A stretch of 64,000 nt of DNA, from NCBI GenBank assembly GCA_017935065.1, contig JAGBIF010000012.1, forward strand, positions 623-64,622. The letters are read 5' to 3'. This stretch comes from Clostridia bacterium. GTDB taxonomy: Bacteria; Bacillota; Clostridia; Oscillospirales; CAG-272. The position numbers were made by a program, and so were the translations under genes. The number at the start of each line of letters is the position of its first letter. Within the stretch, counting starts at the first letter, position 1. Shown in pieces: positions 1-64,000 of this stretch. A model generated the notes under the pieces. It was not told the DNA's origin. It was given only the letters and a program-made list of their open reading frames with translations, and did no database searches.

Positions 1-27
1 TAGCAAGGCTTTTTTTGTGAGGTATAT

Positions 28-921
28 ATGAAAAGAAGAATACTTCTTCGCGTGGCATTCGTCACGCTTATGATAACGCTTTTGTTATCGGTAAGTGCGC
101 TGCCCTGCTCGGCAATGCAGATCTTCGTAAAGGCGCTGACGGGCAAGACCATTACGCTTGAGGTGGAGCCGAATGATACCGTTTATGCGATAAAGGCGAA
201 GCTTCAGGAAAGGGAAGGCGTTCCGATTGCACATCAGCGGCTTATTTTCGCGGGCAAGACGCTCGAGGACGCAAAGACACTCTCGGATTACAACGTACAG
301 AAGGAATCAACTCTGCATCTTGTGCTTCGTATATGCGACAGCCATGTCTTTGACGGGTGCACAGATGCCGATTGCAACAATGAGGAATGTGCATTTACAC
401 GCGAGGCAAGTGACGTTCACGTCTATATTTATTGCACCGACACGGTGTGTGGGAATGAGGGCTGTGGCGTCACTCGCGAGGCACCGAGCAGTGCGCACGC
501 ATACAGCGACTGCACGGATACGACCTGCAACAACGCGGGCTGTGCAATGACACGCGAGCCACTCGCGCACGCATATAGCGACTGCACGGATGCAACCTGT
601 AATAACGACGGCTGTTCCTTTGCCCGTGAGGCGCAGACTGCGCACACCTATACCGACTGTAGCGACACCGCCTGTAACACCGAGGGTTGCGCCTTCACGC
701 GAGAGCCGCTTGCGCATAGCTTCGGTGAGTGGACGGTAACGAAGGAACCGACGCGCGAGGCGGAAGGCGAGCAGGTTCGCACCTGCCACTGCGGTGCAAG
801 CGAGAGCGAGGCGCTTCCCGCGCTAACGCCCGACGTCACCCCCTACGTTGTGCTTGGCGCGGTCTCGATTTCCCTCGTCGGCGTTATAGTGCTTGTTATC
901 GTTAAGATAAAGAAAGTTTAA
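28..921 (+). CDS. Secreted, C-terminally membrane-anchored protein with a eukaryotic-type ubiquitin domain and five Cys/His-rich repeats
   Basis: GAGGT RBS at 19-23. 29-aa Sec signal ending PCSA. Residues 30-101 (nt 115-330) read [18 protein letters not shown]...QRLIFAGK...[10 protein letters not shown], i.e. ubiquitin. Then five HxY/FxxC[TS]DxxCxxxxCxxxRE repeats, a C-terminal hydrophobic helix and KIKKV. Confidence 0.9.
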
Positions 922-941
922 ATGTGATACTCCTATCAAAT

Positions 942-981
942 AAAAACGGCAGAGCGCATATCTAGCGCTCTGCCGTTTTTT
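942..981. terminator. Bidirectional intrinsic terminator between convergent genes
   Basis: AAAAACGGCAGAGCGC-loop-GCGCTCTGCCGTTTTTT perfect stem with A/T tails on both sides. Confidence 0.85.
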
Positions 982-1004
982 GCATTATTGCAAACAACTA
1001 TTTA

Positions 1005-2438
1005 CTACTGAGGTATCTTTTCCTCGGAAGGGGTGGCTTCGTTTTCATCGCTGACCAGGCGCTTTACCCAGGTGCCGCGGCGGAGAAGCAGCATACCGAA
1101 GAGTGATTTTATGCCCTCGGTCAGCTGGCAGATTGCGAACATAGGGTAGATGCCGAGAGGCGTGAGGTAGGCGAGTGACATACAGAGGGGGACTACTACC
1201 ACCCACATATACACGCTGTCAAAGAGTATGGTGACGAACACCTGACCGCCCGAGCGCATTGTGAAGTACGCGGCGTTCGCGTAGGCGGCGAAGGGCATAC
1301 TCAGGGCGCTTATAGCCATCATATAGGTTGCAAGCGTGCGCACCTCGGCACTAGTATCGTAGATGTAGGGGAAGAACAGTCCCGAGACCGACAGAAGCAC
1401 TGCCATAAGACCCGACGCAAGCACCGAGAAGGCGAGCATCTTTCTTGCCGTATCGCGAGCGTTATCAAACTCACCCGCGCCGAGCTGCTTTCCGACGATG
1501 ATCGCGATAGAGCTGCCGAGCGATATGTACACGACGTTAAAGACGTTGAAGAGCGTCGAGCAGATGTTCTGTGCGGCAACCGCGTCGAGGCCTCTTACGG
1601 AGTATGCCTGATTGCGAAGCACCATTGCTATTGCCCAGAACAGCTCGTTTGCCATAATCGGAATACCCTTTTTGAAGATAGACGCGACGAGCGCGGCGGG
1701 CACCTTAAGCGACCTGTAAAGCCCCTTGAGGTAGGTAAATCTTTCGCTTCTTCTGTGCGCGAAAATGACGAGGACGAAAAGCTCAACCGCGCGCGATGTG
1801 ACGGTTGCTATCGCGGCGCCCGTAACACCGAGGGCAGGAAGCCCCAAAAGACCGAATATCAGCAGAAGGTTAAGCAGGAAGTTGGTTCCCACCGCGACAA
1901 GAGAGGCTATCATAGGCATAACCGTCTCTGAGGTCTCGCGAAGAGTGGATGCGTATGCTTGTGTCAGCGCGTAGGGGACGAGACCTATCAGCGTAACGAA
2001 AAGATATTCCTTGCCGTACGCGAGCGTAAGAGCGAGGTCGCCCGTGCCCTCGGATTCGTGCAGAAACAGGGTTATAAGCTCATCGTCAAGCAAGGCGAAG
2101 GCGACGATTCCGAGCAAAGCGGATACGGTGCATATAAGCAGCTTGAAGCGGAATGTGTGTCTGATGCCCGTATCGTTTCCGCTGCCGAAATACTGCGCGG
2201 TGAATATTCCCGCCGCCGATACCGCGCCGAAGATAAGCAGGTTGAAGATGAACATAAATTGGTTGACGATCGATACGCCCGACATAGCCTCGGTGCCGAG
2301 CCTTCCGACCATTATATTGTCGAGCATATTTACGAAGTTTGTAATTCCGTTTTGCACCATCATAGGCACCGCAACGGCAAGCACACCCTTGTAAAAGGCT
2401 TTATCACCGATGTATTTTTTGAAGAATGTTGTTTTCAT
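1005..2438 (-). CDS. MATE family efflux transporter
   Basis: About 12 hydrophobic segments; MATE motifs DNIMVGRLG, GIFTAQYFGSG, LGVTGAAIATV, IIVGKQLGAG. Confidence 0.92.
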   Translation of the reverse strand: MKTTFFKKYIGDKAFYKGVLAVAVPMMVQNGITNFVNMLDNIMVGRLGTEAMSGVSIVNQFMFIFNLLIFGAVSAAGIFTAQYFGSGNDTGIRHTFRFKLLICTVSALLGIVAFALLDDELITLFLHESEGTGDLALTLAYGKEYLFVTLIGLVPYALTQAYASTLRETSETVMPMIASLVAVGTNFLLNLLLIFGLLGLPALGVTGAAIATVTSRAVELFVLVIFAHRRSERFTYLKGLYRSLKVPAALVASIFKKGIPIMANELFWAIAMVLRNQAYSVRGLDAVAAQNICSTLFNVFNVVYISLGSSIAIIVGKQLGAGEFDNARDTARKMLAFSVLASGLMAVLLSVSGLFFPYIYDTSAEVRTLATYMMAISALSMPFAAYANAAYFTMRSGGQVFVTILFDSVYMWVVVVPLCMSLAYLTPLGIYPMFAICQLTEGIKSLFGMLLLRRGTWVKRLVSDENEATPSEEKIPQ

Positions 2439-2495
2439 TTTTAAGTTCTGATGTCCTTTAATTTGCGTTAATGTAAATAATAGTAGTAAATATAG

Positions 2496-5126
2496 CTATT
2501 TCTTTGCCGTAATGAACTCGGCTATCTCAAGTGCTACGCTGTCAAGCTCTGCCATAAATTCGCGCGTTGTAACGCGAAGCCCGCCCGCACCTATCACGAT
2601 AAGCTGCTCGTCTCGGTCATCGGTTACGACCCTTACCGTGTCGGGCGCCTTAATTGAATACGCGGCACGCTCAATATAGGCGTCGGCGGTCTGCCTTTGC
2701 TTGGTATATACCACCGTCACTCCATCAAGGTCCTCGACAGTACCCTCGTTGCCCGCTCGCTTGTGCCCGTCAAAGACGATAATCACGCGGGCACGCCTTA
2801 CACCTCTGTAATTACAGAGCAGTCTTATAAGCGTGTCTCTCGCGTGCGACAGCTCGGAGCTTGCCAGCCGTGAGAGCTCTTCATTTGCGAAAATAAAATT
2901 GTATCCGTCAATAAGAAGATACTCGTCACCCTTTTGTATTTGTCTCGGCTTTACCGCCCTTTCCTTGCCCGAGTAGACGGTCTTTTCGCTAACCTTGCGG
3001 GGTGTTATCCTGCCGTAGGTAGCCTCAAATATTCGCATAAGCTCCTTGTCCTCAGCGACCGTGGCTCGGTAGTCCTTAGCACCCTTACTTCCTTGCGGCG
3101 GGGGAGCGGTGACGGTCATTTCGTCCTGTGCCTCATATGATGCGCGTATGCCCTCGGGCGGTGGGGTGTGCATTTTCCCGTCCGCTTCATACCACGGCAC
3201 AAGATAACCCGCGCCGCCCTTGCATAAAACCGAGTTCGGGTTTCTTCTTATATCAGCCTCGGGGTCGTATGCGCGCGCCGCGATAACCTCCTCGGCATTG
3301 TGGCAGGGAAGATACTCGCCCGCGGTAAGGTAAAGCCTGCCCTCACCTCTCGTGTAGGCGCGAAGCTCATTATGGTAGGAGCGCATACCGTATACGGGCG
3401 CGTAGCCTGTGAGCTTCACCTCGCCCTCGCCTGTAAACTCGGGTGCGTCACACCTGCCGTGGCGCATTTCGATATCGTTTAAAAATCTTCCGAGCGCCCC
3501 CTCGGGAAGCCTTGCCTCAAATCTGAAGGTCGGCTCAAGCAGCATAAGCGCACCTGCCTCGCGTGCCTTCATAAGCGCTTGGTTGAGTGCGCGAAAGGTC
3601 GCCTGTCTGAAGTCGCCGCCCTCGGTATGCTTCGGGTGCGCCCTGCCCGCGATAAGCGTAATCTTCATATCGGTTATAGGCGCACAGACGAGCTTTCCCA
3701 TATGCCGTCTTTCCTCAAGGTGCGACAGAATAAGCCTCTGCCAATTCAGCTTAAGCGTATCGGTCGGTACCTCGGTCGCGAATACAAGTCCCGCGCCTCG
3801 CTCCAGCGGCTCAAGCCTGAGCCTTACCTCGGCATAGTGCATAAGAGGCTCAAAGTGTCCCGCGCCAAAGACGGTGTCGCTTACCGTCTCGCGGTAAACT
3901 ATTCCCGCCTCCTCAAAGCCGACCTCAAGCGAGAGCCTGTCCTTGATAAGCCGCTTTAAGACCTCGGACTGTATCTCGCCCATAAGCCTTACCCTTACCT
4001 CTTTGGTTTCCTCGTCATAGCGAAGGGCGAGCGTCGGCTCCTCGTCACCAAGCGGAATAAGATCAAGATACGCGCGGTGTATGTCGCACCCCGCGGGGAA
4101 GGTAATTCTGTAATCAAGCACACTCTCGGCGCTCAGCTCGTCACAAGAGGCGGTGCCGAGCCCCATTCCAGCTCTGGTATGCTTAAGATTAGGTATCGCA
4201 ACGACCTCGCCTGCCGAGGCGGATCTTACCGTCTTGAATTTATCACCGCTGTAGAGGCGAAGCTGCTCGACGCGCTCGGTAACGCCGTTACCGTGCTCGG
4301 TAACGCTGTCGCCGTCGGTGCGTATCTCAAGGGTGTCCTTGACGGCAAGCTCACCGCCCGTTATCTTCATAAGCGTAAGCCTCATCCCGTCGGGCGCGGT
4401 CATTATCTTGTATATTTTCGCGCCGAAAAGAGTTTTACTGTACGCCTTCTCTCTGACAAAGCGCGATACGGTGCGCAAAAGCACATCCACACCCGTATTT
4501 TTGAGTGCCGAGCCGAATATCGCGGGGATAAGCGTGCAGCGCCTGATAGCCTCTGCAAGGCTCCCGTCCGAGAGTGTGCCACAGTCGAGATACTCGCCGA
4601 TAAGCTGCTCGTCAACTCCCGCGCATTCCTCGTAAAAGCGCGCCTTATCCTCACTCTCAAGGTTGAAGTCACAGATGCCCTTGTCGAGCGTGGCTCTGAG
4701 TGAATTCAGGATATCTATACGGCGCTCCTTTGCCATATCCATTTTGTTGACGAATATAAAGGTAGGTATCCTTCGGCTCTTAAGCTTTGACAGTAGCGTT
4801 TTCGTGTGAAATACGGCACCGTCATCGGCGCTGACGACAAGTATAGCGTAGTCCTGTATGGCAAGCGCGCGCTCTGCCTCGCTGAAAAAGTCAAGGTGCC
4901 CTGGGGTATCCACCACCGTATAGTCTATTCCCGAGTAAGTCAGGCGCGCAAGCTTTGAGAATACGGTAATGCCGCGCTCACGCTCAATGCCGTGAGAGTC
5001 GAGCAGGCAGTCACCGCTGTCAACTCTGCCCTGTGTCTTTATCGCGCCCGCATTGTAGAGCATAGCCTCGGTGAGAGTGGTTTTGCCCGCGTCAACGTGC
5101 GCCAGTATGCCAAGTGTGATTTTCAC
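2496..5126 (-). CDS. TetM/TetO/EF-G-like translational GTPase fused to a C-terminal NYN (YacP/Rae1-like) RNase domain
   Basis: AHVDAGKTT, ERGIT, DTPGH, NKMD; HPKHTEGGDFRQAT; C-terminal LIDGYN...VFDG...TADAYIE...VVTDD; GTG start. Confidence 0.88.
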   Translation of the reverse strand: MKITLGILAHVDAGKTTLTEAMLYNAGAIKTQGRVDSGDCLLDSHGIERERGITVFSKLARLTYSGIDYTVVDTPGHLDFFSEAERALAIQDYAILVVSADDGAVFHTKTLLSKLKSRRIPTFIFVNKMDMAKERRIDILNSLRATLDKGICDFNLESEDKARFYEECAGVDEQLIGEYLDCGTLSDGSLAEAIRRCTLIPAIFGSALKNTGVDVLLRTVSRFVREKAYSKTLFGAKIYKIMTAPDGMRLTLMKITGGELAVKDTLEIRTDGDSVTEHGNGVTERVEQLRLYSGDKFKTVRSASAGEVVAIPNLKHTRAGMGLGTASCDELSAESVLDYRITFPAGCDIHRAYLDLIPLGDEEPTLALRYDEETKEVRVRLMGEIQSEVLKRLIKDRLSLEVGFEEAGIVYRETVSDTVFGAGHFEPLMHYAEVRLRLEPLERGAGLVFATEVPTDTLKLNWQRLILSHLEERRHMGKLVCAPITDMKITLIAGRAHPKHTEGGDFRQATFRALNQALMKAREAGALMLLEPTFRFEARLPEGALGRFLNDIEMRHGRCDAPEFTGEGEVKLTGYAPVYGMRSYHNELRAYTRGEGRLYLTAGEYLPCHNAEEVIAARAYDPEADIRRNPNSVLCKGGAGYLVPWYEADGKMHTPPPEGIRASYEAQDEMTVTAPPPQGSKGAKDYRATVAEDKELMRIFEATYGRITPRKVSEKTVYSGKERAVKPRQIQKGDEYLLIDGYNFIFANEELSRLASSELSHARDTLIRLLCNYRGVRRARVIIVFDGHKRAGNEGTVEDLDGVTVVYTKQRQTADAYIERAAYSIKAPDTVRVVTDDRDEQLIVIGAGGLRVTTREFMAELDSVALEIAEFITAKK

Positions 5127-5227
5127 CGCCGTATTCTCCCTTCTTAAGATTTTTTAGCATTAGTAAAGAACAGACTTGGCATAAGCTTAAAAGCCTGCCT
5201 CATCTGTTCTTATGTCTATATAAATAG

Positions 5228-6751
5228 CTACGATTTAACCGTGATATGTAAAGTAGGATTTACAATTCTATCGCAAGCCGCCACACTTATGTCACCGCCC
5301 GCCATAAGCCTTGAGCCGATATTCTCAATAAGATTTCTCGGCGGAAGCGGTAGCTCGCGAAGCTCCTTTGAGTTTATCTGCTTTGACTTTGACACGATGC
5401 TTAAGTACCTGTCGTATATAGTCGAGTTAAGCAGAGCGAACAGTCCGTGCATAAGCCAGAAGGACATCTCATCCTTCTTGTCGACAGTATCAATAAAGTT
5501 TATCTTGTTGTGCGTTGAGATATATTGGTTCTGCGGTCTTTGTCTTGCGAAATACATTGCCGCGTTTAAAAATCTTTCGTCGCTCTTGGCTGGAATACGC
5601 TTGACGATTATCATATTCTTGTTTCTCTGGAACAGAGCCGACTCTACGGGAAGAAGGAACTGCCCCTTGACATCAGTCTGAGGGAAGCAGACATATCCTC
5701 CGCGCATAGCAGACGAGCGAAGCAGAGGAATAGTCCCCGCACGCTCCTCGTCAAGGATTATCCTTCCGCACTTGGCTTCTATAACGAGCCCTGTTGACAT
5801 CTTAAGGCCGAGCGAGGCAAGCGTCTCGGGAAACATACTGATATAACGCACTATCTTCGTTTCCTCGGCATTTCTCGGAAGCGTCATAGTGCCGTCCTTC
5901 TCGCTTATCACGAATGAGTAGGGAAGGGGCGAGAGCATAACCGTGCCCTGTGCCGAGCCGTCATCCGTCGAGGTGGATATCTGTATATCGCGCCTGTCAG
6001 AGGAATTCTCATAGCAGACGAGGATATTCTTTTTAAGCGGTATCGCGCGCTTCGCGTTTTTGCTGCTGCCGACGAAAAGGTGAATTCGCCTTACCGAAAG
6101 CCGCTTGGCGATATCGCGCCTGAAATCGGTGAGCGCCGACGCCGTTGCCACGGTAGTGGGAAGCACCGCGACAAGCTGTCCGCCGTCCTCAAGATGCTCG
6201 CTTGCCACCCTTACGAAAAGGTAGGATGCCGAGAGGGAGGTGCTGGTTATACCGCCCGCACCGTCTGCCTCGGGCGAGCCCTTCTTAACAAGCTCGGTGG
6301 GGGGATTTGTAATTATAATATCGTACTTGTCCTCAACATTGCCAAAGAAGGTCACGGCATAGTGATTTTTATAGTCGGTAAGATAGTTTTCGGGAAGGAC
6401 GGTATAGAAAAGCCGTACCCCGTAATCGTGTCGGCACTTCTTGCGCATGCGCTCAAGGTTGTCCTCAAGCATAGGAAGGTAGGTCTCGTCGTTTTCATAG
6501 CAGGTAAGGAAAATATCCCTCGCCTCAGGTGCGCGCGTGCAGATAGCGTCAATGACCGCGCCCGAGAGAATTCCCGTTCCCGCGCCCGCATCAAGGACTG
6601 TGTAGGAGGTCTTTCCCTGAGGGAAGGTGAGCATATCCGCCATAAGCCTTGCGGTATTCTTTTTCGTAAAATGTCTGCCGAGCCTGACGTTATCGCGCTT
6701 TGAGTAAAGGCGCACGAGCTTCTGAGTGTTTCTTACTGCAAGAGAAAGCAT
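5228..6751 (-). CDS. Orphan N6-adenine DNA methyltransferase-like protein (BsuBI/PstI/Eco57I-type) with atypical NPPT motif IV
   Basis: SAM-binding VLDAGAGTG, IITNPPT, C-terminal ALLNST...ELPLP; no endonuclease gene adjacent. Confidence 0.75.
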   Translation of the reverse strand: MLSLAVRNTQKLVRLYSKRDNVRLGRHFTKKNTARLMADMLTFPQGKTSYTVLDAGAGTGILSGAVIDAICTRAPEARDIFLTCYENDETYLPMLEDNLERMRKKCRHDYGVRLFYTVLPENYLTDYKNHYAVTFFGNVEDKYDIIITNPPTELVKKGSPEADGAGGITSTSLSASYLFVRVASEHLEDGGQLVAVLPTTVATASALTDFRRDIAKRLSVRRIHLFVGSSKNAKRAIPLKKNILVCYENSSDRRDIQISTSTDDGSAQGTVMLSPLPYSFVISEKDGTMTLPRNAEETKIVRYISMFPETLASLGLKMSTGLVIEAKCGRIILDEERAGTIPLLRSSAMRGGYVCFPQTDVKGQFLLPVESALFQRNKNMIIVKRIPAKSDERFLNAAMYFARQRPQNQYISTHNKINFIDTVDKKDEMSFWLMHGLFALLNSTIYDRYLSIVSKSKQINSKELRELPLPPRNLIENIGSRLMAGGDISVAACDRIVNPTLHITVKS

Positions 6752-6798
6752 AGTCCTACATCCCCCTTTTTTGAATTCTGCCTTGATTTATTTCTAAT

Positions 6799-6827
6799 AT
6801 TGTAGCATATTTTGTCGGCAAGTGCAA
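6799..6827 (-). promoter_or_regulatory. Sigma-A promoter for the MTase-like gene
   Basis: Minus strand TTGCAC-17 nt-TACAAT with extended TG. Confidence 0.6.
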
Positions 6828-6857
6828 TATGTTTTGGAAGGTTTTTTGAAAAAAATA

Positions 6858-6886
6858 TTGCAAAATGTAAAAATAGATGTTATACT
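6858..6886 (+). promoter_or_regulatory. Sigma-A promoter for the SbcD-like gene
   Basis: TTGCAA-17 nt-TATACT with extended TG. Confidence 0.65.
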
Positions 6887-6918
6887 TAGAATAACAAAAT
6901 ATTTTTTGGAGAAAGAAT

Positions 6919-8070
6919 ATGAGCGAAAATCAGGCAATCAGGACTATAAAGCTTCTTCAGTGCAGTGATATTCACCTTGATACGCCCTTCGTCGGACTTT
7001 CCGCCGAGAAGAGCGAGGAAAGAAGGCGCGGGCTTCGTGAGAGCTTTATCCGTCTTATGCAGTACGTGCAGAACAGAGGCGTGGATATCGTGCTTATGTG
7101 CGGTGATATATTTGATACCGACTACGCTACCAACACCACCGCGGAGGTGCTTATAAGAGAGTTCCGCTCCTGCCCCGATACACAGTTTATCATCACCCCT
7201 GGTAAGAGTGATTACTATAATTCAAACCCCATCTACACCTCGGGCAGACTTCCCGACAACGTAAAGGTCGTCGCAACGCCGAGCCTTACGAGAATTGACT
7301 ATGACGAGCTTAATCTCACCGTCTATTCCTGGGCGTTCTTAGAGCCTGTGATGAGGGAAAATCCGCTTTACCAGAGGCGTGTCGACGATAACTCGAGAAT
7401 TAATATCGTCGCGGGCTACGCGGACCTTGACGGCCCTATCGGCTCGGATAAGTGCCCTATCGCGCTTAGCGACCTTAAGAGCTTCGGTGCCGATTACTAC
7501 GCCTTCGGCTCCCGCCACGAGAGAAGCGAGACGGTGAAGGTTGGCGGTGCGCTTTATACCTACTCAGGCTCGCTTGAGTGTACGGGCTTTGACGATCCTG
7601 GCCTTGGCGGCGCTAATCTTATACTTATCGAGACGGGCGACGGCGCCACCTCGATTGACGTAAGGCATCACGCCTTCGGTCATATGCGCCACGTAACCGA
7701 GGTTATCGACATTACGGGCGTTGATAAGTACAACGAGATAATCAACCGCATAAGCCGTCTTATTTCCGAAAAGAAGTACGGCATCGAGACCGCCCTCAGG
7801 GTAGAGCTTGTCGGCTATCTTGATCCGAGATTTATCGTACCCAGAAACTTTGAGTGCGAGGCATTCGGCCTTTACTACTTCGATATTATAGATAAAACCA
7901 TCCCGCTTTACGGCACCGAGAGCTTCAAGAACGATATGAGCGTCAAGGGCGAGCTTTTCAGAAACCTTCTTCCCCTGCTTGAGGGCGACAACGAGGACGA
8001 TAAGCTCATAGCCGCCCGCGCCTTCCGCGTAGGCCTCGCCGCCCTCGAGGGCAGAGAGATAGACTTCTGA
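6919..8070 (+). CDS. SbcD/Mre11/YhaO-family metallophosphoesterase with degenerate motifs III-V
   Basis: SDIHLD and GDIFD present. GNHD is replaced by GKSD and GHxH by GSRH. YSGSLE..GFDD typical of the family. Confidence 0.8.
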   Translation: MSENQAIRTIKLLQCSDIHLDTPFVGLSAEKSEERRRGLRESFIRLMQYVQNRGVDIVLMCGDIFDTDYATNTTAEVLIREFRSCPDTQFIITPGKSDYYNSNPIYTSGRLPDNVKVVATPSLTRIDYDELNLTVYSWAFLEPVMRENPLYQRRVDDNSRINIVAGYADLDGPIGSDKCPIALSDLKSFGADYYAFGSRHERSETVKVGGALYTYSGSLECTGFDDPGLGGANLILIETGDGATSIDVRHHAFGHMRHVTEVIDITGVDKYNEIINRISRLISEKKYGIETALRVELVGYLDPRFIVPRNFECEAFGLYYFDIIDKTIPLYGTESFKNDMSVKGELFRNLLPLLEGDNEDDKLIAARAFRVGLAALEGREIDF

Positions 8071-8083
8071 TTTTGGTGAAAAA

Positions 8084-8785
8084 ATGAAAATCGGTGACAT
8101 AATAGCTCTCGGCACTTATTTTAAAACGCGCGTGGCATACGGTGAGTATACGGTAGAGCCTATCGAGTGGCAGGTGCTGGATATTAAGGACGGGAAGGCT
8201 CTGCTTTTGTCAAGATATGTGCTTGACGGCGGGATACCGTATGAGAAGGTGAGGCGCGACACCTCGTGGGGCGAGTGCAATATCAGAGCCTGGCTCAACG
8301 AGGCGTTCTACAAGGTCGCATTTGACGAGGCGGACAGGAAGAAAATAGCCTGTGTCACTATACCTGCCGATGCTGGGAATTCCTTAAGCTTTGCCTCTCG
8401 GGACAGGATATTTCTCCTTAGCATAGGTGAGGTGGGAAGCTATCTTTCCGTTGAAGATAGCGCCTGCTATCCTACCGACTACGCTAATGACAGAACGGCA
8501 CTTCTTACCTCAACCGACGGGCGGTGCGCCTGGTGGCTTCGCTCGGCTGGTGTCGACGCAAGCTGGGCGGCACTCGTTGACGAGGACGGGGTTATCAACG
8601 ACGAGGGCTTTATGGCAAACCGTAGCTTCTTCGGAATTCGCCCCGCTATGTGGATATACGAGGATGAAAAAGAGCTTACCGACGAGGACTACACCAAGCG
8701 AAGCTTTGCCGAGCTTAACGCGGGGCTTGATGAGGCAAGGGCGATGCTTGACGAGCTTAAGCGCAAGCGCTCTGAAAATAAATAG
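8084..8785 (+). CDS. DUF6273-like domain protein with C-terminal coiled coil
   Basis: EPIEWQVL, KALLLS, IRAWLN, IFLLS, WWLRS, GIRPAMW motifs. Confidence 0.7.
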   Translation: MKIGDIIALGTYFKTRVAYGEYTVEPIEWQVLDIKDGKALLLSRYVLDGGIPYEKVRRDTSWGECNIRAWLNEAFYKVAFDEADRKKIACVTIPADAGNSLSFASRDRIFLLSIGEVGSYLSVEDSACYPTDYANDRTALLTSTDGRCAWWLRSAGVDASWAALVDEDGVINDEGFMANRSFFGIRPAMWIYEDEKELTDEDYTKRSFAELNAGLDEARAMLDELKRKRSENK

Positions 8786-8846
8786 CCTCTGTAAAGAGCG
8801 CTGTGGATTTATAATTGTGGCGACATAATATTAAATAAGCAATAAT

Positions 8847-8898
8847 AAAAGAGCAAGCATACAAGACCTATAAAATCTTGTGTGCTTGCTCTTTTTTT
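8847..8898. terminator. Bidirectional intrinsic terminator
   Basis: AAAAGAGCAAGCATACAAGA / TCTTGTGTGCTTGCTCTTTTTTT inverted repeat between convergent genes. Confidence 0.8.
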
Positions 8899-8927
8899 GT
8901 ATATAACTATTTACATTAAAGCGCTTT

Positions 8928-9371
8928 TTAGTTTAAACGGCTTGGCTTATCATCGACAAGCGGTGTGTCGCTTGGCATATTTCCGCCACCGCCTTCACTG
9001 CCCTCGGTGCCACCGTTCTCGGTGCTGCCTTCACCGCCCGCATCGGGCGTGTCCGTAGGCGTGTCGGGCGTGTCCGTAGGCGTGTCGGGTGTGTCCGTAG
9101 GCGTGTCGGGTGTGTCCGTAGGCGTGTCGGGTGTGTCCGTAGGCGTGTCGGGTGTGTCCGTAGGTGTGCTCGGCGTGTCCTCGGGTGCGCTCGGGGTGTC
9201 AGCCTCGGTGTCTCCGTCCTCGCTCCCGTCGGGGGTGGGGGATGCGCCTTGCTCGGGGGCGTCGGTTTTGTCCTTATCGGGTGTATCACCCGTTTCACAA
9301 GCGCACAGTATAAAAAGGGCAGAGAGCGCTACGGTAAGTGCGAGAAATAAAATCAGGCATTTTTTCATCAT
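8928..9371 (-). CDS. Small acidic Pro/Thr/Asp-rich lipoprotein with tandem heptapeptide repeats
   Basis: MMKK + hydrophobic stretch + LCAC lipobox; TPTDTPD repeats; GGAG RBS; directly downstream of pheT. Confidence 0.7.
   Translation of the reverse strand: MMKKCLILFLALTVALSALFILCACETGDTPDKDKTDAPEQGASPTPDGSEDGDTEADTPSAPEDTPSTPTDTPDTPTDTPDTPTDTPDTPTDTPDTPTDTPDTPTDTPDAGGEGSTENGGTEGSEGGGGNMPSDTPLVDDKPSRLN
9043..9168. repeat. 21-bp tandem repeat, six copies (VNTR)
   Basis: TCGGGYGTGTCCGTAGGYGTG repeated six times with no spacers, plus a degenerate seventh copy; in frame in the lipoprotein. Confidence 0.95.
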
Positions 9372-9395
9372 AGTCTCTCCGTCCTTTCAAAAAAG

Positions 9396-11765
9396 TTATG
9401 CGTTGAATTTTACCCCAAGGGTATCAAAGCGCTCGGTGATTTCCCTCGTTATAGGCTCAAGCTCGCCTTTTGAGAGGGTACGCTCATCCGACGCGAAGGT
9501 GAAGCGAAGGGTAAGCGAGCATCCGTCGTCCGTCTCGTAGATATCCTGTACGGCTACCGAGCGAAGAAGCTCGCCCGCGCACTCGCCCGCAAGCTTTGTG
9601 AGGGCGGGGAAGTTAACCTCTGCAAGCGTTACCCTGAAGGTAAGGTCGATGTCGATCTCGGGGAACTTTGAGGGTGCCTGATAGACGGTTCTTTCCTTCT
9701 CGATAAGAGACACGAGCCCCGTATCGATCTCAAAGAATACCACCGCGCACTTCTTATCCACCGCCGAGCATACCTCGGGGTGCGCGGGCGCGATAAAGCC
9801 GACTGCCTTGCCGTCAAGCAAAATCTCATAGGTGTTCATAGGATGCTCAAAGCCGAAGCGTCCCAGAGAGGCGCGGTATTCGGGCGATTTGTGAAGCACA
9901 TCAGAGAACAGCTCCTCAACCGTTGAAAGCGCCTTCTTGAAGAGCGCCTCCTCACAAGAGACCCTTGAGAACAGCACCGCGCCGAGCTTCTTTCTCTCGT
10001 TGCAAAGACCGTTTTCAAGCAGGCCGTCTACGGTATGTCCTATCTCAAAGATGCCGAACTCCTGCGCGTACGCGCGGTTGCTCTTGGCAAACGAGAGCAG
10101 GGTGGGTATCATAGATACTCTTATATACTGATGGTCGGGGGTCTGCGCGTTTATAATACGCACGCCCTCGGGTGTCTTGATGTTAAGCTCCTTGTCCTTT
10201 GCGGTGTCCGACCAGATGTAGGAATGCACCTCGTGCATACGGTAGGATGCCACAAGCACGTCCTTCATCCTGTCCTCGTAGGATTTCTGCGTCTGCTCTC
10301 TTACGGGATAAATAGGGCTTACGGAGGTGCGGACGTCGAAGTTATCGTAACCGTAGATACGCGATATTTCCTCGATTACGTCTGCCTTTATCGTAACGTC
10401 CTTTGTCGCGCGGAAGGAGGGAACCGTTACCTTGAAGCTCTCCCCCTTGACGTCAACGCCAAAGCCAAGACCGTTAAGAGTGGTGGTAATAGTTTCGGTG
10501 GGGATATCTATACCCGTGTATCTGTCGACATAAGCCTTGTCGAACTCAAGCTCTATTTTGGGATACCTCTTTACATAGCAGTCGGTGAATGCCGAGATAA
10601 CGCGCACACCGCCGTCGCACTCAAGCAGAAGCGAGAGAAGTCTCTCGGTCGCAAATCGGCAAAGCTCGGGGTCGAGCATCTTCTCGTATCTCATAGAGGC
10701 ATCGGTACGAAGTCCGAGCTTCGTGGTGGTCTTGCGCACGCTTACGCCGTCAAAGGTCGCGCTCTCAAGCAAGAGTGATGTCGTGGTGTCCTCGATCTTT
10801 GACGAGTCACCGCCCATAACACCCGCGATAGCTACGGGCTCATCACCCGAGGTAATCATAAGCATGGTGTCGTCCATCTTTCTCTCAATACCGTCAAGAG
10901 TGGTAAAGGTGAAGGGCTTATCGAAGGTCTGCACCTCGATTTTGTCAACGCGGGCGAGGTCAAAGGCGTGCATAGGCTGACCGAGCTCAAGCATTACGTA
11001 GTTAGTAAGGTCGGCAAGAAGATTTATCGCGCGGCTTCCACAGTAGTAGAGCCTTATTCTCATATTGACAGGGCTTACCTTGCGGGTGATATTCTCAACC
11101 TTTATCGCGGTGTAGCGCCATACGAGGTCGGTTGCCTTCACCGACAGAGCGACCTCGGGAAGCGTCGAAAACGCCTCGGTGTCAAGCACCCTCGGTGCCT
11201 TGAGCGCACGGCCCGTAATGGTTGAAAACTCTCTTGCGATGCCGTAGTGTCCCCACAGGTCGGGGCGGTTGGTGAGCGACTTGTTGTCAACCTCAAAGAT
11301 AATATCGTCGATATCGTATACCGTCTTAAGGTCGGTGCCGAGCGGAATAGTCTCATCAAGGTCGATAATGCCAGAGTTGTCGTCGCTGATGCCAAGCTCT
11401 GCCTCAGAGCAGCACATACCGTGAGAGGCATAGCCCGCGATGGTAGCAGCGCCGATTTTGTTGCCCGAAACCGAGCCGCCCTCGGTAGCAAGCGCCACGT
11501 GCATGCCCTCTCTGACATTAGGCGCGCCGCATACGACGTCGATAACGCCGCTTCCCGTGTCAACCTTAAGCAGGTGAAGCTTCTTTGAGTTAGGATGATT
11601 TTCAACGCTAACTATTTTTGCCGCGATAACGCCATAGGTGTCCTCGCCCTTTACTATTATGTCCTCAACCTCGGCAGTCGAGAGAGTGAAATTCTTTATA
11701 AGCGCGACCTTGTCAAGCCCCGAGAGGTCGACGAAGTCGGAAATCCAATTCATTGATAAAAGCAT
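9396..11765 (-). CDS. pheT: Phenylalanine--tRNA ligase beta subunit
   Basis: VVCGAPNV, NRPDLWGHYGIARE, MLELGQPMHAFD, TDASMRYEK, DVIEEISRIYGY; follows pheS. Confidence 0.96.
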   Translation of the reverse strand: MLLSMNWISDFVDLSGLDKVALIKNFTLSTAEVEDIIVKGEDTYGVIAAKIVSVENHPNSKKLHLLKVDTGSGVIDVVCGAPNVREGMHVALATEGGSVSGNKIGAATIAGYASHGMCCSEAELGISDDNSGIIDLDETIPLGTDLKTVYDIDDIIFEVDNKSLTNRPDLWGHYGIAREFSTITGRALKAPRVLDTEAFSTLPEVALSVKATDLVWRYTAIKVENITRKVSPVNMRIRLYYCGSRAINLLADLTNYVMLELGQPMHAFDLARVDKIEVQTFDKPFTFTTLDGIERKMDDTMLMITSGDEPVAIAGVMGGDSSKIEDTTTSLLLESATFDGVSVRKTTTKLGLRTDASMRYEKMLDPELCRFATERLLSLLLECDGGVRVISAFTDCYVKRYPKIELEFDKAYVDRYTGIDIPTETITTTLNGLGFGVDVKGESFKVTVPSFRATKDVTIKADVIEEISRIYGYDNFDVRTSVSPIYPVREQTQKSYEDRMKDVLVASYRMHEVHSYIWSDTAKDKELNIKTPEGVRIINAQTPDHQYIRVSMIPTLLSFAKSNRAYAQEFGIFEIGHTVDGLLENGLCNERKKLGAVLFSRVSCEEALFKKALSTVEELFSDVLHKSPEYRASLGRFGFEHPMNTYEILLDGKAVGFIAPAHPEVCSAVDKKCAVVFFEIDTGLVSLIEKERTVYQAPSKFPEIDIDLTFRVTLAEVNFPALTKLAGECAGELLRSVAVQDIYETDDGCSLTLRFTFASDERTLSKGELEPITREITERFDTLGVKFNA

Positions 11766-11781
11766 TTTTGTCTACCCCCTC

Positions 11782-12804
11782 TTATATCGATTTGAACTGC
11801 GAGAGCGCCTTGAGGTCGCCCGAGTTAAAGTCGCGTATATCCTTGATGCCGTACTTCATCATCGCAAGTCTCGTAAGACCGAGACCGAAGGCAAAGCCCG
11901 TGTACTTGTCGGTATCAATTCCGCCCTCACGAAGCACATTGGGGTGTATCATACCGCAGGGGCAAAGCTCAAGCCAGCCCTCGCCCTTGCAGGACGGACA
12001 GCCCTCACCGCCGCATATAAGGCAGGAAATATCAAGCTCAAAGCCAGGCTCGACGAAGGGGAAGAAGCCAGGGCGAAGCCTTACCTTTATATCTCTCTTG
12101 AATACCTCGGAGAGCATTGTTTTCATAAAGTAAATGAGGTTGGATATCGAAATATCCTCGTCTATCATCATACCCTCCATCTGGAAGAAGGTGTTCTCGT
12201 GACAGGCGTCGGTGGACTCGTTTCTGAAGCATCTTCCTGGGAATATTGCGCGAAGGGGAGCGCCGTACTTCTTCATAATGGCATTCTGTGCAGCAGAGGT
12301 CTGCGTCTTGAGAAGCTGACCGTTGTCAAGGTAATAGGTGTCCTGCATATCGCGCGCGGGATGATGCTTGGGGATGTTGAGCGACTCAAAGCACTCGTAG
12401 TCGGTAACCACCTCGGAATAGTCCTCAATGGTAAAGCCCATCGTACGGAACGCCTCCTCAACCTCGCGTGTCGCAAGGGTTATGGGGTGATAGGAGCCAA
12501 GCTCGCGCTCAAAGCGAAGGCTGGGGTTGTACTTTTTAGCCGAGCGGATCTTCGCCTCAAGCTCTGCCTGACGAAGCTCCTCCTGCCTTTTCGTAATAGC
12601 GCCCTCAACCTCGTTTTTGAATATGTTGATGAGCATACCCGCGGTTTTCTTGTCGGCAGCATCGCGAAGTCCCGCCATAAGAGACGCCACGTGTCCCTTT
12701 TTGCCGAGATACTCGATCCTTATAGCCTCAAGGTCGTCCTTGCCGCCTGCCGAAAGAAGCTTTTCCTCAAAAGAGGACTTTAGTAAGTCAATTCTGTCCT
12801 TCAT
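11782..12804 (-). CDS. pheS: Phenylalanine--tRNA ligase alpha subunit
   Basis: HHPARDMQDTYY, GRCFRNE, FFPFVEP, GFAFGLGLTRLAM. Confidence 0.97.
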   Translation of the reverse strand: MKDRIDLLKSSFEEKLLSAGGKDDLEAIRIEYLGKKGHVASLMAGLRDAADKKTAGMLINIFKNEVEGAITKRQEELRQAELEAKIRSAKKYNPSLRFERELGSYHPITLATREVEEAFRTMGFTIEDYSEVVTDYECFESLNIPKHHPARDMQDTYYLDNGQLLKTQTSAAQNAIMKKYGAPLRAIFPGRCFRNESTDACHENTFFQMEGMMIDEDISISNLIYFMKTMLSEVFKRDIKVRLRPGFFPFVEPGFELDISCLICGGEGCPSCKGEGWLELCPCGMIHPNVLREGGIDTDKYTGFAFGLGLTRLAMMKYGIKDIRDFNSGDLKALSQFKSI

Positions 12805-12843
12805 TTTCTTTAGTCCTTAAAATAAAATTATTTAAACGAAAAT

Positions 12844-12872
12844 ATTATATATTATTTTTTGCCGTTTGTCAA
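12844..12872 (-). promoter_or_regulatory. Sigma-A promoter of pheS-pheT
   Basis: Minus strand TTGACA-17 nt-TATAAT, perfect consensus. Confidence 0.8.
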
Positions 12873-12879
12873 CAAAAAT

Positions 12880-13407
12880 TTAAAGCGACCTTATAGCCTC
12901 GATTACCGCCTCGGGTAAAAGCCCCGTGAGGTCGCCGCCCGAGCGGATAAGCTCCCTCACCTTAGTTGAGCTTACCTCGGTGAGCGCCTCGCTTGCGGGA
13001 AGCAGCACGGTATCGTAGCCGCCCATTTTCTTATTCCACTCCGCCATCTCGCATTCGTACTTATAGTCGGCATCGTTTCGGTAGCCCTTGACTATCGTCT
13101 CAATTCCGTGGTCCCGCATATAGTCAATAACCAGCCCCGATGAATAGCTCACAAGGCAGTTGTCAATATCGTCCGTCGCGAGCATAAGCATTCTCACCCT
13201 GTCCGAAAGCGAGAAGGTATAGGTCTTTTTCGGGTTGACGAAGATTACCGCGTATACCTCGTCATACTCTTTTGCGGCGCGCCTTATAATATCAAGATGT
13301 CCGAGCGTAACGGGGTCGAAGCTTCCTGGTACTATCGCGGTGCGAGGCTTTATACTCGGCTCATCAAGCTCGGGGTCGTTTCTGTATTTTTCATTAATAT
13401 CGGTCAT
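12880..13407 (-). CDS. coaD: Pantetheine-phosphate adenylyltransferase
   Basis: PGSFDPVTLGHLDII, VSSTKVRE; start placed at the ATG 13407 behind GAAAGG (ORF track extends to 13437). Confidence 0.93.
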   Translation of the reverse strand: MTDINEKYRNDPELDEPSIKPRTAIVPGSFDPVTLGHLDIIRRAAKEYDEVYAVIFVNPKKTYTFSLSDRVRMLMLATDDIDNCLVSYSSGLVIDYMRDHGIETIVKGYRNDADYKYECEMAEWNKKMGGYDTVLLPASEALTEVSSTKVRELIRSGGDLTGLLPEAVIEAIRSL

Positions 13408-13503
13408 TTTTCTAACCTTTCTTTGCATATCCTGCACTTTCGGTGCTATCTCGCACGGTATTGTAAATGTAAAGCGCCGAGAAGTTGTAAGAGAAATTTA
13501 AAA

Positions 13504-14070
13504 TTATTCCTTCGCCCCACGGTAGAGCAAAATCAAGAGGAAGGTCTTTTTACCGTAGTGAGTATCCTTTATCACCTCAAAGTCCGTGAGGGCTTTAGTG
13601 TCAATTTTCTCCTCGCCCCCCTCGATGCAGACTATAGCACCCTCGCGAAGCATACCCGCCTCGGCAAGACGGCGCACCGCATCGCAGGCACACTCATTCT
13701 TATAGGGCGGGTCGATAAAGACGAGGTCAAACACATCCCGTCCCGACGCCTTCCTTATATAATTTCTGTAGTCCGAGACAAGATACTTTGACACACCGAA
13801 GAAGCCCGTGATACGCGCGTTTTCCTTGACTGTCTCAATAGCCTCGCGCGAGGCATCTATAAAGGTACATCCCGATGCGCCCCGCGAGAGTGCCTCAAGC
13901 CCAAGTCCGCCCGAGCCCGCGAAAAGGTCAAGCACGCGCCTGTTCTCTATATCAAACTGAATTGAGGAAAAGAGTGCCTCCTTAACCCTTGACGAGGTCG
14001 GCCTCGTAGCCTCGCCCTCAAGAGTTTTCAGTACCTTTCCCTTTGCCACGCCTGTTATAATTTTTAACAT
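13504..14070 (-). CDS. rsmD: 16S rRNA (guanine966-N2)-methyltransferase
   Basis: TRPTSSRVKEALF, LDLFAGSG, IDPPY; usual rsmD-coaD order. Confidence 0.93.
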   Translation of the reverse strand: MLKIITGVAKGKVLKTLEGEATRPTSSRVKEALFSSIQFDIENRRVLDLFAGSGGLGLEALSRGASGCTFIDASREAIETVKENARITGFFGVSKYLVSDYRNYIRKASGRDVFDLVFIDPPYKNECACDAVRRLAEAGMLREGAIVCIEGGEEKIDTKALTDFEVIKDTHYGKKTFLLILLYRGAKE

Positions 14071-14079
14071 ACCCTTCTC

Positions 14080-15909
14080 CTATATAGGATTTTTATCCCT
14101 GAAGTATTTTACTATCGCCTCGGCTGTCGTTTTGCTTATACCCTGGACCTCGCAAAGCATTTCCGCCGTGAGGGTGGGAAGCTCTGAAAGCTTATATCTT
14201 TTGAGAATGGCCTTTGCCCGCGCGGGACCGACACCCTCTATTTCCTGAAGCGTCGAGCGGGTGAGCGATTTCGTCTTTGCCCTTTGCGATGCGGTATATG
14301 CGAAGCGGTGCGCCTCCTCCTGTATTCTGTATATCAGCGAGTACACACCAAGCTCCTGCGCGATAGATATTTCCCGCACCCCGTCGGTTATCGCGCGCGT
14401 CTTGTGGAAGTCATCCTTTACCATACCGAATACGGGTATATCAAGCTCGGCCTCCTTGATTATGGGAAGCACAGCTCCCACGTGGGTGTCACCTCCGTCA
14501 AGCAGTATGAGGTCGGGCACAGAGCCGAGCGAGCCGTCCTCACCGCCGATATGCGATATTCTTCGGGTTATAGCCTCGCGCATAGAGGCGTAATCGTCCC
14601 TTTTATCAACCGTTTCCATCTTAAAGAGGCGGTAGTCGCTCTTTTTCATTTTTCCGCCCGAATAGACCACCATTGAGGCGGTGATATGCTCGTCACCGAT
14701 ATTGGATATATCGTATGCCTCAATGCGCTCGGGCGGGTGGGGAAGCGAGAGAAGCGACGCTAGCCTTGCGAGGTTTTTGTCCTCGCGCTCACCGTCAAGA
14801 AGATACTGCCGCTCGGCCTCTATTGCGTTCTTTTTGCAAAGCTCAAGAAGCGCGCGCCCCTCACCGCGCTCACCGCGCCTTACGGCTACCCTGCGCCCAG
14901 CGATAAGCGAGAGATATTCAGAAAGAAGTGCCTCGTCATCCGCATCAAGCTCAAGGTCGACAAGCACCTCGCGCGGCAGGTCCTCAATGCCGTCATAGTA
15001 GTCGGCAATAAGAGATACCGCCTCATCACTGCCGATAAGCTCACCGCCCGTCAGGATAAGCTCGTGCTTTCTTACGACCGCGCCCTCTCTTACCGTGAGC
15101 GTTGCCATAACACCGACACTGCCCTCGGTATAGATTGAAAAGGCATCGCGGCTCACCCTGGCATCCGAGACGACGTGCTGCTTCTCGCGAAGCCTCATCA
15201 GCGCGTTTATCTTGTCGCGAAGGTCGATGGCGCGCTCAAATTCAAGCGCCTCGGATGCCTCGTTCATACGCTCGGTAAGCTCGGCAACCGTCCTTTGAAT
15301 ATTACCGCCAAGCACCTTTTCGGCACCGCGTATAAGCTCGCGGTAGCTCTCGACGGCAACACCGCCCGCGCAGGGGGCTATGCATCTTCCCATATCGCGG
15401 TAGATGCAGGGGCGCTCCTTGCCGATGTCGCGCGGAAAACTGCGCTTACAGGTCGGCAGGGTGAAGATGCGCTTTATCACCTCAAGGGCGTCGTATGCAC
15501 TGCCCGCGCTCTGATAGGGGCCGAAGTATTTTGAGCCGTCGGATTTCCTTTCCCTCGTCACAAAAATCATAGGATAGTCGCCCGAGGTGACCTTTATATA
15601 GGGATAGCTCTTCGAGTCCTTAAGACGGATATTGTACTTCGGAAGATGCTTTTTGATAAGCACATTCTCAAGCGTGAGAGCCTCCATCTCGGTCTTGCAG
15701 AGGAAGAAATCAAAATCGTATATCTGCGATACGAGCCTTGCCGTCTTGGGATGCTTGTGGTTTTGAAGAAAATAGCTGCTGACGCGCATCTTAAGACGCT
15801 TTGATTTTCCGACGTAAATTACCGCGCCACCCTCGTTTTTCATTATATAGACACCAGGTGTCTCGGGTAGGGATGCGGCCTTTTTGCGAAGATAGCTTAA
15901 CCTTTCCAT
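14080..15909 (-). CDS. uvrC: Excinuclease ABC subunit C
   Basis: GIY-YIG PGVYIMK..IYVGKS, IEAYDISN, LILLDGG, EEAHRFA, C-terminal HhH. Confidence 0.96.
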   Translation of the reverse strand: MERLSYLRKKAASLPETPGVYIMKNEGGAVIYVGKSKRLKMRVSSYFLQNHKHPKTARLVSQIYDFDFFLCKTEMEALTLENVLIKKHLPKYNIRLKDSKSYPYIKVTSGDYPMIFVTRERKSDGSKYFGPYQSAGSAYDALEVIKRIFTLPTCKRSFPRDIGKERPCIYRDMGRCIAPCAGGVAVESYRELIRGAEKVLGGNIQRTVAELTERMNEASEALEFERAIDLRDKINALMRLREKQHVVSDARVSRDAFSIYTEGSVGVMATLTVREGAVVRKHELILTGGELIGSDEAVSLIADYYDGIEDLPREVLVDLELDADDEALLSEYLSLIAGRRVAVRRGERGEGRALLELCKKNAIEAERQYLLDGEREDKNLARLASLLSLPHPPERIEAYDISNIGDEHITASMVVYSGGKMKKSDYRLFKMETVDKRDDYASMREAITRRISHIGGEDGSLGSVPDLILLDGGDTHVGAVLPIIKEAELDIPVFGMVKDDFHKTRAITDGVREISIAQELGVYSLIYRIQEEAHRFAYTASQRAKTKSLTRSTLQEIEGVGPARAKAILKRYKLSELPTLTAEMLCEVQGISKTTAEAIVKYFRDKNPI

Positions 15910-15946
15910 ATGTCAGAGCAGCTCCTTTCTTCGGGATTTGATAAAG

Positions 15947-15988
15947 ATAAAAGAGGCCGAGCGCAGGGGGCTGCTCAGCCTCTTTTAT
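15947..15988 (-). terminator. Intrinsic terminator after the HPr-like gene
   Basis: ATAAAAGAGGC...GCCTCTTTTAT inverted repeat immediately after the stop codon. Confidence 0.65.
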
Positions 15989-15997
15989 TGTAATGTG

Positions 15998-16261
15998 TCA
16001 ACCGTTTGCCCCGCTGTCGATAAGCTCGGCAAGACCGAGAGCAGCCTCTTCCTCGTCATCACCGTCGGCAATAATGGTAATTTTAGTTCCCATGCTGATG
16101 CCGAGGGAGAGAACGCCGAGAAGACTTTTTGCGCTGACTCTGCAATCGTCCTTCTCGATCCAGATTGAGCTGTTGTAGCTGTTTGCCTTTCTTATGAACA
16201 GGGACGCAGGACCTGCGTAAAGTCCTGCACCGTTCTTCATTGTTACGGTGCGAGTGATCAT
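15998..16261 (-). CDS. HPr-family phosphocarrier-like protein lacking His15 (Crh-like)
   Basis: 87 aa; GLYAGPA in place of GLHARPA; AKS46LLGVLSLG retained; ADGDDEEEA. Confidence 0.88.
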   Translation of the reverse strand: MITRTVTMKNGAGLYAGPASLFIRKANSYNSSIWIEKDDCRVSAKSLLGVLSLGISMGTKITIIADGDDEEEAALGLAELIDSGANG

Positions 16262-16363
16262 AGGATTTTACCCCTCAAATTATAATATTACAGTAAGTAT
16301 ATCAAATAAAGTACAAAAAATCAATAGAGAATTTAAAAAAATTTCAAAGAAAAATAATTTTTT

Positions 16364-16798
16364 TTAGGAATTCTCTTTATTTTCAGCCATCTGTTGCGGG
16401 GCGGATACGCATCGGGCGTCAGCTTCTCTTGAAAACTCTATTCTCAATATCCTTCCGAACAGCGGTTTGTCACCGACATAAAGCTCAAGAGGTTGGTTTT
16501 TCGCAAGCAGGCGCCCGCCCTCGTGCATATAGCCCGCCTCGCACATTCTGCCCCGCGCGATTAGCACCGCACAGTCATTTCTCTTTTCTGTAAGGACGAA
16601 GGCAAAGCGCCCCTCGGCTATAGCCTCTGCCCCACAGGATAGCTCATTGAGCTCTGTGAGCGAGCTGTTGTCGGGGGTTAAGAAAACGGTGAGGGTGCCG
16701 TAGTGCGGGGTACCGATATCCTTGTCCGTAAGCTTAAGCAACGGGAGTGCGCATACCGAGACAACGAAAAGAAGCGCCAGAGTGTCAAATTTATTCAT
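16364..16798 (-). CDS. Hypothetical membrane-anchored protein, possibly a divergent DUF4330-like protein
   Basis: ATG at 16798 overlaps the stop of the upstream ORF; N-terminal NKFD + hydrophobic helix. Confidence 0.4.
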   Translation of the reverse strand: MNKFDTLALLFVVSVCALPLLKLTDKDIGTPHYGTLTVFLTPDNSSLTELNELSCGAEAIAEGRFAFVLTEKRNDCAVLIARGRMCEAGYMHEGGRLLAKNQPLELYVGDKPLFGRILRIEFSREADARCVSAPQQMAENKENS

Positions 16799-17150
16799 AT
16801 ACACACACCTCCTCGGCTTCAATAAAAACATACGGGGTTCTCACCGCCCGCGTGTACCGCAGTCTGCGCACGGCATCAAGCGTCAGGGTGAGCCTCACAC
16901 CGCCCGTAGCCCCCTCGCTTGCTAATGAGCTTATTACACCCACCTGCCTTCCCGTCGCGCAGTCAAACACCTTATCACCCACCGAGACGCACTCGGCGAA
17001 TTCATATTTCATACACTTTGCCCTAATAACTATTTTCCCATTATATTCCTCACCCCCAAAAAGGGTGAATTTCACGAGGGCTAGGGCAAGCAAGAGCAGA
17101 GCTATCAGCGAAAATATTATAAAAAAATCAACGAGCGTTAACCTTTTCAT
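16791..17150 (-). CDS. Hypothetical membrane-anchored protein, possibly DUF4330-like and short
   Basis: GAAAGG RBS, MKRLTLVDFFII + TM helix, VGDKVFD..TG..VGVI; follows an O-antigen ligase-like gene. Confidence 0.45.
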   Translation of the reverse strand: MKRLTLVDFFIIFSLIALLLLALALVKFTLFGGEEYNGKIVIRAKCMKYEFAECVSVGDKVFDCATGRQVGVISSLASEGATGGVRLTLTLDAVRRLRYTRAVRTPYVFIEAEEVCVYE

Positions 17151-17196
17151 GCGCACTGTACCTTTCAATTCTGACAATCAATATTTACATATAAGG

Positions 17197-18720
17197 CTAA
17201 ATATTCCGTATTCTTATTGATATATCACATTCTGTAGGTGAGAGCTTTTTTTGATAACCGTCACTTTCATCTATACACCCCTCTGTCATCACAGAGGATA
17301 GCACACCGAGGACTGTAAAGAAAAGAAATACCGAGTGCGGCGCAAAGAAAATGTTATCAAAAAGACCAAAGACAAGCACCGAAAGCACACCCGAAATAAG
17401 ACCTGACATTATACAGTCGTTAGAAGCGCGCGACCGCCCCGAAAAATAGCTTACCGAAAGCTTCAGCAGAAGGTAGAGCATATAGATAAAGGCAATAAGG
17501 GCGAGGGCACCGCCCTCAAGCGCTATTTGTAAAAGCGTATTGTGACAGTGCGGTGCGAAAACTCCGCCCTCGGCATACTCGGCATACACCTCGCAAAAGC
17601 GCGTCTGCCCTACACCGATACCGAGAGGAAGGGTGTCCTTAAGCATAAAATACGCCGAGCGAAGAAGCGAAAGCCTTGAGGATACCGAGCCGTCAGCGGG
17701 ATTAAAGGCGCTAAGGAGCCTCGCTATAAACCCGCCCCCGATACCGAAGGCAAGTAAGGGCGGCAGGATAAGCAAAAGCCACTTGAGTGCCTCCCGCCTC
17801 ATAATTAAAATGAGAAGCAAGGCACCGATAATAAACGCGATATACGCCCCTCTCGTATAGGTCAGTAAAAGACACAGGCCGTTTAGTAAAAAGGCAAGAA
17901 TATAGCAGTACCGTCTGCCCCCGCCCGAGCTCTTAAGAACGGTGGCAAGCGCCGTGAGGGTTACGGTGAGAAGATACACCGAAAGTATATTTGGATTTGA
18001 GAAGGCACCCGTCAGTCTTGGAAAAAGCCCCGAGGTATTTGCGTCAAGCCATTGCTCGTGAATTTTGGGGTGAAGAAAGAAATCGATCAGCGAAAGTGCC
18101 GAATGAAGCGAGGATGAGAGGGTGAGCATATCCGAAAATGCCTGTGTCTGACTCGGTGTCACCACCGCACGCGATGCGGTGAAATAGGAAAGAAGCGAGA
18201 AGAAAAATATCAGCGAGCTAATAAAAGAGGAAAAGCCAAAGAGTATACCCATAAGAAGATAAATCGTGCCAAGGGCGCCCACAGCAAGGTCAAGCGGGGT
18301 GAGTGGGGCTTTTCTGCCCGTACAAGGCATCAGTAAAACGCAAAGGACCGACGACACTGCAAGATACTGTGCAGAGTGTCCGAGCACGACGGCAAGAGGA
18401 AGAAGAAATACGCTGAGCATATGCGTCAGGTATGCCGAGCGCGTGTATATCGCGAAAAGCGCGAGCGCGAAAACAGGCAAAAACCGCACGGGCAGGAAAA
18501 GGGGCGCGAGAAATAAAAAAGCACCCGAGAATATAAACCTCGCCTGCCACCGCAGGCGGTAGCCGACCTCCCCTGTTCCAAGGGGCGCTCTGTCGGTCGG
18601 ATTTCCGATGCGGAAAATGCTCGTGAAGTAATTCTCGGGTGAATTTATATAAAGAATATGGCGTCCAGGGGGATGAGAGGGAAGCGCTCGCCTTAAGAAT
18701 CGGCATATCCCCGACAGCAC
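17197..18720 (-). CDS. O-antigen ligase/polymerase (Wzy_C/WaaL) family membrane protein
   Basis: RLTGAFSNPNILSVYL, LLLTYTRGAY, GIGVG, HCHNTLLQIALEGG; many TM segments; true start uncertain because the frame stays open upstream. Confidence 0.8.
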   Translation of the reverse strand: MLSGICRFLRRALPSHPPGRHILYINSPENYFTSIFRIGNPTDRAPLGTGEVGYRLRWQARFIFSGAFLFLAPLFLPVRFLPVFALALFAIYTRSAYLTHMLSVFLLPLAVVLGHSAQYLAVSSVLCVLLMPCTGRKAPLTPLDLAVGALGTIYLLMGILFGFSSFISSLIFFFSLLSYFTASRAVVTPSQTQAFSDMLTLSSSLHSALSLIDFFLHPKIHEQWLDANTSGLFPRLTGAFSNPNILSVYLLTVTLTALATVLKSSGGGRRYCYILAFLLNGLCLLLTYTRGAYIAFIIGALLLILIMRREALKWLLLILPPLLAFGIGGGFIARLLSAFNPADGSVSSRLSLLRSAYFMLKDTLPLGIGVGQTRFCEVYAEYAEGGVFAPHCHNTLLQIALEGGALALIAFIYMLYLLLKLSVSYFSGRSRASNDCIMSGLISGVLSVLVFGLFDNIFFAPHSVFLFFTVLGVLSSVMTEGCIDESDGYQKKLSPTECDISIRIRNI

Positions 18721-18880
18721 ACAGCTTAAAAGCCGTCCCGTGCGCGAGCGCTCAAGCTCTCTTACATCCCGCCCGTAGCCCCGAAGGGCGCTTATAATAA
18801 GGCTATCCGTAAGGCTATCTCCTTTTACTGTTCTGTTCTTTTATTCCGAAGCTTTGGTATTCCGAAATTTTTTCCGAGCC

Positions 18881-19636
18881 TTATTGCTTATCGCCACAGA
18901 GCCTGCTCTTTCTTTTGGATTTAGGCTTAAGCGCTTCCTCATACTCGGGATGAAGCGCAAGCAGCTCGGGACGGCGCTCGCGTGTCAGCTCGACCGCGCG
19001 CTCAAGTCGCCATCTGTCTATTTTCGCGTGGTCCCCTGAGAAAAGCACCTCGGGCACCGTCATTCCCATAAAGTCGCGTGGCTTGGTATATTGCGGGTAT
19101 TCGAGAATTCCCGAGGCGATGCTCTCGTTTTCATAGCACTCGGGCTTGGCAAGCACGCCGTCGATAAGCCTTGATACCGCGTCGATTACGATGCAGGCGG
19201 GAAGCTCACCGCCCGTAAGCACGTAGTCACCGATAGAGATCTCCTCGTCGATAAGCGTGTCGATTATTCTCTGGTCGACACCCTCGTAGTGACCGCAGAG
19301 GAACACAAGCTCGTCATACTGTGACAGCTCGCGCACCACCTCGTGGGTAAGCGTTCTGCCCTTGGGTGACATATATATTACTCTTGTCCTGCTGTCCTCC
19401 TTAATATTCGCCCTGACCGCATCAAGACAGCTGAATACGGGCTGACAGGTCATAACCATTCCGACACCGCCGCCAAAGGGGGTATCGTCGGTCTTTCTGT
19501 GCTTGTCGGCAGAATAGTCGCGGATATTGTAGGTGTCAAGCGATATCAGCCCCGAGGAAAGCGCGCGCCCGATAATGCTCTCGGAAAGCGTTCTCTCTAT
19601 AAGCTCGGGAAAGAGTGTCATAACATGATAATGCAT
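18881..19636 (-). CDS. trmD: tRNA (guanine37-N1)-methyltransferase
   Basis: TLFPE, DDTPFGGGVGMVM, CGHYEGVDQR, SIGDYVLTGGE, YPQYTKP; ATG 19636 just after the rimM stop. Confidence 0.96.
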   Translation of the reverse strand: MHYHVMTLFPELIERTLSESIIGRALSSGLISLDTYNIRDYSADKHRKTDDTPFGGGVGMVMTCQPVFSCLDAVRANIKEDSRTRVIYMSPKGRTLTHEVVRELSQYDELVFLCGHYEGVDQRIIDTLIDEEISIGDYVLTGGELPACIVIDAVSRLIDGVLAKPECYENESIASGILEYPQYTKPRDFMGMTVPEVLFSGDHAKIDRWRLERAVELTRERRPELLALHPEYEEALKPKSKRKSRLCGDKQ

Positions 19637-19637
19637 A

Positions 19638-20144
19638 TCAGTCAATAAGACCAGGGATGACGCGGATAAATACACCGCGCTCCTCGTCTATCTCCTTAAT
19701 GAATTCGCCGACGTCGGGAACGAGAGCCGTTTTCTCTCCCGTATCGATTACGAAAAGCCTTCCCCTTACCGCGTCGGTTATATCCGTAACCGTTCCGAGC
19801 CTTCTTCCCGTATCGAAGTCGTAGGCGTCAAGGCCTATTATATCCTGAAGAAAATATGCCCCCTTAGCAAGCGGTATATCCTCTCTTTTAAGATACAGCA
19901 CCGTATTTTTCATAGCCTGCACCGTCTCTCTGTCGCATATGCCCGAAAGCGACATAAGAAGATGCTGTGCCTGTCTTACGCACGACTCTATTCTCATTTC
20001 TCTTTTTGCCTCTCCTTCGGCGAGAAAAACGCGCTTTTGCGCGATGAGAACCTCGGGTGAGTCGCACCAGACCTCAACCTTCATAAGACCTCTTACACCG
20101 TGAGGTGCGAGTATTCTTCCACATTCAAGATATTCCTTTTTCAT
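19638..20144 (-). CDS. rimM: 16S rRNA processing protein RimM
   Basis: GRILAPHGVRG, YFLQDIIG, IPGLID; directly upstream of trmD. Confidence 0.92.
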   Translation of the reverse strand: MKKEYLECGRILAPHGVRGLMKVEVWCDSPEVLIAQKRVFLAEGEAKREMRIESCVRQAQHLLMSLSGICDRETVQAMKNTVLYLKREDIPLAKGAYFLQDIIGLDAYDFDTGRRLGTVTDITDAVRGRLFVIDTGEKTALVPDVGEFIKEIDEERGVFIRVIPGLID

Positions 20145-20153
20145 AACGGGAAT

Positions 20154-20182
20154 ATTTTAGCATATTTTGAAGAATATGTCAA
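20154..20182 (-). promoter_or_regulatory. Sigma-A promoter of rimM-trmD, probably producing a leaderless mRNA
   Basis: TTGACA-17 nt-TAAAAT with extended TG; only 9 nt between the -10 box and the ATG; no Shine-Dalgarno. Confidence 0.7.
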
Positions 20183-21264
20183 CCGAGAAGCCGTCTGTAA
20201 AGCGAAATATATCTCTCGTTCATTTTTTCTCTCGTAAAATCCGAAAGAAAGCACACCCTCGCCCCGCGCGAGAGACTTTCGTAAAGAGCCCTGTCCTCTA
20301 AAAGCAAAGAGAGCGCATCCGTAAGCCCCTCGGCATCGTCACCGTCAAAAATAAGCCCCGATACCCCGTGCCTTATCATTTCGGGATTTCCGCCGAAATC
20401 GGATACCACCGAGGGGATCCCCAGCGACATACACTCGCTCGTTGCGAGGCAGGAGGTCTCGGTGCCCCGCGAGGCATTGACGTTTATATCAAAAATGCTC
20501 TGATAGGGATGAGGGTTATCGACAAAGCCTGTAAAATGCGTAATTCCAAGAAGCGAGTGCTGGGCGCAGAGCCTTTTCATCTCATAAAGCGCGCTCCCGC
20601 CCCCCACGATAAGAAGAAAGATATTATACCTATGGCAAAGCCCCGACACCGCGCGGAAAAGAAGGTCCTGCCCCTTTACCCACTCAACCCTCGCGCACAT
20701 ACCGATGACGGTGGCACCCCTGTCAATGCCAAGCGCGTCGCGTAGCTTCAGCCTTTCCTCGGGCGGAAGCCTACGCTTGCCCTCGCTCCCGTTTTTTATA
20801 GTGACGATAGCCCCCTCGGGCACACCCTCGCCGATAAGCGCTCTGGTCGCGAAGTCGGCGGTAGAAACGGTAAGGTCGGTCAGGCGGTTATAGAAAATTC
20901 GCCGAAGCGGGGACGTGGCATTCCTTGCGGTTGCGCAGTGCCTCGTCGAGATCAGCCTCGGTATGCCGAGAAGTCTGCCCGCGATACGCGACGAGAGGCT
21001 TGCGTGCGAGTGAAGAAGCCTCGGCGTATTTCTCTTTAAATATCTGTAAAGCGTAGCAATATCGCGTGTGCCCACGGTGGCGTCAGCGCTTATATCAAGA
21101 GGCGTTATCCTCGCGCCAAGCCCCGACAGGCGCCCCACTAGCGCCGAGCCTCTCGGAACTATCACCTCGGTATCAAACACCCCTGCCGTGCCCGACAGAA
21201 TTGAAGACAGAAGCACCCCCGCCCCGCCGATATTTCCGTCTGATATTACATGCGTAATTTTAAT
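20179..21264 (-). CDS. GT4 (GT-B) glycosyltransferase
   Basis: [46 protein letters not shown]. Conserved N-terminus IKITHVISDGNIGGAG lies in frame upstream of the GTG at 21216 and starts at an ATT (21264). Confidence 0.8.
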   Translation of the reverse strand: MKITHVISDGNIGGAGVLLSSILSGTAGVFDTEVIVPRGSALVGRLSGLGARITPLDISADATVGTRDIATLYRYLKRNTPRLLHSHASLSSRIAGRLLGIPRLISTRHCATARNATSPLRRIFYNRLTDLTVSTADFATRALIGEGVPEGAIVTIKNGSEGKRRLPPEERLKLRDALGIDRGATVIGMCARVEWVKGQDLLFRAVSGLCHRYNIFLLIVGGGSALYEMKRLCAQHSLLGITHFTGFVDNPHPYQSIFDINVNASRGTETSCLATSECMSLGIPSVVSDFGGNPEMIRHGVSGLIFDGDDAEGLTDALSLLLEDRALYESLSRGARVCFLSDFTREKMNERYISLYRRLLG

Positions 21265-21386
21265 AGCATAATCCTCGCTTTTGTAAACAATAATATATAT
21301 TTCTACGACTTATTATAAACAAAAATGCCCACCTGCATACGCAGAGGGCAAATTGTTTGTTAATTTGTTTTCTTAAGAGCATCGCT

Positions 21387-21884
21387 CTATTTTCCACCGC
21401 TTCTTTTTTTCTTAAAGAAGCTGGAGAGAAGCTCTTTTGCCTCATCCTCAAGCACACCGCCCGAAAGCGCGAAGCTGTGATTGAAGCCGAGGGCGTTGAG
21501 ATTGACGAGCGACCCCAGGGCGCCAAACCTTATATCGTGCGCACCGAAAACCACCCTGTCAATTCTTGAATTTATTATAGCACCCGCGCACATAGGACAG
21601 GGCTCAAGGGTGACATAAAGCGTAGCGCTCGGTATTCGCCATCCGCCAAGCCTTTTGCAGGCGCGCTCTATACAGAGAAGCTCGGCGTGGTGGGTTGCGC
21701 ATTTGGATGCCTCGCGCTCGTTGCCCGCCTCGGCAATAATCTCTCCGTCCTTAACTATCACCGCGCCTATCGGCACCTCGTCGCGCTCGCCCGCAAGGCG
21801 CGCAAGCTCAAGCGCTCTTTTCATATAAAGTATATCCTCGTCGGTGACGGGCGAGGAATTGATTTCGGCATCGTTCGTTTTCAT
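21387..21884 (-). CDS. tadA: tRNA-specific adenosine deaminase
   Basis: EVPIGAVIV, HAE, TLEPCPMCAGA. Confidence 0.9.
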   Translation of the reverse strand: MKTNDAEINSSPVTDEDILYMKRALELARLAGERDEVPIGAVIVKDGEIIAEAGNEREASKCATHHAELLCIERACKRLGGWRIPSATLYVTLEPCPMCAGAIINSRIDRVVFGAHDIRFGALGSLVNLNALGFNHSFALSGGVLEDEAKELLSSFFKKKRSGGK

Positions 21885-21921
21885 CTGAAGGCTTCCTTTT
21901 CTAAAATAAATTATACAGAGC

Positions 21922-22716
21922 TTATATCAGAACAAGATTGCTGATGGCAATAAAGAGTGAAACCGCCGCAAGCGCTATCGGCGCATAGCCAAACGCCTCG
22001 TCATCCCCTGCCGTCAGGGGAGAGAGGTATTTGACGAATGCCCTACGGCGCAGGATAAGAAACAGAGCGCATACGAGTGCTAAGACACCCACCGTAATAA
22101 ATACGGGCAGGGTAAGCGCGGGGTAGAGCATAGTCACCACCGACAGGGTATTATTAAGAAAATGAATAATAAGCGAGGGAAGAATACTTCCTGTGGCAAG
22201 GTCAACATAGCAGAGAATAACACCGCCGACAAAGGCGTAGGGTATCTGAAAGAGATTTGTGTGACAGAGCGAAAACAAGAGGGCGGATATAAGCACCGTC
22301 ACTCGCGGGCTCTTATCACCCATAAGTCTTATCGGCATATAACGGAAAAGCGCTTCCTCAAGCACCGAGGGAATAAGCGCGTGCATAAGAAGCGCCATCG
22401 GCAGAGGCCCCTCTATCACCTTAGTATTCTCAAAGCCGAACGCCCCCATAAGAAGAGTTGTAAGATAGGCAAAAAGCACTATAAGCGAAATAGCGACGGG
22501 AACCGAGCAGATAAAGGGAAGCACATCCCCCTTTTTTATTCCGAGCGAAAGCCTATGACCTCTCTCGCGAGAGGTAGCAAGAGCTATAAGCACGGGCGCG
22601 ATAAAGGCAAGATAATAAATAATATCCGAGCCGACACCGCGCATCGAGCCTGATATTGCAAGCAGAAGAATAAACAAGAGGTCGCAAAGGGTAATTAGCG
22701 TAACCGTACCTTTCAT
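21922..22716 (-). CDS. CPBP (CAAX/Abi) family intramembrane glutamic endopeptidase
   Basis: EEALFR, FSLCH, HFLNN motifs in a multi-TM protein. Confidence 0.88.
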   Translation of the reverse strand: MKGTVTLITLCDLLFILLLAISGSMRGVGSDIIYYLAFIAPVLIALATSRERGHRLSLGIKKGDVLPFICSVPVAISLIVLFAYLTTLLMGAFGFENTKVIEGPLPMALLMHALIPSVLEEALFRYMPIRLMGDKSPRVTVLISALLFSLCHTNLFQIPYAFVGGVILCYVDLATGSILPSLIIHFLNNTLSVVTMLYPALTLPVFITVGVLALVCALFLILRRRAFVKYLSPLTAGDDEAFGYAPIALAAVSLFIAISNLVLI

Positions 22717-24863
22717 CGCTCGCCATCCTTTCGGGAAACTTCCTTATTTTGCAAAGAACTATTGTCATAATCGTCGGTAATTAAGGAGTATCTCAACCGC
22801 ACAAGCGAAACGTCTGCTTCCTCAAGGCGAACTCTGACGGGCGTTCCTACCGTGTAGACAATACCCTGACGGCGGATGCTTATGCTTGCCTCATCGTATA
22901 TATAGCCCATACCCAGCGACGACAGCGGAATAAGCCCCTCGCAGGTGTTCTCGGGTGTGACGAAAAGCCCGTGCTCGCTCACCCCCGTCACGCACGCGTC
23001 GAATTCAAGCCCTACCTTGTCCTGCATATACATCACCTTGTAGAGCGCCTCTATTTTGCGCTCTGCCGAAAGCGCGCGAAGCTCGCCCTCGGTGGCTGCC
23101 GCGGCGGCGCGCCTTGCGTAGCCCACATAGCGCGAGGGCGAGGCACCGTCAAAAAGAACCTTGTGGATTATTCTGTGTGTCGCGAGGTCGGAGAGCCTTC
23201 TTATCGGCGAGGTGAAGTGACAGTAGGTGTCAATTCCAAGCCCGAAGTGCGGAAGCCTTGCCTCAGAGTATTTTGCCTTTGCCATTGAGCGAAGCGTCTG
23301 GTAGGAGACCGCCTGATACACACCGCGCTCCTTTGCCTCATCAAGCACCCTTCGGATATCCTCACCGCGGACCCCCTCCTTTCGCAGAGCAAAGGAGCCT
23401 ATGCCAAGCGCCTGAAGATAGTCGGCAAGCGCGGTCAGCTTTTCCGCAGACGGTGCCTCGTGTATTCGGTAGACGAGAGGAATTGCGCGCTCGGTAAGAT
23501 AGCAGGCTACCGCCTCGTTTGCCGTGAGCATAAACTGCTCTATCATCATTTCGGCATCCCCGCGCGTCTGCTTTATTATATCGGTAGGCATTCCGTGCTC
23601 GTCAAGCGGGATATAGACCTCGCTTGATTCAAGCTCGACAGCACCTCGCGCCTCGCTTCTTTTCTTAAGAATAAGGTAAAGCTCGTGCATCGTGCGAAGC
23701 GAGGGAATTTGCGCCTTGTATTTTTTGAGAATATCGGCATCTGCCGTGCCGTCGAAAATTCGGTTGATTTCGGAATATACGCCCTTGACGGTGCTGTTGA
23801 TTATACCCTTGTTGAGCTTAAGCTGCTCTATCTCACCGCGCTCCGATAGCGTGATTTCGGCAGATAGGGTATATTTGTCACCGCCGGGATGAAGCGAGCA
23901 TACCTCCTCGGACAGCTCACGCGGAAGCATAGGCACCACCCTGTCGGTAAAGTATACGCTCGTGCCCCTCGCGGTAACCAGCCTGTCAAGCGGTGTCCTT
24001 TCGGGCACATAGTAGGACACGTCGGCAATATGCACGTAGAGGATATACCCGCCCTTGGGTCGGCGCCTTATAGCTATGGCATCGTCAAGGTCCTTCGCCC
24101 ACTCGGAATCTATCGTGAATACCGTGCCCGAGTATCTCACTCTGCCCTCGTCAAGCACGGGCATATCAAGGCACTCTCTTGCCTGTGCCAGCTCATCGGG
24201 CGAAAACTCGGTGGCAATACCGCACTCGGCAAGTATCGCGGCATAGCTCGCATAAGGGTCGTCCGCCTTTCCGTATATATCCGACACCTCAAGGGTAATA
24301 TCACCGCGGTTTCCCTTGTGGCGCTTTATCAGAGCGCGTATCTTGTCACCGCCCTCAGCCTCGCCGAAAAGCGTAAGCTCGCGTCTTATATGCGCGTCGT
24401 CGGGCAGGAGCGTCAGGCTTCTTACACGCCTTCTGTGGATATATTCTATATCCTCTCTGACCGTACCGACGATATAAGGCTCGCGCTTTTGTTTTATTTC
24501 CGTAATTCTGCCCTCGGTCCTGAGCCTTCCCGCCCCGTCGCGGTATTCGTGAAAGCTCACCGTTACGGTATCCCCGCCGATAGCGTCGCGCCTCTCGGAT
24601 GCGGGAACGAAGATATCCCCTCGCTCGTAATCCTCGGTGCGGACAAAGCCGTAGCCCGAGCTGCTCTCAAAAAAGACACCCGTAGCGATGCTTGAGTAAC
24701 CGCGCGCCCCGATATCGTGCACCCCGAATTTTGCGCGGGATATATCCACGCCCGCTTCCTCGGCAAGGCGTGCAAGCTCCTTTTTCATCATCCTATCTCT
24801 GTCGCGCCGCGAGACGTTACTGCGCGCCGAGTAGGTCTTACTTGTTTTCTTGCTTCTTTTCAT
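22713..24863 (-). CDS. rnr: Ribonuclease R (RNB domain, S1)
   Basis: TIDSEWAKDLDDA, VHIADVS, HFTSPIRRLSDL, C-terminal S1; follows secG; likely start ATG 24863. Confidence 0.9.
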   Translation of the reverse strand: MKRSKKTSKTYSARSNVSRRDRDRMMKKELARLAEEAGVDISRAKFGVHDIGARGYSSIATGVFFESSSGYGFVRTEDYERGDIFVPASERRDAIGGDTVTVSFHEYRDGAGRLRTEGRITEIKQKREPYIVGTVREDIEYIHRRRVRSLTLLPDDAHIRRELTLFGEAEGGDKIRALIKRHKGNRGDITLEVSDIYGKADDPYASYAAILAECGIATEFSPDELAQARECLDMPVLDEGRVRYSGTVFTIDSEWAKDLDDAIAIRRRPKGGYILYVHIADVSYYVPERTPLDRLVTARGTSVYFTDRVVPMLPRELSEEVCSLHPGGDKYTLSAEITLSERGEIEQLKLNKGIINSTVKGVYSEINRIFDGTADADILKKYKAQIPSLRTMHELYLILKKRSEARGAVELESSEVYIPLDEHGMPTDIIKQTRGDAEMMIEQFMLTANEAVACYLTERAIPLVYRIHEAPSAEKLTALADYLQALGIGSFALRKEGVRGEDIRRVLDEAKERGVYQAVSYQTLRSMAKAKYSEARLPHFGLGIDTYCHFTSPIRRLSDLATHRIIHKVLFDGASPSRYVGYARRAAAAATEGELRALSAERKIEALYKVMYMQDKVGLEFDACVTGVSEHGLFVTPENTCEGLIPLSSLGMGYIYDEASISIRRQGIVYTVGTPVRVRLEEADVSLVRLRYSLITDDYDNSSLQNKEVSRKDGER

Positions 24864-24890
24864 TTTTCTCTTTTCTAAAAATTTATGAAT

Positions 24891-24927
24891 AAAGAAAGCG
24901 GAAGGCACAGGCGCTTCCGCTTTCTTT
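24891..24927 (-). terminator. Intrinsic terminator or attenuator between secG and rnr
   Basis: AAAGAAAGCGGAAG / CTTCCGCTTTCTTT perfect stem. Confidence 0.75.
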
Positions 24928-24934
24928 ATCCTTT

Positions 24935-25225
24935 TTACTTGAAGATCTCAGCGTATTCCGAAATGGTATTCCACTCATTGGTTATGTTGGAATAGTCGGG
25001 CTGAAGCACATAGACGAGGGTAACCGCAACCGCGAATACAAGGCACGTGATGAGCGTGATCCTGTAAAGAAGCTTGCCGTTTCCTGCCTTCTTATCCTTA
25101 CCGTAAAAATTGTCAGAGCCACCTGCGATAGAGCCCGAGAGGCCCTCGTTGGATTTCTGGAAGGTTACTGCAACTATTATAACGATAGCACATACGAGCA
25201 GTAACGCGAGAAGTACGTATTCCAT
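24935..25225 (-). CDS. secG: Preprotein translocase subunit SecG
   Basis: Two TM helices flanking FQ..GLSGSIAGG; upstream of rnr. Confidence 0.88.
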   Translation of the reverse strand: MEYVLLALLLVCAIVIIVAVTFQKSNEGLSGSIAGGSDNFYGKDKKAGNGKLLYRITLITCLVFAVAVTLVYVLQPDYSNITNEWNTISEYAEIFK

Positions 25226-25513
25226 TTATTTTTCTCCTATCTTTACCTCTTTAAGTAATTACCGCCGACAGTATCCGACACACCGATTGGCACGGCACAG
25301 TGGGGTATTTTCCAAAATATATAAGTATTCTATCACAATACTTCAGAAAAAGCAAGACCTTTTTTGAATTTTTTTAAGGAAGTGACGGCAGAGCGGTAAT
25401 TATTAACAAAAAATACTGTCAAAATACCGATTGTAGGGAATTTCGCTTGACTAAAGATTTTAAAAGATATATAATTCGACTGGCAAAGCAACAAACCTAA
25501 GCGAGGAAAATTT

Positions 25514-27325
25514 ATGAAAAGACTTTTTGCGAAGAATAAATGCTCGGCAGATTCGGTGCTGTCTGCATCCGAGTTTAAATTCACCTGTGACGGCGAGCCT
25601 CTTGGAGAGATACCGAAGGACAAGGGCGAGTGCGCGGTAAGACACGCCGAGAAGTACCTTGAGGGTGTCATTCCCGTGCTTCCCGCAAGTGACTTTATGC
25701 GCTTCGTGCGCGACGGAAACCGTATGATCTTTGAGCGTCCCTATCACGACAGGCGCAAGGCGCTCGTGTTTATGTCGCTTGCCGAGGCGTACGAGAGGAT
25801 GGGACGCTTCACCGACAGAATTATAGATTATCTTTTTGCCGTCTTTGAGGAAAGCACCTGGGTGATCCCCGCGCATCAGTCGAATATCAGGAATGTGACT
25901 GACGGACTTCTTCCCCCTATTGCGGGTGACGGTGCCCTTCACGGAATAGACCTCTTTGCCGCAACTACGGCTGCTACGCTTACGACCGTATATCTGTGCG
26001 TTGGGGATGAGCTTGACAAGGTAAGCCCTGTCATAATCAAGCGCTTGAGATACGAGATAGAGAAGCGAATTTTTATACCCTACTCACAGATTACCTTCGG
26101 CTGGTCGGGCGAGTTTGGCGGCGCGCCCAGCAACTGGAACCCCTGGATAATATCGAACGTCCTCTACACCGCCGCGATACTCGAAGAGGATATGGACAGG
26201 CGCCGCGCTATCGTATCGCGAAGCATGAGGTATCTTGATAACTATACCGCCTTTCTCGGTGACGACGGTGGCTGTGACGAGGGGCCGAGCTATTGGTCAA
26301 GCGCCGCGGCATCCTATTTTGACGCAGCCGAGATACTCTACGGAATGTCGGGCGGAAAAATTGATATATTCAAGGAGCCGCTTCTTCGGGATATGTGCGA
26401 ATATGAGGTAAAGCTCTACGTCGACGGAATTACCTTCCTGAACTTTGCCGACTGTCCGCCTCATATAAGACTTTGCTCATCAATGCTTAACAGGATGGGA
26501 AAACGGCTTTCCTCACCCGCGCTAAAGAGCTTTTCGCACGTGATGGCGCGTCATCATCGCGCCCCGATTGAAAACTCGCACGGCTACCGCGTTTACAGGG
26601 GCTTTTTCGACTTCGTTGAGCCGACCGATGAAAGCGAGGGTATTACCGATGCCTACCTTCCCGACCTCAAGATAATGGTGGCGAGAGAAAATCCGAAAAC
26701 CGACACGGGTATGCTCGTTGCCGTAAAGGGCGGTGACAACGGTGAGCATCACAATCACAATGATTTAGGAAGCGTGAGCCTCTACTACGGCGGCAAGCCC
26801 GTCTTTATGGATAACGGTGCGGGCGAGTACACGAAAAAGACCTTTTCCTCGGAGCGCTACACCCTCTGGTATATGCAGTCAAGGTATCACAATACCCTGA
26901 CCGTAAACGGTGTAGCGCAGACCGACGGCAGACAGTTCAGGACCACGGATGAGGTGTATGACAGGGATGCCCGCTCCCTCACGCTTCAGCTTCGCGAGGC
27001 ATACGGCAGCGAGGCGGGAATTAAGTCGCTTAAGAGAACGGTAGGCCTTAACGGCGGCACAGTCACTATAACCGACGAGGTATCTCTTTGCGAGATGAGT
27101 GAGGTTGAAATACATTTCCTCACACCCGAGGCGCCGACATTCAGCGGCAACCGCGCACTTGTCGCACAGGGCAGAGTTCTTACCTTTGATGAAAGACTTA
27201 CACCGAGCGTTGAGAAAATAGAGCTTGACCCCTCGCTCGTCGGCAGATGGGGCACCCCCGAGATTTATATGATAAGACTGAAGGCGACCGTCAAGGAAGC
27301 AACCTTTGTTCTTACCGTTGAGTAG
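25514..27325 (+). CDS. Heparinase II/III-family polysaccharide lyase-like protein (cytoplasmic)
   Basis: EESTWVIPAH, IDLFAA, NWNPWI, CDEGPSYW, NFAD, HNHNDLGS, YHNT; no signal peptide. Confidence 0.85.
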   Translation: MKRLFAKNKCSADSVLSASEFKFTCDGEPLGEIPKDKGECAVRHAEKYLEGVIPVLPASDFMRFVRDGNRMIFERPYHDRRKALVFMSLAEAYERMGRFTDRIIDYLFAVFEESTWVIPAHQSNIRNVTDGLLPPIAGDGALHGIDLFAATTAATLTTVYLCVGDELDKVSPVIIKRLRYEIEKRIFIPYSQITFGWSGEFGGAPSNWNPWIISNVLYTAAILEEDMDRRRAIVSRSMRYLDNYTAFLGDDGGCDEGPSYWSSAAASYFDAAEILYGMSGGKIDIFKEPLLRDMCEYEVKLYVDGITFLNFADCPPHIRLCSSMLNRMGKRLSSPALKSFSHVMARHHRAPIENSHGYRVYRGFFDFVEPTDESEGITDAYLPDLKIMVARENPKTDTGMLVAVKGGDNGEHHNHNDLGSVSLYYGGKPVFMDNGAGEYTKKTFSSERYTLWYMQSRYHNTLTVNGVAQTDGRQFRTTDEVYDRDARSLTLQLREAYGSEAGIKSLKRTVGLNGGTVTITDEVSLCEMSEVEIHFLTPEAPTFSGNRALVAQGRVLTFDERLTPSVEKIELDPSLVGRWGTPEIYMIRLKATVKEATFVLTVE

Positions 27326-27388
27326 CCCCAAGACAAAGAGGATTTACAGCTCTTAAGACAAATCAGATATTACATACTACGATAAAAT

Positions 27389-27429
27389 AAGGCGCGTTTT
27401 GCAACTGATTGTTTGCAAAACGCGCCTTT
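27389..27429. terminator. Bidirectional intrinsic terminator
   Basis: AAGGCGCGTTTTGCAA / TTGCAAAACGCGCCTT stem between convergent genes. Confidence 0.75.
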
Positions 27430-27445
27430 GCGCTGGGAAAAGACT

Positions 27446-28906
27446 TTAATTCATTGAACGGCGCCAGGTCGTGGGCGAGAGAAGTATAAGCATAGGATAG
27501 ATCTCAAGCCTTCCGAAAAGCATGGCAAGCGTCAGAACAAGCTTGGTGAAGGGTGAAAAGCAGGCAAAGCTTGCCGATGCGTCACCGAGTGCGGGGCCTA
27601 CGTTATTGAAGCAGGATACCGTGGCGGTGATGCTGGTCGTGAGGCTGAAGCCGTCCGTGGCTACGAGAATAAGCGTTACCAGCAGGGTTGCGGAGTAAAG
27701 GGCAAGATAGCCGAGAGATGCAGTACCGACCTCGTCTCTCATAGGCTCGCCGTTGAGCTTGAGAGCCTTTACCGAGTTCGGCTTCAGCATACGGCGAAGA
27801 TTGCTTCTCATCATCTTAAAGATGATAGTAAGCCTTGATATCTTGATGCCGCCCGCGGTAGAGCCCGCGCAGGCACCGAAGAACATAAGCACGAACAGGA
27901 GCGTTTGAGTAAGCTCTGGCAACAGGGATATATCCGCGGTGACAAAGCCCGTGGTCGACATTATCGAGGTGACCTGGAAGAACGCGCCCCTGATAGCGTC
28001 ACCCACGCTCGGGAAGGCATCGGCACAGGCTACCGTTAGATTTACGGTAACAGCTGCCGTCGCCAACAGACAGATTGCAAAATAGACCTTAAGCTCTTCA
28101 TTTTTAAAAATAGGTGTAAAGCTCTTTATGAGAATGAAGTAGTAGATGTTGAAGTTTACGCCCGACAGGAGCATAAATACCGAAATAACCCATTCCGCCG
28201 CGGGGTTGCCGTATCCACCGACAGAGGCAGACAGCACCGAGAAGCCACCCGTTCCCGTGGTTGAGAAGGAGGTGACAAGCGCATCGTAAAGTGGCAGTCC
28301 GCAGAGCATAAGCGCCACAGTCTCTACAAGAGTTATGGTAATGTAGATGCCGTAAAGTATAAGCGCCGTATGGCGAAGCCTCGGCACGAGCTTGCCCTTC
28401 GTAGGACCTGGGACCTCGGCTCGCATAATATGGATAGCGCCGTTTCCGTCACTCGGAAGGATTGCAAGCATAAATACAAGCACGCCCATTCCGCCAATCC
28501 AGTGGGTAAACGAGCGAAAGAACATAATGCCCCTTGGCGCAAGGTCTATCTGTGCCCCCTGCATTACGCTAGCACCCGTTGTGGTATAGCCCGAGACCGT
28601 CTCAAAGAGAGCATCAATATAATTCGGTATTGTGCCCGAGAACACGAAGGGAAGCGCGCTTATAAGAGACATAAGGCTCCAGCTGAGCGCGACAAGCACG
28701 AAGCCCTCCTTGGCGTATATCTTCTTTTGCCTCGGTCTTGATAAAAGAACCGCGGGAAGCGCGAGAGCTAAAAGTATAAGCACCGTATAAAGAAACGGAA
28801 GCACGCTCTCGCTGTAAATTACAGATACCAGCATAGGCAGAAGCATAAGCGCCGAGAGTATCAGCATAACCGTGCCGAGCAGGTATATCAGAAAGCGGTA
28901 ATTCAT
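27446..28906 (-). CDS. trkH: Trk potassium uptake membrane protein
   Basis: ETVSGYTTTGAS, WIGGMG, TGGF, STTGF, GSTAGGIK, NNVGP, GRLEI. Confidence 0.93.
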   Translation of the reverse strand: MNYRFLIYLLGTVMLILSALMLLPMLVSVIYSESVLPFLYTVLILLALALPAVLLSRPRQKKIYAKEGFVLVALSWSLMSLISALPFVFSGTIPNYIDALFETVSGYTTTGASVMQGAQIDLAPRGIMFFRSFTHWIGGMGVLVFMLAILPSDGNGAIHIMRAEVPGPTKGKLVPRLRHTALILYGIYITITLVETVALMLCGLPLYDALVTSFSTTGTGGFSVLSASVGGYGNPAAEWVISVFMLLSGVNFNIYYFILIKSFTPIFKNEELKVYFAICLLATAAVTVNLTVACADAFPSVGDAIRGAFFQVTSIMSTTGFVTADISLLPELTQTLLFVLMFFGACAGSTAGGIKISRLTIIFKMMRSNLRRMLKPNSVKALKLNGEPMRDEVGTASLGYLALYSATLLVTLILVATDGFSLTTSITATVSCFNNVGPALGDASASFACFSPFTKLVLTLAMLFGRLEIYPMLILLSPTTWRRSMN

Positions 28907-30258
28907 TTTAAAATATCCTTTATAGAGTTAAGTGCGGTGCCCTTTGCAACAACGATTACGCTGTCTCCGACGAGAATGCTGTCGTGGCCCGAGGGAATAA
29001 TGATATCCTTACCGCGCACAATGCAGGCGATAAGCATGTCGTCTCTGCGGTTGATATCCTTGATGGGAATATCGGTAACCCCCGCGATAGGCTCGGTTAC
29101 GTTGAACTCAAGCGACTCGAGCGCGCCCGCCATCATATGGTGTATTGCGCGTATTTCCGAGCCTCGCGAGTCCGCCATTCCGCGCACGAACTTCAGTATC
29201 TGTCCTACCGTCGAGTGCTTTGGCGAAACGATGTTGTCAAGCCCCGCGCGCTGGAAGAAGCTCACGTAGGGGAGCGAGCTTATCATAGTAATAACGACGG
29301 GCACCTTCATATTTGCGGCGAACATTGAGCTTATCGCGTTTTCCTCGTCAACGTCCGAAAGTGAAATAAAGGCGTCCGCGCGCTCAATTCCTTCCTCAAT
29401 AAGCAGGTCCTGGCGCATACCGTCACCGTTTATGACCGTCACGCCGTGGTCGAGCGAAAGCCCGCGGCAGACCTCTGGATCCTTCTCGATAACCGTAATG
29501 TCGGTCTTGGTGCGACGCAAAAGGTCGCAAAGATAATAGGTTGTCCGCCCGCCTCCGAGTATCATAAGATTTTTAACGGGGCGCTTGTAGCTCTTTATTG
29601 CCTTAAGGAATTTTACCGTATCGTCAACAGCGGTGGTTACGCAGACGGTATCCCTTGGCATAAACTCGGTGGCGCCGTTGGGAATAAACACCTCATCCTC
29701 GCGCTTGATACCGCAGATAAGAAAGCTCACCCCCAGCTCCTCGCGCAGATTGTAAAGCGACTTTCCCGCCATGGGCGAATCCTCGCTGACGGTAAGCTCG
29801 ATAGTCTCTACCCTTCCCTCACAGAAGGTATCTACTCTCGTTGCCGAGGGCAGACGGAGCACGCGCGATATCGTTCTCGCCGCGTAAAGCTCGGGGTTGA
29901 TGATAAGTCCAAGTCCCATATCGGCGCTTGTAAGCTCGGCGAAGGATGAGTATTCGGGATTTCTCACTCTTGCCGCGGTGTGCTTGACACCCAGCTTTTT
30001 TGCCGCAAAGCAACAAAGAAGGTTTATCTCGTCGGAGGCGGTTATCGCGATAAGCAGATCCGCACGCTCAGCCCCCGCTTCGCGAAGGGCGTCAAGGTCG
30101 GTACAGCCACCGATAACACCCGTCACGTCGTAGCGGTTTGAAAGCTCGGTTATTGCGCTCTCGGAGCGGTCGAGGACGGTTATTGCGTGTCCCTCGGCAA
30201 CAAGCTCGCGACAGATTGCCGAGCCGACAGAGCCCGCACCCGTTATAATAATCTTCAT
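28903..30258 (-). CDS. trkA: Trk potassium uptake NAD-binding regulatory subunit
   Basis: IITGAGSVG, DEINL, ARVRNPEY, second RCK ILGGGR, IIPSG. Confidence 0.93.
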   Translation of the reverse strand: MKIIITGAGSVGSAICRELVAEGHAITVLDRSESAITELSNRYDVTGVIGGCTDLDALREAGAERADLLIAITASDEINLLCCFAAKKLGVKHTAARVRNPEYSSFAELTSADMGLGLIINPELYAARTISRVLRLPSATRVDTFCEGRVETIELTVSEDSPMAGKSLYNLREELGVSFLICGIKREDEVFIPNGATEFMPRDTVCVTTAVDDTVKFLKAIKSYKRPVKNLMILGGGRTTYYLCDLLRRTKTDITVIEKDPEVCRGLSLDHGVTVINGDGMRQDLLIEEGIERADAFISLSDVDEENAISSMFAANMKVPVVITMISSLPYVSFFQRAGLDNIVSPKHSTVGQILKFVRGMADSRGSEIRAIHHMMAGALESLEFNVTEPIAGVTDIPIKDINRRDDMLIACIVRGKDIIIPSGHDSILVGDSVIVVAKGTALNSIKDILK

Positions 30259-30363
30259 ATATAAGGTCCTTTCCCTTGCCCGACTTTTTTGCGCTGTCCC
30301 ATCCGCGCGCCTCAGATAAGGTCACATCCACGGGTGGGCCTATCGGGCAAAGACACGGGAGGC

Positions 30364-31587
30364 TCAGGCCTCCTTCGCGTATATCTTAACTATCTCGGTG
30401 AGAATATTTACGACGGTATCCATTCCCTCAACCGTAATATGCTCGTACGGGCCGTGGAAGGCGTATCCGCCCGTGCCGAGGTTGGGGCAGGGAAGTCCCA
30501 TAAACGAGAGCCTCGCTCCGTCGGTTCCGCCCCTTATCGGGAGGGTCTTGGGTACGGCGCCCGCGCGCTCGGTGGCGAGCCTCGCGTTGTCGATAAGATG
30601 CATACAGGGCTCGATTTTTTCCTTCATATTGCGGTACTGCTCTCTTACCGAGACGGTGACGGTTTCCTCACCGTATTTTTCGTTCAGAGCTTCCTCAATA
30701 TCAAAGAGAGTATCCAGCCTTGCCTTCATGCTCTCGGCGCTGTGGTCTCTTACGATATAGTAAAGCTTTGCCGCGTTAACATCGGCAACGAAGTCGGTAA
30801 GATGGAAGAAGCCCTGGTAGCCGTCGGTCTGTCTCGGAATTTCAAAGGTGGGAAGTGCCGAGTTGAATTCGCACCCGACAAGGGCGGCGTTTACCATCTT
30901 GCCCTTTGCCTCACCTGGATGCACCGATATGCCCTTTATCTCAACCCTCGCGAAGTACGCGTTGAAGTTTTCATATTCAAGCGAGCCCTCCTCGCCGCCG
31001 TCGACGGTATAGGCAAAGTCAGCACCGAAGCGCTCTATGTCGAAATGAGTGGCGCCCTCGCCGATTTCCTCGTCGGGAGTAAAGGCAATGCAGATTTCCC
31101 CGTGTGGAATATTCTCGGTAATAAGGCGCTCGGCAAGCGTCATTATCTCGGCAACTCCCGCCTTGTCGTCTGCACCGAGAAGCGTGTATCCGTCTGCGGT
31201 TATAACCGTCCTGCCGACGAGATCTTCAAGATGGGGAAATACCTCGGGGCTGATTACAATTCCGCAGTTGTTAAGGTGCATCTCGCCGCCGTTGTAGTTG
31301 TCCCAAAGAATAGGAATAACCCCGTCGCCTCTGTAATCGGGAGAGGTGTCGATGTGCGCGATAAAGCCTATTTTGGGCGCGCCCTCATATCCCTTTGTCG
31401 CGGGAATTTTAGCATAGGTGTAGCATTTGTCGGTGACAAGCACATCGGTACAGCCAAGCGCGATAAGCTCGTCCTTCAGCACCTCGGCAAGCCCAAACTG
31501 CTCGGGTGTCGAGGGGCTCATCCCGCTCTCATCGTCACTTTGCGTGGGTACGGTGACATATTTTAAAAATCTTTCGTAGGCTCTCAT
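30364..31587 (-). CDS. pepT: Peptidase T (tripeptidase)
   Basis: ERFLKYV, IAHIDT, LGADDKAG, FTPDEEIG, YENFNA, IRGGTDG; likely start ATG 31587. Confidence 0.95.
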   Translation of the reverse strand: MRAYERFLKYVTVPTQSDDESGMSPSTPEQFGLAEVLKDELIALGCTDVLVTDKCYTYAKIPATKGYEGAPKIGFIAHIDTSPDYRGDGVIPILWDNYNGGEMHLNNCGIVISPEVFPHLEDLVGRTVITADGYTLLGADDKAGVAEIMTLAERLITENIPHGEICIAFTPDEEIGEGATHFDIERFGADFAYTVDGGEEGSLEYENFNAYFARVEIKGISVHPGEAKGKMVNAALVGCEFNSALPTFEIPRQTDGYQGFFHLTDFVADVNAAKLYYIVRDHSAESMKARLDTLFDIEEALNEKYGEETVTVSVREQYRNMKEKIEPCMHLIDNARLATERAGAVPKTLPIRGGTDGARLSFMGLPCPNLGTGGYAFHGPYEHITVEGMDTVVNILTEIVKIYAKEA

Positions 31588-31617
31588 ATAGCAACTCCCC
31601 AGAAAATATTTTAATGT

Positions 31618-31646
31618 ATTATAGCACATTTTTAAAGAAAGGTCAA
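31618..31646 (-). promoter_or_regulatory. Sigma-A promoter of pepT
   Basis: Minus strand TTGACC-17 nt-TATAAT with extended TG. Confidence 0.65.
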
Positions 31647-31721
31647 TACCCTCTTTGATATAGCGCCTTAAGATTTGTTTAAGAAAAATCCCTCATCCCG
31701 ATAAAACTTATATAAAAGATA

Positions 31722-31750
31722 TTGCAATTTTCAAAAAAAGTTGGTAGAAT
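31722..31750 (+). promoter_or_regulatory. Sigma-A promoter of the YnbB-like gene
   Basis: TTGCAA-17 nt-TAGAAT with extended TG. Confidence 0.6.
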
Positions 31751-31833
31751 ATTAAGCGAAGCTAAAGCAAACCTGTTTGTCTCACCCGCGCTCGGTGCGT
31801 GAGACCTTCGGGAAAAAGTGAGGGAATTTTAAT

Positions 31834-33102
31834 ATGTATTTTCACTATGATATAAGTGACAGAACTATAGCGCTTGCCGAGAAAGCAGAGGCAGATTGCA
31901 AAGAAATATTTGCAAAAATAGATGAAAACGCTATGAGAATATCGTCTAAGGTGCTTGACGCATTTCAAAAGCTTCGCGTAAACAGCGCGGACTTTATTGA
32001 CATCACGGGCTACGGCTACTACGATGGCGGACGCGATAAGCTTGAGGCGCTTTATGCCGAGGTGTTCGGCGCCGAGGACGCGCTGGTGCGCCCACAGCTG
32101 ATGTCGGGCACGCACGCCCTCTCGGTGACGCTTTTCGGTATGCTGAAGCCTGGACAGACGCTCGTTTACATATCGGGCGAGCCGTACGATACCTTAAGAA
32201 GCGTTATCGGCACCTCGGGGCAGAGCCGTAATTCTCTTATAAAATACGGAGTTAAGTACGAGGAGATAGACCTTCTCGGGGATGATTTTGATTATGAGAA
32301 AATAAAAGAGCGCATATCGCGCGGTGACGTAACGGTTGCCGCCATACAGAGAAGCCGAGGCTACTCGCACAGAAGAAGCCTTACTATTGATAAGATAGAG
32401 CGCGCGATAAGGGCGGTGAAGGAGGCCTGCCCGAATACACTCGTAATGGTTGACAACTGCTACGGTGAGTTCTGTGAGGACAGAGAGCCCACCCACGTCG
32501 GTGCCGATGTGTTTGTCGGGTCAATGATGAAAAACCTCGGTGCGGGCTTTGCCACAAGCGGTGCCTACTGTGTCGGCAGGCGCGAGGTAATAGAGGACAT
32601 AGCCGAGAGGTTTTCCGCACCCTGTATAGGAAAGGACCTGGGCGCTAACTTCAACCAGCTCGCGTCCTACTTCAAGGGCTTTTTCGTGGCCCCCACCACG
32701 GTTGCCGCAACCCTGAAGTCAATGGCGTTCGCCGCAAGAATACTCGAGCTTGCAGGCTTTTCCGACGTAAGCCCGAGATATGACGAGATAAGAACCGATA
32801 TCGTGCAGACGGTCGACCTGCATTCCGAGGAGCTTCTCGTGAAATTCTGTACGGGAATTCAGAAGGGCTCGCCCGTCGAGGCGTACGCAACGCCCTATCC
32901 GTCCGAGATGCCGGGCTATCCGCACCTTGAGGTAAGCGCGGCGGGCACCTTCGTCACGGGCGCGACCAACGAGCTTTCCTGCGACGGCCCCCTCACACCC
33001 CCCTATACCGCCTATCTTCAGGGCGGACTTACCTACGAATACGGCAAGCTCGGCGTAATGCGGGCGATAGACGAGATGATATGCCTTGCAAGCAAGGCGT
33101 GA
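31834..33102 (+). CDS. PLP-dependent methionine gamma-lyase-like / aluminium-resistance (YnbB) family protein
   Basis: TGYGY, ALVRPQLMSGTHA, IQRSRGY, VDNCYGEF, GSMMKNLG, ELSCDGP, QGGLT. Confidence 0.9.
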   Translation: MYFHYDISDRTIALAEKAEADCKEIFAKIDENAMRISSKVLDAFQKLRVNSADFIDITGYGYYDGGRDKLEALYAEVFGAEDALVRPQLMSGTHALSVTLFGMLKPGQTLVYISGEPYDTLRSVIGTSGQSRNSLIKYGVKYEEIDLLGDDFDYEKIKERISRGDVTVAAIQRSRGYSHRRSLTIDKIERAIRAVKEACPNTLVMVDNCYGEFCEDREPTHVGADVFVGSMMKNLGAGFATSGAYCVGRREVIEDIAERFSAPCIGKDLGANFNQLASYFKGFFVAPTTVAATLKSMAFAARILELAGFSDVSPRYDEIRTDIVQTVDLHSEELLVKFCTGIQKGSPVEAYATPYPSEMPGYPHLEVSAAGTFVTGATNELSCDGPLTPPYTAYLQGGLTYEYGKLGVMRAIDEMICLASKA

Positions 33103-33174
33103 TATATTTGCTTTGCAGGCAAAGCAAATTCGATATGTGCTACGCACTCGATATATTGCTTCGCAATTCGATAT
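33099..33174. repeat. Array of short hairpins separated by (TC)GATAT (REP-like)
   Basis: TCGATAT at 33130, 33148, 33168 (GTGATAT at 33099) separated by palindromes ATTTGCTTTGC/GCAAAGCAAAT, GTGC/GCAC, ATTGC/GCAAT. Confidence 0.7.
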
Positions 33175-33280
33175 GTTGACACGCGGTGTCAACGAGAAGG
33201 GTTGCAGGGCGACGCAAAGCGCTCTGTACGGGGCTTTGCTGACACGGCTTGGAGCTTTCGAGCTTTTTCGTAAAAAACTA

Positions 33281-33309
33281 TTGACAAGCGAAAAAATCTG
33301 TGCTAGAAT
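33281..33309 (+). promoter_or_regulatory. Sigma-A promoter of TPP riboswitch-thiT
   Basis: TTGACA-17 nt-TAGAAT with extended TG. Confidence 0.8.
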
Positions 33310-33330
33310 ACCGCTATACCACAATAGAAT

Positions 33331-33414
33331 ACGTCAGGGGTGCTGATATTTTCGGCTGAGATGCTTTTGCAAACCCTTTAACCTGATACGGATAATACCG
33401 TCGTAGGAAGATGT
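33331..33414 (+). ncRNA. TPP (THI-box) riboswitch aptamer
   Basis: GGGGTGC..GCTGAGA..ACCCTTTAACCTGAT..GGATAATACC..CGTAGGAAG with P1 ACGTC/GATGT, upstream of a thiamine transporter. Confidence 0.93.
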
Positions 33415-33451
33415 TAATGAAGATTAAATGGGCGAATTTTTCGTTTTCTTC

Positions 33452-33489
33452 TACCACACGGGATGTTTTCTGTGTGGTATTTTATTTTT
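33452..33489 (+). terminator. Riboswitch-controlled intrinsic terminator
   Basis: TACCACACGG / CTGTGTGGTA followed by TTTTATTTTT between the aptamer and the RBS. Confidence 0.75.
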
Positions 33490-33520
33490 CGGGCATCTGC
33501 CCACAGGAAAGGAAGAAAAA

Positions 33521-34393
33521 ATGAAAAACGCAAAGCTCATCAAACGCCTGGTCGAATCGGCGCTTCTTATAGCCCTTTCGACCGTTCTCTCAACCCTGAA
33601 GCTTATCGATATGCCCTACGGCGGCTCGGTAACCTTCGCATCAATGCTCCCCGTAATGCTTATCGCCTACAGATACGGCATCGGCTACGGCGCGGTAAGC
33701 GCGGGCGTTTACGCGGTGATACAGCAGCTGCTCGGGCTTGAAAACTTCGCCTATCTGCCCGTGCCTACGCCTGTTGCGATTATCGGTCTTATTATCTTTG
33801 ACTACGCTCTGGCATTTCTCGCAATCGCCATAGGAGGAATATTCAGAGGAAGGCTCGCCGACGGCAGGCATACGGCAAGGTCGCAGTCACTTGAGCTTAT
33901 GCTCGGTGCTGTGCTCGTCTGCGTGCTTCGCTATATCTGTCACACCGTAGCGGGCGCTACCGTATGGCAGGAGCTTCCCATACCCGACGGCGCGGCTATT
34001 ATCTATTCGATAAGCTACAACGCGACCTATATGATACCCGAGACGCTTATCTGTGCCGCAGTCGCCTTCTATCTCGGCGGAGCTATTGATTTTCTGGAGA
34101 GCACCCCCAAGCCTTTTATCCGAAGAGAAGACGGAATTTCGCTTGAATACCCCACCGCGTGTCGAGTTTTACCCCTGTGCGCGTGGCTCTTTGTTGTCGG
34201 CGGAGTTATTGCCGACACCTGCCTTATCTTCAAGCATCTTCAGGACGGTGAGAGCGGTGAATTTACCCTCGCGTACCTTTCTGAGATAAGCTGGACTGCA
34301 GTAGCGGTCGTCACCGCCGCGTGCGCAGCCGTCGCGATAGCGCTGTTTATCACGGGAGCTTTGCTGAAGAAAAAACACTCGCCCAAGGAATAA
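33521..34393 (+). CDS. thiT: ECF-type thiamine transporter S component ThiT with C-terminal extension
   Basis: MPYGGSVT, YRYG, FDY, RYICH..AG..VW, SISYNATYM; GAAAGGA RBS; TPP riboswitch upstream. Confidence 0.88.
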   Translation: MKNAKLIKRLVESALLIALSTVLSTLKLIDMPYGGSVTFASMLPVMLIAYRYGIGYGAVSAGVYAVIQQLLGLENFAYLPVPTPVAIIGLIIFDYALAFLAIAIGGIFRGRLADGRHTARSQSLELMLGAVLVCVLRYICHTVAGATVWQELPIPDGAAIIYSISYNATYMIPETLICAAVAFYLGGAIDFLESTPKPFIRREDGISLEYPTACRVLPLCAWLFVVGGVIADTCLIFKHLQDGESGEFTLAYLSEISWTAVAVVTAACAAVAIALFITGALLKKKHSPKE

Positions 34394-34419
34394 AGGACGC
34401 TGATTATTTAAATATTTTA

Positions 34420-34462
34420 CGGCATATTACACAAATTGAGTTGTGTAATATGCCGATTTTTT
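34420..34462 (+). terminator. Intrinsic terminator after thiT
   Basis: CGGCATATTACACAA / TTGTGTAATATGCCG + T tract. Confidence 0.85.
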
Positions 34463-34482
34463 ATCTGTTCATTTTTAGTTCA

Positions 34483-34511
34483 TTGAATTAAAACTGATGG
34501 TGTGCTATAAT
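34483..34511 (+). promoter_or_regulatory. Promoter of the five-gene beta-helix array
   Basis: TTGAAT-17 nt-TATAAT with extended TG. Confidence 0.65.
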
Positions 34512-34573
34512 ACTGTTTGTCAAAAGTTATATATTATTATATAGTAGAAATAACCATTGAAAAGAGGATAGTT

Positions 34574-37144
34574 ATGAAAAAGACACTTACAAGACTGCTT
34601 CTTGCCGTTATGTTGCTTGCTCTTTCGCTGACGGCACTTGCGGGCTGTGAAGGCGGCGGTGCGTCGGACATCACTCTCATCAAGGGAGGCGTGGCGCAGT
34701 TCAAGGTCGTGTACTCGTCCGCGGCGGGAGCCTCGATCAGACGTGCCGCAAACGATTTTGTCGAGGAGCTTTCCGACCTCGGCGTTGATATCGGCGATGC
34801 CGTCAGCGACGGAGACGCCACCGAGGTTACCGATTGCGAGCTTATTCTCGGTGTCGATGTTGAGAACCGTACCGACGATTGCGTTATCGGTGTTGACGAT
34901 ATCGGTGAGATGGGCTACGTTATCAAGGCTGTCGGCAAGAGAATTATTATTGCGGGCGGTACCGCCGAGGGAACCAAGGAGGCGCTTGAGACCTTCAAGG
35001 AGAAGTATCTCGGCATCACCGAGGATACCGACTCGCTTTCCGACGTATCGGTTAAGGGAGATCTTCTTGACGAGTTCGTAACCTCAAACAGTATAGTGTC
35101 TTTTGATATAAACGGCACCCCCATAAAGGACTTCAGGATAGTTACAGACTATGGCAAGGATGAAAGAATTGAGGCGCTTTGCCCAAGCCCTATGAAGCTT
35201 GCTCAGGCTATCAAGGATGCTATGGAGATAGAGCTTGAGGTATCGGACGGCAAGCCTACCGATGACGGACACGAGATAATCATACGCCTTGTAGACGAGG
35301 CAGGTCAGGAAGGCTTCAGAGCCTTCGTTGACAGCAAGGATTTCGTTATCGAGTGCGCCTACTACAACCTCTTCACCAAGGCATACGAGACCTTCATCTC
35401 AGAGGAAATAAGAGCCAAGAAAGGCGAGGTTTCGCTTGATAAGGATTATATTTACAAGTACGATGTTTCCACCGTTAAGTACAGCGACTTCGGCGCCAAG
35501 GGTGACGGAAGGACCGACGATTACAAGGCTATTCTTAAGACACACGAGTTTGCCAATCAGTGCGGACAGAAGGTCCTTGCGGATAAGCGCGCAAGCTATT
35601 ACATAGGCCTTACGGGCGGCGTTGCCGTTCCCGTCAGAACCGACGTCGACTGGGGCGACGCAACCTTTACCATTGACGATACCGTAGCGGGCGTATATGC
35701 CGAGCGCGGCGGTTATATATTCCACCTCGTAAGAGATGAGGATAACGTGCAGGTCGATCTTACCGCGGACGAGATAAAGCAGCTCGCGGGAGTATCTAAT
35801 CCCAAGATATTGCGTACGTACGATCAAAACGGCAAGCTTATCTCGGGCAAGATTCCGTGGCTCACACCCAGGCTTACCTCGGGCGCTATGCTCATTCTGA
35901 GAAATGAGAATCATAAGGACTACGTAAGATTCGGCGGAAACAGAAACTCGGGCTCAGGACGAATTGAGGTTATAATAGTCGACAAGAACGGTAATATCGA
36001 CTCTTCGACACCCGTTACATTTGATTTTGAGGAGCTTACCTCGATCTCTATAATTTATACCGACGACGCGCCTATTACCGTTGAGGGCGGACGCTTCTAC
36101 AATATCTGCTGTCAGGTAGGCCCCGAGACCGATTATAAGAATAAGTACACCTCCTTCGGCAGAGGAATTCTCGTTGAGAGAAGCAACACGACAATTAAAA
36201 ATCTTAACCACAAGATGAAAAACGAGCCCAAGAGATACGTCGACGGCAAGGATAACCTCAGCCAGAGCTATCCCTATTACGGCTTTATTAAGCATAGCTC
36301 AACCTACAATTCCAAGGTTATTTCCTGTGACCTCACAGGACACAAGGTATACGGTGAGGATAAGACGGCAACGACGGGTGCGAGCAACGTCGCGATGGGT
36401 ACCTATGACCTCATCATTCAGTACAGCATCGGCTCGTACTTTGAGCGCGTAACCCAGAGTGCCGTTCCGATTCACGATAGCGCCTATTGGGGAATGATGG
36501 CGTCGAACTATTCGCGCAATATGACCTTCAAATCCTGCTCGATGTCGCGCTTTGACGCGCACTGCGGCTTCTGGAATGCCGACCTTATCGACTGTGAGTT
36601 CGGTCTTTGCATAAACGTAGTAGGCGGCGGTACTCTCAACGTCATCGGAACCAAAAGATACACGGGCCCCAACTTCATCTCGCTTCGCGGTGACTACGGT
36701 GCTACCTTTGAGGGCAACATACTCATCAAGGACTGCGAGTATTACGGTGCGGTGGAGTACAATACCGAGAAGGGCGAATCCTACGATCAGAACGCGGCGA
36801 TTTCCGAGGCGTACATTCTAAACGCAGGTGTCACCAACGGTCTTTACGGTCAGGGCACGGCGTTTGAGGCAAGCTATTTCACATGGGACTTTGGCTATAA
36901 GTGCTATATGCCCCAGATAGTTACCATTGATAACTTTACCTACCACGGCGAAAAAATTGCGGTATATAACGGCATCGTTGATGCTCACTTTATCAAGCAG
37001 AGCAATGATGACGAGATCTACGAGCCCACGAAGAAGATAATCTTCAAGAATATGACCGATGCCGAGATCGCTGCAATTCCCAACTGTTACTACCCTGCAA
37101 ATACACCTATGGTCGGGGCATTCCCGCGTGAGATTGTCAAGTAG
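34574..37144 (+). CDS. Large surface lipoprotein, paralog 1 of 5; predicted right-handed beta-helix glycan-active protein
   Basis: LAGC lipobox; GYVIKAVGKRIIIAGG (GH20/GH67 N-terminal-like); YSDFGAKGDGRTDD (Pectate_lyase_3-type cap); MGTYD, YWGMMASN, SRFDAH, LRGDYG. Confidence 0.75.
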   Translation: MKKTLTRLLLAVMLLALSLTALAGCEGGGASDITLIKGGVAQFKVVYSSAAGASIRRAANDFVEELSDLGVDIGDAVSDGDATEVTDCELILGVDVENRTDDCVIGVDDIGEMGYVIKAVGKRIIIAGGTAEGTKEALETFKEKYLGITEDTDSLSDVSVKGDLLDEFVTSNSIVSFDINGTPIKDFRIVTDYGKDERIEALCPSPMKLAQAIKDAMEIELEVSDGKPTDDGHEIIIRLVDEAGQEGFRAFVDSKDFVIECAYYNLFTKAYETFISEEIRAKKGEVSLDKDYIYKYDVSTVKYSDFGAKGDGRTDDYKAILKTHEFANQCGQKVLADKRASYYIGLTGGVAVPVRTDVDWGDATFTIDDTVAGVYAERGGYIFHLVRDEDNVQVDLTADEIKQLAGVSNPKILRTYDQNGKLISGKIPWLTPRLTSGAMLILRNENHKDYVRFGGNRNSGSGRIEVIIVDKNGNIDSSTPVTFDFEELTSISIIYTDDAPITVEGGRFYNICCQVGPETDYKNKYTSFGRGILVERSNTTIKNLNHKMKNEPKRYVDGKDNLSQSYPYYGFIKHSSTYNSKVISCDLTGHKVYGEDKTATTGASNVAMGTYDLIIQYSIGSYFERVTQSAVPIHDSAYWGMMASNYSRNMTFKSCSMSRFDAHCGFWNADLIDCEFGLCINVVGGGTLNVIGTKRYTGPNFISLRGDYGATFEGNILIKDCEYYGAVEYNTEKGESYDQNAAISEAYILNAGVTNGLYGQGTAFEASYFTWDFGYKCYMPQIVTIDNFTYHGEKIAVYNGIVDAHFIKQSNDDEIYEPTKKIIFKNMTDAEIAAIPNCYYPANTPMVGAFPREIVK

Positions 37145-37203
37145 CCCCCGCGAGGGGCTGCCGCGGCTCGGCAAGAGTCGTATAATGCTTTGAGGAAAAC
37201 GAG

Positions 37204-39795
37204 ATGCACAGAAAAAACATTATCAAGAAATTTTTACTGCTTTTACTGCTTACCGCCCTCTCGCTGACGGCGCTTACCGCCTGCTTCGGTGATAACGACG
37301 AGCCTGAGGACACCGATAAGATAGCGCTCATCAAGGGCGGCAAGGCACGCTTCAAGGTGGTATATTCGTCCGCGGCGGGCGCCTCGATCAGACGTGCCGC
37401 AAACGATCTCGTCGAGGAGCTTTCCGACCTCGGCGTGGATATAGGGGACGCGGTCAGCGACAGCGACTCTACCGAGGTTACCGATTGCGAGCTTATTCTC
37501 GGCGCGGGTGTCAGGAACCGCACAGAGGACTGCGCCGTAAGCGCGGAGGAGCTCGGCCCCGAGGGCTACGTCATCAAGGCGGTCGGCAAGAGAATAGTTA
37601 TAGCGGGCGGAAGCGCCGAGGCTACTCTCGTTGCGCTTAAAATTTTCAAGGAGAGGCAGCTCGGCATCACCGAGGACACCGTGGAGCTTTCCGACGTGTC
37701 GGTAAGAAGCGATCTTCTTGACGAGAAAATAGTCCCCGTCACCGTTACGGTGCCCAATATAAATGGCACACCTCTTGAGGAGTTCAGGATAGTTACCGAT
37801 TACGGCACCGAGCAGAGAATAAAGGAGCTTTGTCCGAGCCCCGCTAAGCTCGCGCAGGCTATAAAGAGCGCTGTTAATACCGAGCTTGAGGTATCGAACG
37901 GTAAGGCCACCGATGACGGACACGAGATAATTATCCGTCTTGCTGACGAGGCGGGAGATAAGGGCTTCAGAGCCTACGCAAACGGCAAAGATCTCATTAT
38001 AGAATGCGCCTATTACAACCTCTTTGAGAAGGCGTTTGATGCCTTCGTTGCAAGTGAGATAAGCACGAATGACGGCATTTTGGTCTTTGATAAGGATTAT
38101 CTCTTTGAATACGAGGTATCTACTGTAAAATACGGCGACTTCGGTGCCAAGGGCGACGGCAAAACCAACGACTACGCGGCTATTCTTAAGACACACGAGT
38201 TTGCCAATCAGTGCGGACAGAAGGTCCTTGCGGATAAGGGGAAAAGCTATTACATAGGTCTTACGGGAGGAAATCCCATCAGAATATACACCGACGTCGA
38301 CTGGGGTGACGCTACCTTTATTATTGACGATACCGTAGCGGGCGTATTTGCCGAGCGCGCTCAACCCATCTTTTACATAAAGAGGGAAAAGGAAAACGAG
38401 CAGTTTACCTTCACCGTCGATGAGATAAAGCAGCTCGCGGGCACGCAGAATCCTCAGGTGCTACGCACCTACGATCAAAGCGGTAAGCTTATCTCGGGAA
38501 AAATTCCGTGGCTTGCGCCGAGGCTTACCTCTGACGCTATGATCATCATTAAAAACGAGAACCACAAGGACTATATAAGATTTGGAGCCAACAATGATAA
38601 GGGGCAGGTTCGGGCTGAGATCGTTTTGGTTGACAGATACGGAAATATCGATCCTACCACGCCCATAAGCTTTGATTATGAAGAGATAACAAATCTTTCT
38701 ATAATTCACACCGACGATGCGCCTATTACCGTTGAGGGCGGACGCTTCTACAATATCTGCTGCAAAGTAGGCGCCGAAACCAACTACAAGAACACCTACG
38801 ACTCCTTCTTCAGGGGAATTCTTATCGAGAGAAGCAACACGACCGTTAAGAATATTGACCACAAGATGAAAAACGAGCCCAAGCGCCTAGTTGGAGGAGT
38901 GGATAATCTCAACCAAAGCTATCCCTACGTCGGCTTTATAAAGCATCTGAAAACCGTCAATTCCAAGATTATATCCTGCGACCTTACGGGTCACAAGGTC
39001 TACTACCAGGATAAATCGGGCGCAACGGGTGCAAGCGGCGTTGCTATGGGCACCTACGATCTTGTGGTGCAGTACAGCATCAACTCGTATCTAGAGGGTA
39101 TAACCCAGAGCGCTGTTCCTATTCACGATAACGCATATTGGGGCATGATGGTATCAAACTTCTCGCGCAATATGACCTTCAAATCCTGCTCGATGTCGCG
39201 CTTTGACGCGCACTGCGGCTTCTGGAACGCCGACCTTATCGACTGTGAATTCGGTCTGTGCATAAACGTCATAGGCGGTGGCACTCTCAACATTATAGGA
39301 ACCAAAAGATACGCGGGAGATGAGTTTATATCGCTAAGAGGCGACTACGGAGCAACCTTCGAGGGCGATATGATTATCAAGGATTGCACCTACTACGCGA
39401 CGGCGGAGTACAATACCGAGAAGGGCAGTACGTACGATCAGAACTCGCGCCTTGCGAAGGCGTACATCATCGGCTCGGGCGTAACCAACGGCTCGTACGG
39501 CGTAGGCACCAAGTACGAGGCAAGCTACTACACCTGGGACTTCGGCTACAAGTGCTATATGCCTCAGGTCATAACCGTTGACAATCTTACCTCATACGCT
39601 CAAAGCCTTGCCGTGTTCAACGATATTGACGATAAGCACTTTATCAAGCAGAGCGCGGATGACGGCATCTACGAGCCGACGAAAAAAATAATCTTCAAGA
39701 ATATGACCGATGCCGAGATTGCCGCTATTCCCAACTGCTTCAACCCATCAACCTACACCAGGGTTGCGTCGATCACACGCGAAAACGTAAAATAG
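37204..39795 (+). CDS. Large surface lipoprotein, paralog 2 of 5 (closest to paralog 1)
   Basis: LTAC lipobox; same motif series; long blocks identical to paralog 1 at DNA level. Confidence 0.75.
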   Translation: MHRKNIIKKFLLLLLLTALSLTALTACFGDNDEPEDTDKIALIKGGKARFKVVYSSAAGASIRRAANDLVEELSDLGVDIGDAVSDSDSTEVTDCELILGAGVRNRTEDCAVSAEELGPEGYVIKAVGKRIVIAGGSAEATLVALKIFKERQLGITEDTVELSDVSVRSDLLDEKIVPVTVTVPNINGTPLEEFRIVTDYGTEQRIKELCPSPAKLAQAIKSAVNTELEVSNGKATDDGHEIIIRLADEAGDKGFRAYANGKDLIIECAYYNLFEKAFDAFVASEISTNDGILVFDKDYLFEYEVSTVKYGDFGAKGDGKTNDYAAILKTHEFANQCGQKVLADKGKSYYIGLTGGNPIRIYTDVDWGDATFIIDDTVAGVFAERAQPIFYIKREKENEQFTFTVDEIKQLAGTQNPQVLRTYDQSGKLISGKIPWLAPRLTSDAMIIIKNENHKDYIRFGANNDKGQVRAEIVLVDRYGNIDPTTPISFDYEEITNLSIIHTDDAPITVEGGRFYNICCKVGAETNYKNTYDSFFRGILIERSNTTVKNIDHKMKNEPKRLVGGVDNLNQSYPYVGFIKHLKTVNSKIISCDLTGHKVYYQDKSGATGASGVAMGTYDLVVQYSINSYLEGITQSAVPIHDNAYWGMMVSNFSRNMTFKSCSMSRFDAHCGFWNADLIDCEFGLCINVIGGGTLNIIGTKRYAGDEFISLRGDYGATFEGDMIIKDCTYYATAEYNTEKGSTYDQNSRLAKAYIIGSGVTNGSYGVGTKYEASYYTWDFGYKCYMPQVITVDNLTSYAQSLAVFNDIDDKHFIKQSADDGIYEPTKKIIFKNMTDAEIAAIPNCFNPSTYTRVASITRENVK

Positions 39796-39840
39796 TGCGG
39801 TGACATACCCGACTGATACTATATTTCAGAGGAAAATAAT

Positions 39841-42687
39841 ATGCAGAACATAAAAAGAATACTTCTACTTCTTCTTATCGCCGCACTTGCCGTATTCGCG
39901 GTGGCAGGTCTTACCGCCTGCAACGGTGACGAGCCCGACGACGGACCCGACGAGCCCGCTTATCCCGAGGATGAGCTTCCGCTTGAGGGACTTATCCTTA
40001 TCAGAAAAAATATCGCGCAGTTCAAGGTTGTCATAGCATCTGGCGCGGGAGGCGAGGGAAGGCGCGCGGCAGGTGAGCTTGTCGAGCTTCTCGGAGACAC
40101 CCTCGGTGTTGAGATATCCGACACGGTTGAGGATAAGGATGCCTCGGCAATCAGCGACTGCGAGATAATTATAGGCACGGGCTGTAAGAACCGTCCCGAC
40201 GGGTGCAACGTCTCGCAAGACGAGCTCGGCCCCGATGGCTACGTCATTAAGGCGGTCGGCAACAGAATAGTTATCGCGGGCGGTACCGCAGCGCTTACGA
40301 GAAGTGCCGTGAGTAGGTTTATAAGCGATGAGCTTGGCGTTACTGACGATACCAAATCGCTTCGCAATGTTGCGGTAAGCCCGAAACTCAAGGTTGAGGT
40401 GCTCACCGAGTACGCGATCGATTCGCTTAAGATTGGCACTACCGATATATCAAAGTTCGTTCTTGCCTGCGATATGAACGACTTTGAGGTATTCCCCGAC
40501 AGAATTACCTCGCTTCAGAGCGTAATAAAAACCTACACAGGCGAGAGGCTTTCGATAGTTGACCTCAAGGACTGTGCAGCCACACAGAGAAAGATAGTGA
40601 TGCGCTCGCTGCCCTTTGACGTGGATAAGGACGGCAACCGCACCTACAAGGACGGCTTCTACGCATACGTGAAGGATGGTGACCTCTTTATTGAGTGTGA
40701 GTATAAGAACGCCTTTGACGATTGCGTTGACGAGCTTCTCAAGACCTACATCACCTCAAAGAGGGGCAACGTCACCATCCCTGCCACGCTCAATATTTCA
40801 AAGCACGTAAGCACGGTATCCTACTGTAAGTTCGGCGGTGCTGTGGGCGACGGCAAGACCAACGATTTCCTTGCTATGCTCAAAACGCACGAGTACGCAA
40901 ACCTCGGCGGACAGAAGGTAATTGCCGATGAGGGAAAGACCTTCTATATCAGCACCACCTACCGTACGGTTGACGGAGTATCCACGGCGATGGAAATTCC
41001 CGTTATGACCGACTGTGACTTCGGTACTCAGACGCACGCGTCGGGCTATGTCGACAAATTCAGCGGCCTTGCCTCGGACGACCCCAAGCTTTACCGCGAT
41101 ACACCTAACTTTATTATTGATGACAGAGGCGAGGATATCTACCCCATAAGCGGACTTGCGATATTCAAGTTCTGCCGCGATAACAGTGGCTTCGGCATCG
41201 GCAGGACTAAATTTGAGGAGTCGGGCTTCGTTGCCGAGCTGATTACCGAGGGCGAGGGCGACAGCCTCACCGAAAGATACGTCTATGTAAGGGCCGACGG
41301 AAAGAGCATGGTTGAAAAGGGCGCGACGAAAATCGAGTGGCTGGCACCCTATCTTACCGAAAAATCAATGGTTATTCTTTACGATTCCGAGCACAGGGAT
41401 TACGTAAGATACGGTGCAAACCAGAACACAGGCGCGGTAAGACGCGACTTCGTCATTCTTGACGAGGAGGGCAACGTCGATCCCACTACCCCTGTGATAT
41501 TTGAGTTCAAGCGTGTTTCGGGCGTAAACGTTATGCCAATATCGGATGCTCCTATTACGGTAAGCGGCGGTTATTTCGAAACCATCGCGAACAAGGCTCA
41601 TAAGGAGATAACTCACTGGCTCAACGGCAAAGAGGTTACCTATACCGATTACAGAAACGTATACCACGAATACAGGCGCGGCTTTAAGATCGAGCGCTCG
41701 AATATGACCATCACCAACGTAAGACACAAGATGCAGAAGGGCAGTGAGGTCGCAAGCTACAATAAGAGTGCGGGCGAGTACAAGACCAAGGGCTGCGGCT
41801 ATCCCTACTACGGCTTCCTTTTCTTCAATACCGCGCACAACGTGAACGTTATTGACTGTGACCTTACGGGACATATGGTTTACTACGAGGATAAGTCACA
41901 GTTTGATAACAGCACGGGCACCGCGTCCGACAGCGTTCCTATGGGAACCTACGATTTCGTTATCGAGTATTCAAACGATATCGTCTTTAACGGTGTTGAG
42001 ATGCGAGGCACGGATATCGCCGACAGCTCATATTGGGGAATAATGTCCTCAAACGGCTCAAAGAACCTTGAGTTTACGGGCTGTAAGCTGTCGAGAATAG
42101 ACGCGCACCGCGGCTTCTGGAATATGAGGATAGACAATACCATCATAGGTCATACTCTGAATATCGTCGGCGGCGGTAAGCTTGAGATAACCAATACCCA
42201 GAGAAGAACGGGATCAAGCTTTATGTCACTCAGAGGCGACTACGGAGCTACCTTCGAGGGCGAGATGATTTTAAGAAACTGCCTGCTTGACGCGATAGCG
42301 GCGTTCAGGACACAGGAGGGCGGTGTCAGAAACGACAGCAAGAGAAGCGAGACAGGCTATATTATCAATTCGGGCTTCAACTCGGGTACGGCAAGCTACC
42401 TTGCGTGGGACTTCGGCTATACCTGCTATATGCCAAAGACCGTAACTATCGAGAACTTCGTTTCGAAGGCAGGCACCACGTATGTCTTTAATAAGCTCGT
42501 TGACGGAGCCTTCAACGCCTCAAACAAGACGCAGTATCAGATAACCGAGAAGATAAATTATATCACCAACAGCACAGCAAAGCCGACCTTCAGCGGTACC
42601 TATACTACCAACAAAACGAGGTATCCTATCGCGCCGTCGGGAGCTAATAAGCTTAACGCGATAAAGTATACCGAAACCTCAAAATAA
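39841..42687 (+). CDS. Large surface lipoprotein, paralog 3 of 5
   Basis: LTAC lipobox; FGGAVGDGKTND, YVRYGAN, MGTYD, YWGIMSSN, SRIDAH, LRGDYG, WDFGYTCY. Confidence 0.75.
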   Translation: MQNIKRILLLLLIAALAVFAVAGLTACNGDEPDDGPDEPAYPEDELPLEGLILIRKNIAQFKVVIASGAGGEGRRAAGELVELLGDTLGVEISDTVEDKDASAISDCEIIIGTGCKNRPDGCNVSQDELGPDGYVIKAVGNRIVIAGGTAALTRSAVSRFISDELGVTDDTKSLRNVAVSPKLKVEVLTEYAIDSLKIGTTDISKFVLACDMNDFEVFPDRITSLQSVIKTYTGERLSIVDLKDCAATQRKIVMRSLPFDVDKDGNRTYKDGFYAYVKDGDLFIECEYKNAFDDCVDELLKTYITSKRGNVTIPATLNISKHVSTVSYCKFGGAVGDGKTNDFLAMLKTHEYANLGGQKVIADEGKTFYISTTYRTVDGVSTAMEIPVMTDCDFGTQTHASGYVDKFSGLASDDPKLYRDTPNFIIDDRGEDIYPISGLAIFKFCRDNSGFGIGRTKFEESGFVAELITEGEGDSLTERYVYVRADGKSMVEKGATKIEWLAPYLTEKSMVILYDSEHRDYVRYGANQNTGAVRRDFVILDEEGNVDPTTPVIFEFKRVSGVNVMPISDAPITVSGGYFETIANKAHKEITHWLNGKEVTYTDYRNVYHEYRRGFKIERSNMTITNVRHKMQKGSEVASYNKSAGEYKTKGCGYPYYGFLFFNTAHNVNVIDCDLTGHMVYYEDKSQFDNSTGTASDSVPMGTYDFVIEYSNDIVFNGVEMRGTDIADSSYWGIMSSNGSKNLEFTGCKLSRIDAHRGFWNMRIDNTIIGHTLNIVGGGKLEITNTQRRTGSSFMSLRGDYGATFEGEMILRNCLLDAIAAFRTQEGGVRNDSKRSETGYIINSGFNSGTASYLAWDFGYTCYMPKTVTIENFVSKAGTTYVFNKLVDGAFNASNKTQYQITEKINYITNSTAKPTFSGTYTTNKTRYPIAPSGANKLNAIKYTETSK

Positions 42688-42699
42688 GAGACAGGAATA

Positions 42700-45354
42700 A
42701 TGGATAAAACAAAGCTTTCTATAATTGCCGTCATCGCGCTCGTGCTTATCGCGGCCGTGGTGATAGTGGCACTTAATTTTGATACTGTAAAAGGGCTTTT
42801 CGGCAGTGGCAAGCCTGACGGTGAGCCAAGCGAGTTCCCCGAGGATGATGAGCCGCTTGACGGGCTTATACTCATTCGCAAAAATGAGGCTAAGTTTAAT
42901 ATTATAACCGCAAGCGGAGCAGGCTCGGCAGGCATACGCGCCGCAAACGAGCTGTATAGCAGGCTCGCCGCGCTCGGTATTGACGTAAACGCACCGATAC
43001 CCGACGTTGATACCGAGTCGGTCTGGCATTGCGAGATAATAATAGGCTCGGAATGTCAGAACAGGGGTGATGAGTGCTTGGTTGACGTGCGAGAGCTCGG
43101 CTACAAGGGCTACTGCATCAAGGCAGTCGGGGAGCGCGTTATAATCGTGGGAGGCTCGCCCGCAAAGACACGCGAGGCAGTCGAGATATTCACCGAGAAA
43201 TATCTCGGCATCACCGACACCACCAAGTCTCTTCGCAATAAGGCGGTATCCCAGACACTCAACGAGACGGTGCTTACCGACTACGATATTGACACCCTTT
43301 CAATAGGCGGGCAGGATATCGCACAGTATACCGTAGTGTGCGACACGTCCGACACCGCGATATATCCCAACCTGACTGCAACCTTTGCCGAGTCGGTCTC
43401 GATGCTTACGGGTAAATATCTTGAGGTGGTTGACCAAAGTAAGGCAGATGCGCTTACTCACAGAATAATATTTAGAATGCTTCCCCTCTCGTTTGACGCA
43501 GAGGGCAAAAGAACCTATGCCGACGGCTTTTACGTTAGAGTAGAGGGCAATGACCTCATATTTGAGTGCGAGTACGAAAACGCCTTCGTCAAATTATATG
43601 ACGAGTTTATGGAGGAGTACGTTCTTACGAAAACGGGAAGCGTTGATATTCCTCAGGGCCTTAACATATCGAAGTGCGCGAGCATCGTAAAATACAGCGA
43701 CTTCGGCGCCTTCGGAGATGACGATAAGGACGATTTTTCCTATATTCTCGAGGCTCACGAGTACGCCAACCTCGGCAGACAGAAGGTGGTTGCCGACGGT
43801 GAGGTGTACCGCATAGGAATGGGCGGCTCGCAGATACCCATTATGACCGACGTTGATTGGAAGGCGGCGCGCTTTATCATCGACGATAACGCAAAGGGCG
43901 TTAACCGAAGAAAGCATATATTCATTCTCAAGCGTGAGAATCCCATGCAGACCTACATCTCTCTAAACTTTGAGGATGACGGAGTTACCGATCTCTCGCT
44001 GAAGAAGGGTGAGTCCGACTCTATCCCCTGGCTTGATAAGTATCTCGATTACGATTCGCTCGTTGTTATACAGAGCAACCACGCCGATTACGTAAGATAC
44101 GGAGCAAACGGAAACCTCGGACGTCCGAGAACCGACGTTCTGCATATGGATAAGGATGCGAAGCTGGACCCCAAAACACCCGTTACCAACGATTATGACA
44201 TCGTGGCTCAGGTTCAGGTATTCAGAGTTGACGATACGCCCATCACCGTAAGCGGCGGATTTTTTGAGAATATCTGCGCGCGCTCGGGCTGTGAGCATAA
44301 CGACGAATGGGAATGCTATAAGGGACGTAAAAATCCCGATGGTGTTTACGAGAAATATTGCAGGTCAAACGTATATACCTCGGTCTCGCGCGGAATCCGT
44401 ATCGAAAGACCTAACGCAACCCTTATGAATATCGACCATAAGGTGGTTGACGAGCCTGAGGACGGAAGCTATCCCTACTACGGATTTCTGCTTTTCTACA
44501 ACGCGCACAACGTAACGGTCAAGGACTGCAACCTCACAGGACATAAATACTACGTGGAATACAAGACCAACGATTACGGCGATATCAACTGGGTGCCTAT
44601 GGGTACTTACGATTTCGTCTGCGAGTATTCAAACGAGCTTTACTTTGACGGTGTAACTCAGGAAAACGGCAGAAATGACATAGGAGACTCGGGATATTGG
44701 GGAATAATGTCCTCAAACGGCTCAAAAAACCTTCATTTCACCGACTGTATAATTTCAAGAATAGACGCGCATTGCGGCTTCTGGAATATGACGGTTGATA
44801 ATACCATTATAGGTCACACCTTCAACGTTATCGGAGGCGGAACCCTCGAGGTCAGGAATACGCAGAGAAGAGTAGGAAACAGCTTTATCTCGCTAAGAGG
44901 CGACTACGGAGCTACCTTCGAGGGCGACCTTATTATCGAGAACTGCCTTCTCGACGGTATAGTCGCGTACGATACGTCGTGGGGCGGAGCCAAGGGCAGA
45001 CCGTCCTCAAGGTACGGCGATGGCTATATCGTCGAATCGGGCTTTTTGACCTCAACTAAATATATGAATTGGGATTTCGGCTACACCTGCTATCTTCCTA
45101 TAACGGTGACGGTGACCAATTTCCAGAGCAATATCTCAAATCTTTACGTCTATAACGGCTTAAACAATAAGGCGTTTGACGCAAGCTATCCAAACCAGTA
45201 TCAGATAACCAAAAAAATTACCGTAATTCGCGACAATACAAAGACGCTGCCCGCCTTTATAAAGGCAGGTAGTATCAGAACAAGCATCACCGTAGCCCCT
45301 TCGGGAGCCTCGAGGCTTAACTCAATTCCCTACGAGACAAAGACGGTGAACTGA
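42700..45354 (+). CDS. Large surface protein, paralog 4 of 5, N-terminal membrane anchor without lipobox
   Basis: Hydrophobic N-terminus with no Cys; YSDFGAFGD, YVRYGAN, MGTYD, YWGIMSSN, SRIDAH, LRGDYG. Confidence 0.75.
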   Translation: MDKTKLSIIAVIALVLIAAVVIVALNFDTVKGLFGSGKPDGEPSEFPEDDEPLDGLILIRKNEAKFNIITASGAGSAGIRAANELYSRLAALGIDVNAPIPDVDTESVWHCEIIIGSECQNRGDECLVDVRELGYKGYCIKAVGERVIIVGGSPAKTREAVEIFTEKYLGITDTTKSLRNKAVSQTLNETVLTDYDIDTLSIGGQDIAQYTVVCDTSDTAIYPNLTATFAESVSMLTGKYLEVVDQSKADALTHRIIFRMLPLSFDAEGKRTYADGFYVRVEGNDLIFECEYENAFVKLYDEFMEEYVLTKTGSVDIPQGLNISKCASIVKYSDFGAFGDDDKDDFSYILEAHEYANLGRQKVVADGEVYRIGMGGSQIPIMTDVDWKAARFIIDDNAKGVNRRKHIFILKRENPMQTYISLNFEDDGVTDLSLKKGESDSIPWLDKYLDYDSLVVIQSNHADYVRYGANGNLGRPRTDVLHMDKDAKLDPKTPVTNDYDIVAQVQVFRVDDTPITVSGGFFENICARSGCEHNDEWECYKGRKNPDGVYEKYCRSNVYTSVSRGIRIERPNATLMNIDHKVVDEPEDGSYPYYGFLLFYNAHNVTVKDCNLTGHKYYVEYKTNDYGDINWVPMGTYDFVCEYSNELYFDGVTQENGRNDIGDSGYWGIMSSNGSKNLHFTDCIISRIDAHCGFWNMTVDNTIIGHTFNVIGGGTLEVRNTQRRVGNSFISLRGDYGATFEGDLIIENCLLDGIVAYDTSWGGAKGRPSSRYGDGYIVESGFLTSTKYMNWDFGYTCYLPITVTVTNFQSNISNLYVYNGLNNKAFDASYPNQYQITKKITVIRDNTKTLPAFIKAGSIRTSITVAPSGASRLNSIPYETKTVN

Positions 45355-45429
45355 TTAAAGAGAGATACAATACAAAAAACGCATATACCCTATGATTTGT
45401 AAAATACAATTTACATTACGAGGTGTTTT

Positions 45430-48048
45430 ATGAAAAAGACTAGAATTTTTATTCTGACAGTAGCAATTCTTCTTTGCGCGGTATTTCTCGCATCCTGCGG
45501 AACAGATATTCCCGAGGATGAGCTGCTTCTTATTGAGCGCGGAGCGCCGAAATTCAAAATCGTTACCGCTGCGGGACTTACCGAGGAGGAATACGCCGAG
45601 GTCGAGCGCTTTATCGCGACACTCGGGGAGCTTGGAATTGAGCTTGACGAGCCTATCACCGACGAGGACGAGACGCTTGTCGGCGATTGCGAGATAATTT
45701 TCGGCAAGGACATCAAATTCCGCGAGGGCTGTGCGGTTACTCAAAGAGACATAGGTGAGGAGGGCTACTGCGTCAAGACGGTCGGAAATAAAATCGTCGT
45801 TTGCGGCGGAAGCACCGAGATGTTTAAAACCGCGGTTTCCCTGCTTCTTTCCGAGGGGCTCGGCATCACCGAGGACACACGGGCCGACAAATATATGTAT
45901 CTCACCGCCCCCCGTGAGCTTAACCTTCTTAAGACCACCGACTACAAGCTTGAAGAGCTCACCGTAAACGGTGTGGATATCGGCGAGTTCGTCCTTTCCT
46001 ACACCGACAATGACACGCTGAGTGAGGCGGCAACCCTTCTTCGCGACGCTATTCACGAATACACGGGTATAATTCTCAAAAATGAAAGCGAGCTTCCCGA
46101 GGGTACTGAGGCAAAGCATAAAATTATTATCCGTATTTCGAGCAATAAATCGGGCGCGGGCTTCAGCGTGAGTATGGCAGGCAATGACCTTATGATAAGC
46201 TGCTACAGCGAAAAGCGCTTTATGCTCGGCTTTAACGATTGGCTTTCCTCAACCGTAACCTCGGGCTCGTCAAAGAAGCTTGATATCGGTAGCAGTAAGT
46301 ACGAATACGATATTACCTATACCTATGAGGAGTTTGGCGCAAAGGGCGACGGCAGGACCGACGATTTCCTCGCGGTGCTAAAGGCTCATCAGGCGGCAAA
46401 CCAGGAGGGTATTCCTATTCGCATTAAGACCAGCGCCTCCTACTATTTCGGCAAGAGCTCTCACGGTAAGGCAATTCCTATCAAGACCAACGTGGATTTC
46501 GGCAGAGCCGTATTCATAGTGGATGACGGCGATGTTAACCCCTTCGACGAGGCAATAAGAATGAGAAACGTCTTTGAAATAGTCCCCTCGTCAAATAAAA
46601 TGCCCTACATCGTGGCTGGCTCAAAATATACCGACGCGGGCTTTGTGCTTAAGACGGTAGGCTCGGGCGCGGATGCGTACAATGTATATAAGAATGAAAA
46701 CGATTCGCCCGTGCTCAAAAAGGGTGCAACCAACTTCCCTATGACCTTCGGCGGTGATGTTCTGCTCCGCATCGTGAACGCTGTGGAGAAGGTCTACGTC
46801 CGTACGGGCGGAAATGCCAATGCGGGCGCTGACAAGGAGGAAATGATCCTCGTTCGCTCGGACGGTAAGATAGATCCCACCACCCCCGTGCTCTGGGACT
46901 ATAATGGATTTACCGAAATTGAGGTAATTCCCATTGACGATACTGCAATAACCGTTAAGGGCGGTATCTTCAAGACACTTGCAAACCGTCTTAAGACCGA
47001 GGCACCCGAGGGATTTTCCACAGGCGACCAGTATTACTACTTCGGACGCGGTGTCTACGTTGCCAGAAGCAATACCGTGATAGAGGGCCTCACTCATATT
47101 ATTGAAAACGAGGTTGTCGTTGAGGATGGAAAGCCCAATGACGGCGGTTATCCCTACCGCGGATGGCTTGACGTAAGATTATGCAATAACGTCCTTATCA
47201 ATAACGTTAAATTCCAGGGACACAGATGGTATAAGGAGGACAGAGCCGATGCAAGCGGCAAGCCCGTTACCGACTCGGGTACTTCTATGGGTACCTACGA
47301 GATCAACGCCTGGACCGCAAACAATATCACCTGGCAGAACTGCACTCAGTCAAACAGCACCACGAACTCGCTCTTCTGGGGAGTTATGGGCTCGAACTTC
47401 GTAAAGAATCTTACCTTTGATAACTGCAACCTCTCTCGCTTTGACGCGCATCAGGGCGTTGCCAACGCAACGGTTAAAAATTCGGTTATAGGTCAGAATA
47501 TCAACTGTATCGGCTCGGGTGATCTTAAGATTATCAATACGAAAAAGCTCACTAACAACACCTTTGTTACACTCAGGACCGACTACGGCTCGACCTGGGA
47601 GGGCGACGTCCTTCTTAAGGATTGCACGCTTGTCGGGCATACCTCTACAAAGGAGGATACGCCTACGAAGTATAACAATAACGGAAGCATATTTACGATG
47701 GGCTACACCAAGGGACATAACTTCGGATACGAGACCTATCTTTTCAAGAATATCACGATTGACAACTTCACCTTCGACGAGCATCTTACCACGAGATATC
47801 TCTTCAGGGCGAGCTCGGCGCCGACGCTTCAGGCAGACGGAGTCACCTGGAAGAATGAGGATAACTTCAACGCTGATATGTTCACCGACCCCGTTAACCC
47901 CTACCACGCGCCCGAGTCTATCACCATCATAAACCAGACCGAGGCAAACAGCTTCAAGCTCTGCAATAAGGACGGGGTATTTACCGAGCTTATCTCAAGC
48001 GGTAAATTGGTGATAAATGATGAAAAGGGCAGGCTGACACAGAACTAG
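45430..48048 (+). CDS. Large surface lipoprotein, paralog 5 of 5 (most divergent)
   Basis: LASC lipobox; YEEFGAKGDGRTDD, YVRTGGN, MGTYE, FWGVMGSN, SRFDAHQG, LRTDYGSTWEG. Confidence 0.75.
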   Translation: MKKTRIFILTVAILLCAVFLASCGTDIPEDELLLIERGAPKFKIVTAAGLTEEEYAEVERFIATLGELGIELDEPITDEDETLVGDCEIIFGKDIKFREGCAVTQRDIGEEGYCVKTVGNKIVVCGGSTEMFKTAVSLLLSEGLGITEDTRADKYMYLTAPRELNLLKTTDYKLEELTVNGVDIGEFVLSYTDNDTLSEAATLLRDAIHEYTGIILKNESELPEGTEAKHKIIIRISSNKSGAGFSVSMAGNDLMISCYSEKRFMLGFNDWLSSTVTSGSSKKLDIGSSKYEYDITYTYEEFGAKGDGRTDDFLAVLKAHQAANQEGIPIRIKTSASYYFGKSSHGKAIPIKTNVDFGRAVFIVDDGDVNPFDEAIRMRNVFEIVPSSNKMPYIVAGSKYTDAGFVLKTVGSGADAYNVYKNENDSPVLKKGATNFPMTFGGDVLLRIVNAVEKVYVRTGGNANAGADKEEMILVRSDGKIDPTTPVLWDYNGFTEIEVIPIDDTAITVKGGIFKTLANRLKTEAPEGFSTGDQYYYFGRGVYVARSNTVIEGLTHIIENEVVVEDGKPNDGGYPYRGWLDVRLCNNVLINNVKFQGHRWYKEDRADASGKPVTDSGTSMGTYEINAWTANNITWQNCTQSNSTTNSLFWGVMGSNFVKNLTFDNCNLSRFDAHQGVANATVKNSVIGQNINCIGSGDLKIINTKKLTNNTFVTLRTDYGSTWEGDVLLKDCTLVGHTSTKEDTPTKYNNNGSIFTMGYTKGHNFGYETYLFKNITIDNFTFDEHLTTRYLFRASSAPTLQADGVTWKNEDNFNADMFTDPVNPYHAPESITIINQTEANSFKLCNKDGVFTELISSGKLVINDEKGRLTQN

Positions 48049-48131
48049 CCCCCACTAAAAGCAGATATCACAAAGGACGGTCGGTGACGTTAGACTGCCT
48101 TTGCTTTAGTAGCGATTGCACCTACCGTGGG

Positions 48132-48170
48132 AAGGGGCTGTCTCAAATTCGCGTTTGAGACAGCCCCTTT
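48132..48170 (+). terminator. Intrinsic terminator closing the beta-helix array
   Basis: AAGGGGCTGTCTCAAA / TTTGAGACAGCCCCTT perfect 16-bp stem + T tract. Confidence 0.75.
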
Positions 48171-48200
48171 ATCGTATAAAACAAACAGCTCCTTTATCGT

Positions 48201-48245
48201 AAAAAAAGAAAGGACCCCTCGCTGACCGGGCGAGAGGTCTTTTTT
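48201..48245 (-). terminator. Intrinsic terminator of the small peptide gene (bidirectional)
   Basis: AAAGGACCCCTCGC / GCGAGAGGTCTTT stem with A tract on the left and T tract on the right. Confidence 0.75.
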
Positions 48246-48262
48246 GTCAGGATAAAGCCTAC

Positions 48263-48388
48263 TTAACCAGAAGTTGGATCGTTGGTAGGATCCCAGTCTG
48301 TACCGGGAGTGTCACCGCCGTCGCTTGTCGTAATAACGTCAAGCGATTTAAGCTCTACAATTTCGCATATTGGATTTTCATATTTCAT
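48263..48388 (-). CDS. 41-aa peptide MKYENPICEIVELKSLDVITTSDGGDTPGTDWDPTNDPTSG (absent from the ORF track); RiPP-precursor-like
   Basis: AGGAGG RBS 6 nt before the ATG, consensus promoter upstream, terminator downstream; YxxP leader motif. Confidence 0.8.
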   Translation of the reverse strand: MKYENPICEIVELKSLDVITTSDGGDTPGTDWDPTNDPTSG

Positions 48389-48423
48389 AAAATTCCTCCT
48401 ATACAAAACCTGACTGCAAGAGT

Positions 48424-48452
48424 ATTATAGCACAGATATCCGAAAAATGCAA
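48424..48452 (-). promoter_or_regulatory. Sigma-A promoter of the small peptide gene
   Basis: Minus strand TTGCAT-17 nt-TATAAT with extended TG. Confidence 0.75.
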
Positions 48453-48539
48453 GAGGAAAAGGAAAATTGAAAATTGAAGGTTGAAAATTAAACTTAATTC
48501 CTTGTCAGGGAATGCTCTTTTTTGTTGATTTAGTTTAGA

Positions 48540-48690
48540 GTTATGAGGCTCGCTTTCGCTCACCGTTATGAGCTTGGCACAGCAAGCGTTATGATATGAT
48601 TGCCCTACTAACCTATAACTTGGCGAAGCCAATCATAACTATGCGAAGCATATCATAACTCATAACTTGCCCGAGGGGGCAATCATAGCT
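48540..48690. repeat. Head-to-head array of GTTATGA/TCATAAC heptamers separated by short hairpins (REP/BIME-like)
   Basis: GTTATGA at 48540, 48565, 48588; TCATAAC-like at 48613, 48633, 48653, 48660, 48683; spacers TTGGC-GAA-GCCAA, TATGC-GAA-GCATA, TTGCCC..GGGCAA. Confidence 0.7.
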
Positions 48691-48720
48691 GTAGCGAGAT
48701 GCTCTGTAAAGAGTATCTCG

Positions 48721-49686
48721 CTACACAGTCGCGTTCTTTTTCTTTCTTCTGCCTCTGTGGCGCGCGCTTCGTCTTTTCTGATTGCTCTTCTCGATTGCCG
48801 CCTCGTGCGCGATAATCATTTCCTCGCTTGCCCCGTCTACGGTAAGCTTTGCGCGCCAGGTATCGTTGAAGTTCCTGTGAAGCTTAAGCGTAAGCAGCAT
48901 ATCACCGTGCTCCTCGCACTTATAGTGAAGCGTGTACTTCTGTCCCTTTGAATGAAGCAGACCGCCCGCCCTTTTCATAAGCCCATCGCACAGCGGACAT
49001 TTAGGCTCTGCCACGGGGGTGTCCTCAAGCATCTCGTTTATCGTCACGTATCCGTCATCCCCGCCGTCGGCATCGCCTATTATCGCCGAGTAAAGATGCT
49101 CTGTGGCAATGTTGCCGTAATCCCTGATGCCCTGTGGCACGTCAAGCCGCTTTGCGACGAGGGCTGTGAAATAGGCATCGTTCAGCGCATCGTGCGCGGG
49201 AAGCCTCTGAGGTATCTCAAAATATTCCATAGCATACTCAAGCGAGCGCTGCTTCGTGCCGCCGTCGGTCTGCATATTGAATATTGCCTGAAGGTCGTAG
49301 GTGCAGTCAAGCCAGTCCATATCTATCTTATGCACGTGGAAGTTTTCCTTAAGCATCGGGATATCGTCGGGCCCCCAGGTGAGAAATACGAAGTCCTCAC
49401 CGCACCAGCGGCGAAAGCTCTCTGCCGCGTCGCTAAGAGATATTCCCGCATCCATCTGCTCTTGAGATATGCCCGTAAGGTCTGCCACCATACGGTGAAT
49501 TTTCTTAAAATACTTCGGCTTTACGATAGCCTGATATGAGCCGCACGGCTGCATCCTTGAGTCAAGCTTTACCGCGCCTATCTGTATGACCTCACCGCGG
49601 AGCCTGCAGGCGAGCTGCTTCTGTACGGCAATGGCCTTCTGCGCATACGCCTGATTCCACTCAAGGTCAAGTGTTATATAATACAT
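48721..49686 (-). CDS. DEDDh 3'-5' exonuclease (KapD/ERI1-like) with C-terminal Zn-ribbon and basic tail
   Basis: LDLEWN, IQIGAVK, TWGPDD, HDALNDA; CPLC...CEEH. Confidence 0.85.
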   Translation of the reverse strand: MYYITLDLEWNQAYAQKAIAVQKQLACRLRGEVIQIGAVKLDSRMQPCGSYQAIVKPKYFKKIHRMVADLTGISQEQMDAGISLSDAAESFRRWCGEDFVFLTWGPDDIPMLKENFHVHKIDMDWLDCTYDLQAIFNMQTDGGTKQRSLEYAMEYFEIPQRLPAHDALNDAYFTALVAKRLDVPQGIRDYGNIATEHLYSAIIGDADGGDDGYVTINEMLEDTPVAEPKCPLCDGLMKRAGGLLHSKGQKYTLHYKCEEHGDMLLTLKLHRNFNDTWRAKLTVDGASEEMIIAHEAAIEKSNQKRRSARHRGRRKKKNATV

Positions 49687-49719
49687 CAGAAAAGTCCTTT
49701 TTACAAAAATACATTATAC

Positions 49720-49748
49720 ATTATACACCAAGTGAGTGACTATGTCAA
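49720..49748 (-). promoter_or_regulatory. Sigma-A promoter of the exonuclease gene
   Basis: Minus strand TTGACA-17 nt-TATAAT. Confidence 0.75.
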
Positions 49749-49871
49749 CCCCAAAAGCCCCACTCTTAATAGAAGATTAACAATAGTGAATTTCCAAAGT
49801 AAATTCCACTGTGAAATATACTTTGGAAATTAAGTGGTAAGTAATTGTCGGAATTATTCACTCTCGTTTAC

Positions 49872-49900
49872 TTGACAACCCCATATTTATAATGTATAAT
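49872..49900 (+). promoter_or_regulatory. Sigma-A promoter of glutamine synthetase
   Basis: TTGACA-17 nt-TATAAT perfect consensus. Confidence 0.8.
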
Positions 49901-49935
49901 TATAGAATATTAAGACTTCACCTGGAGAGAGAAGT

Positions 49936-52035
49936 ATGAACAACTCACCCAAAATACCCGAGCTTTTTGCCTCGCTCGTCTTTAGCGAGGAGGTAATGAA
50001 GGAAAGACTTCCCAAGGATGTGTACGAATCACTTATGCACACCGTAGAGGAGGGAAATGAAATAGATGCCTCGATTGCCGACGTCGTCGCGGGCGCGATG
50101 AAGGATTGGGCAATTGAGCATGGGGCTACGCACTTTACTCATTGGTTTTCGCCTCTTGCGGGCGTAACCGCTGAAAAGCACGATGCCTTCCTTACGCCTA
50201 TCGGTCACGGTCGGGCGATAATGGAATTCTCGGGCAAGGAGCTTATCAAGGGTGAGCCTGATGCCTCAAGCTTCCCTACGGGCGGACTTCGCGCGACCTT
50301 TGAGGCGCGCGGCTACACCGCGTGGGACCCCGCCTCGTACGCCTTTATAAAGGACGGCTCGCTTTACATACCCACTGCGTTTTGCGCATATACGGGTGAG
50401 GCGCTCGATACCAAGACACCGCTTCTTCGCTCTATGGATGCGATAAGCCGAGAGGGACTTCGCATAGTCCGCCTCTTCGGTGACAGCGAGGCAAGGCGTG
50501 TTACCACCACCGTCGGTGCAGAGCAGGAATACTTCCTCATTCCCGAGGAGGATTACCGTCGCCGCCGCGACCTCTACTACTGCGGAAGAACGCTCTTTGG
50601 CGCCCCCGCCGTAAAGGGACAGGAAATGGAGGACCACTACTTCGGCGCGCTTCCTACCAAGGTCGGTGAGTATATGCACGAGCTTGACCTTGAGCTTTGG
50701 CGCCTCGGCATCTCGGCTAAAACCAAGCACAACGAGACCGCCCCCGCACAGCACGAGCTTGCCCCCGTATATAATACCACCAATATCGCGGTTGATAACA
50801 ACCTGCTTATGATGGAATGTATGAAGAAGCTCGCCCCCAAGCACGGAATGGCCTGCCTTCTTGCCGAAAAGCCCTTTGAGGGCATCAACGGCTCGGGTAA
50901 GCATAACAACTGGTCGCTCGGCACCGACACGGGCGTAAATCTTCTGAAGCCAGGTAAGACCCCCGAGAAAAACAAGCGCTTCCTGCTCGTTCTCGCCGCG
51001 GTAATCAGGGCGGTTGACGAGTATCAGGACCTTCTTCGCATCTCTGCCGCCACCGCGGGCAACGATTGCCGTCTTGGCGGAAACGAGGCGCCCCCCGCTA
51101 TTATCTCTGTTTTCTTGGGTGATGAGCTTGACGCGCTCGTTCACGCGATAATCGACGGCAAGGAAACCTTCAAGTCGGACAAGAAGTATATGTCCCTCGG
51201 TATTCCCTCGGTGCCTCAGATCCGCAAGGACAATACCGACAGAAACCGCACCTCGCCCTTTGCCTTTACGGGCAATAAGTTTGAGTTCCGTATGATAGGC
51301 TCGTCACAGAATATCGCGCTTGCGAATACCGTGCTCAATACCGCCGTTGCCGACTCGTTCAAGCTCTTTGCGGACGAGCTTGAGGCGGCTTCCGACTTTG
51401 ACGGTGCGGTTGATGAAATCATAAAGCGCACGCTCACCGACCACGCGAGAATACTCTTCTCGGGCAATTCCTATTCCAAGGAGTGGGAGGATGAGGCAAA
51501 GCGCCGCGGACTGTCCTGCCACAAGACCTCGCCCGAGGCATACGCGCACTTTGACGATGATAAGAATGCCGAGCTGTTCTTCAGGTTCGGTGTTATGAGT
51601 AAAAACGAGCTTCGCTCAAGGCGCGAGATTTTCTTTGAGAGCTACCGTAAGATAAAGAACGTAGAGGCTCGCACGATGCTTGAGATGACCGTCCGCGACT
51701 ACATCCCTGCCGTCAGCAGCTATATAGGAAAGCTCTCCTCCGACCTTTTGGCACAGGTCTCGGTGCTTCCCGAAATCAAGACACCGGGAAGGCGCGAGCA
51801 TATAGAAAGGCTCTCGACACTTCTTACCTCTACCTACGATGCCTACTACGCGCTTGCCGAGGCAGAGGATAGGGCGGTGGCAATCCCCGACACCGAGGAG
51901 GCTGCGTTCTTCTATAAGGATATAGTGATCCCCAGAATGGACACGCTTCGCACCTGTGTCGACACAATGGAAACCCTCACCGCGCGCGACTTCTGGCCCG
52001 TACCCACCTACGGTGATATGACCTTCGCGATATAG
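49936..52035 (+). CDS. glnA: Glutamine synthetase type III
   Basis: 699 aa; [61 protein letters not shown]. Confidence 0.95.
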
Positions 52036-52044
52036 CATACAAAT

Positions 52045-52086
52045 AAAACACACCCGATAGGAGCAAGCTCCTCTCGGGTGTGTTTT
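52045..52086. terminator. Bidirectional intrinsic terminator
   Basis: AAAACACACCCGA..GGAGC / GCTCC..TCGGGTGTGTTTT. Confidence 0.8.
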
Positions 52087-52135
52087 CTAATTATTCATTT
52101 TTCATTATTCATCATTCATTACCGACCTTGTCGGG

Positions 52136-52459
52136 TTATATCAGAATCGGTATCAGAAGCTCTAAAACCAGCACCGCGAGGGCCGAGCCTGTGGCTACTG
52201 TGATAAGGCTTCTTTTGAAGTAGGCGAGGGTTACCGCAACTACGGCGGCTGCTATGCCCGAGGCGAGGTAGTCTGTCGCGTGAAAAAGCGCGGGGATAGC
52301 CATAACCGACAGCACGGCGTAGGGAACGTAATAGAGGAAGGAACGCACAAATCTATTCTTTATTTTCTTCCTTATAAATAGCATAGGAAGCAGGCGAAGA
52401 AGATATGTCACGCCTGCCATAACCGCAAGGCTTATGAGAAACTGTCCGAAATCAAGCAT
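52136..52459 (-). CDS. azlD: AzlD-family branched-chain amino acid exporter small subunit
   Basis: MAGVTYLLRLLP, FLYYVPYAVL; overlaps the azlC stop. Confidence 0.82.
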   Translation of the reverse strand: MLDFGQFLISLAVMAGVTYLLRLLPMLFIRKKIKNRFVRSFLYYVPYAVLSVMAIPALFHATDYLASGIAAAVVAVTLAYFKRSLITVATGSALAVLVLELLIPILI

Positions 52460-53225
52460 CCCCCATCACCTCGCTTCCCTCGGTATCCCCTCCGTCTTTA
52501 GTATCGGCAGAGGCGTCTATCTCATCGTCGGGCAGAGGTGATACTATTGACATCACAACGCTTGCGGCAACGGCGCAGATTATGATAACGAAGCCGTCGG
52601 GCACCGCCTCAAGTGCTGGAAGATAGAAGAACAGACAGGACAGCGCCACCGAGATTGCGACTACCGCAAGTATCGGGTGCGACTCGCGTGCCGCGGGGGT
52701 TACTATCGCGATAAACATTGCGTACATAGCCACACCGAGCGCCGAGACCACCACCGCGGGCAGAATATTTCCCGCAACCGCGCCAAGAAGCGTTCCTAGC
52801 GTCCATCCGAGATAGGGGAATATAAGCAGTGAGAGCATATATTTCATACCGAGTGGGCGCCTCTTGCCAACGCTCACCGCGTACATCTCGTCGGTGACGG
52901 TAAAGGCGAGGATAAATCTGTGGCGAATACCGATGTTTTTGTCAAGCTGCATTGACAGCGAGATTGACATAAGCGAATATCGCATATTGATAACCAGCTG
53001 TGTCAGCGCAAGCTCAATAAGCCTGCCGCCTGCCGCGATTATCGGTGCCGCCGCAAGCTGTCCTGCCGAGGTGAGGTTTGTCATTGAGATAAGCACCGCC
53101 TCAAGCAGAGTAAGCCCCAGCGAATTTGACAGTATGCCGAACGCAAATGAGGTGGCAAGATAGCCAAGTCCTATCGGCAGACCGTCCTTAAGACCTGCTT
53201 TTATATCGTTTTGTACCGTTTCCAT
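52452..53225 (-). CDS. azlC: AzlC-family branched-chain amino acid exporter
   Basis: PIGLGY, SAGQ, INMRY, TDEMYAV, WTLGTLLG. Confidence 0.88.
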   Translation of the reverse strand: METVQNDIKAGLKDGLPIGLGYLATSFAFGILSNSLGLTLLEAVLISMTNLTSAGQLAAAPIIAAGGRLIELALTQLVINMRYSLMSISLSMQLDKNIGIRHRFILAFTVTDEMYAVSVGKRRPLGMKYMLSLLIFPYLGWTLGTLLGAVAGNILPAVVVSALGVAMYAMFIAIVTPAARESHPILAVVAISVALSCLFFYLPALEAVPDGFVIIICAVAASVVMSIVSPLPDDEIDASADTKDGGDTEGSEVMGDA

Positions 53226-53258
53226 TTTAGTGCCTTTGATTTTTCGAATATGCTTCGT

Positions 53259-54980
53259 TTATGAATATGCCTTGAATTGATAAGAGTAGAGGTGGCTGTA
53301 CTCACCGCCGAGGGCGAGAAGCTCCTCGTGAGTGCCTCGCTCAATAATTCCGTTTTTGTCAAGCACAACGATCTCGTCAGCCCCCTTGACGGTTGAGAGC
53401 CTGTGCGCCACGACGATAACCGTCCTTCCCGAGGAAAGCTCCTCGAGCGATTTCTGTATCTGCATCTCGGTTACGTTGTCAAGGGCGCTTGTCGCCTCGT
53501 CAAGAATGAGCAGAGAGGGATTTTTCAGAAAGGCGCGCGCAATTGATATACGCTGTCTCTGACCGCCCGAGAGCTTTACACCGCGCTCGCCGACCTCGGT
53601 CAGGTAGCCGTCCTTAAGTGTGATAATGAACTCGTGAATGCTTGCCCGCTTTGCCGCCTCAACTATTTCCTCGTCGGTAGCATCGGGGCGCGCGTAGGCA
53701 ATATTGTCACGCACCGTGCCGTCAAAGAGGAAAATGCTCTGTGACACGATACCGATATGCGAGCGCAGAGAGGCGAGCCTGATATCGCGTATATCAATGC
53801 CGTCAAGCGTAATTCTACCCTCGCTTATCTCGTAAAATCTCGGAATAAGGTTACAAAGAGTAGTCTTGCCGCCGCCCGAGGGGCCTACAAGCGCCAGCGT
53901 CTTGCCCGCCTTGACGTCAAGCGACAGACCGTCTATAACACGCACCCCGTCGGTGTCCCCGTAGCTGAAGCCGACGTTCTCAAAGCGAATATCACCGACA
54001 ACGCTCTCAAGCTGGACCCTGCCCTCGTCGATTTCCTCAGGCTCATCCATGATCTCGCAAAATCTTGAGAAGCCTGTCATACCCTCCTGAAGCTGCTCGA
54101 ATATCGCGACAAACTTCTGTACGGGGGTTAAGAACATACCGATATAGAGTATAAACGCGGCAAACTCACCCGTGTCTATTTTTCCCGAGAGCAGGAAAAG
54201 ACCGCCGATAAAGATTATCGCAAGATAGAGAAAATCCCCGATAAAGCCCATTACCGTCTCGTATCTGCCCATAGCCTTCATAGCCTGTCCGCGATAGGTG
54301 GCAAAAAGACGGTTGGCGACACCGAAGCGTTCCATCTCGTAATGCTCGGCACAGTAGGACTTGGTCTCTCTTATACCCGAAATAGAGTTTTCAAGCGTTG
54401 AGTTTATGACCGAGGTCTGCTGACGGGATTTCTTCATCGCGCTCTTCATTCCCCTTCGCGATAACACCGCAAGCAGTACGATAAAGGGAAGAAAGGCGAA
54501 CATTATCAGCGTCAGAGTGACATTTATCCTGATAAGCATAACGAACGAGCCTATCAGCATCAGCAGAATAAGAAACAGATTTTCAGGCCCGTGGTGCGCA
54601 AGCTCGGAAACCTCAAAGAGGTCGTTTACAAGCCTTGAGAGCAGGTCACCCGTCTTGTGGTCATCATAGTATGAGGTAGGCAGGCTCTCGTATTTCTTAA
54701 AGAGGTCGCGCCTCATATCCTGCTGAAGCTTAATTCCCATTACGTGACCGTAGTAGCTCACGATATAGGTGCAAAGCGACTTGATAAGATAAATACCGAG
54801 AAGCAGGGCAGAGAAGAGAATTACCCGCCTCGGGGTGTCATCGTGCGAATATACGTTAATTATATCCTTTGCCAGTGTCGGGTAGTAGAGATTGCACACC
54901 GCGATAACTATAGCGGCAAGCATATCGACGGCAAAGAGAAGCTTATAGGGCTTATAGTAGCCGACAAATCTTTTAATCAT
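53259..54980 (-). CDS. ABC exporter, fused permease/ATP-binding protein
   Basis: N-terminal TM domain; GPSGGGKT, LSGGQRQR, ILDEATSALD, AHRL. Confidence 0.93.
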   Translation of the reverse strand: MIKRFVGYYKPYKLLFAVDMLAAIVIAVCNLYYPTLAKDIINVYSHDDTPRRVILFSALLLGIYLIKSLCTYIVSYYGHVMGIKLQQDMRRDLFKKYESLPTSYYDDHKTGDLLSRLVNDLFEVSELAHHGPENLFLILLMLIGSFVMLIRINVTLTLIMFAFLPFIVLLAVLSRRGMKSAMKKSRQQTSVINSTLENSISGIRETKSYCAEHYEMERFGVANRLFATYRGQAMKAMGRYETVMGFIGDFLYLAIIFIGGLFLLSGKIDTGEFAAFILYIGMFLTPVQKFVAIFEQLQEGMTGFSRFCEIMDEPEEIDEGRVQLESVVGDIRFENVGFSYGDTDGVRVIDGLSLDVKAGKTLALVGPSGGGKTTLCNLIPRFYEISEGRITLDGIDIRDIRLASLRSHIGIVSQSIFLFDGTVRDNIAYARPDATDEEIVEAAKRASIHEFIITLKDGYLTEVGERGVKLSGGQRQRISIARAFLKNPSLLILDEATSALDNVTEMQIQKSLEELSSGRTVIVVAHRLSTVKGADEIVVLDKNGIIERGTHEELLALGGEYSHLYSYQFKAYS

Positions 54981-55564
54981 TTTCTGTATCCGTATTTGTA
55001 GAGAATTTTTTGAACCTCGGTGTCATCGCTGACACCCTTCTTTTTAAGAAGCGCACGGGCGTTTTGCTTAAAGTCAACCGTGCCCGCCTCAGCCAGCGAC
55101 GCAAGCGCGCGCGATATATCGGCACCCCTGTATCCGCGTGAAAGAAGCCTTGCCGATATTCTGTAGGGGCCGAGAAGCTCGCGGTTTGCGTATCTCTCAA
55201 TAAGATTTTCAAGCGCCCTGTCCTCGTTAAGATAGCCTGCCTCACAGCACCTGTCAATAGCATAGCGCACAGCACTCTGTGAAAAGCCCGCCTCGCGAAG
55301 CCTCGCGGCAAGGGCGCGCTCGCTCTTATCCGAGTAGCCGAGCATCCGCGCCGCCCTTCGCACGCATCTTATCCTTTCGTCACACTCGGTAATAAGTCCC
55401 AGCGCCTCATCCTCAAGAGAAACGACAGGAAGGGGACAACCTATCCTAAGGTAAGTCCCCTCGTCTACCGTATATTTGCGCTCATCATCACCGATAAGCA
55501 GTGTCAGCGCGTAGGTTTTCACCGCATCCCCCGCCGACTTGACGGTTTTAAGTATAGCGTTCAT
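54977..55564 (-). CDS. recX: Regulatory protein RecX
   Basis: Directly downstream of recA; SERAL..RL..GF, GYLNE, GPYRI..L..RG, YKYGY. Confidence 0.82.
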   Translation of the reverse strand: MNAILKTVKSAGDAVKTYALTLLIGDDERKYTVDEGTYLRIGCPLPVVSLEDEALGLITECDERIRCVRRAARMLGYSDKSERALAARLREAGFSQSAVRYAIDRCCEAGYLNEDRALENLIERYANRELLGPYRISARLLSRGYRGADISRALASLAEAGTVDFKQNARALLKKKGVSDDTEVQKILYKYGYRK

Positions 55565-55579
55565 AATCAGGAGAATTAA

Positions 55580-56674
55580 TTAATCCTCGTCGTCATCGAA
55601 ATCCTTGATTTCAAAGTCATCCTCGTCACCGATCGTCTCATCGTCAAAGCCGTCCTTCATAGCACGCTCACGGACGAGAGCCTCAAGCTTATCCATAAGC
55701 TCGCGGTCGGACTCGATAAGGCGTCTTACGTTGTCCTTGCCCTGACCGAGGCGGTTTCCGTCATAAGAGAACCACGCACCGCTTTTCTCAATGATACCGA
55801 AGGCGATAGCCATATCAATGATCTCGCTTGACTTGGAAATGCCCGTGCCGTAGAGAATATCAAACTCTGCGGTTCTGAAGGGGGGCGCCACCTTATTCTT
55901 TACGACCTTGCACTTGGTGTGCGCGCCGTATACGTCGGCACCGTTCTTAAGCGCCTCGGACTTTCTTACGTCGATACGCACCGATGCGTAGAACTTAAGC
56001 GCGCGGCCGCCCGTGGTAACCTCGGGGTTTCCGTACATAACGCCAACCTTCTCACGAAGCTGGTTTGTGAATATAACGATGCAGTTTGACTTGGCGATAG
56101 AGCCCGAGAGCTTTCTCATAGCTTGCGACATAAGCCTTGCCTGCACACCGACGTGAGAGGCGCCCATATCGCCCTCGATTTCCTGTCTGGGAACGAGTGC
56201 CGCTACCGAGTCGATAACGATAATATCAATAGCGCCCGAGTTTACGAGCGTCTCGGCAATCTCAAGCGCCTGCTCACCGCAGTCGGGTTGAGAAACGAGA
56301 AGCTTGTTAATATCAACACCGAGCTTCTTTGCGTACACGGGGTCGAGCGCGTGCTCAGCGTCAATGAAGGCCGCCTCGCCGCCCTGCTTCTGTACCTCTG
56401 CTATAACGTGAAGCGCAATAGTGGTCTTACCCGAGGACTCGGGGCCGTATATCTCGGTAATTCTTCCTCTTGGAATTCCGCCCACACCGAGCGCGAAGTC
56501 AAGCGAGAGTGAGCCTGTCGATACCGCCGATACGTTCATAGCGGCATTCTCACCGAGGCGCATTATAGAGCCCTTTCCGCACTCGCGCTCAATTCTCGCC
56601 ATTACCGAGTCAATAGCCGCCCTCTTGTCGGTCCCTGGTGCGGTTTCCTTTGCGGTTGTCTTTTTAGTTGCCAT
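55580..56674 (-). CDS. recA: Recombinase RecA
   Basis: [54 protein letters not shown]. Confidence 0.98.
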
Positions 56675-56796
56675 TTTTTATACCCTTCCTATCCTGTTTT
56701 GTATTTTGTTTTGAGAATTTTCTCGGGGCTTATGAGGCTTTCCTCGCCCCGCACTTATATTCTAATCTATAAGTTGTCCGTTATTCGGGACATCTC

Positions 56797-58071
56797 TCAA
56801 AACAGTCTGGTAGCGCCCGTCTGACGGATACGAAGCTTCATTACCGCGCCCTCGCCGAACACGGAATTCATAAGAGCAACGTAGCCGTCCGCAAGCTCGT
56901 TGGGAACGAACGCCTGGATAGTACCCGCAAAGCCGCCGCCGTGCACGCGGTATGCGCCCGCGCCGTCAAGGTAGCCCTCGGTAATAGCAAGCGCAAGCGA
57001 AAGCCCCTGCTCACGCACGTTTATCGTGGTAAATACGTTCTGAAGAAACCTGAAGGATGAAAGACCAGAGCGAATAACACCGCGGAAGAAGCCGTCAACA
57101 TCCTTTGCCTTAAGGCACTCTCTTATTTTGCACACTCTGTCATTTTCGCGGATGAAGTGAATAGCGCGAAGAATTGCTCTGTCACCTACCGTCTCGCGAA
57201 GCGCGGGCGCCCTTGCGATAATATCGTCCTCGGTAAGACCGCGAAGGAAATCCTTGCCGAATTCCTTTGCTACCGCCTTCATCTCATAGGGCACCGAGGC
57301 GTAATCGTCGTTGAGGTCGGCGTGGTTTCCGCCCGTATTTACGATACAGAGCGAGTAGCCGAGATTTGCGAGAGGGTCCTCGATAGGCTCAACGATGGGG
57401 TTGCTGTTGTCCTCAAAGTCAATGAATACGAAGCCGCCTACCGCGCACGCCATCTGGTCCATAAGTCCACAGGGCTTACCGAAATAGACGTTTTCCGAGA
57501 ACTGCGCGAGCTTGGCAATCTCGATATTGGAAACCCTGCCGTCGTTGTAAAGGTAATTAAGCACGTTGCCTATCTGTACCTCAAATGCCGCGGAGGAGGA
57601 AATGCCGCTTCCCTTAAGCACCTCGGTGGTTGAGTAGGCATCGTAGCCGCCGATAGCATAGCCTGCGTTCTTGAAGCCCTTTGCAAGTCCCGCGATAAGA
57701 GATACCGACTTGTACCTCGGGAAGTTGTCGGGGTCGTCGATAGCGTCAAGCTTTACCACGTCCTCGTTGTAGCCCTCGGACTTGAAGCGTATCACACCGT
57801 CGTTATTCCTTGCCGCAACCGCGATAATGTCTCTGTCAATGGCGCCCGCAAGCACACAGCCGTGGTTGTGGTCGGTGTGGTTGCCCGAAATCTCGCTTCT
57901 TCCAGGAACCGAGAAGATAAAGATGTCTCTGTCGTCGCCGTAAAGCTCACAGAATGCGTCAATAGCCTTGATAAATCTCTCGCTCTGTCTCTTTGTGTCA
58001 AGGTAAAGCGCCGAATACCTCTCGGCAAGCGCGCCGCCCTCAATTAGTTTTTTAAGTTCGCAAGCTTTCAT
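56797..58071 (-). CDS. galK: Galactokinase
   Basis: PGRSEISGNHTDH, GSGISSSAA, CGLMDQ, RVHGGGFAG. Confidence 0.88.
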   Translation of the reverse strand: MKACELKKLIEGGALAERYSALYLDTKRQSERFIKAIDAFCELYGDDRDIFIFSVPGRSEISGNHTDHNHGCVLAGAIDRDIIAVAARNNDGVIRFKSEGYNEDVVKLDAIDDPDNFPRYKSVSLIAGLAKGFKNAGYAIGGYDAYSTTEVLKGSGISSSAAFEVQIGNVLNYLYNDGRVSNIEIAKLAQFSENVYFGKPCGLMDQMACAVGGFVFIDFEDNSNPIVEPIEDPLANLGYSLCIVNTGGNHADLNDDYASVPYEMKAVAKEFGKDFLRGLTEDDIIARAPALRETVGDRAILRAIHFIRENDRVCKIRECLKAKDVDGFFRGVIRSGLSSFRFLQNVFTTINVREQGLSLALAITEGYLDGAGAYRVHGGGFAGTIQAFVPNELADGYVALMNSVFGEGAVMKLRIRQTGATRLF

Positions 58072-58169
58072 TTGTAAAACCCTCTTTTATGTATTTTTAT
58101 GTGTTTTTTATAGCTTTTTTAAAAATGCAAACCTTTTGCTTTTTTCGGTCTGCCGTGCGGTTTTGCCCG

Positions 58170-59126
58170 TCAGAGACGGGTCTTGATATAGCAAAGCGCC
58201 TCGGTGAAGATATCCTCGGGGGTGCGTAGCCTGCCGTCTTTGTCGCACATTATCCTGTGCGCCTCGCTGTCATGCCTGAACCAGGTCAGCTGTCTTTTTG
58301 CGTACGCGCGGGATGCCGCCTTGATTTTTTCTACGCACTCATCAAGCGTCTCATCCCCCGAGATAGCAGGCAAAAGCTCTTTATAGCCGATAGCGGCTGC
58401 CGCCGTGGTGCCGTCCTTGAGAAGCCCATCGGAGGCGAGCGTCTGAACCTCGGAAAGAAGCCCCTCGCTCATCATAATGCCGACGCGCTCATCAATTCTC
58501 TCATAAAGAAGCTCTCTTTCCTGAAAATCAAGCGTGATATGAAGGATGTCAAAGTCCGAGCTCTCTCTTGAAAGAGCGTCAAAATAGCTCTTGGTCTTGC
58601 CCGTCTTATCGAATATTTCGAGCGCACGCGCAACTCGCCGTACATTGTTTTTGTGAATAGCAAGAGCGCTCTCGGGGTCGACCTCACGGAGCCTCTTATG
58701 AAGCGCCTCACGCCCCTCGTCGGTAGTTAGATCGTAGGGAAGCGTGTCTATGTAGTCTCTTGACGCCTCGGGCACCTCGTCACTCATATTGCGTGTGAGA
58801 GTGTCAAGGTAAAGACCTGTTCCGCCGACGAATATCGGCAGTCTGCCACGCGATGCTATATCTCTTGCGCACTCGGTCGCAAGACGCTTGTAGTCCTGCG
58901 CGCTGAAGTCGGCGGTGGGCGGGATAATATCGAGCATATGGTGCCTGACACGGGCGCGCTCCTCGGCGGTCGCCTTTGCCGTGCCGATATCCATACCCCT
59001 GTATATCTGCATAGAATCAAGCGAGATTATCTCGCCCGAAAGTGCCTCGGCAAGCTTAAGCGAGAGAGCCGTCTTTCCCGATGCGGTGGGGCCTGTTATT
59101 GCGATAGCGGTTATTTTTCCGTGCAT
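58170..59126 (-). CDS. miaA: tRNA dimethylallyltransferase
   Basis: GPTASGKT, DSMQIYRGMDIGTAK, VGGTGLY, YAKRQLTWF. Confidence 0.96.
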   Translation of the reverse strand: MHGKITAIAITGPTASGKTALSLKLAEALSGEIISLDSMQIYRGMDIGTAKATAEERARVRHHMLDIIPPTADFSAQDYKRLATECARDIASRGRLPIFVGGTGLYLDTLTRNMSDEVPEASRDYIDTLPYDLTTDEGREALHKRLREVDPESALAIHKNNVRRVARALEIFDKTGKTKSYFDALSRESSDFDILHITLDFQERELLYERIDERVGIMMSEGLLSEVQTLASDGLLKDGTTAAAAIGYKELLPAISGDETLDECVEKIKAASRAYAKRQLTWFRHDSEAHRIMCDKDGRLRTPEDIFTEALCYIKTRL

Positions 59127-60049
59127 TGCGTTATAAAGGCGAGTATATCCGCGAACACCTCGTCACGGCAGGTCTCGTTAAACAGCTCGTGCCTCGCACC
59201 CTCGTAGGTTTTCAGCGTGAGGCTGGAGCAGCCCGCCATAAGCATATGCTTAAAGACGTAGGACACACCCTTGCCGTACTGACCGACAGGGTCCATCGTT
59301 CCGCTCATAATTACGGTAGGCATATTCTTCGGGTAGGAGTTAAACCACTTGCCCGAGTTTGAGGCGCTTATCATACGGAACAGCTCGTTATAGCCCTCAA
59401 GCGTAAAGAGGAAGCTCGTAAATTTATCGCTGTCACGGTCGGCAACCATCTCTGTATCTCTTGTGAGCCAGGCGTTTTTGCCCTCGGATTTGTCAAACCT
59501 TGAGTTGTAGCCCGAGAACGCAATCCCCGCGATAAAGGCCGAGCGGTATCTCTTGCCTCGGAACAGTGATATCAGCGATATAAGCGCGCGCCCGATAGGA
59601 AGCATAAGCTTGTGAGGTCCGCCCGTACCGTGGATGATATGACCTACCACCGTGTGAGGGTATCTCTCAACGTAGAGCCTCGACAAAAACGAGCCCATGC
59701 TGTGTCCCATAAGTATAATAGGCACGCCCGCATACCTCTCGCGGAGGGTGCGGTTAAGCTGATGCATATCGCGAAGAAGACAGGTAATTCCGTCCTCGTC
59801 GGCAAAATAACCGAAATCCTCGTCACAGGCCGCGGTCTTTCCGTGGCCTAAATGATGGTTTGCGGCAAGTATGATGCCTCTTTCGGTAAGATACTCGGCA
59901 AGCGCCGTATATCTTCCAGGGTGATCCACCATTCCGTGTGAGAGCTGTACTATTGCACGGGCACCGCCCTCGCTAGGCTCAAAAACGTCCGCGATTATCT
60001 GGTTTTTCTTGTCGGATGAGGGGTAGGTGATCTCATATTTTTTAAACAT
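59111..60049 (-). CDS. Alpha/beta hydrolase (lysophospholipase/monoacylglycerol lipase-like)
   Basis: HGMVDH, GHG, GHSMG, GTMDPV, RHELFNE. Confidence 0.9.
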   Translation of the reverse strand: MFKKYEITYPSSDKKNQIIADVFEPSEGGARAIVQLSHGMVDHPGRYTALAEYLTERGIILAANHHLGHGKTAACDEDFGYFADEDGITCLLRDMHQLNRTLRERYAGVPIILMGHSMGSFLSRLYVERYPHTVVGHIIHGTGGPHKLMLPIGRALISLISLFRGKRYRSAFIAGIAFSGYNSRFDKSEGKNAWLTRDTEMVADRDSDKFTSFLFTLEGYNELFRMISASNSGKWFNSYPKNMPTVIMSGTMDPVGQYGKGVSYVFKHMLMAGCSSLTLKTYEGARHELFNETCRDEVFADILAFITQCTEK

Positions 60050-60072
60050 GCTTAATTCCCCCGAAAAATAAA

Positions 60073-61008
60073 TTAATGTTGATTACGGTTTATAACATCG
60101 GCAACCTCGCCTAACGTGGGCATTGAGGAAAGCACGCCCTTTCGGGATATGCACACCGATGCCGCCGCGCATCCGAATGCGACAGCCGAGAGGATATTTC
60201 CCCCGCACCTCAGATACTCAAAGGTAAGCGCCGCCGAGAAGGCCTCGCCCGCGCCCGTGAGGTCTCTCAGAGCCTCTGGCTTGTAGGAGGTTATCATATT
60301 GCATCTTTTTCCGTCATAAATGAAGGCACCGCGTGAGCCGAGCGTCAGGACTACGTATTTCGTCTTGAGCTTTTCGTAAAGCTGGTATGCCGCGCGAAGC
60401 CAGGAATCCGTACCCGCGGGCACCGTTCCCGTATATTCCTCGATTTCCTTCTCGTTAAGTATAACTACCTCGCTTGCGGGAATGTTCTCGATAGGCTGTG
60501 CCTTTGACGCGGGGGACGCGCTTAAAAACAGCGGAATACCGCGCGCCGCGGCAAGCTTCCCCGCGCTTACAACGGTAGAGAAGGGAACGTCAAGCCCGAT
60601 ATATACCGCATCGGGGTTAGTGTCAAACGCGGGAGCGAGGCTCTCGGGCGTTATCTGTGAGTTGGCGCCAGGGTAGATCACCCGCCTCGCCGTCCCGTCA
60701 GCTTCCTTTATATGTACCGAAAAGCCTGTGGGAAAGTCGTGGTCGACCTTGATGCTTGAGGTGTCAAGGCCGAATTCCTTATAGAGCTTAAAAAGCTTCT
60801 GTCCGTGCACGTCCGCGCCAAGCTTGGTTAAGAAGGTGCATTCCGCGCCAAGCCTTGTAAGAGCTACGGCGACACCCGCACCGCCGCCACCAGGGGTGTA
60901 TGCCACACCGCCGTCATCGCTTACAGTGCATCCCGCCTCGGGAAGCTTGAAAAGGTTCATCGAAAGATCCATAGTGGAGCATCCGATAACTAATATTTTT
61001 GTTGCCAT
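60073..61008 (-). CDS. PfkB/ribokinase-family protein with atypical substrate and catalytic motifs
   Basis: STMDL, PGGGGAGVAVA..RLG, LNEKE, TLGSRG, DLTGAGEAF (canonical GAGD). Confidence 0.82.
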   Translation of the reverse strand: MATKILVIGCSTMDLSMNLFKLPEAGCTVSDDGGVAYTPGGGGAGVAVALTRLGAECTFLTKLGADVHGQKLFKLYKEFGLDTSSIKVDHDFPTGFSVHIKEADGTARRVIYPGANSQITPESLAPAFDTNPDAVYIGLDVPFSTVVSAGKLAAARGIPLFLSASPASKAQPIENIPASEVVILNEKEIEEYTGTVPAGTDSWLRAAYQLYEKLKTKYVVLTLGSRGAFIYDGKRCNMITSYKPEALRDLTGAGEAFSAALTFEYLRCGGNILSAVAFGCAAASVCISRKGVLSSMPTLGEVADVINRNQH

Positions 61009-61057
61009 GTCAGAAGTCCTTTCTTATTACCTGTCTTAAGGTATCTCCCTCGGAGCC

Positions 61058-63373
61058 CTACTCACCCGTAACCGAGAGCTTGAACACACCCGAGCCTGGA
61101 AGCGTTTTCTGCGCAAGCACGCCCTCGCGCTCGCGACAGGTGAATACGAAGCTCTGGTGTCCCTCGTCAACGAGGGCGCCGATAGCCTTCATCATTGCCT
61201 CGGCTCTCAGGTTGTCCTGATTTGCAAAGGTCTCGTCAAAGCAGATAGGCGGCTTTTCCGAGAAGAGCATATCGACAAGCGCAAGTCTTACCGCAATATA
61301 GGTAAGGTCGCGTGTGCCGCCCGAGAGATAGTCGACCGACTTTCCGCGCGCCTCGTCGCTTGTGAAGCTTACCTTAAGCGCCTCGTCTACTGTCAGGGTC
61401 GAATACTTTTTAGCCGTCATAATTTCAAGCATAGCCGTCGCGTACTCACCGAGCCTGGGTGAGATCTCCGCGCGCAGATTATCCTGTGCCGAGCTTATCG
61501 CCCTCTCGGCAACGAAGTATGCCTTGTGCTTCGCGCGAAGCTCCTCGATCTTGCCCTCGAGCTCCTGGATGCGCGAGTGAAGCTCACCCGAATCAACTAT
61601 CTTGAGCTTAAGCGCGGCAAGGTCGCCCTCAACGCCCCACATAAGGCTCTGCTGCTCTTCAATAGTGGACCTCGCCTCGGCAAGTCCTGTAATAATTTCC
61701 TCGTGGTTCATACCCGAGAGTATCTTGCGCTTGATAGGCGCGACCTGCGCCCTGATATCGATCTCGCTCTTGTCCTGGAGCGTGCGTCTTATCTCTCTTA
61801 CGGTGATTTCCATCTCGTTCTTCGCAAAGAGAAGCCTTTCCTTCTCGGCAAGGAACTCTTCAACCCGTCTTTCAAGTCCGTCAAGGAACTCGTTAAGACC
61901 TGTAAGAGGAGGATTTTCACTGAAGCGTATCGCAACGCGAAGAAGCTCGCCTCTCGCGTTCTCGCTGTCTATCTTCGCGCGCTCAAGAGTGGTGCGCGCG
62001 TTCTCAAGATTGCTCATCATCGTGTCGCGCTTGCGCCTTGCGTCGGCTATGACCGTAAGCTTTGCGCGAAGCTCGTCCGCGCTCTCACACGAAAAGCTCT
62101 TGATAAGCCTGTCAAGCTCACGCGAGAGGGCGATGAATTTCGTAGCGCAGAATATACCCGCACCCGCCGCGATAACCGCGCCCGCAATAGCAAGGACGAG
62201 CAGGGGAGTGGTAAGCGTAGGCACCGCGGCAACCGCCACAAGCGCCGCAAGAGCAAGCAGAAGCGCACCGACAGTGCCCGCCGCAAAGAGAAGCTTGCGA
62301 AGCGAGAGCTTTCCTACGCGCCCGCCGAGAGCGACCTCACCGCCGAGGGTGTCCGAGGTCTCGATAGCGCCCTCTATTTCCTTGGTGATGCCGACCGCGC
62401 TCTTTTCCCTGTTGTAGGCATCCTGTGCCTCGGTAAGCCTCGTGTAGGCGTCGTCAACGCTTCGCCTTGCAACCGCGATTTCGGTGAGATATTCCCTCTC
62501 GGGCACAAAGCCGTTTACCGCGCTTGCCTTAATGAAGCTGTCATACGCCTCGGCTGCCGCCTCGCTCTTTTCCTCAAGCTCGTGAAGCGTCTCAAAGGTC
62601 TGTATGAGCATTACGTTCCTGTAGCACTCGTCAAGGTCGAGAAGCTTGTCGCGCTTTACCTGCGCCTCGTCGCGCCTTGCGCGAAGCTCGTGAAGCTCGG
62701 CTTCCTTTGCGAGGATCTGTCGGTTTGCATCCTCCGCAATGCGAAGCCTTTCCTCAAGCTCATCCTTCTTGCGGATGAGGTCGATAATAGCACCGCCCGT
62801 ATGTCCCTGGTGGATAAGCGATTCCATCTTGTCGGTAATGCGCGCGAGCGCCTTCTGCGTATTTATTCTCTCGTTTGCCGAGAAGAGTATGTTCTCAATA
62901 GATTCCTTGACCGAGCCCTCGTTTATAGAGGCGTCACCCACCTGTCCGAGATAGGCAGTATTCTCAAACAGCTCACGCGAGACATTGAAGAACACCTCGC
63001 CCGCGGGAAGCTTTCCGAATGCGGGAGTGCCGTTTTCAAGGTCGATGATAGAGCTTTCTTCCTTATACATCACGCGCCCGCCCTGCTCGGTGGTGACGGT
63101 CGAGCGGTTGATAAGATAGCTCTTTCCCTTCACCTTGACCTGCATAGAGCCCTCTGCGATACCGCTTTGCCAGTTTATCCTCTTGCGTCTCTCGGAAAGC
63201 GAGCCCTCGCGCTCGGTGGTCTCAAAGCCGTAGAGCATATACTTGATAAACGAGGCAATAGTGCTTTTTCCCGATTCGTTTGCGCCCTCAATTACGTTGA
63301 GCCCCTCGGAAAAATCAAGTGTAAGGTTTTTGAGCCTTCCAAAGCATCTTATGTCTATTCTTTCAATTATCAT
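61058..63373 (-). CDS. SbcC/Rad50-like (YhaN-type) coiled-coil ATPase with two central TM helices
   Basis: FGRL, GANESGKST, long coiled coils, hydrophobic hairpin in the middle, LSGGT, CFDETF, FTCR. Confidence 0.85.
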   Translation of the reverse strand: MIIERIDIRCFGRLKNLTLDFSEGLNVIEGANESGKSTIASFIKYMLYGFETTEREGSLSERRKRINWQSGIAEGSMQVKVKGKSYLINRSTVTTEQGGRVMYKEESSIIDLENGTPAFGKLPAGEVFFNVSRELFENTAYLGQVGDASINEGSVKESIENILFSANERINTQKALARITDKMESLIHQGHTGGAIIDLIRKKDELEERLRIAEDANRQILAKEAELHELRARRDEAQVKRDKLLDLDECYRNVMLIQTFETLHELEEKSEAAAEAYDSFIKASAVNGFVPEREYLTEIAVARRSVDDAYTRLTEAQDAYNREKSAVGITKEIEGAIETSDTLGGEVALGGRVGKLSLRKLLFAAGTVGALLLALAALVAVAAVPTLTTPLLVLAIAGAVIAAGAGIFCATKFIALSRELDRLIKSFSCESADELRAKLTVIADARRKRDTMMSNLENARTTLERAKIDSENARGELLRVAIRFSENPPLTGLNEFLDGLERRVEEFLAEKERLLFAKNEMEITVREIRRTLQDKSEIDIRAQVAPIKRKILSGMNHEEIITGLAEARSTIEEQQSLMWGVEGDLAALKLKIVDSGELHSRIQELEGKIEELRAKHKAYFVAERAISSAQDNLRAEISPRLGEYATAMLEIMTAKKYSTLTVDEALKVSFTSDEARGKSVDYLSGGTRDLTYIAVRLALVDMLFSEKPPICFDETFANQDNLRAEAMMKAIGALVDEGHQSFVFTCREREGVLAQKTLPGSGVFKLSVTGE

Positions 63374-63398
63374 AAGGCATATCCTTTCTCGGAATTAA

Positions 63399-64000
63399 TC
63401 AGTCCTCGTCGTCCATCGCGCCCGACAGGAATTTTATGGCGCGCACTACTGAGTCCTTTGAATTGTACCAGGGCTCCTCCTGGTAATTATAGTCGAATTT
63501 CTTGCAGAACCAGCTCACGTCCCCCGAGAGGGTATCGAGATAGTCCTTTTCTATTTTCTGTGCCGTATCAAACAGCTCTCGGAAGAGCTTCTTGTTCATT
63601 CGCTTCGTGGCGTATCTTATCATTTCCTCATAGTGGGGCAGACAGAAGTAGGGCTGGAATTTGAATTTATCCCGAAACTCGTCGTCTCTTTCATAAAGGT
63701 ACACCGCGGTGGATATCATCGCGTCAAGATTGCGCTTTATCCTTCCGCACACGTAGCAGTCGCCGTTCAGCCTGCCTATATGCGAAAGCGAGGGAGCAGA
63801 CACGTCGCCGAGCAGGGCTCTTTGACCGACCTTTTTCTTAAGCTCGTTAAGATGGCTCTCAAGAATGAGCCCCATGCCGAGCATACGCTTTCTCACAAGC
63901 ATCATTCCGTAGTGCTTACCGCAAAAGCCCTCTTCGTTGGTCCTTATTCTTATATCGGGCTCCATCATAGACGCGCCGAGTATTATGTCAAGCTCGTCTC
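63399..64000 (-). CDS. DUF6062-like Zn-binding protein (5' end runs off the window)
   Basis: Frame open to the window edge (DELDIILGASMMEPD); GFCGKH, CYVC, FCLPH, WFCKKFDY. Confidence 0.7.
   Translation of the reverse strand, partial: DELDIILGASMMEPDIRIRTNEEGFCGKHYGMMLVRKRMLGMGLILESHLNELKKKVGQRALLGDVSAPSLSHIGRLNGDCYVCGRIKRNLDAMISTAVYLYERDDEFRDKFKFQPYFCLPHYEEMIRYATKRMNKKLFRELFDTAQKIEKDYLDTLSGDVSWFCKKFDYNYQEEPWYNSKDSVVRAIKFLSGAMDDED

Follow-up and report, generated by a model that had tools for sequence, protein, structure and literature searches.

The window, by which we mean the whole stretch of 64,000 nucleotides that was analysed, carries close to its first base an open reading frame (ORF) whose product places a ubiquitin (Ub) domain at the end of a repetitive stalk with a membrane anchor. 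The features of the locus are the following.

19 to 22, + strand: GAGG, a Shine-Dalgarno-like motif 5 nt before ATG28 (read from the sequence)
28 to 921, + strand: the whole ORF, 297 aa plus stop (translation)
28 to 114, + strand: predicted Sec signal peptide, residues 1-29 (read from the sequence)
115 to 330, + strand: ubiquitin domain, residues 30-101, equivalent to Ub 1-72 and followed by ICDS (PF00240, PDB match, AlphaFold)
331 to 714, + strand: stalk of five ~25-aa repeats, H-x4-C-x4-C-x4-C...TRE, residues 102-229 (translation)
715 to 819, + strand: "HxFGEW..TKE...G...R.C.CG...P" module, termed GEW, residues 230-264 (exhaustive search, AlphaFold)
838 to 918, + strand: C-terminal transmembrane (TM) helix, about residues 271-292, and basic tail KIKKV (hydrophobic run, model)
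942 to 980, no strand assigned: intrinsic terminator hairpin between two convergent genes (folding)

The ORF stands alone, with a tRNA on one side and a convergent MatE gene on the other, and its neighbours are core genes (MatE, EF-G-like GTPase, PheS/PheT and UvrC). On inspection of the sequence, the internal ATG115 has no Shine-Dalgarno-like motif upstream. The hairpin at 942-980 has 16 bp and a folding energy of -30.1 kcal/mol (z = -8.28), none of 200 shuffles folds equally well, and a U-run follows it; a consensus terminator scan called none, the hairpin being seen by folding only. No E1, E2 or JAB gene lies within the next 15 kb after the ORF. UQ_con, UCH and OTU gave no match in the MAG, which is 74.9% complete, in searches run without a positive control. 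A tblastn search against phages gave no match. Omp85 was likewise without a match in this 74.9%-complete MAG, with a control that was positive in 7 diderm genomes; the host lineage looks monoderm because Omp85 is missing from the MAG and its named relatives are Clostridia. The bacterial ribosome-binding site and terminator, the lack of E1, E2 and JAB genes downstream and the Gram-positive lineage had all been claimed in an earlier note made from this sequence, and these claims are supported.

The predicted signal peptide has a KRR n-region, a hydrophobic core and C-S-A at positions -3 to -1, after which MQIFVK follows immediately. Signal peptides were called here and below with a rule devised for this analysis rather than with a standard predictor. 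The domain that follows matches PF00240 with E 2.3e-27 and 95 bits (cut-off 25.4) over residues 32-101, and a phmmer search of residues 30-101 against PDB sequences aligns them without gaps, 1-72 to 1-72, with a 76-aa ubiquitin (E 2.5e-32). NCBIfam yields only partial rad23 Ubl matches on the window protein, and none on the stalk. Counted both on the alignment and by script, with the sequence of locus L028 as the human-type reference for the script, 55 of 72 positions (76%) are identical to human-type Ub. The 17 differences are T7A, S20N, I23V, E24Y, N25A, V26I, I30L, D32E, K33R, I36V, P38I, D39A, Q40H, Q49T, G53A, R54K and I61V, of which 11 fall between positions 23 and 40. The I44 patch (L8, I44, H68 and V70) and lysines K6, K11, K27, K29, K48 and K63 are retained, K33 alone having changed to R. 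At positions 73-76 ICDS replaces LRGG and the chain runs on into the stalk; since both the di-glycine and a free C-terminus are lacking, the window Ub cannot be conjugated. There is no Cys within Ub 1-72, the first one standing at position 74, where the stalk begins. In the AlphaFold model the Ub part has strands at 30-36, 41-46, 70-74 and 95-100 and a helix at 52-63, in the order beta-beta-alpha-beta-beta, and block-mean pLDDT is 76-90 across residues 31-100; the predicted head thus has the beta-grasp fold. The earlier reading by eye of a 29-aa Sec signal with a predicted mature start at MQIFVK, of 55 matches in 72, of an intact I44 patch with six lysines and K33 as R, of changes concentrated in residues 23-40 and of LRGG giving way to ICDS is therefore reproduced in each detail.

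The H and C columns of the stalk are invariant in an alignment of 13 family sequences. AlphaFold gives the stalk a pLDDT below 50, so that its fold is not predicted, and the ESM Atlas scores of 0.75-0.76 lie below the reliable range, with one row, a lead at most, showing zinc-finger families in 15-17% of members. The window protein reaches 13 bits (E 0.14) against Pfam zf-TAZ (PF02135), under the cut-off of 25, and the repeats of a relative, P0120, pass it with 28.9 bits. From the Cys/His spacing and the zf-TAZ match of P0120, the repeats may possibly bind zinc. The GEW module is modelled as three short strands (block-mean pLDDT 67-79), and AlphaFold places a helix at residues 271-296 at the C-terminal end. 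A word-index search with the stalk returned only 2 proteins among 568 candidates, and an exhaustive search was used instead, in which residues 102-297 matched 3449 representatives at E<=1e-3. The most frequent matched stretch was the GEW module, with up to 26 matched stretches per matching protein; repeats homologous to the window stalk occur in many large proteins. The same ending of repeats, GEW and TM helix with basic tail closes P0037, P0116, P0120 and P0032; the head that it bears is of another kind in P0116 and P0120, and in P0032 it is a cohesin. Judged by these occurrences, stalk and anchor form a generic cassette for display, which has no name and is defined in this analysis. The architecture of signal peptide, Ub, Cys/His stalk and membrane anchor is real as first described, each part being confirmed in the sequence, and among 152 proteins examined a Ub head joined to this Cys/His stalk, GEW module and TM anchor occurred in no more than 5 clusters, so that bacterial homologues of the same architecture, which had been sought, do exist.

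The gene is real and intact and is not a chimera. Proteins of 297 aa, identical or 96-99% identical to the product of the ORF, are found in other assemblies. A contig of 8521 nt from run X3 covers window positions 1-2500 with 4 differences, a contig of 3484 nt from run X6, which belongs to a different study, covers 1-540 and 688-2420, and parts of the region 1-2500 are present on contigs of two further studies. These bridging contigs link the signal peptide, Ub and stalk with the region upstream and with the MatE gene, so that the mis-assembly of nt 115-330 feared at the outset did not occur. A paralogue of 373 aa with identical architecture lies on another contig, C2. The GC content of the window Ub (0.51; GC3 0.61) compares with 0.52 for the window. 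Among 8 full-length strain variants, 8 of 72 columns vary in Ub and 8 of 163 in the stalk plus GEW (Fisher p = 0.095), and therefore strain variation has no significant bias toward the head. Repeat deletion is seen only in the X6 contig. Cluster members of 251 and 268 aa were considered as repeat-number variants and rejected, since they are explained by a fragment and by differing start codons.

A scan of prokaryotic genomes with a 5-sequence Ub alignment as query confirmed at least 535 Ub-encoding loci, and architectures were counted on the best 80 of these. In 51 of the best 80, across phyla, a signal peptide called by our own rule directly precedes Ub Met1. Among these 51 genes, more than 60 aa follow Ub in 40, and LRGG is kept in 4. 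The Ub head is mounted on an autotransporter barrel (L036), fn3+SLH (L084), a dockerin (L043), an SdrD_B+DUF11 stalk (L066), Flg_new with a hydrophobic C-terminal tail (L025, L029), GLUG (L035) or mini-anchor forms of about 45 aa (L034, L055, L062, L086), and TM anchors are also among the extensions. The fusions found include the "ubiquitin family protein" WP_013483628.1, the product of a related gene on pRUMAL01 of Ruminococcus albus 7. Cultured carriers comprise Ruminococcus albus 7, Dyella spp. and Saccharibacillus sacchari DSM 19268, and carriers also include free-living soil, freshwater and marine bacteria. In the bacterial family of the window, 8 of 151 genomes carry the gene, each from a different genus. 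When neighbours were clustered at 57 loci of at least 4 kb together with the two own ones, no family recurred across taxa; Ub apart, the biggest clusters span 4-6 loci, and those restricted to a lineage (Acutalibacteraceae/Oscillospiraceae, Dyella/Collimonas) have the appearance of local synteny. The window protein, which the earlier note took for a near-unique oddity, is instead one variant of this multi-phylum class. The note's statement that it knew of no characterised example agrees with the literature, in which, subscription-only papers being outside the scope of the search, no paper on tethered or widespread bacterial ubiquitin was found and only BfUbb and BoUbb are described. Ubiquitin-headed surface-scaffold proteins constitute a large, multi-phylum class that is apparently undescribed.

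We also note that some public gene calls begin at MQIFVK and omit the signal peptide, and that automatic GO terms tag such genes "protein ubiquitination". The truncated calls together with this label may have hidden the pattern of exported Ub fusions.

Prokaryotic Ub is under purifying selection. With the clostridial clade set aside, the medians are 0.08 for dN and 1.83 for dS, the dS values being saturated and possibly in part older than the transfer. GC3 of Ub follows the GC of its locus (r = 0.92, 52 loci). Over the 51 signal-peptide-Ub genes, 20 of 72 positions are invariant, and the I44 patch is nearly so, with L8 in 49, I44 in 48, H68 in 51 and V70 in 50. The window Ub falls in a clade supported at 98/95, whose 21 rows comprise 16 gut Clostridia, 3 of the window family and 2 Bacteroidales MAGs; this alignment and tree do not include BfUbb. 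Five of its substitutions (S20N, N25A, V26I, D32E and R54K) recur in 16-19 of 25 Clostridia rows and in 0 of 12 tiny contigs. Its terminal branch of 0.26 against a median of 0.025 marks a rate about ten times faster, and other branches of its subfamily measure 0.26 (P0111), 0.5 (P0037) and 0.8 (the paralogue). Within the subfamily and the bacterial family, the identity of signal peptide plus Ub falls to 28-53%, and the paralogue has lost three of the four I44-patch residues (L8A, H68T and V70D). The window lineage is thus free of the extreme constraint seen elsewhere in the class.

The reading that we prefer, with a probability of roughly 0.6, is that the protein serves as a non-conjugatable Ub ligand, mounted on a stalk, tethered to the membrane and displayed on the surface of a monoderm gut Clostridia bacterium. 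The Ub domain itself is best explained as derived from eukaryotes. The product would be exported through Sec as a type I membrane protein, and the predicted cleavage would leave Ub Met1 as the mature N-terminus. The Ub domain would then stand at the tip of a stalk of ~130 aa, built of five His+3Cys repeats and followed by the small beta module, and the C-terminal TM helix with its short basic tail in the cytoplasm would hold it outside while keeping it tethered; outward display of the head is the best topological reading of the sequence. Once displayed, Ub would serve as a non-covalent ligand, with the retained L8/I44/H68/V70 face as its most likely contact surface. The adhesin, decoy or shed effector that the earlier note put forward, the first two directed at ubiquitin-binding proteins of a host or of protozoa, stays hypothetical. 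More generally, Ub is the N-terminal cargo of surface-display scaffolds in a widespread class of prokaryotic proteins, of which the window protein is one variant. The known ubiquitin-binding domains and DUBs lie in the cytosol, and an outward-facing Ub would therefore not normally meet them. The one proposed extracellular ubiquitin receptor, CXCR4, is contested (PMC4522466). A eukaryotic partner, namely a ubiquitin-recognising protein of a host, protist or fungus, seems somewhat more likely than a bacterial one.

A wider and more tentative proposal, which we consider possible rather than probable, is that surface display of near-native Ub is a widespread prokaryotic strategy that has so far gone unrecognised. 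Autotransporters, S-layer anchors, cellulosome dockerins, adhesin stalks and membrane tethers would each have arrived at it independently, and purifying selection would maintain it because the I44 face engages the ubiquitin-recognition machinery of eukaryotes (host, grazer or fungus) or an extracellular ubiquitin receptor. If this were true, gut Clostridia would possess, in the window protein, a fast-evolving, stalk-mounted version of a cross-kingdom mimic. No host-specific role can apply to the class as a whole, because free-living soil, freshwater and marine bacteria belong to it, and a role of the I44 face as ligand cannot hold for the whole subfamily of the window, given the residues lost in the paralogue.

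Alternatively, Ub may have no specific ligand and act as a stable, fast-folding N-terminal cap, which would aid folding after Sec export or protect or space the N-terminus. The free divergence in the window's subfamily and bacterial family and the loss of most of the patch in the paralogue fit a constraint on the fold only, and the scaffolds and C-terminal domains to which Ub is joined differ widely, with no conserved partner gene among the 57 loci. Against this, the Ub surface is conserved across the 51 genes far beyond the needs of the fold, and dN stays at 0.08 when dS is saturated. Moreover, in L036 and the mini-anchor forms Ub is essentially the sole cargo, leaving nothing to cap, and we regard a cap as unlikely.

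An interbacterial weapon, in which the Ub head would poison competitors on contact or after proteolytic shedding, is slightly more doubtful still. It takes its appeal from BfUbb and BoUbb, the only characterised bacterial ubiquitins of eukaryotic type and both antibacterial (PMC5705921, PMC11467351 and PMC11901371); the description of BfUbb as a secreted interbacterial toxin, given in the earlier note, agrees with PMC5705921 and PMC11901371. The signal peptide of the window protein ends exactly before Ub Met1, as in BfUbb (PMC5705921), a Cys stands at Ub position 74 and BfUbb activity requires a C-terminal Cys (PMC11901371), and the patchy spread of the gene over the family is accessory-like. 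BfUbb, however, is free, with an intramolecular disulfide (PMC11901371), while the window protein is anchored, and a disulfide of that type cannot form in a domain whose residues 1-72 include no Cys. BfUbb is imported by the outer-membrane ButCD and acts on a PPIase in the periplasm of Bacteroides (PMC11901371, PMC11467351), whereas the producer MAG has no Omp85 match. Nor does an immunity-like neighbour recur among the 57 loci, the window gene having no partner beside it, and in the tree, from which BfUbb is absent, the window Ub groups with Clostridia fusions. By the features tested, the window protein is not a free toxin of the BfUbb type.

Translation could instead begin at the internal Met (residue 30) and give a cytoplasmic, tail-anchored Ub with zinc-finger-like repeats. 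Two near-identical proteins in NCBI nr (P0154 and P0155, 268 aa) do begin at MQIFVK, and zinc-binding motifs made of His and Cys are more usual in proteins inside the cell, a setting that the Cys/His repeats would suit. Yet GAGG precedes ATG28 and nothing similar precedes ATG115, the 29 upstream codons spell a canonical signal peptide, and signal-peptide-like extensions occur before Ub in 51 of the best 80 loci. The basic tail past the TM helix agrees with an N-terminus outside and a C-terminus inside, and cohesin, an extracellular module, rides on the same cassette in P0032, all of which makes an internal start very improbable. Finally, an artefact of assembly or binning that joined eukaryotic ubiquitin to bacterial DNA has a negligible chance of being correct: such artefacts exist, because 18 of the 80 best public prokaryotic loci are tiny contigs or polyubiquitin that look like eukaryotic contamination, but contigs of other runs and studies span this gene with its flanks, its paralogue lies on a second contig, the GC3 of its Ub is ameliorated to the host, and it has clostridial-clade substitutions absent from the contaminant-like contigs.

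Work since BfUbb has added B. ovatus, and all of it treats bacterial ubiquitin as a small diffusible toxin. The picture obtained from the genomes is broader: genes for Ub with a signal peptide, usually without di-glycine and on surface-display scaffolds, occur in hundreds of prokaryotic genomes spread over many phyla, and the Ub sequence stays close to the eukaryotic one because of purifying selection. This raises a testable question, namely the binding target of an extracellular, non-conjugatable ubiquitin, and the cultured carriers make experiments possible.

Among known systems, BfUbb and BoUbb resemble the stalk-mounted Ub ligand that we favour in some respects and differ from it in others. 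All are ubiquitins of eukaryotic type in gut bacteria; in BfUbb, as is predicted for the window protein, the Sec signal peptide leaves Ub Met1 as the mature N-terminus (PMC5705921), and both proteins have lost the di-glycine and have a Cys close to the C-terminus of the Ub part (PMC11901371). BfUbb is, however, a diffusible toxin of 76 aa, whereas the predicted mature window protein has 268 aa with stalk and TM anchor, and the disulfide of BfUbb is essential for PPIase binding (PMC11901371), whereas residues 1-72 of the window Ub include no Cys. Identity to human-type Ub is 76% for the window Ub, and 63% is reported for BfUbb (PMC3352274). BfUbb comes from Bacteroides, and the window protein from a monoderm-like Clostridia MAG, in which the missing Omp85 match fits a cell without an outer membrane.

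Bacterial Ubl conjugation operons are also prokaryotic sources of ubiquitin-fold proteins (PMC10557695). The Ubls of these operons are cytoplasmic proteins that diverge from ubiquitin, and genes for E1, E2 and a peptidase lie next to theirs; in contrast, the window gene encodes a signal peptide and a near-eukaryotic sequence, lacks the di-glycine and has no neighbours of that kind. The secreted ubiquitin-extension proteins of nematodes are the products of eukaryotic genes. They resemble the window protein in having a secretion signal before ubiquitin (PMC5705921). With eukaryotic ubiquitin the window Ub shares 55 of 72 residues, the fold, the I44 patch and six of seven lysines, and it differs in being predicted to be exported and in forming, without LRGG or a free C-terminus, a single domain of a surface protein. 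The other signal-peptide-Ub fusions are also like it in that Ub forms the N-terminal head of a scaffold that is secreted or at the surface and in the loss of LRGG, and the window Ub shares its supported gut clade with 16 Clostridia members of this group; what sets it apart from them is its faster evolution and the scaffold of Cys/His repeats, GEW module and TM helix, seen with a Ub head, among the 152 proteins, only in the 5 clusters described above.

The ubiquitin (Ub) gene at the start of the window encodes a protein of several recognizable parts, which are given below with its paralogue.

Features of the Ub gene and its paralogue
28-921, + strand: intact ORF, 297 aa, from the translated sequence
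5 nt upstream of ATG28, + strand: GAGG
C-terminal of Ub, + strand: stalk of five repeats, ~25 aa each, spacing H-x4-C-x4-C-x4-C
After the stalk repeats, + strand: module HSFGEW..TKE...G...R.C.CG (GEW module)
C-terminus of ORF 28-921, + strand: hydrophobic helix, then tail KIKKV
Outside the window, contig C2 of the same MAG (G000), locus L002:721-1839, - strand: paralogue P0004, 373 aa

The Pfam ubiquitin model matches residues 32-101 (95 bits, E 2.3e-27), and a gap-free alignment pairs residues 30-101 with ubiquitin 1-72 among PDB sequences (E 2.5e-32), 55/72 positions being identical. L8, I44, H68 and V70 are retained, as are K6, K11, K27, K29, K48 and K63; position 33 is R instead of K, the region 23-40 holds 11 of the 17 substitutions, and ICDS stands at 73-76. 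The 29 residues N-terminal of Ub begin basic, continue with a hydrophobic core and end in C-S-A; they are read as a predicted signal peptide. Folding gives a strong hairpin with a U-run downstream of the stop codon (-30.1 kcal/mol, z -8.3). All elements listed for this ORF in the earlier note are thereby present by ORF, Pfam, PDB alignment and sequence, and the display architecture it proposed (signal peptide, Ub, Cys/His stalk, anchor) is supported by how its parts are ordered and by their homologies, with export predicted. In the three closest subfamily members (the window protein and its relatives P0111 and P0037), a Cys lies 2-3 residues past Ub residue 72 and is followed by His (R-I-C-D-S-H, K-I-C-S-N-H and L-P-C-T-V-H). 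This Cys is Ub position 74 in the window (334-336), and P0004 has Cys further downstream.

Residues 102-297 were searched exhaustively with phmmer in 1.84 billion representatives; 3449 proteins matched at E<=1e-3, of which 751 reached E<=1e-10. The matches come from two modules, the Cys/His repeats and the GEW module, with up to 26 matched stretches per protein and lengths up to about 5500 aa. Two relatives, P0116 and P0120, share the ending of stalk, GEW module, transmembrane (TM) helix and basic tail under different N-terminal heads, and P0032 joins a cohesin head to GEW modules and a TM anchor. A Ub domain occurs in only seven of 152 proteins compared, in five clusters (P0001, P0002, P0111, P0037, P0012, P0004 and P0003). 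Ub is thus one of several interchangeable heads on this shared stalk, with stalk and anchor forming a generic display cassette, and the exact window architecture is rare among the 152. In an AlphaFold model built from a 13-sequence alignment, the Ub head is confident (block-mean pLDDT 76-90 over residues 31-100), the GEW module moderate (block means 67-79, three strands) and the TM helix clear, and the stalk repeats show no fold (pLDDT below 50). Each repeat holds one His and three Cys; TAZ fingers are of HCCC type. Against the Pfam zf-TAZ threshold of 25 bits, the repeats of P0120 score 28.9 and those of the window protein 13, which is under it. Zinc binding by the repeats is a candidate property.

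The window protein leads to a far bigger and apparently undescribed class of prokaryotic signal-peptide-Ub fusions. In openly readable full-text articles, no account of tethered or widespread bacterial signal-peptide-ubiquitin was found. A pattern scan with a Ub alignment over 185,579 prokaryotic species, each represented by a single genome, matched at least 600 stretches, of which at least 535 were confirmed. By a simple home-made rule, a signal-peptide-like extension ends directly before Ub Met1 in 51 of the best 80 of these 535 loci, and 11 of the 80 lack one. The remaining 18, which are polyubiquitin (LRGGMQIF) or lie on contigs shorter than 1.3 kb, probably reflect eukaryotic contamination in isolate assemblies; loci of this kind include L028, L059, L067, L068, L073, L077, L082, L083, L088, L091, L093, L095, L097, L100, L101 and L103, and several such contigs give very low coverage in their names. 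Beyond Ub residue 72, the 51 genes among the best 80 of 535 continue for >60 aa (40), 5-60 aa (6) or <=4 aa (5), and LRGG is retained in only four.

Scaffolds joined to Ub, from a Pfam search of ten of the 51 genes
L036, Pseudomonadota MAG: autotransporter beta-domain
L084, Saccharibacillus sacchari DSM 19268: fn3 and three SLH domains
L043, Ruminococcus MAG: dockerin
L049: CBM_X2
L066, Methanothrix MAG: five SdrD-B domains and DUF11
L025, L029: Listeria-Bacteroides repeats, also hydrophobic C-terminal tails (sequence)
L035: GLUG repeats
L044: DUF6345

The mature L036 protein (3771-4946) consists of Ub 1-72, a linker of about 50 aa and the beta-barrel domain (E 1e-31), so that the passenger is essentially ubiquitin alone. 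Mini forms of tethered Ub from Clostridia (L034, L055, L062 and L086; Acutalibacteraceae and Oscillospiraceae MAGs) carry only 44-46 aa after Ub; this stretch has a hydrophobic segment, a single His and several Cys, with C.DC..P.HG present in the first three. Isolate carriers on long contigs include Dyella sp. OK004, Dyella humi, a Loktanella sp., a Halieaceae strain and S. sacchari, and Ruminococcus albus 7 has the gene on a 420-kb plasmid, annotated 'ubiquitin family protein'. On this plasmid, pRUMAL01 (L107, 4450-7351), the gene lies amid a row of small secreted proteins, two of which share its ~150-aa C-terminal domain by eye; the row continues with a TM-tailed protein and a dockerin protein and, as a gene cluster, may encode a surface structure. 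Automatic GO terms for protein ubiquitination are attached to the R. albus 7 homologue, and the NCBI nr versions of the window protein, P0154 and P0155 (268 aa), begin at MQIFVK and omit the signal peptide of 28-114; such entries would mask the secreted nature of these genes.

Ub-coding GC3 ranges from 0.12 to 0.94 and tracks host-locus GC (r = 0.92, 52 loci), so these genes have had time in their hosts to ameliorate. For loci outside the clostridial clade the medians are 0.08 (dN) and 1.83 (dS), and dS exceeds 1 or is undefined in 517 of 528 pairs; with independent acquisitions, some of this dS could be older than transfer. Composition nevertheless ameliorated while the amino acids stayed unchanged, which points to purifying selection on Ub inside prokaryotes. 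Among the 51 genes 20/72 positions are invariant, variation is concentrated at positions 16-32 and 52-57, and L8 (49/51), I44 (48/51), H68 (51/51) and V70 (50/51) are kept. In an ML tree of 72 columns only, with many forks unresolved and bootstrap not fully settled, the window Ub falls within a 21-row clade (98/95 support) of 16 gut Clostridia, three window-family rows and two ruminant Bacteroidales MAGs. Its S20N, N25A, V26I, D32E and R54K recur in 16-19 of the 25 Clostridia rows but in no tiny contig (0 of 12), so it descends from a bacterial Ub lineage and not from fresh capture.

In every scaffold type Ub takes the place usual for displayed or functional cargo. The window protein would be exported by Sec, cleaved before Ub Met1 and held N-out/C-in, with the stalk keeping Ub at a distance from the membrane. 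With no di-glycine and no free C-terminus, Ub is not conjugatable; we therefore read it as a putative displayed, non-covalent ligand that acts via the retained I44 face. A eukaryotic ubiquitin-recognising partner would account for the eukaryotic surface kept across the class. However, known ubiquitin-binding domains are, to our knowledge, cytosolic, and the window's own subfamily is diverging: terminal branches reach 0.26 (window Ub and P0111), 0.5 (P0037) and 0.8 (P0004) against a median of 0.025, and P0004 carries L8A, H68T and V70D. The claim that CXCR4 is a ubiquitin receptor is also contested (PMC4522466). A passive role of Ub in folding or capping is a minor possibility beside the non-covalent ligand, and a BfUbb-like antibacterial role is unlikely.

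Translation from an internal start, giving a cytoplasmic protein, is very improbable; the predicted signal peptide abuts Ub Met1 in the window as in 51 of the best 80 loci. An assembly artefact can for all practical ends be dismissed. The window belongs to contig C30 of the MAG (1.74 Mb, 47 contigs, 74.9% complete), and public-run contigs were compared across nt 1-2500 for chimerism. An 8521-nt contig from run X3, another sample but of the same study as possible source, covers all of this region with four differences. From another study, a 3484-nt contig (X6) covers nt 1-540 and 688-2420, linking upstream region, signal peptide, Ub, stalk, anchor and neighbouring gene. It skips 147 nt in frame within the stalk (541-687; 49 aa, read as two repeats), so stalk length differs among strains. 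Contigs of two further studies cover portions of nt 1-2500. The paralogue P0004, flanked on C2 by ordinary bacterial genes, has the same order of parts (signal peptide, Ub, Cys/His repeats, GEW module, TM) with an extra Cys-rich insert before the GEW module; its strongly diverged Ub shares 35/72 positions with that of the window protein. In the window gene, the Ub codons have GC3 0.61 and GC 0.51, against GC 0.52 for the window as a whole, and next to the gene lie MatE, an EF-G-like GTPase, a methylase, PheS/PheT and UvrC. Bridging contigs, paralogue, GC values and bacterial neighbours therefore exclude chimera or contamination for practical purposes.

Omp85 had no match in the MAG (74.9% complete), its positive control being detected in seven diderm genomes, and the named relatives are Clostridia; both fit a monoderm. 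The 876-aa neighbour (2496-5126, - strand) has GTP_EFTU, EFG_III, EFG_IV and EFG_C followed by a C-terminal YacP-like NYN nuclease domain, and this EF-G/Tet(M)-like GTPase fusion looks unusual. A 233-aa DUF6273 protein lies at 8084-8782 (E 4e-23); DUF6273 also stands C-terminal of the Ub head in two same-family relatives (L009 and L011). Pfam ubiquitin scores above cut-off in 8/151 genomes of the window's family, each of a different genus, in neither of two other genomes of its genus (98% and 99% complete), in 3/400 genomes across its taxonomic class, G000 included and one unscored, and in 0/14 controls. Such sparse, scattered counts indicate a patchy, accessory gene. Neither a neighbour gene family recurring across taxa nor a matching phage record was found.

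BfUbb, the secreted Bacteroides ubiquitin homologue, is described in PMC5705921, PMC11901371 and PMC11467351 as a toxin of 76 aa that acts in free form, holds an intramolecular disulfide, enters through ButCD and is directed at a periplasmic PPIase. Three of its defining features were looked for in the window protein and not found, so assignment as a BfUbb-type toxin was rejected. The Cys at Ub position 74 recalls the functional C-terminal Cys of BfUbb, but may here just open the first stalk unit. The two proteins are alike in their exact signal-peptide junction, predicted in the window protein, and in the loss of di-glycine.
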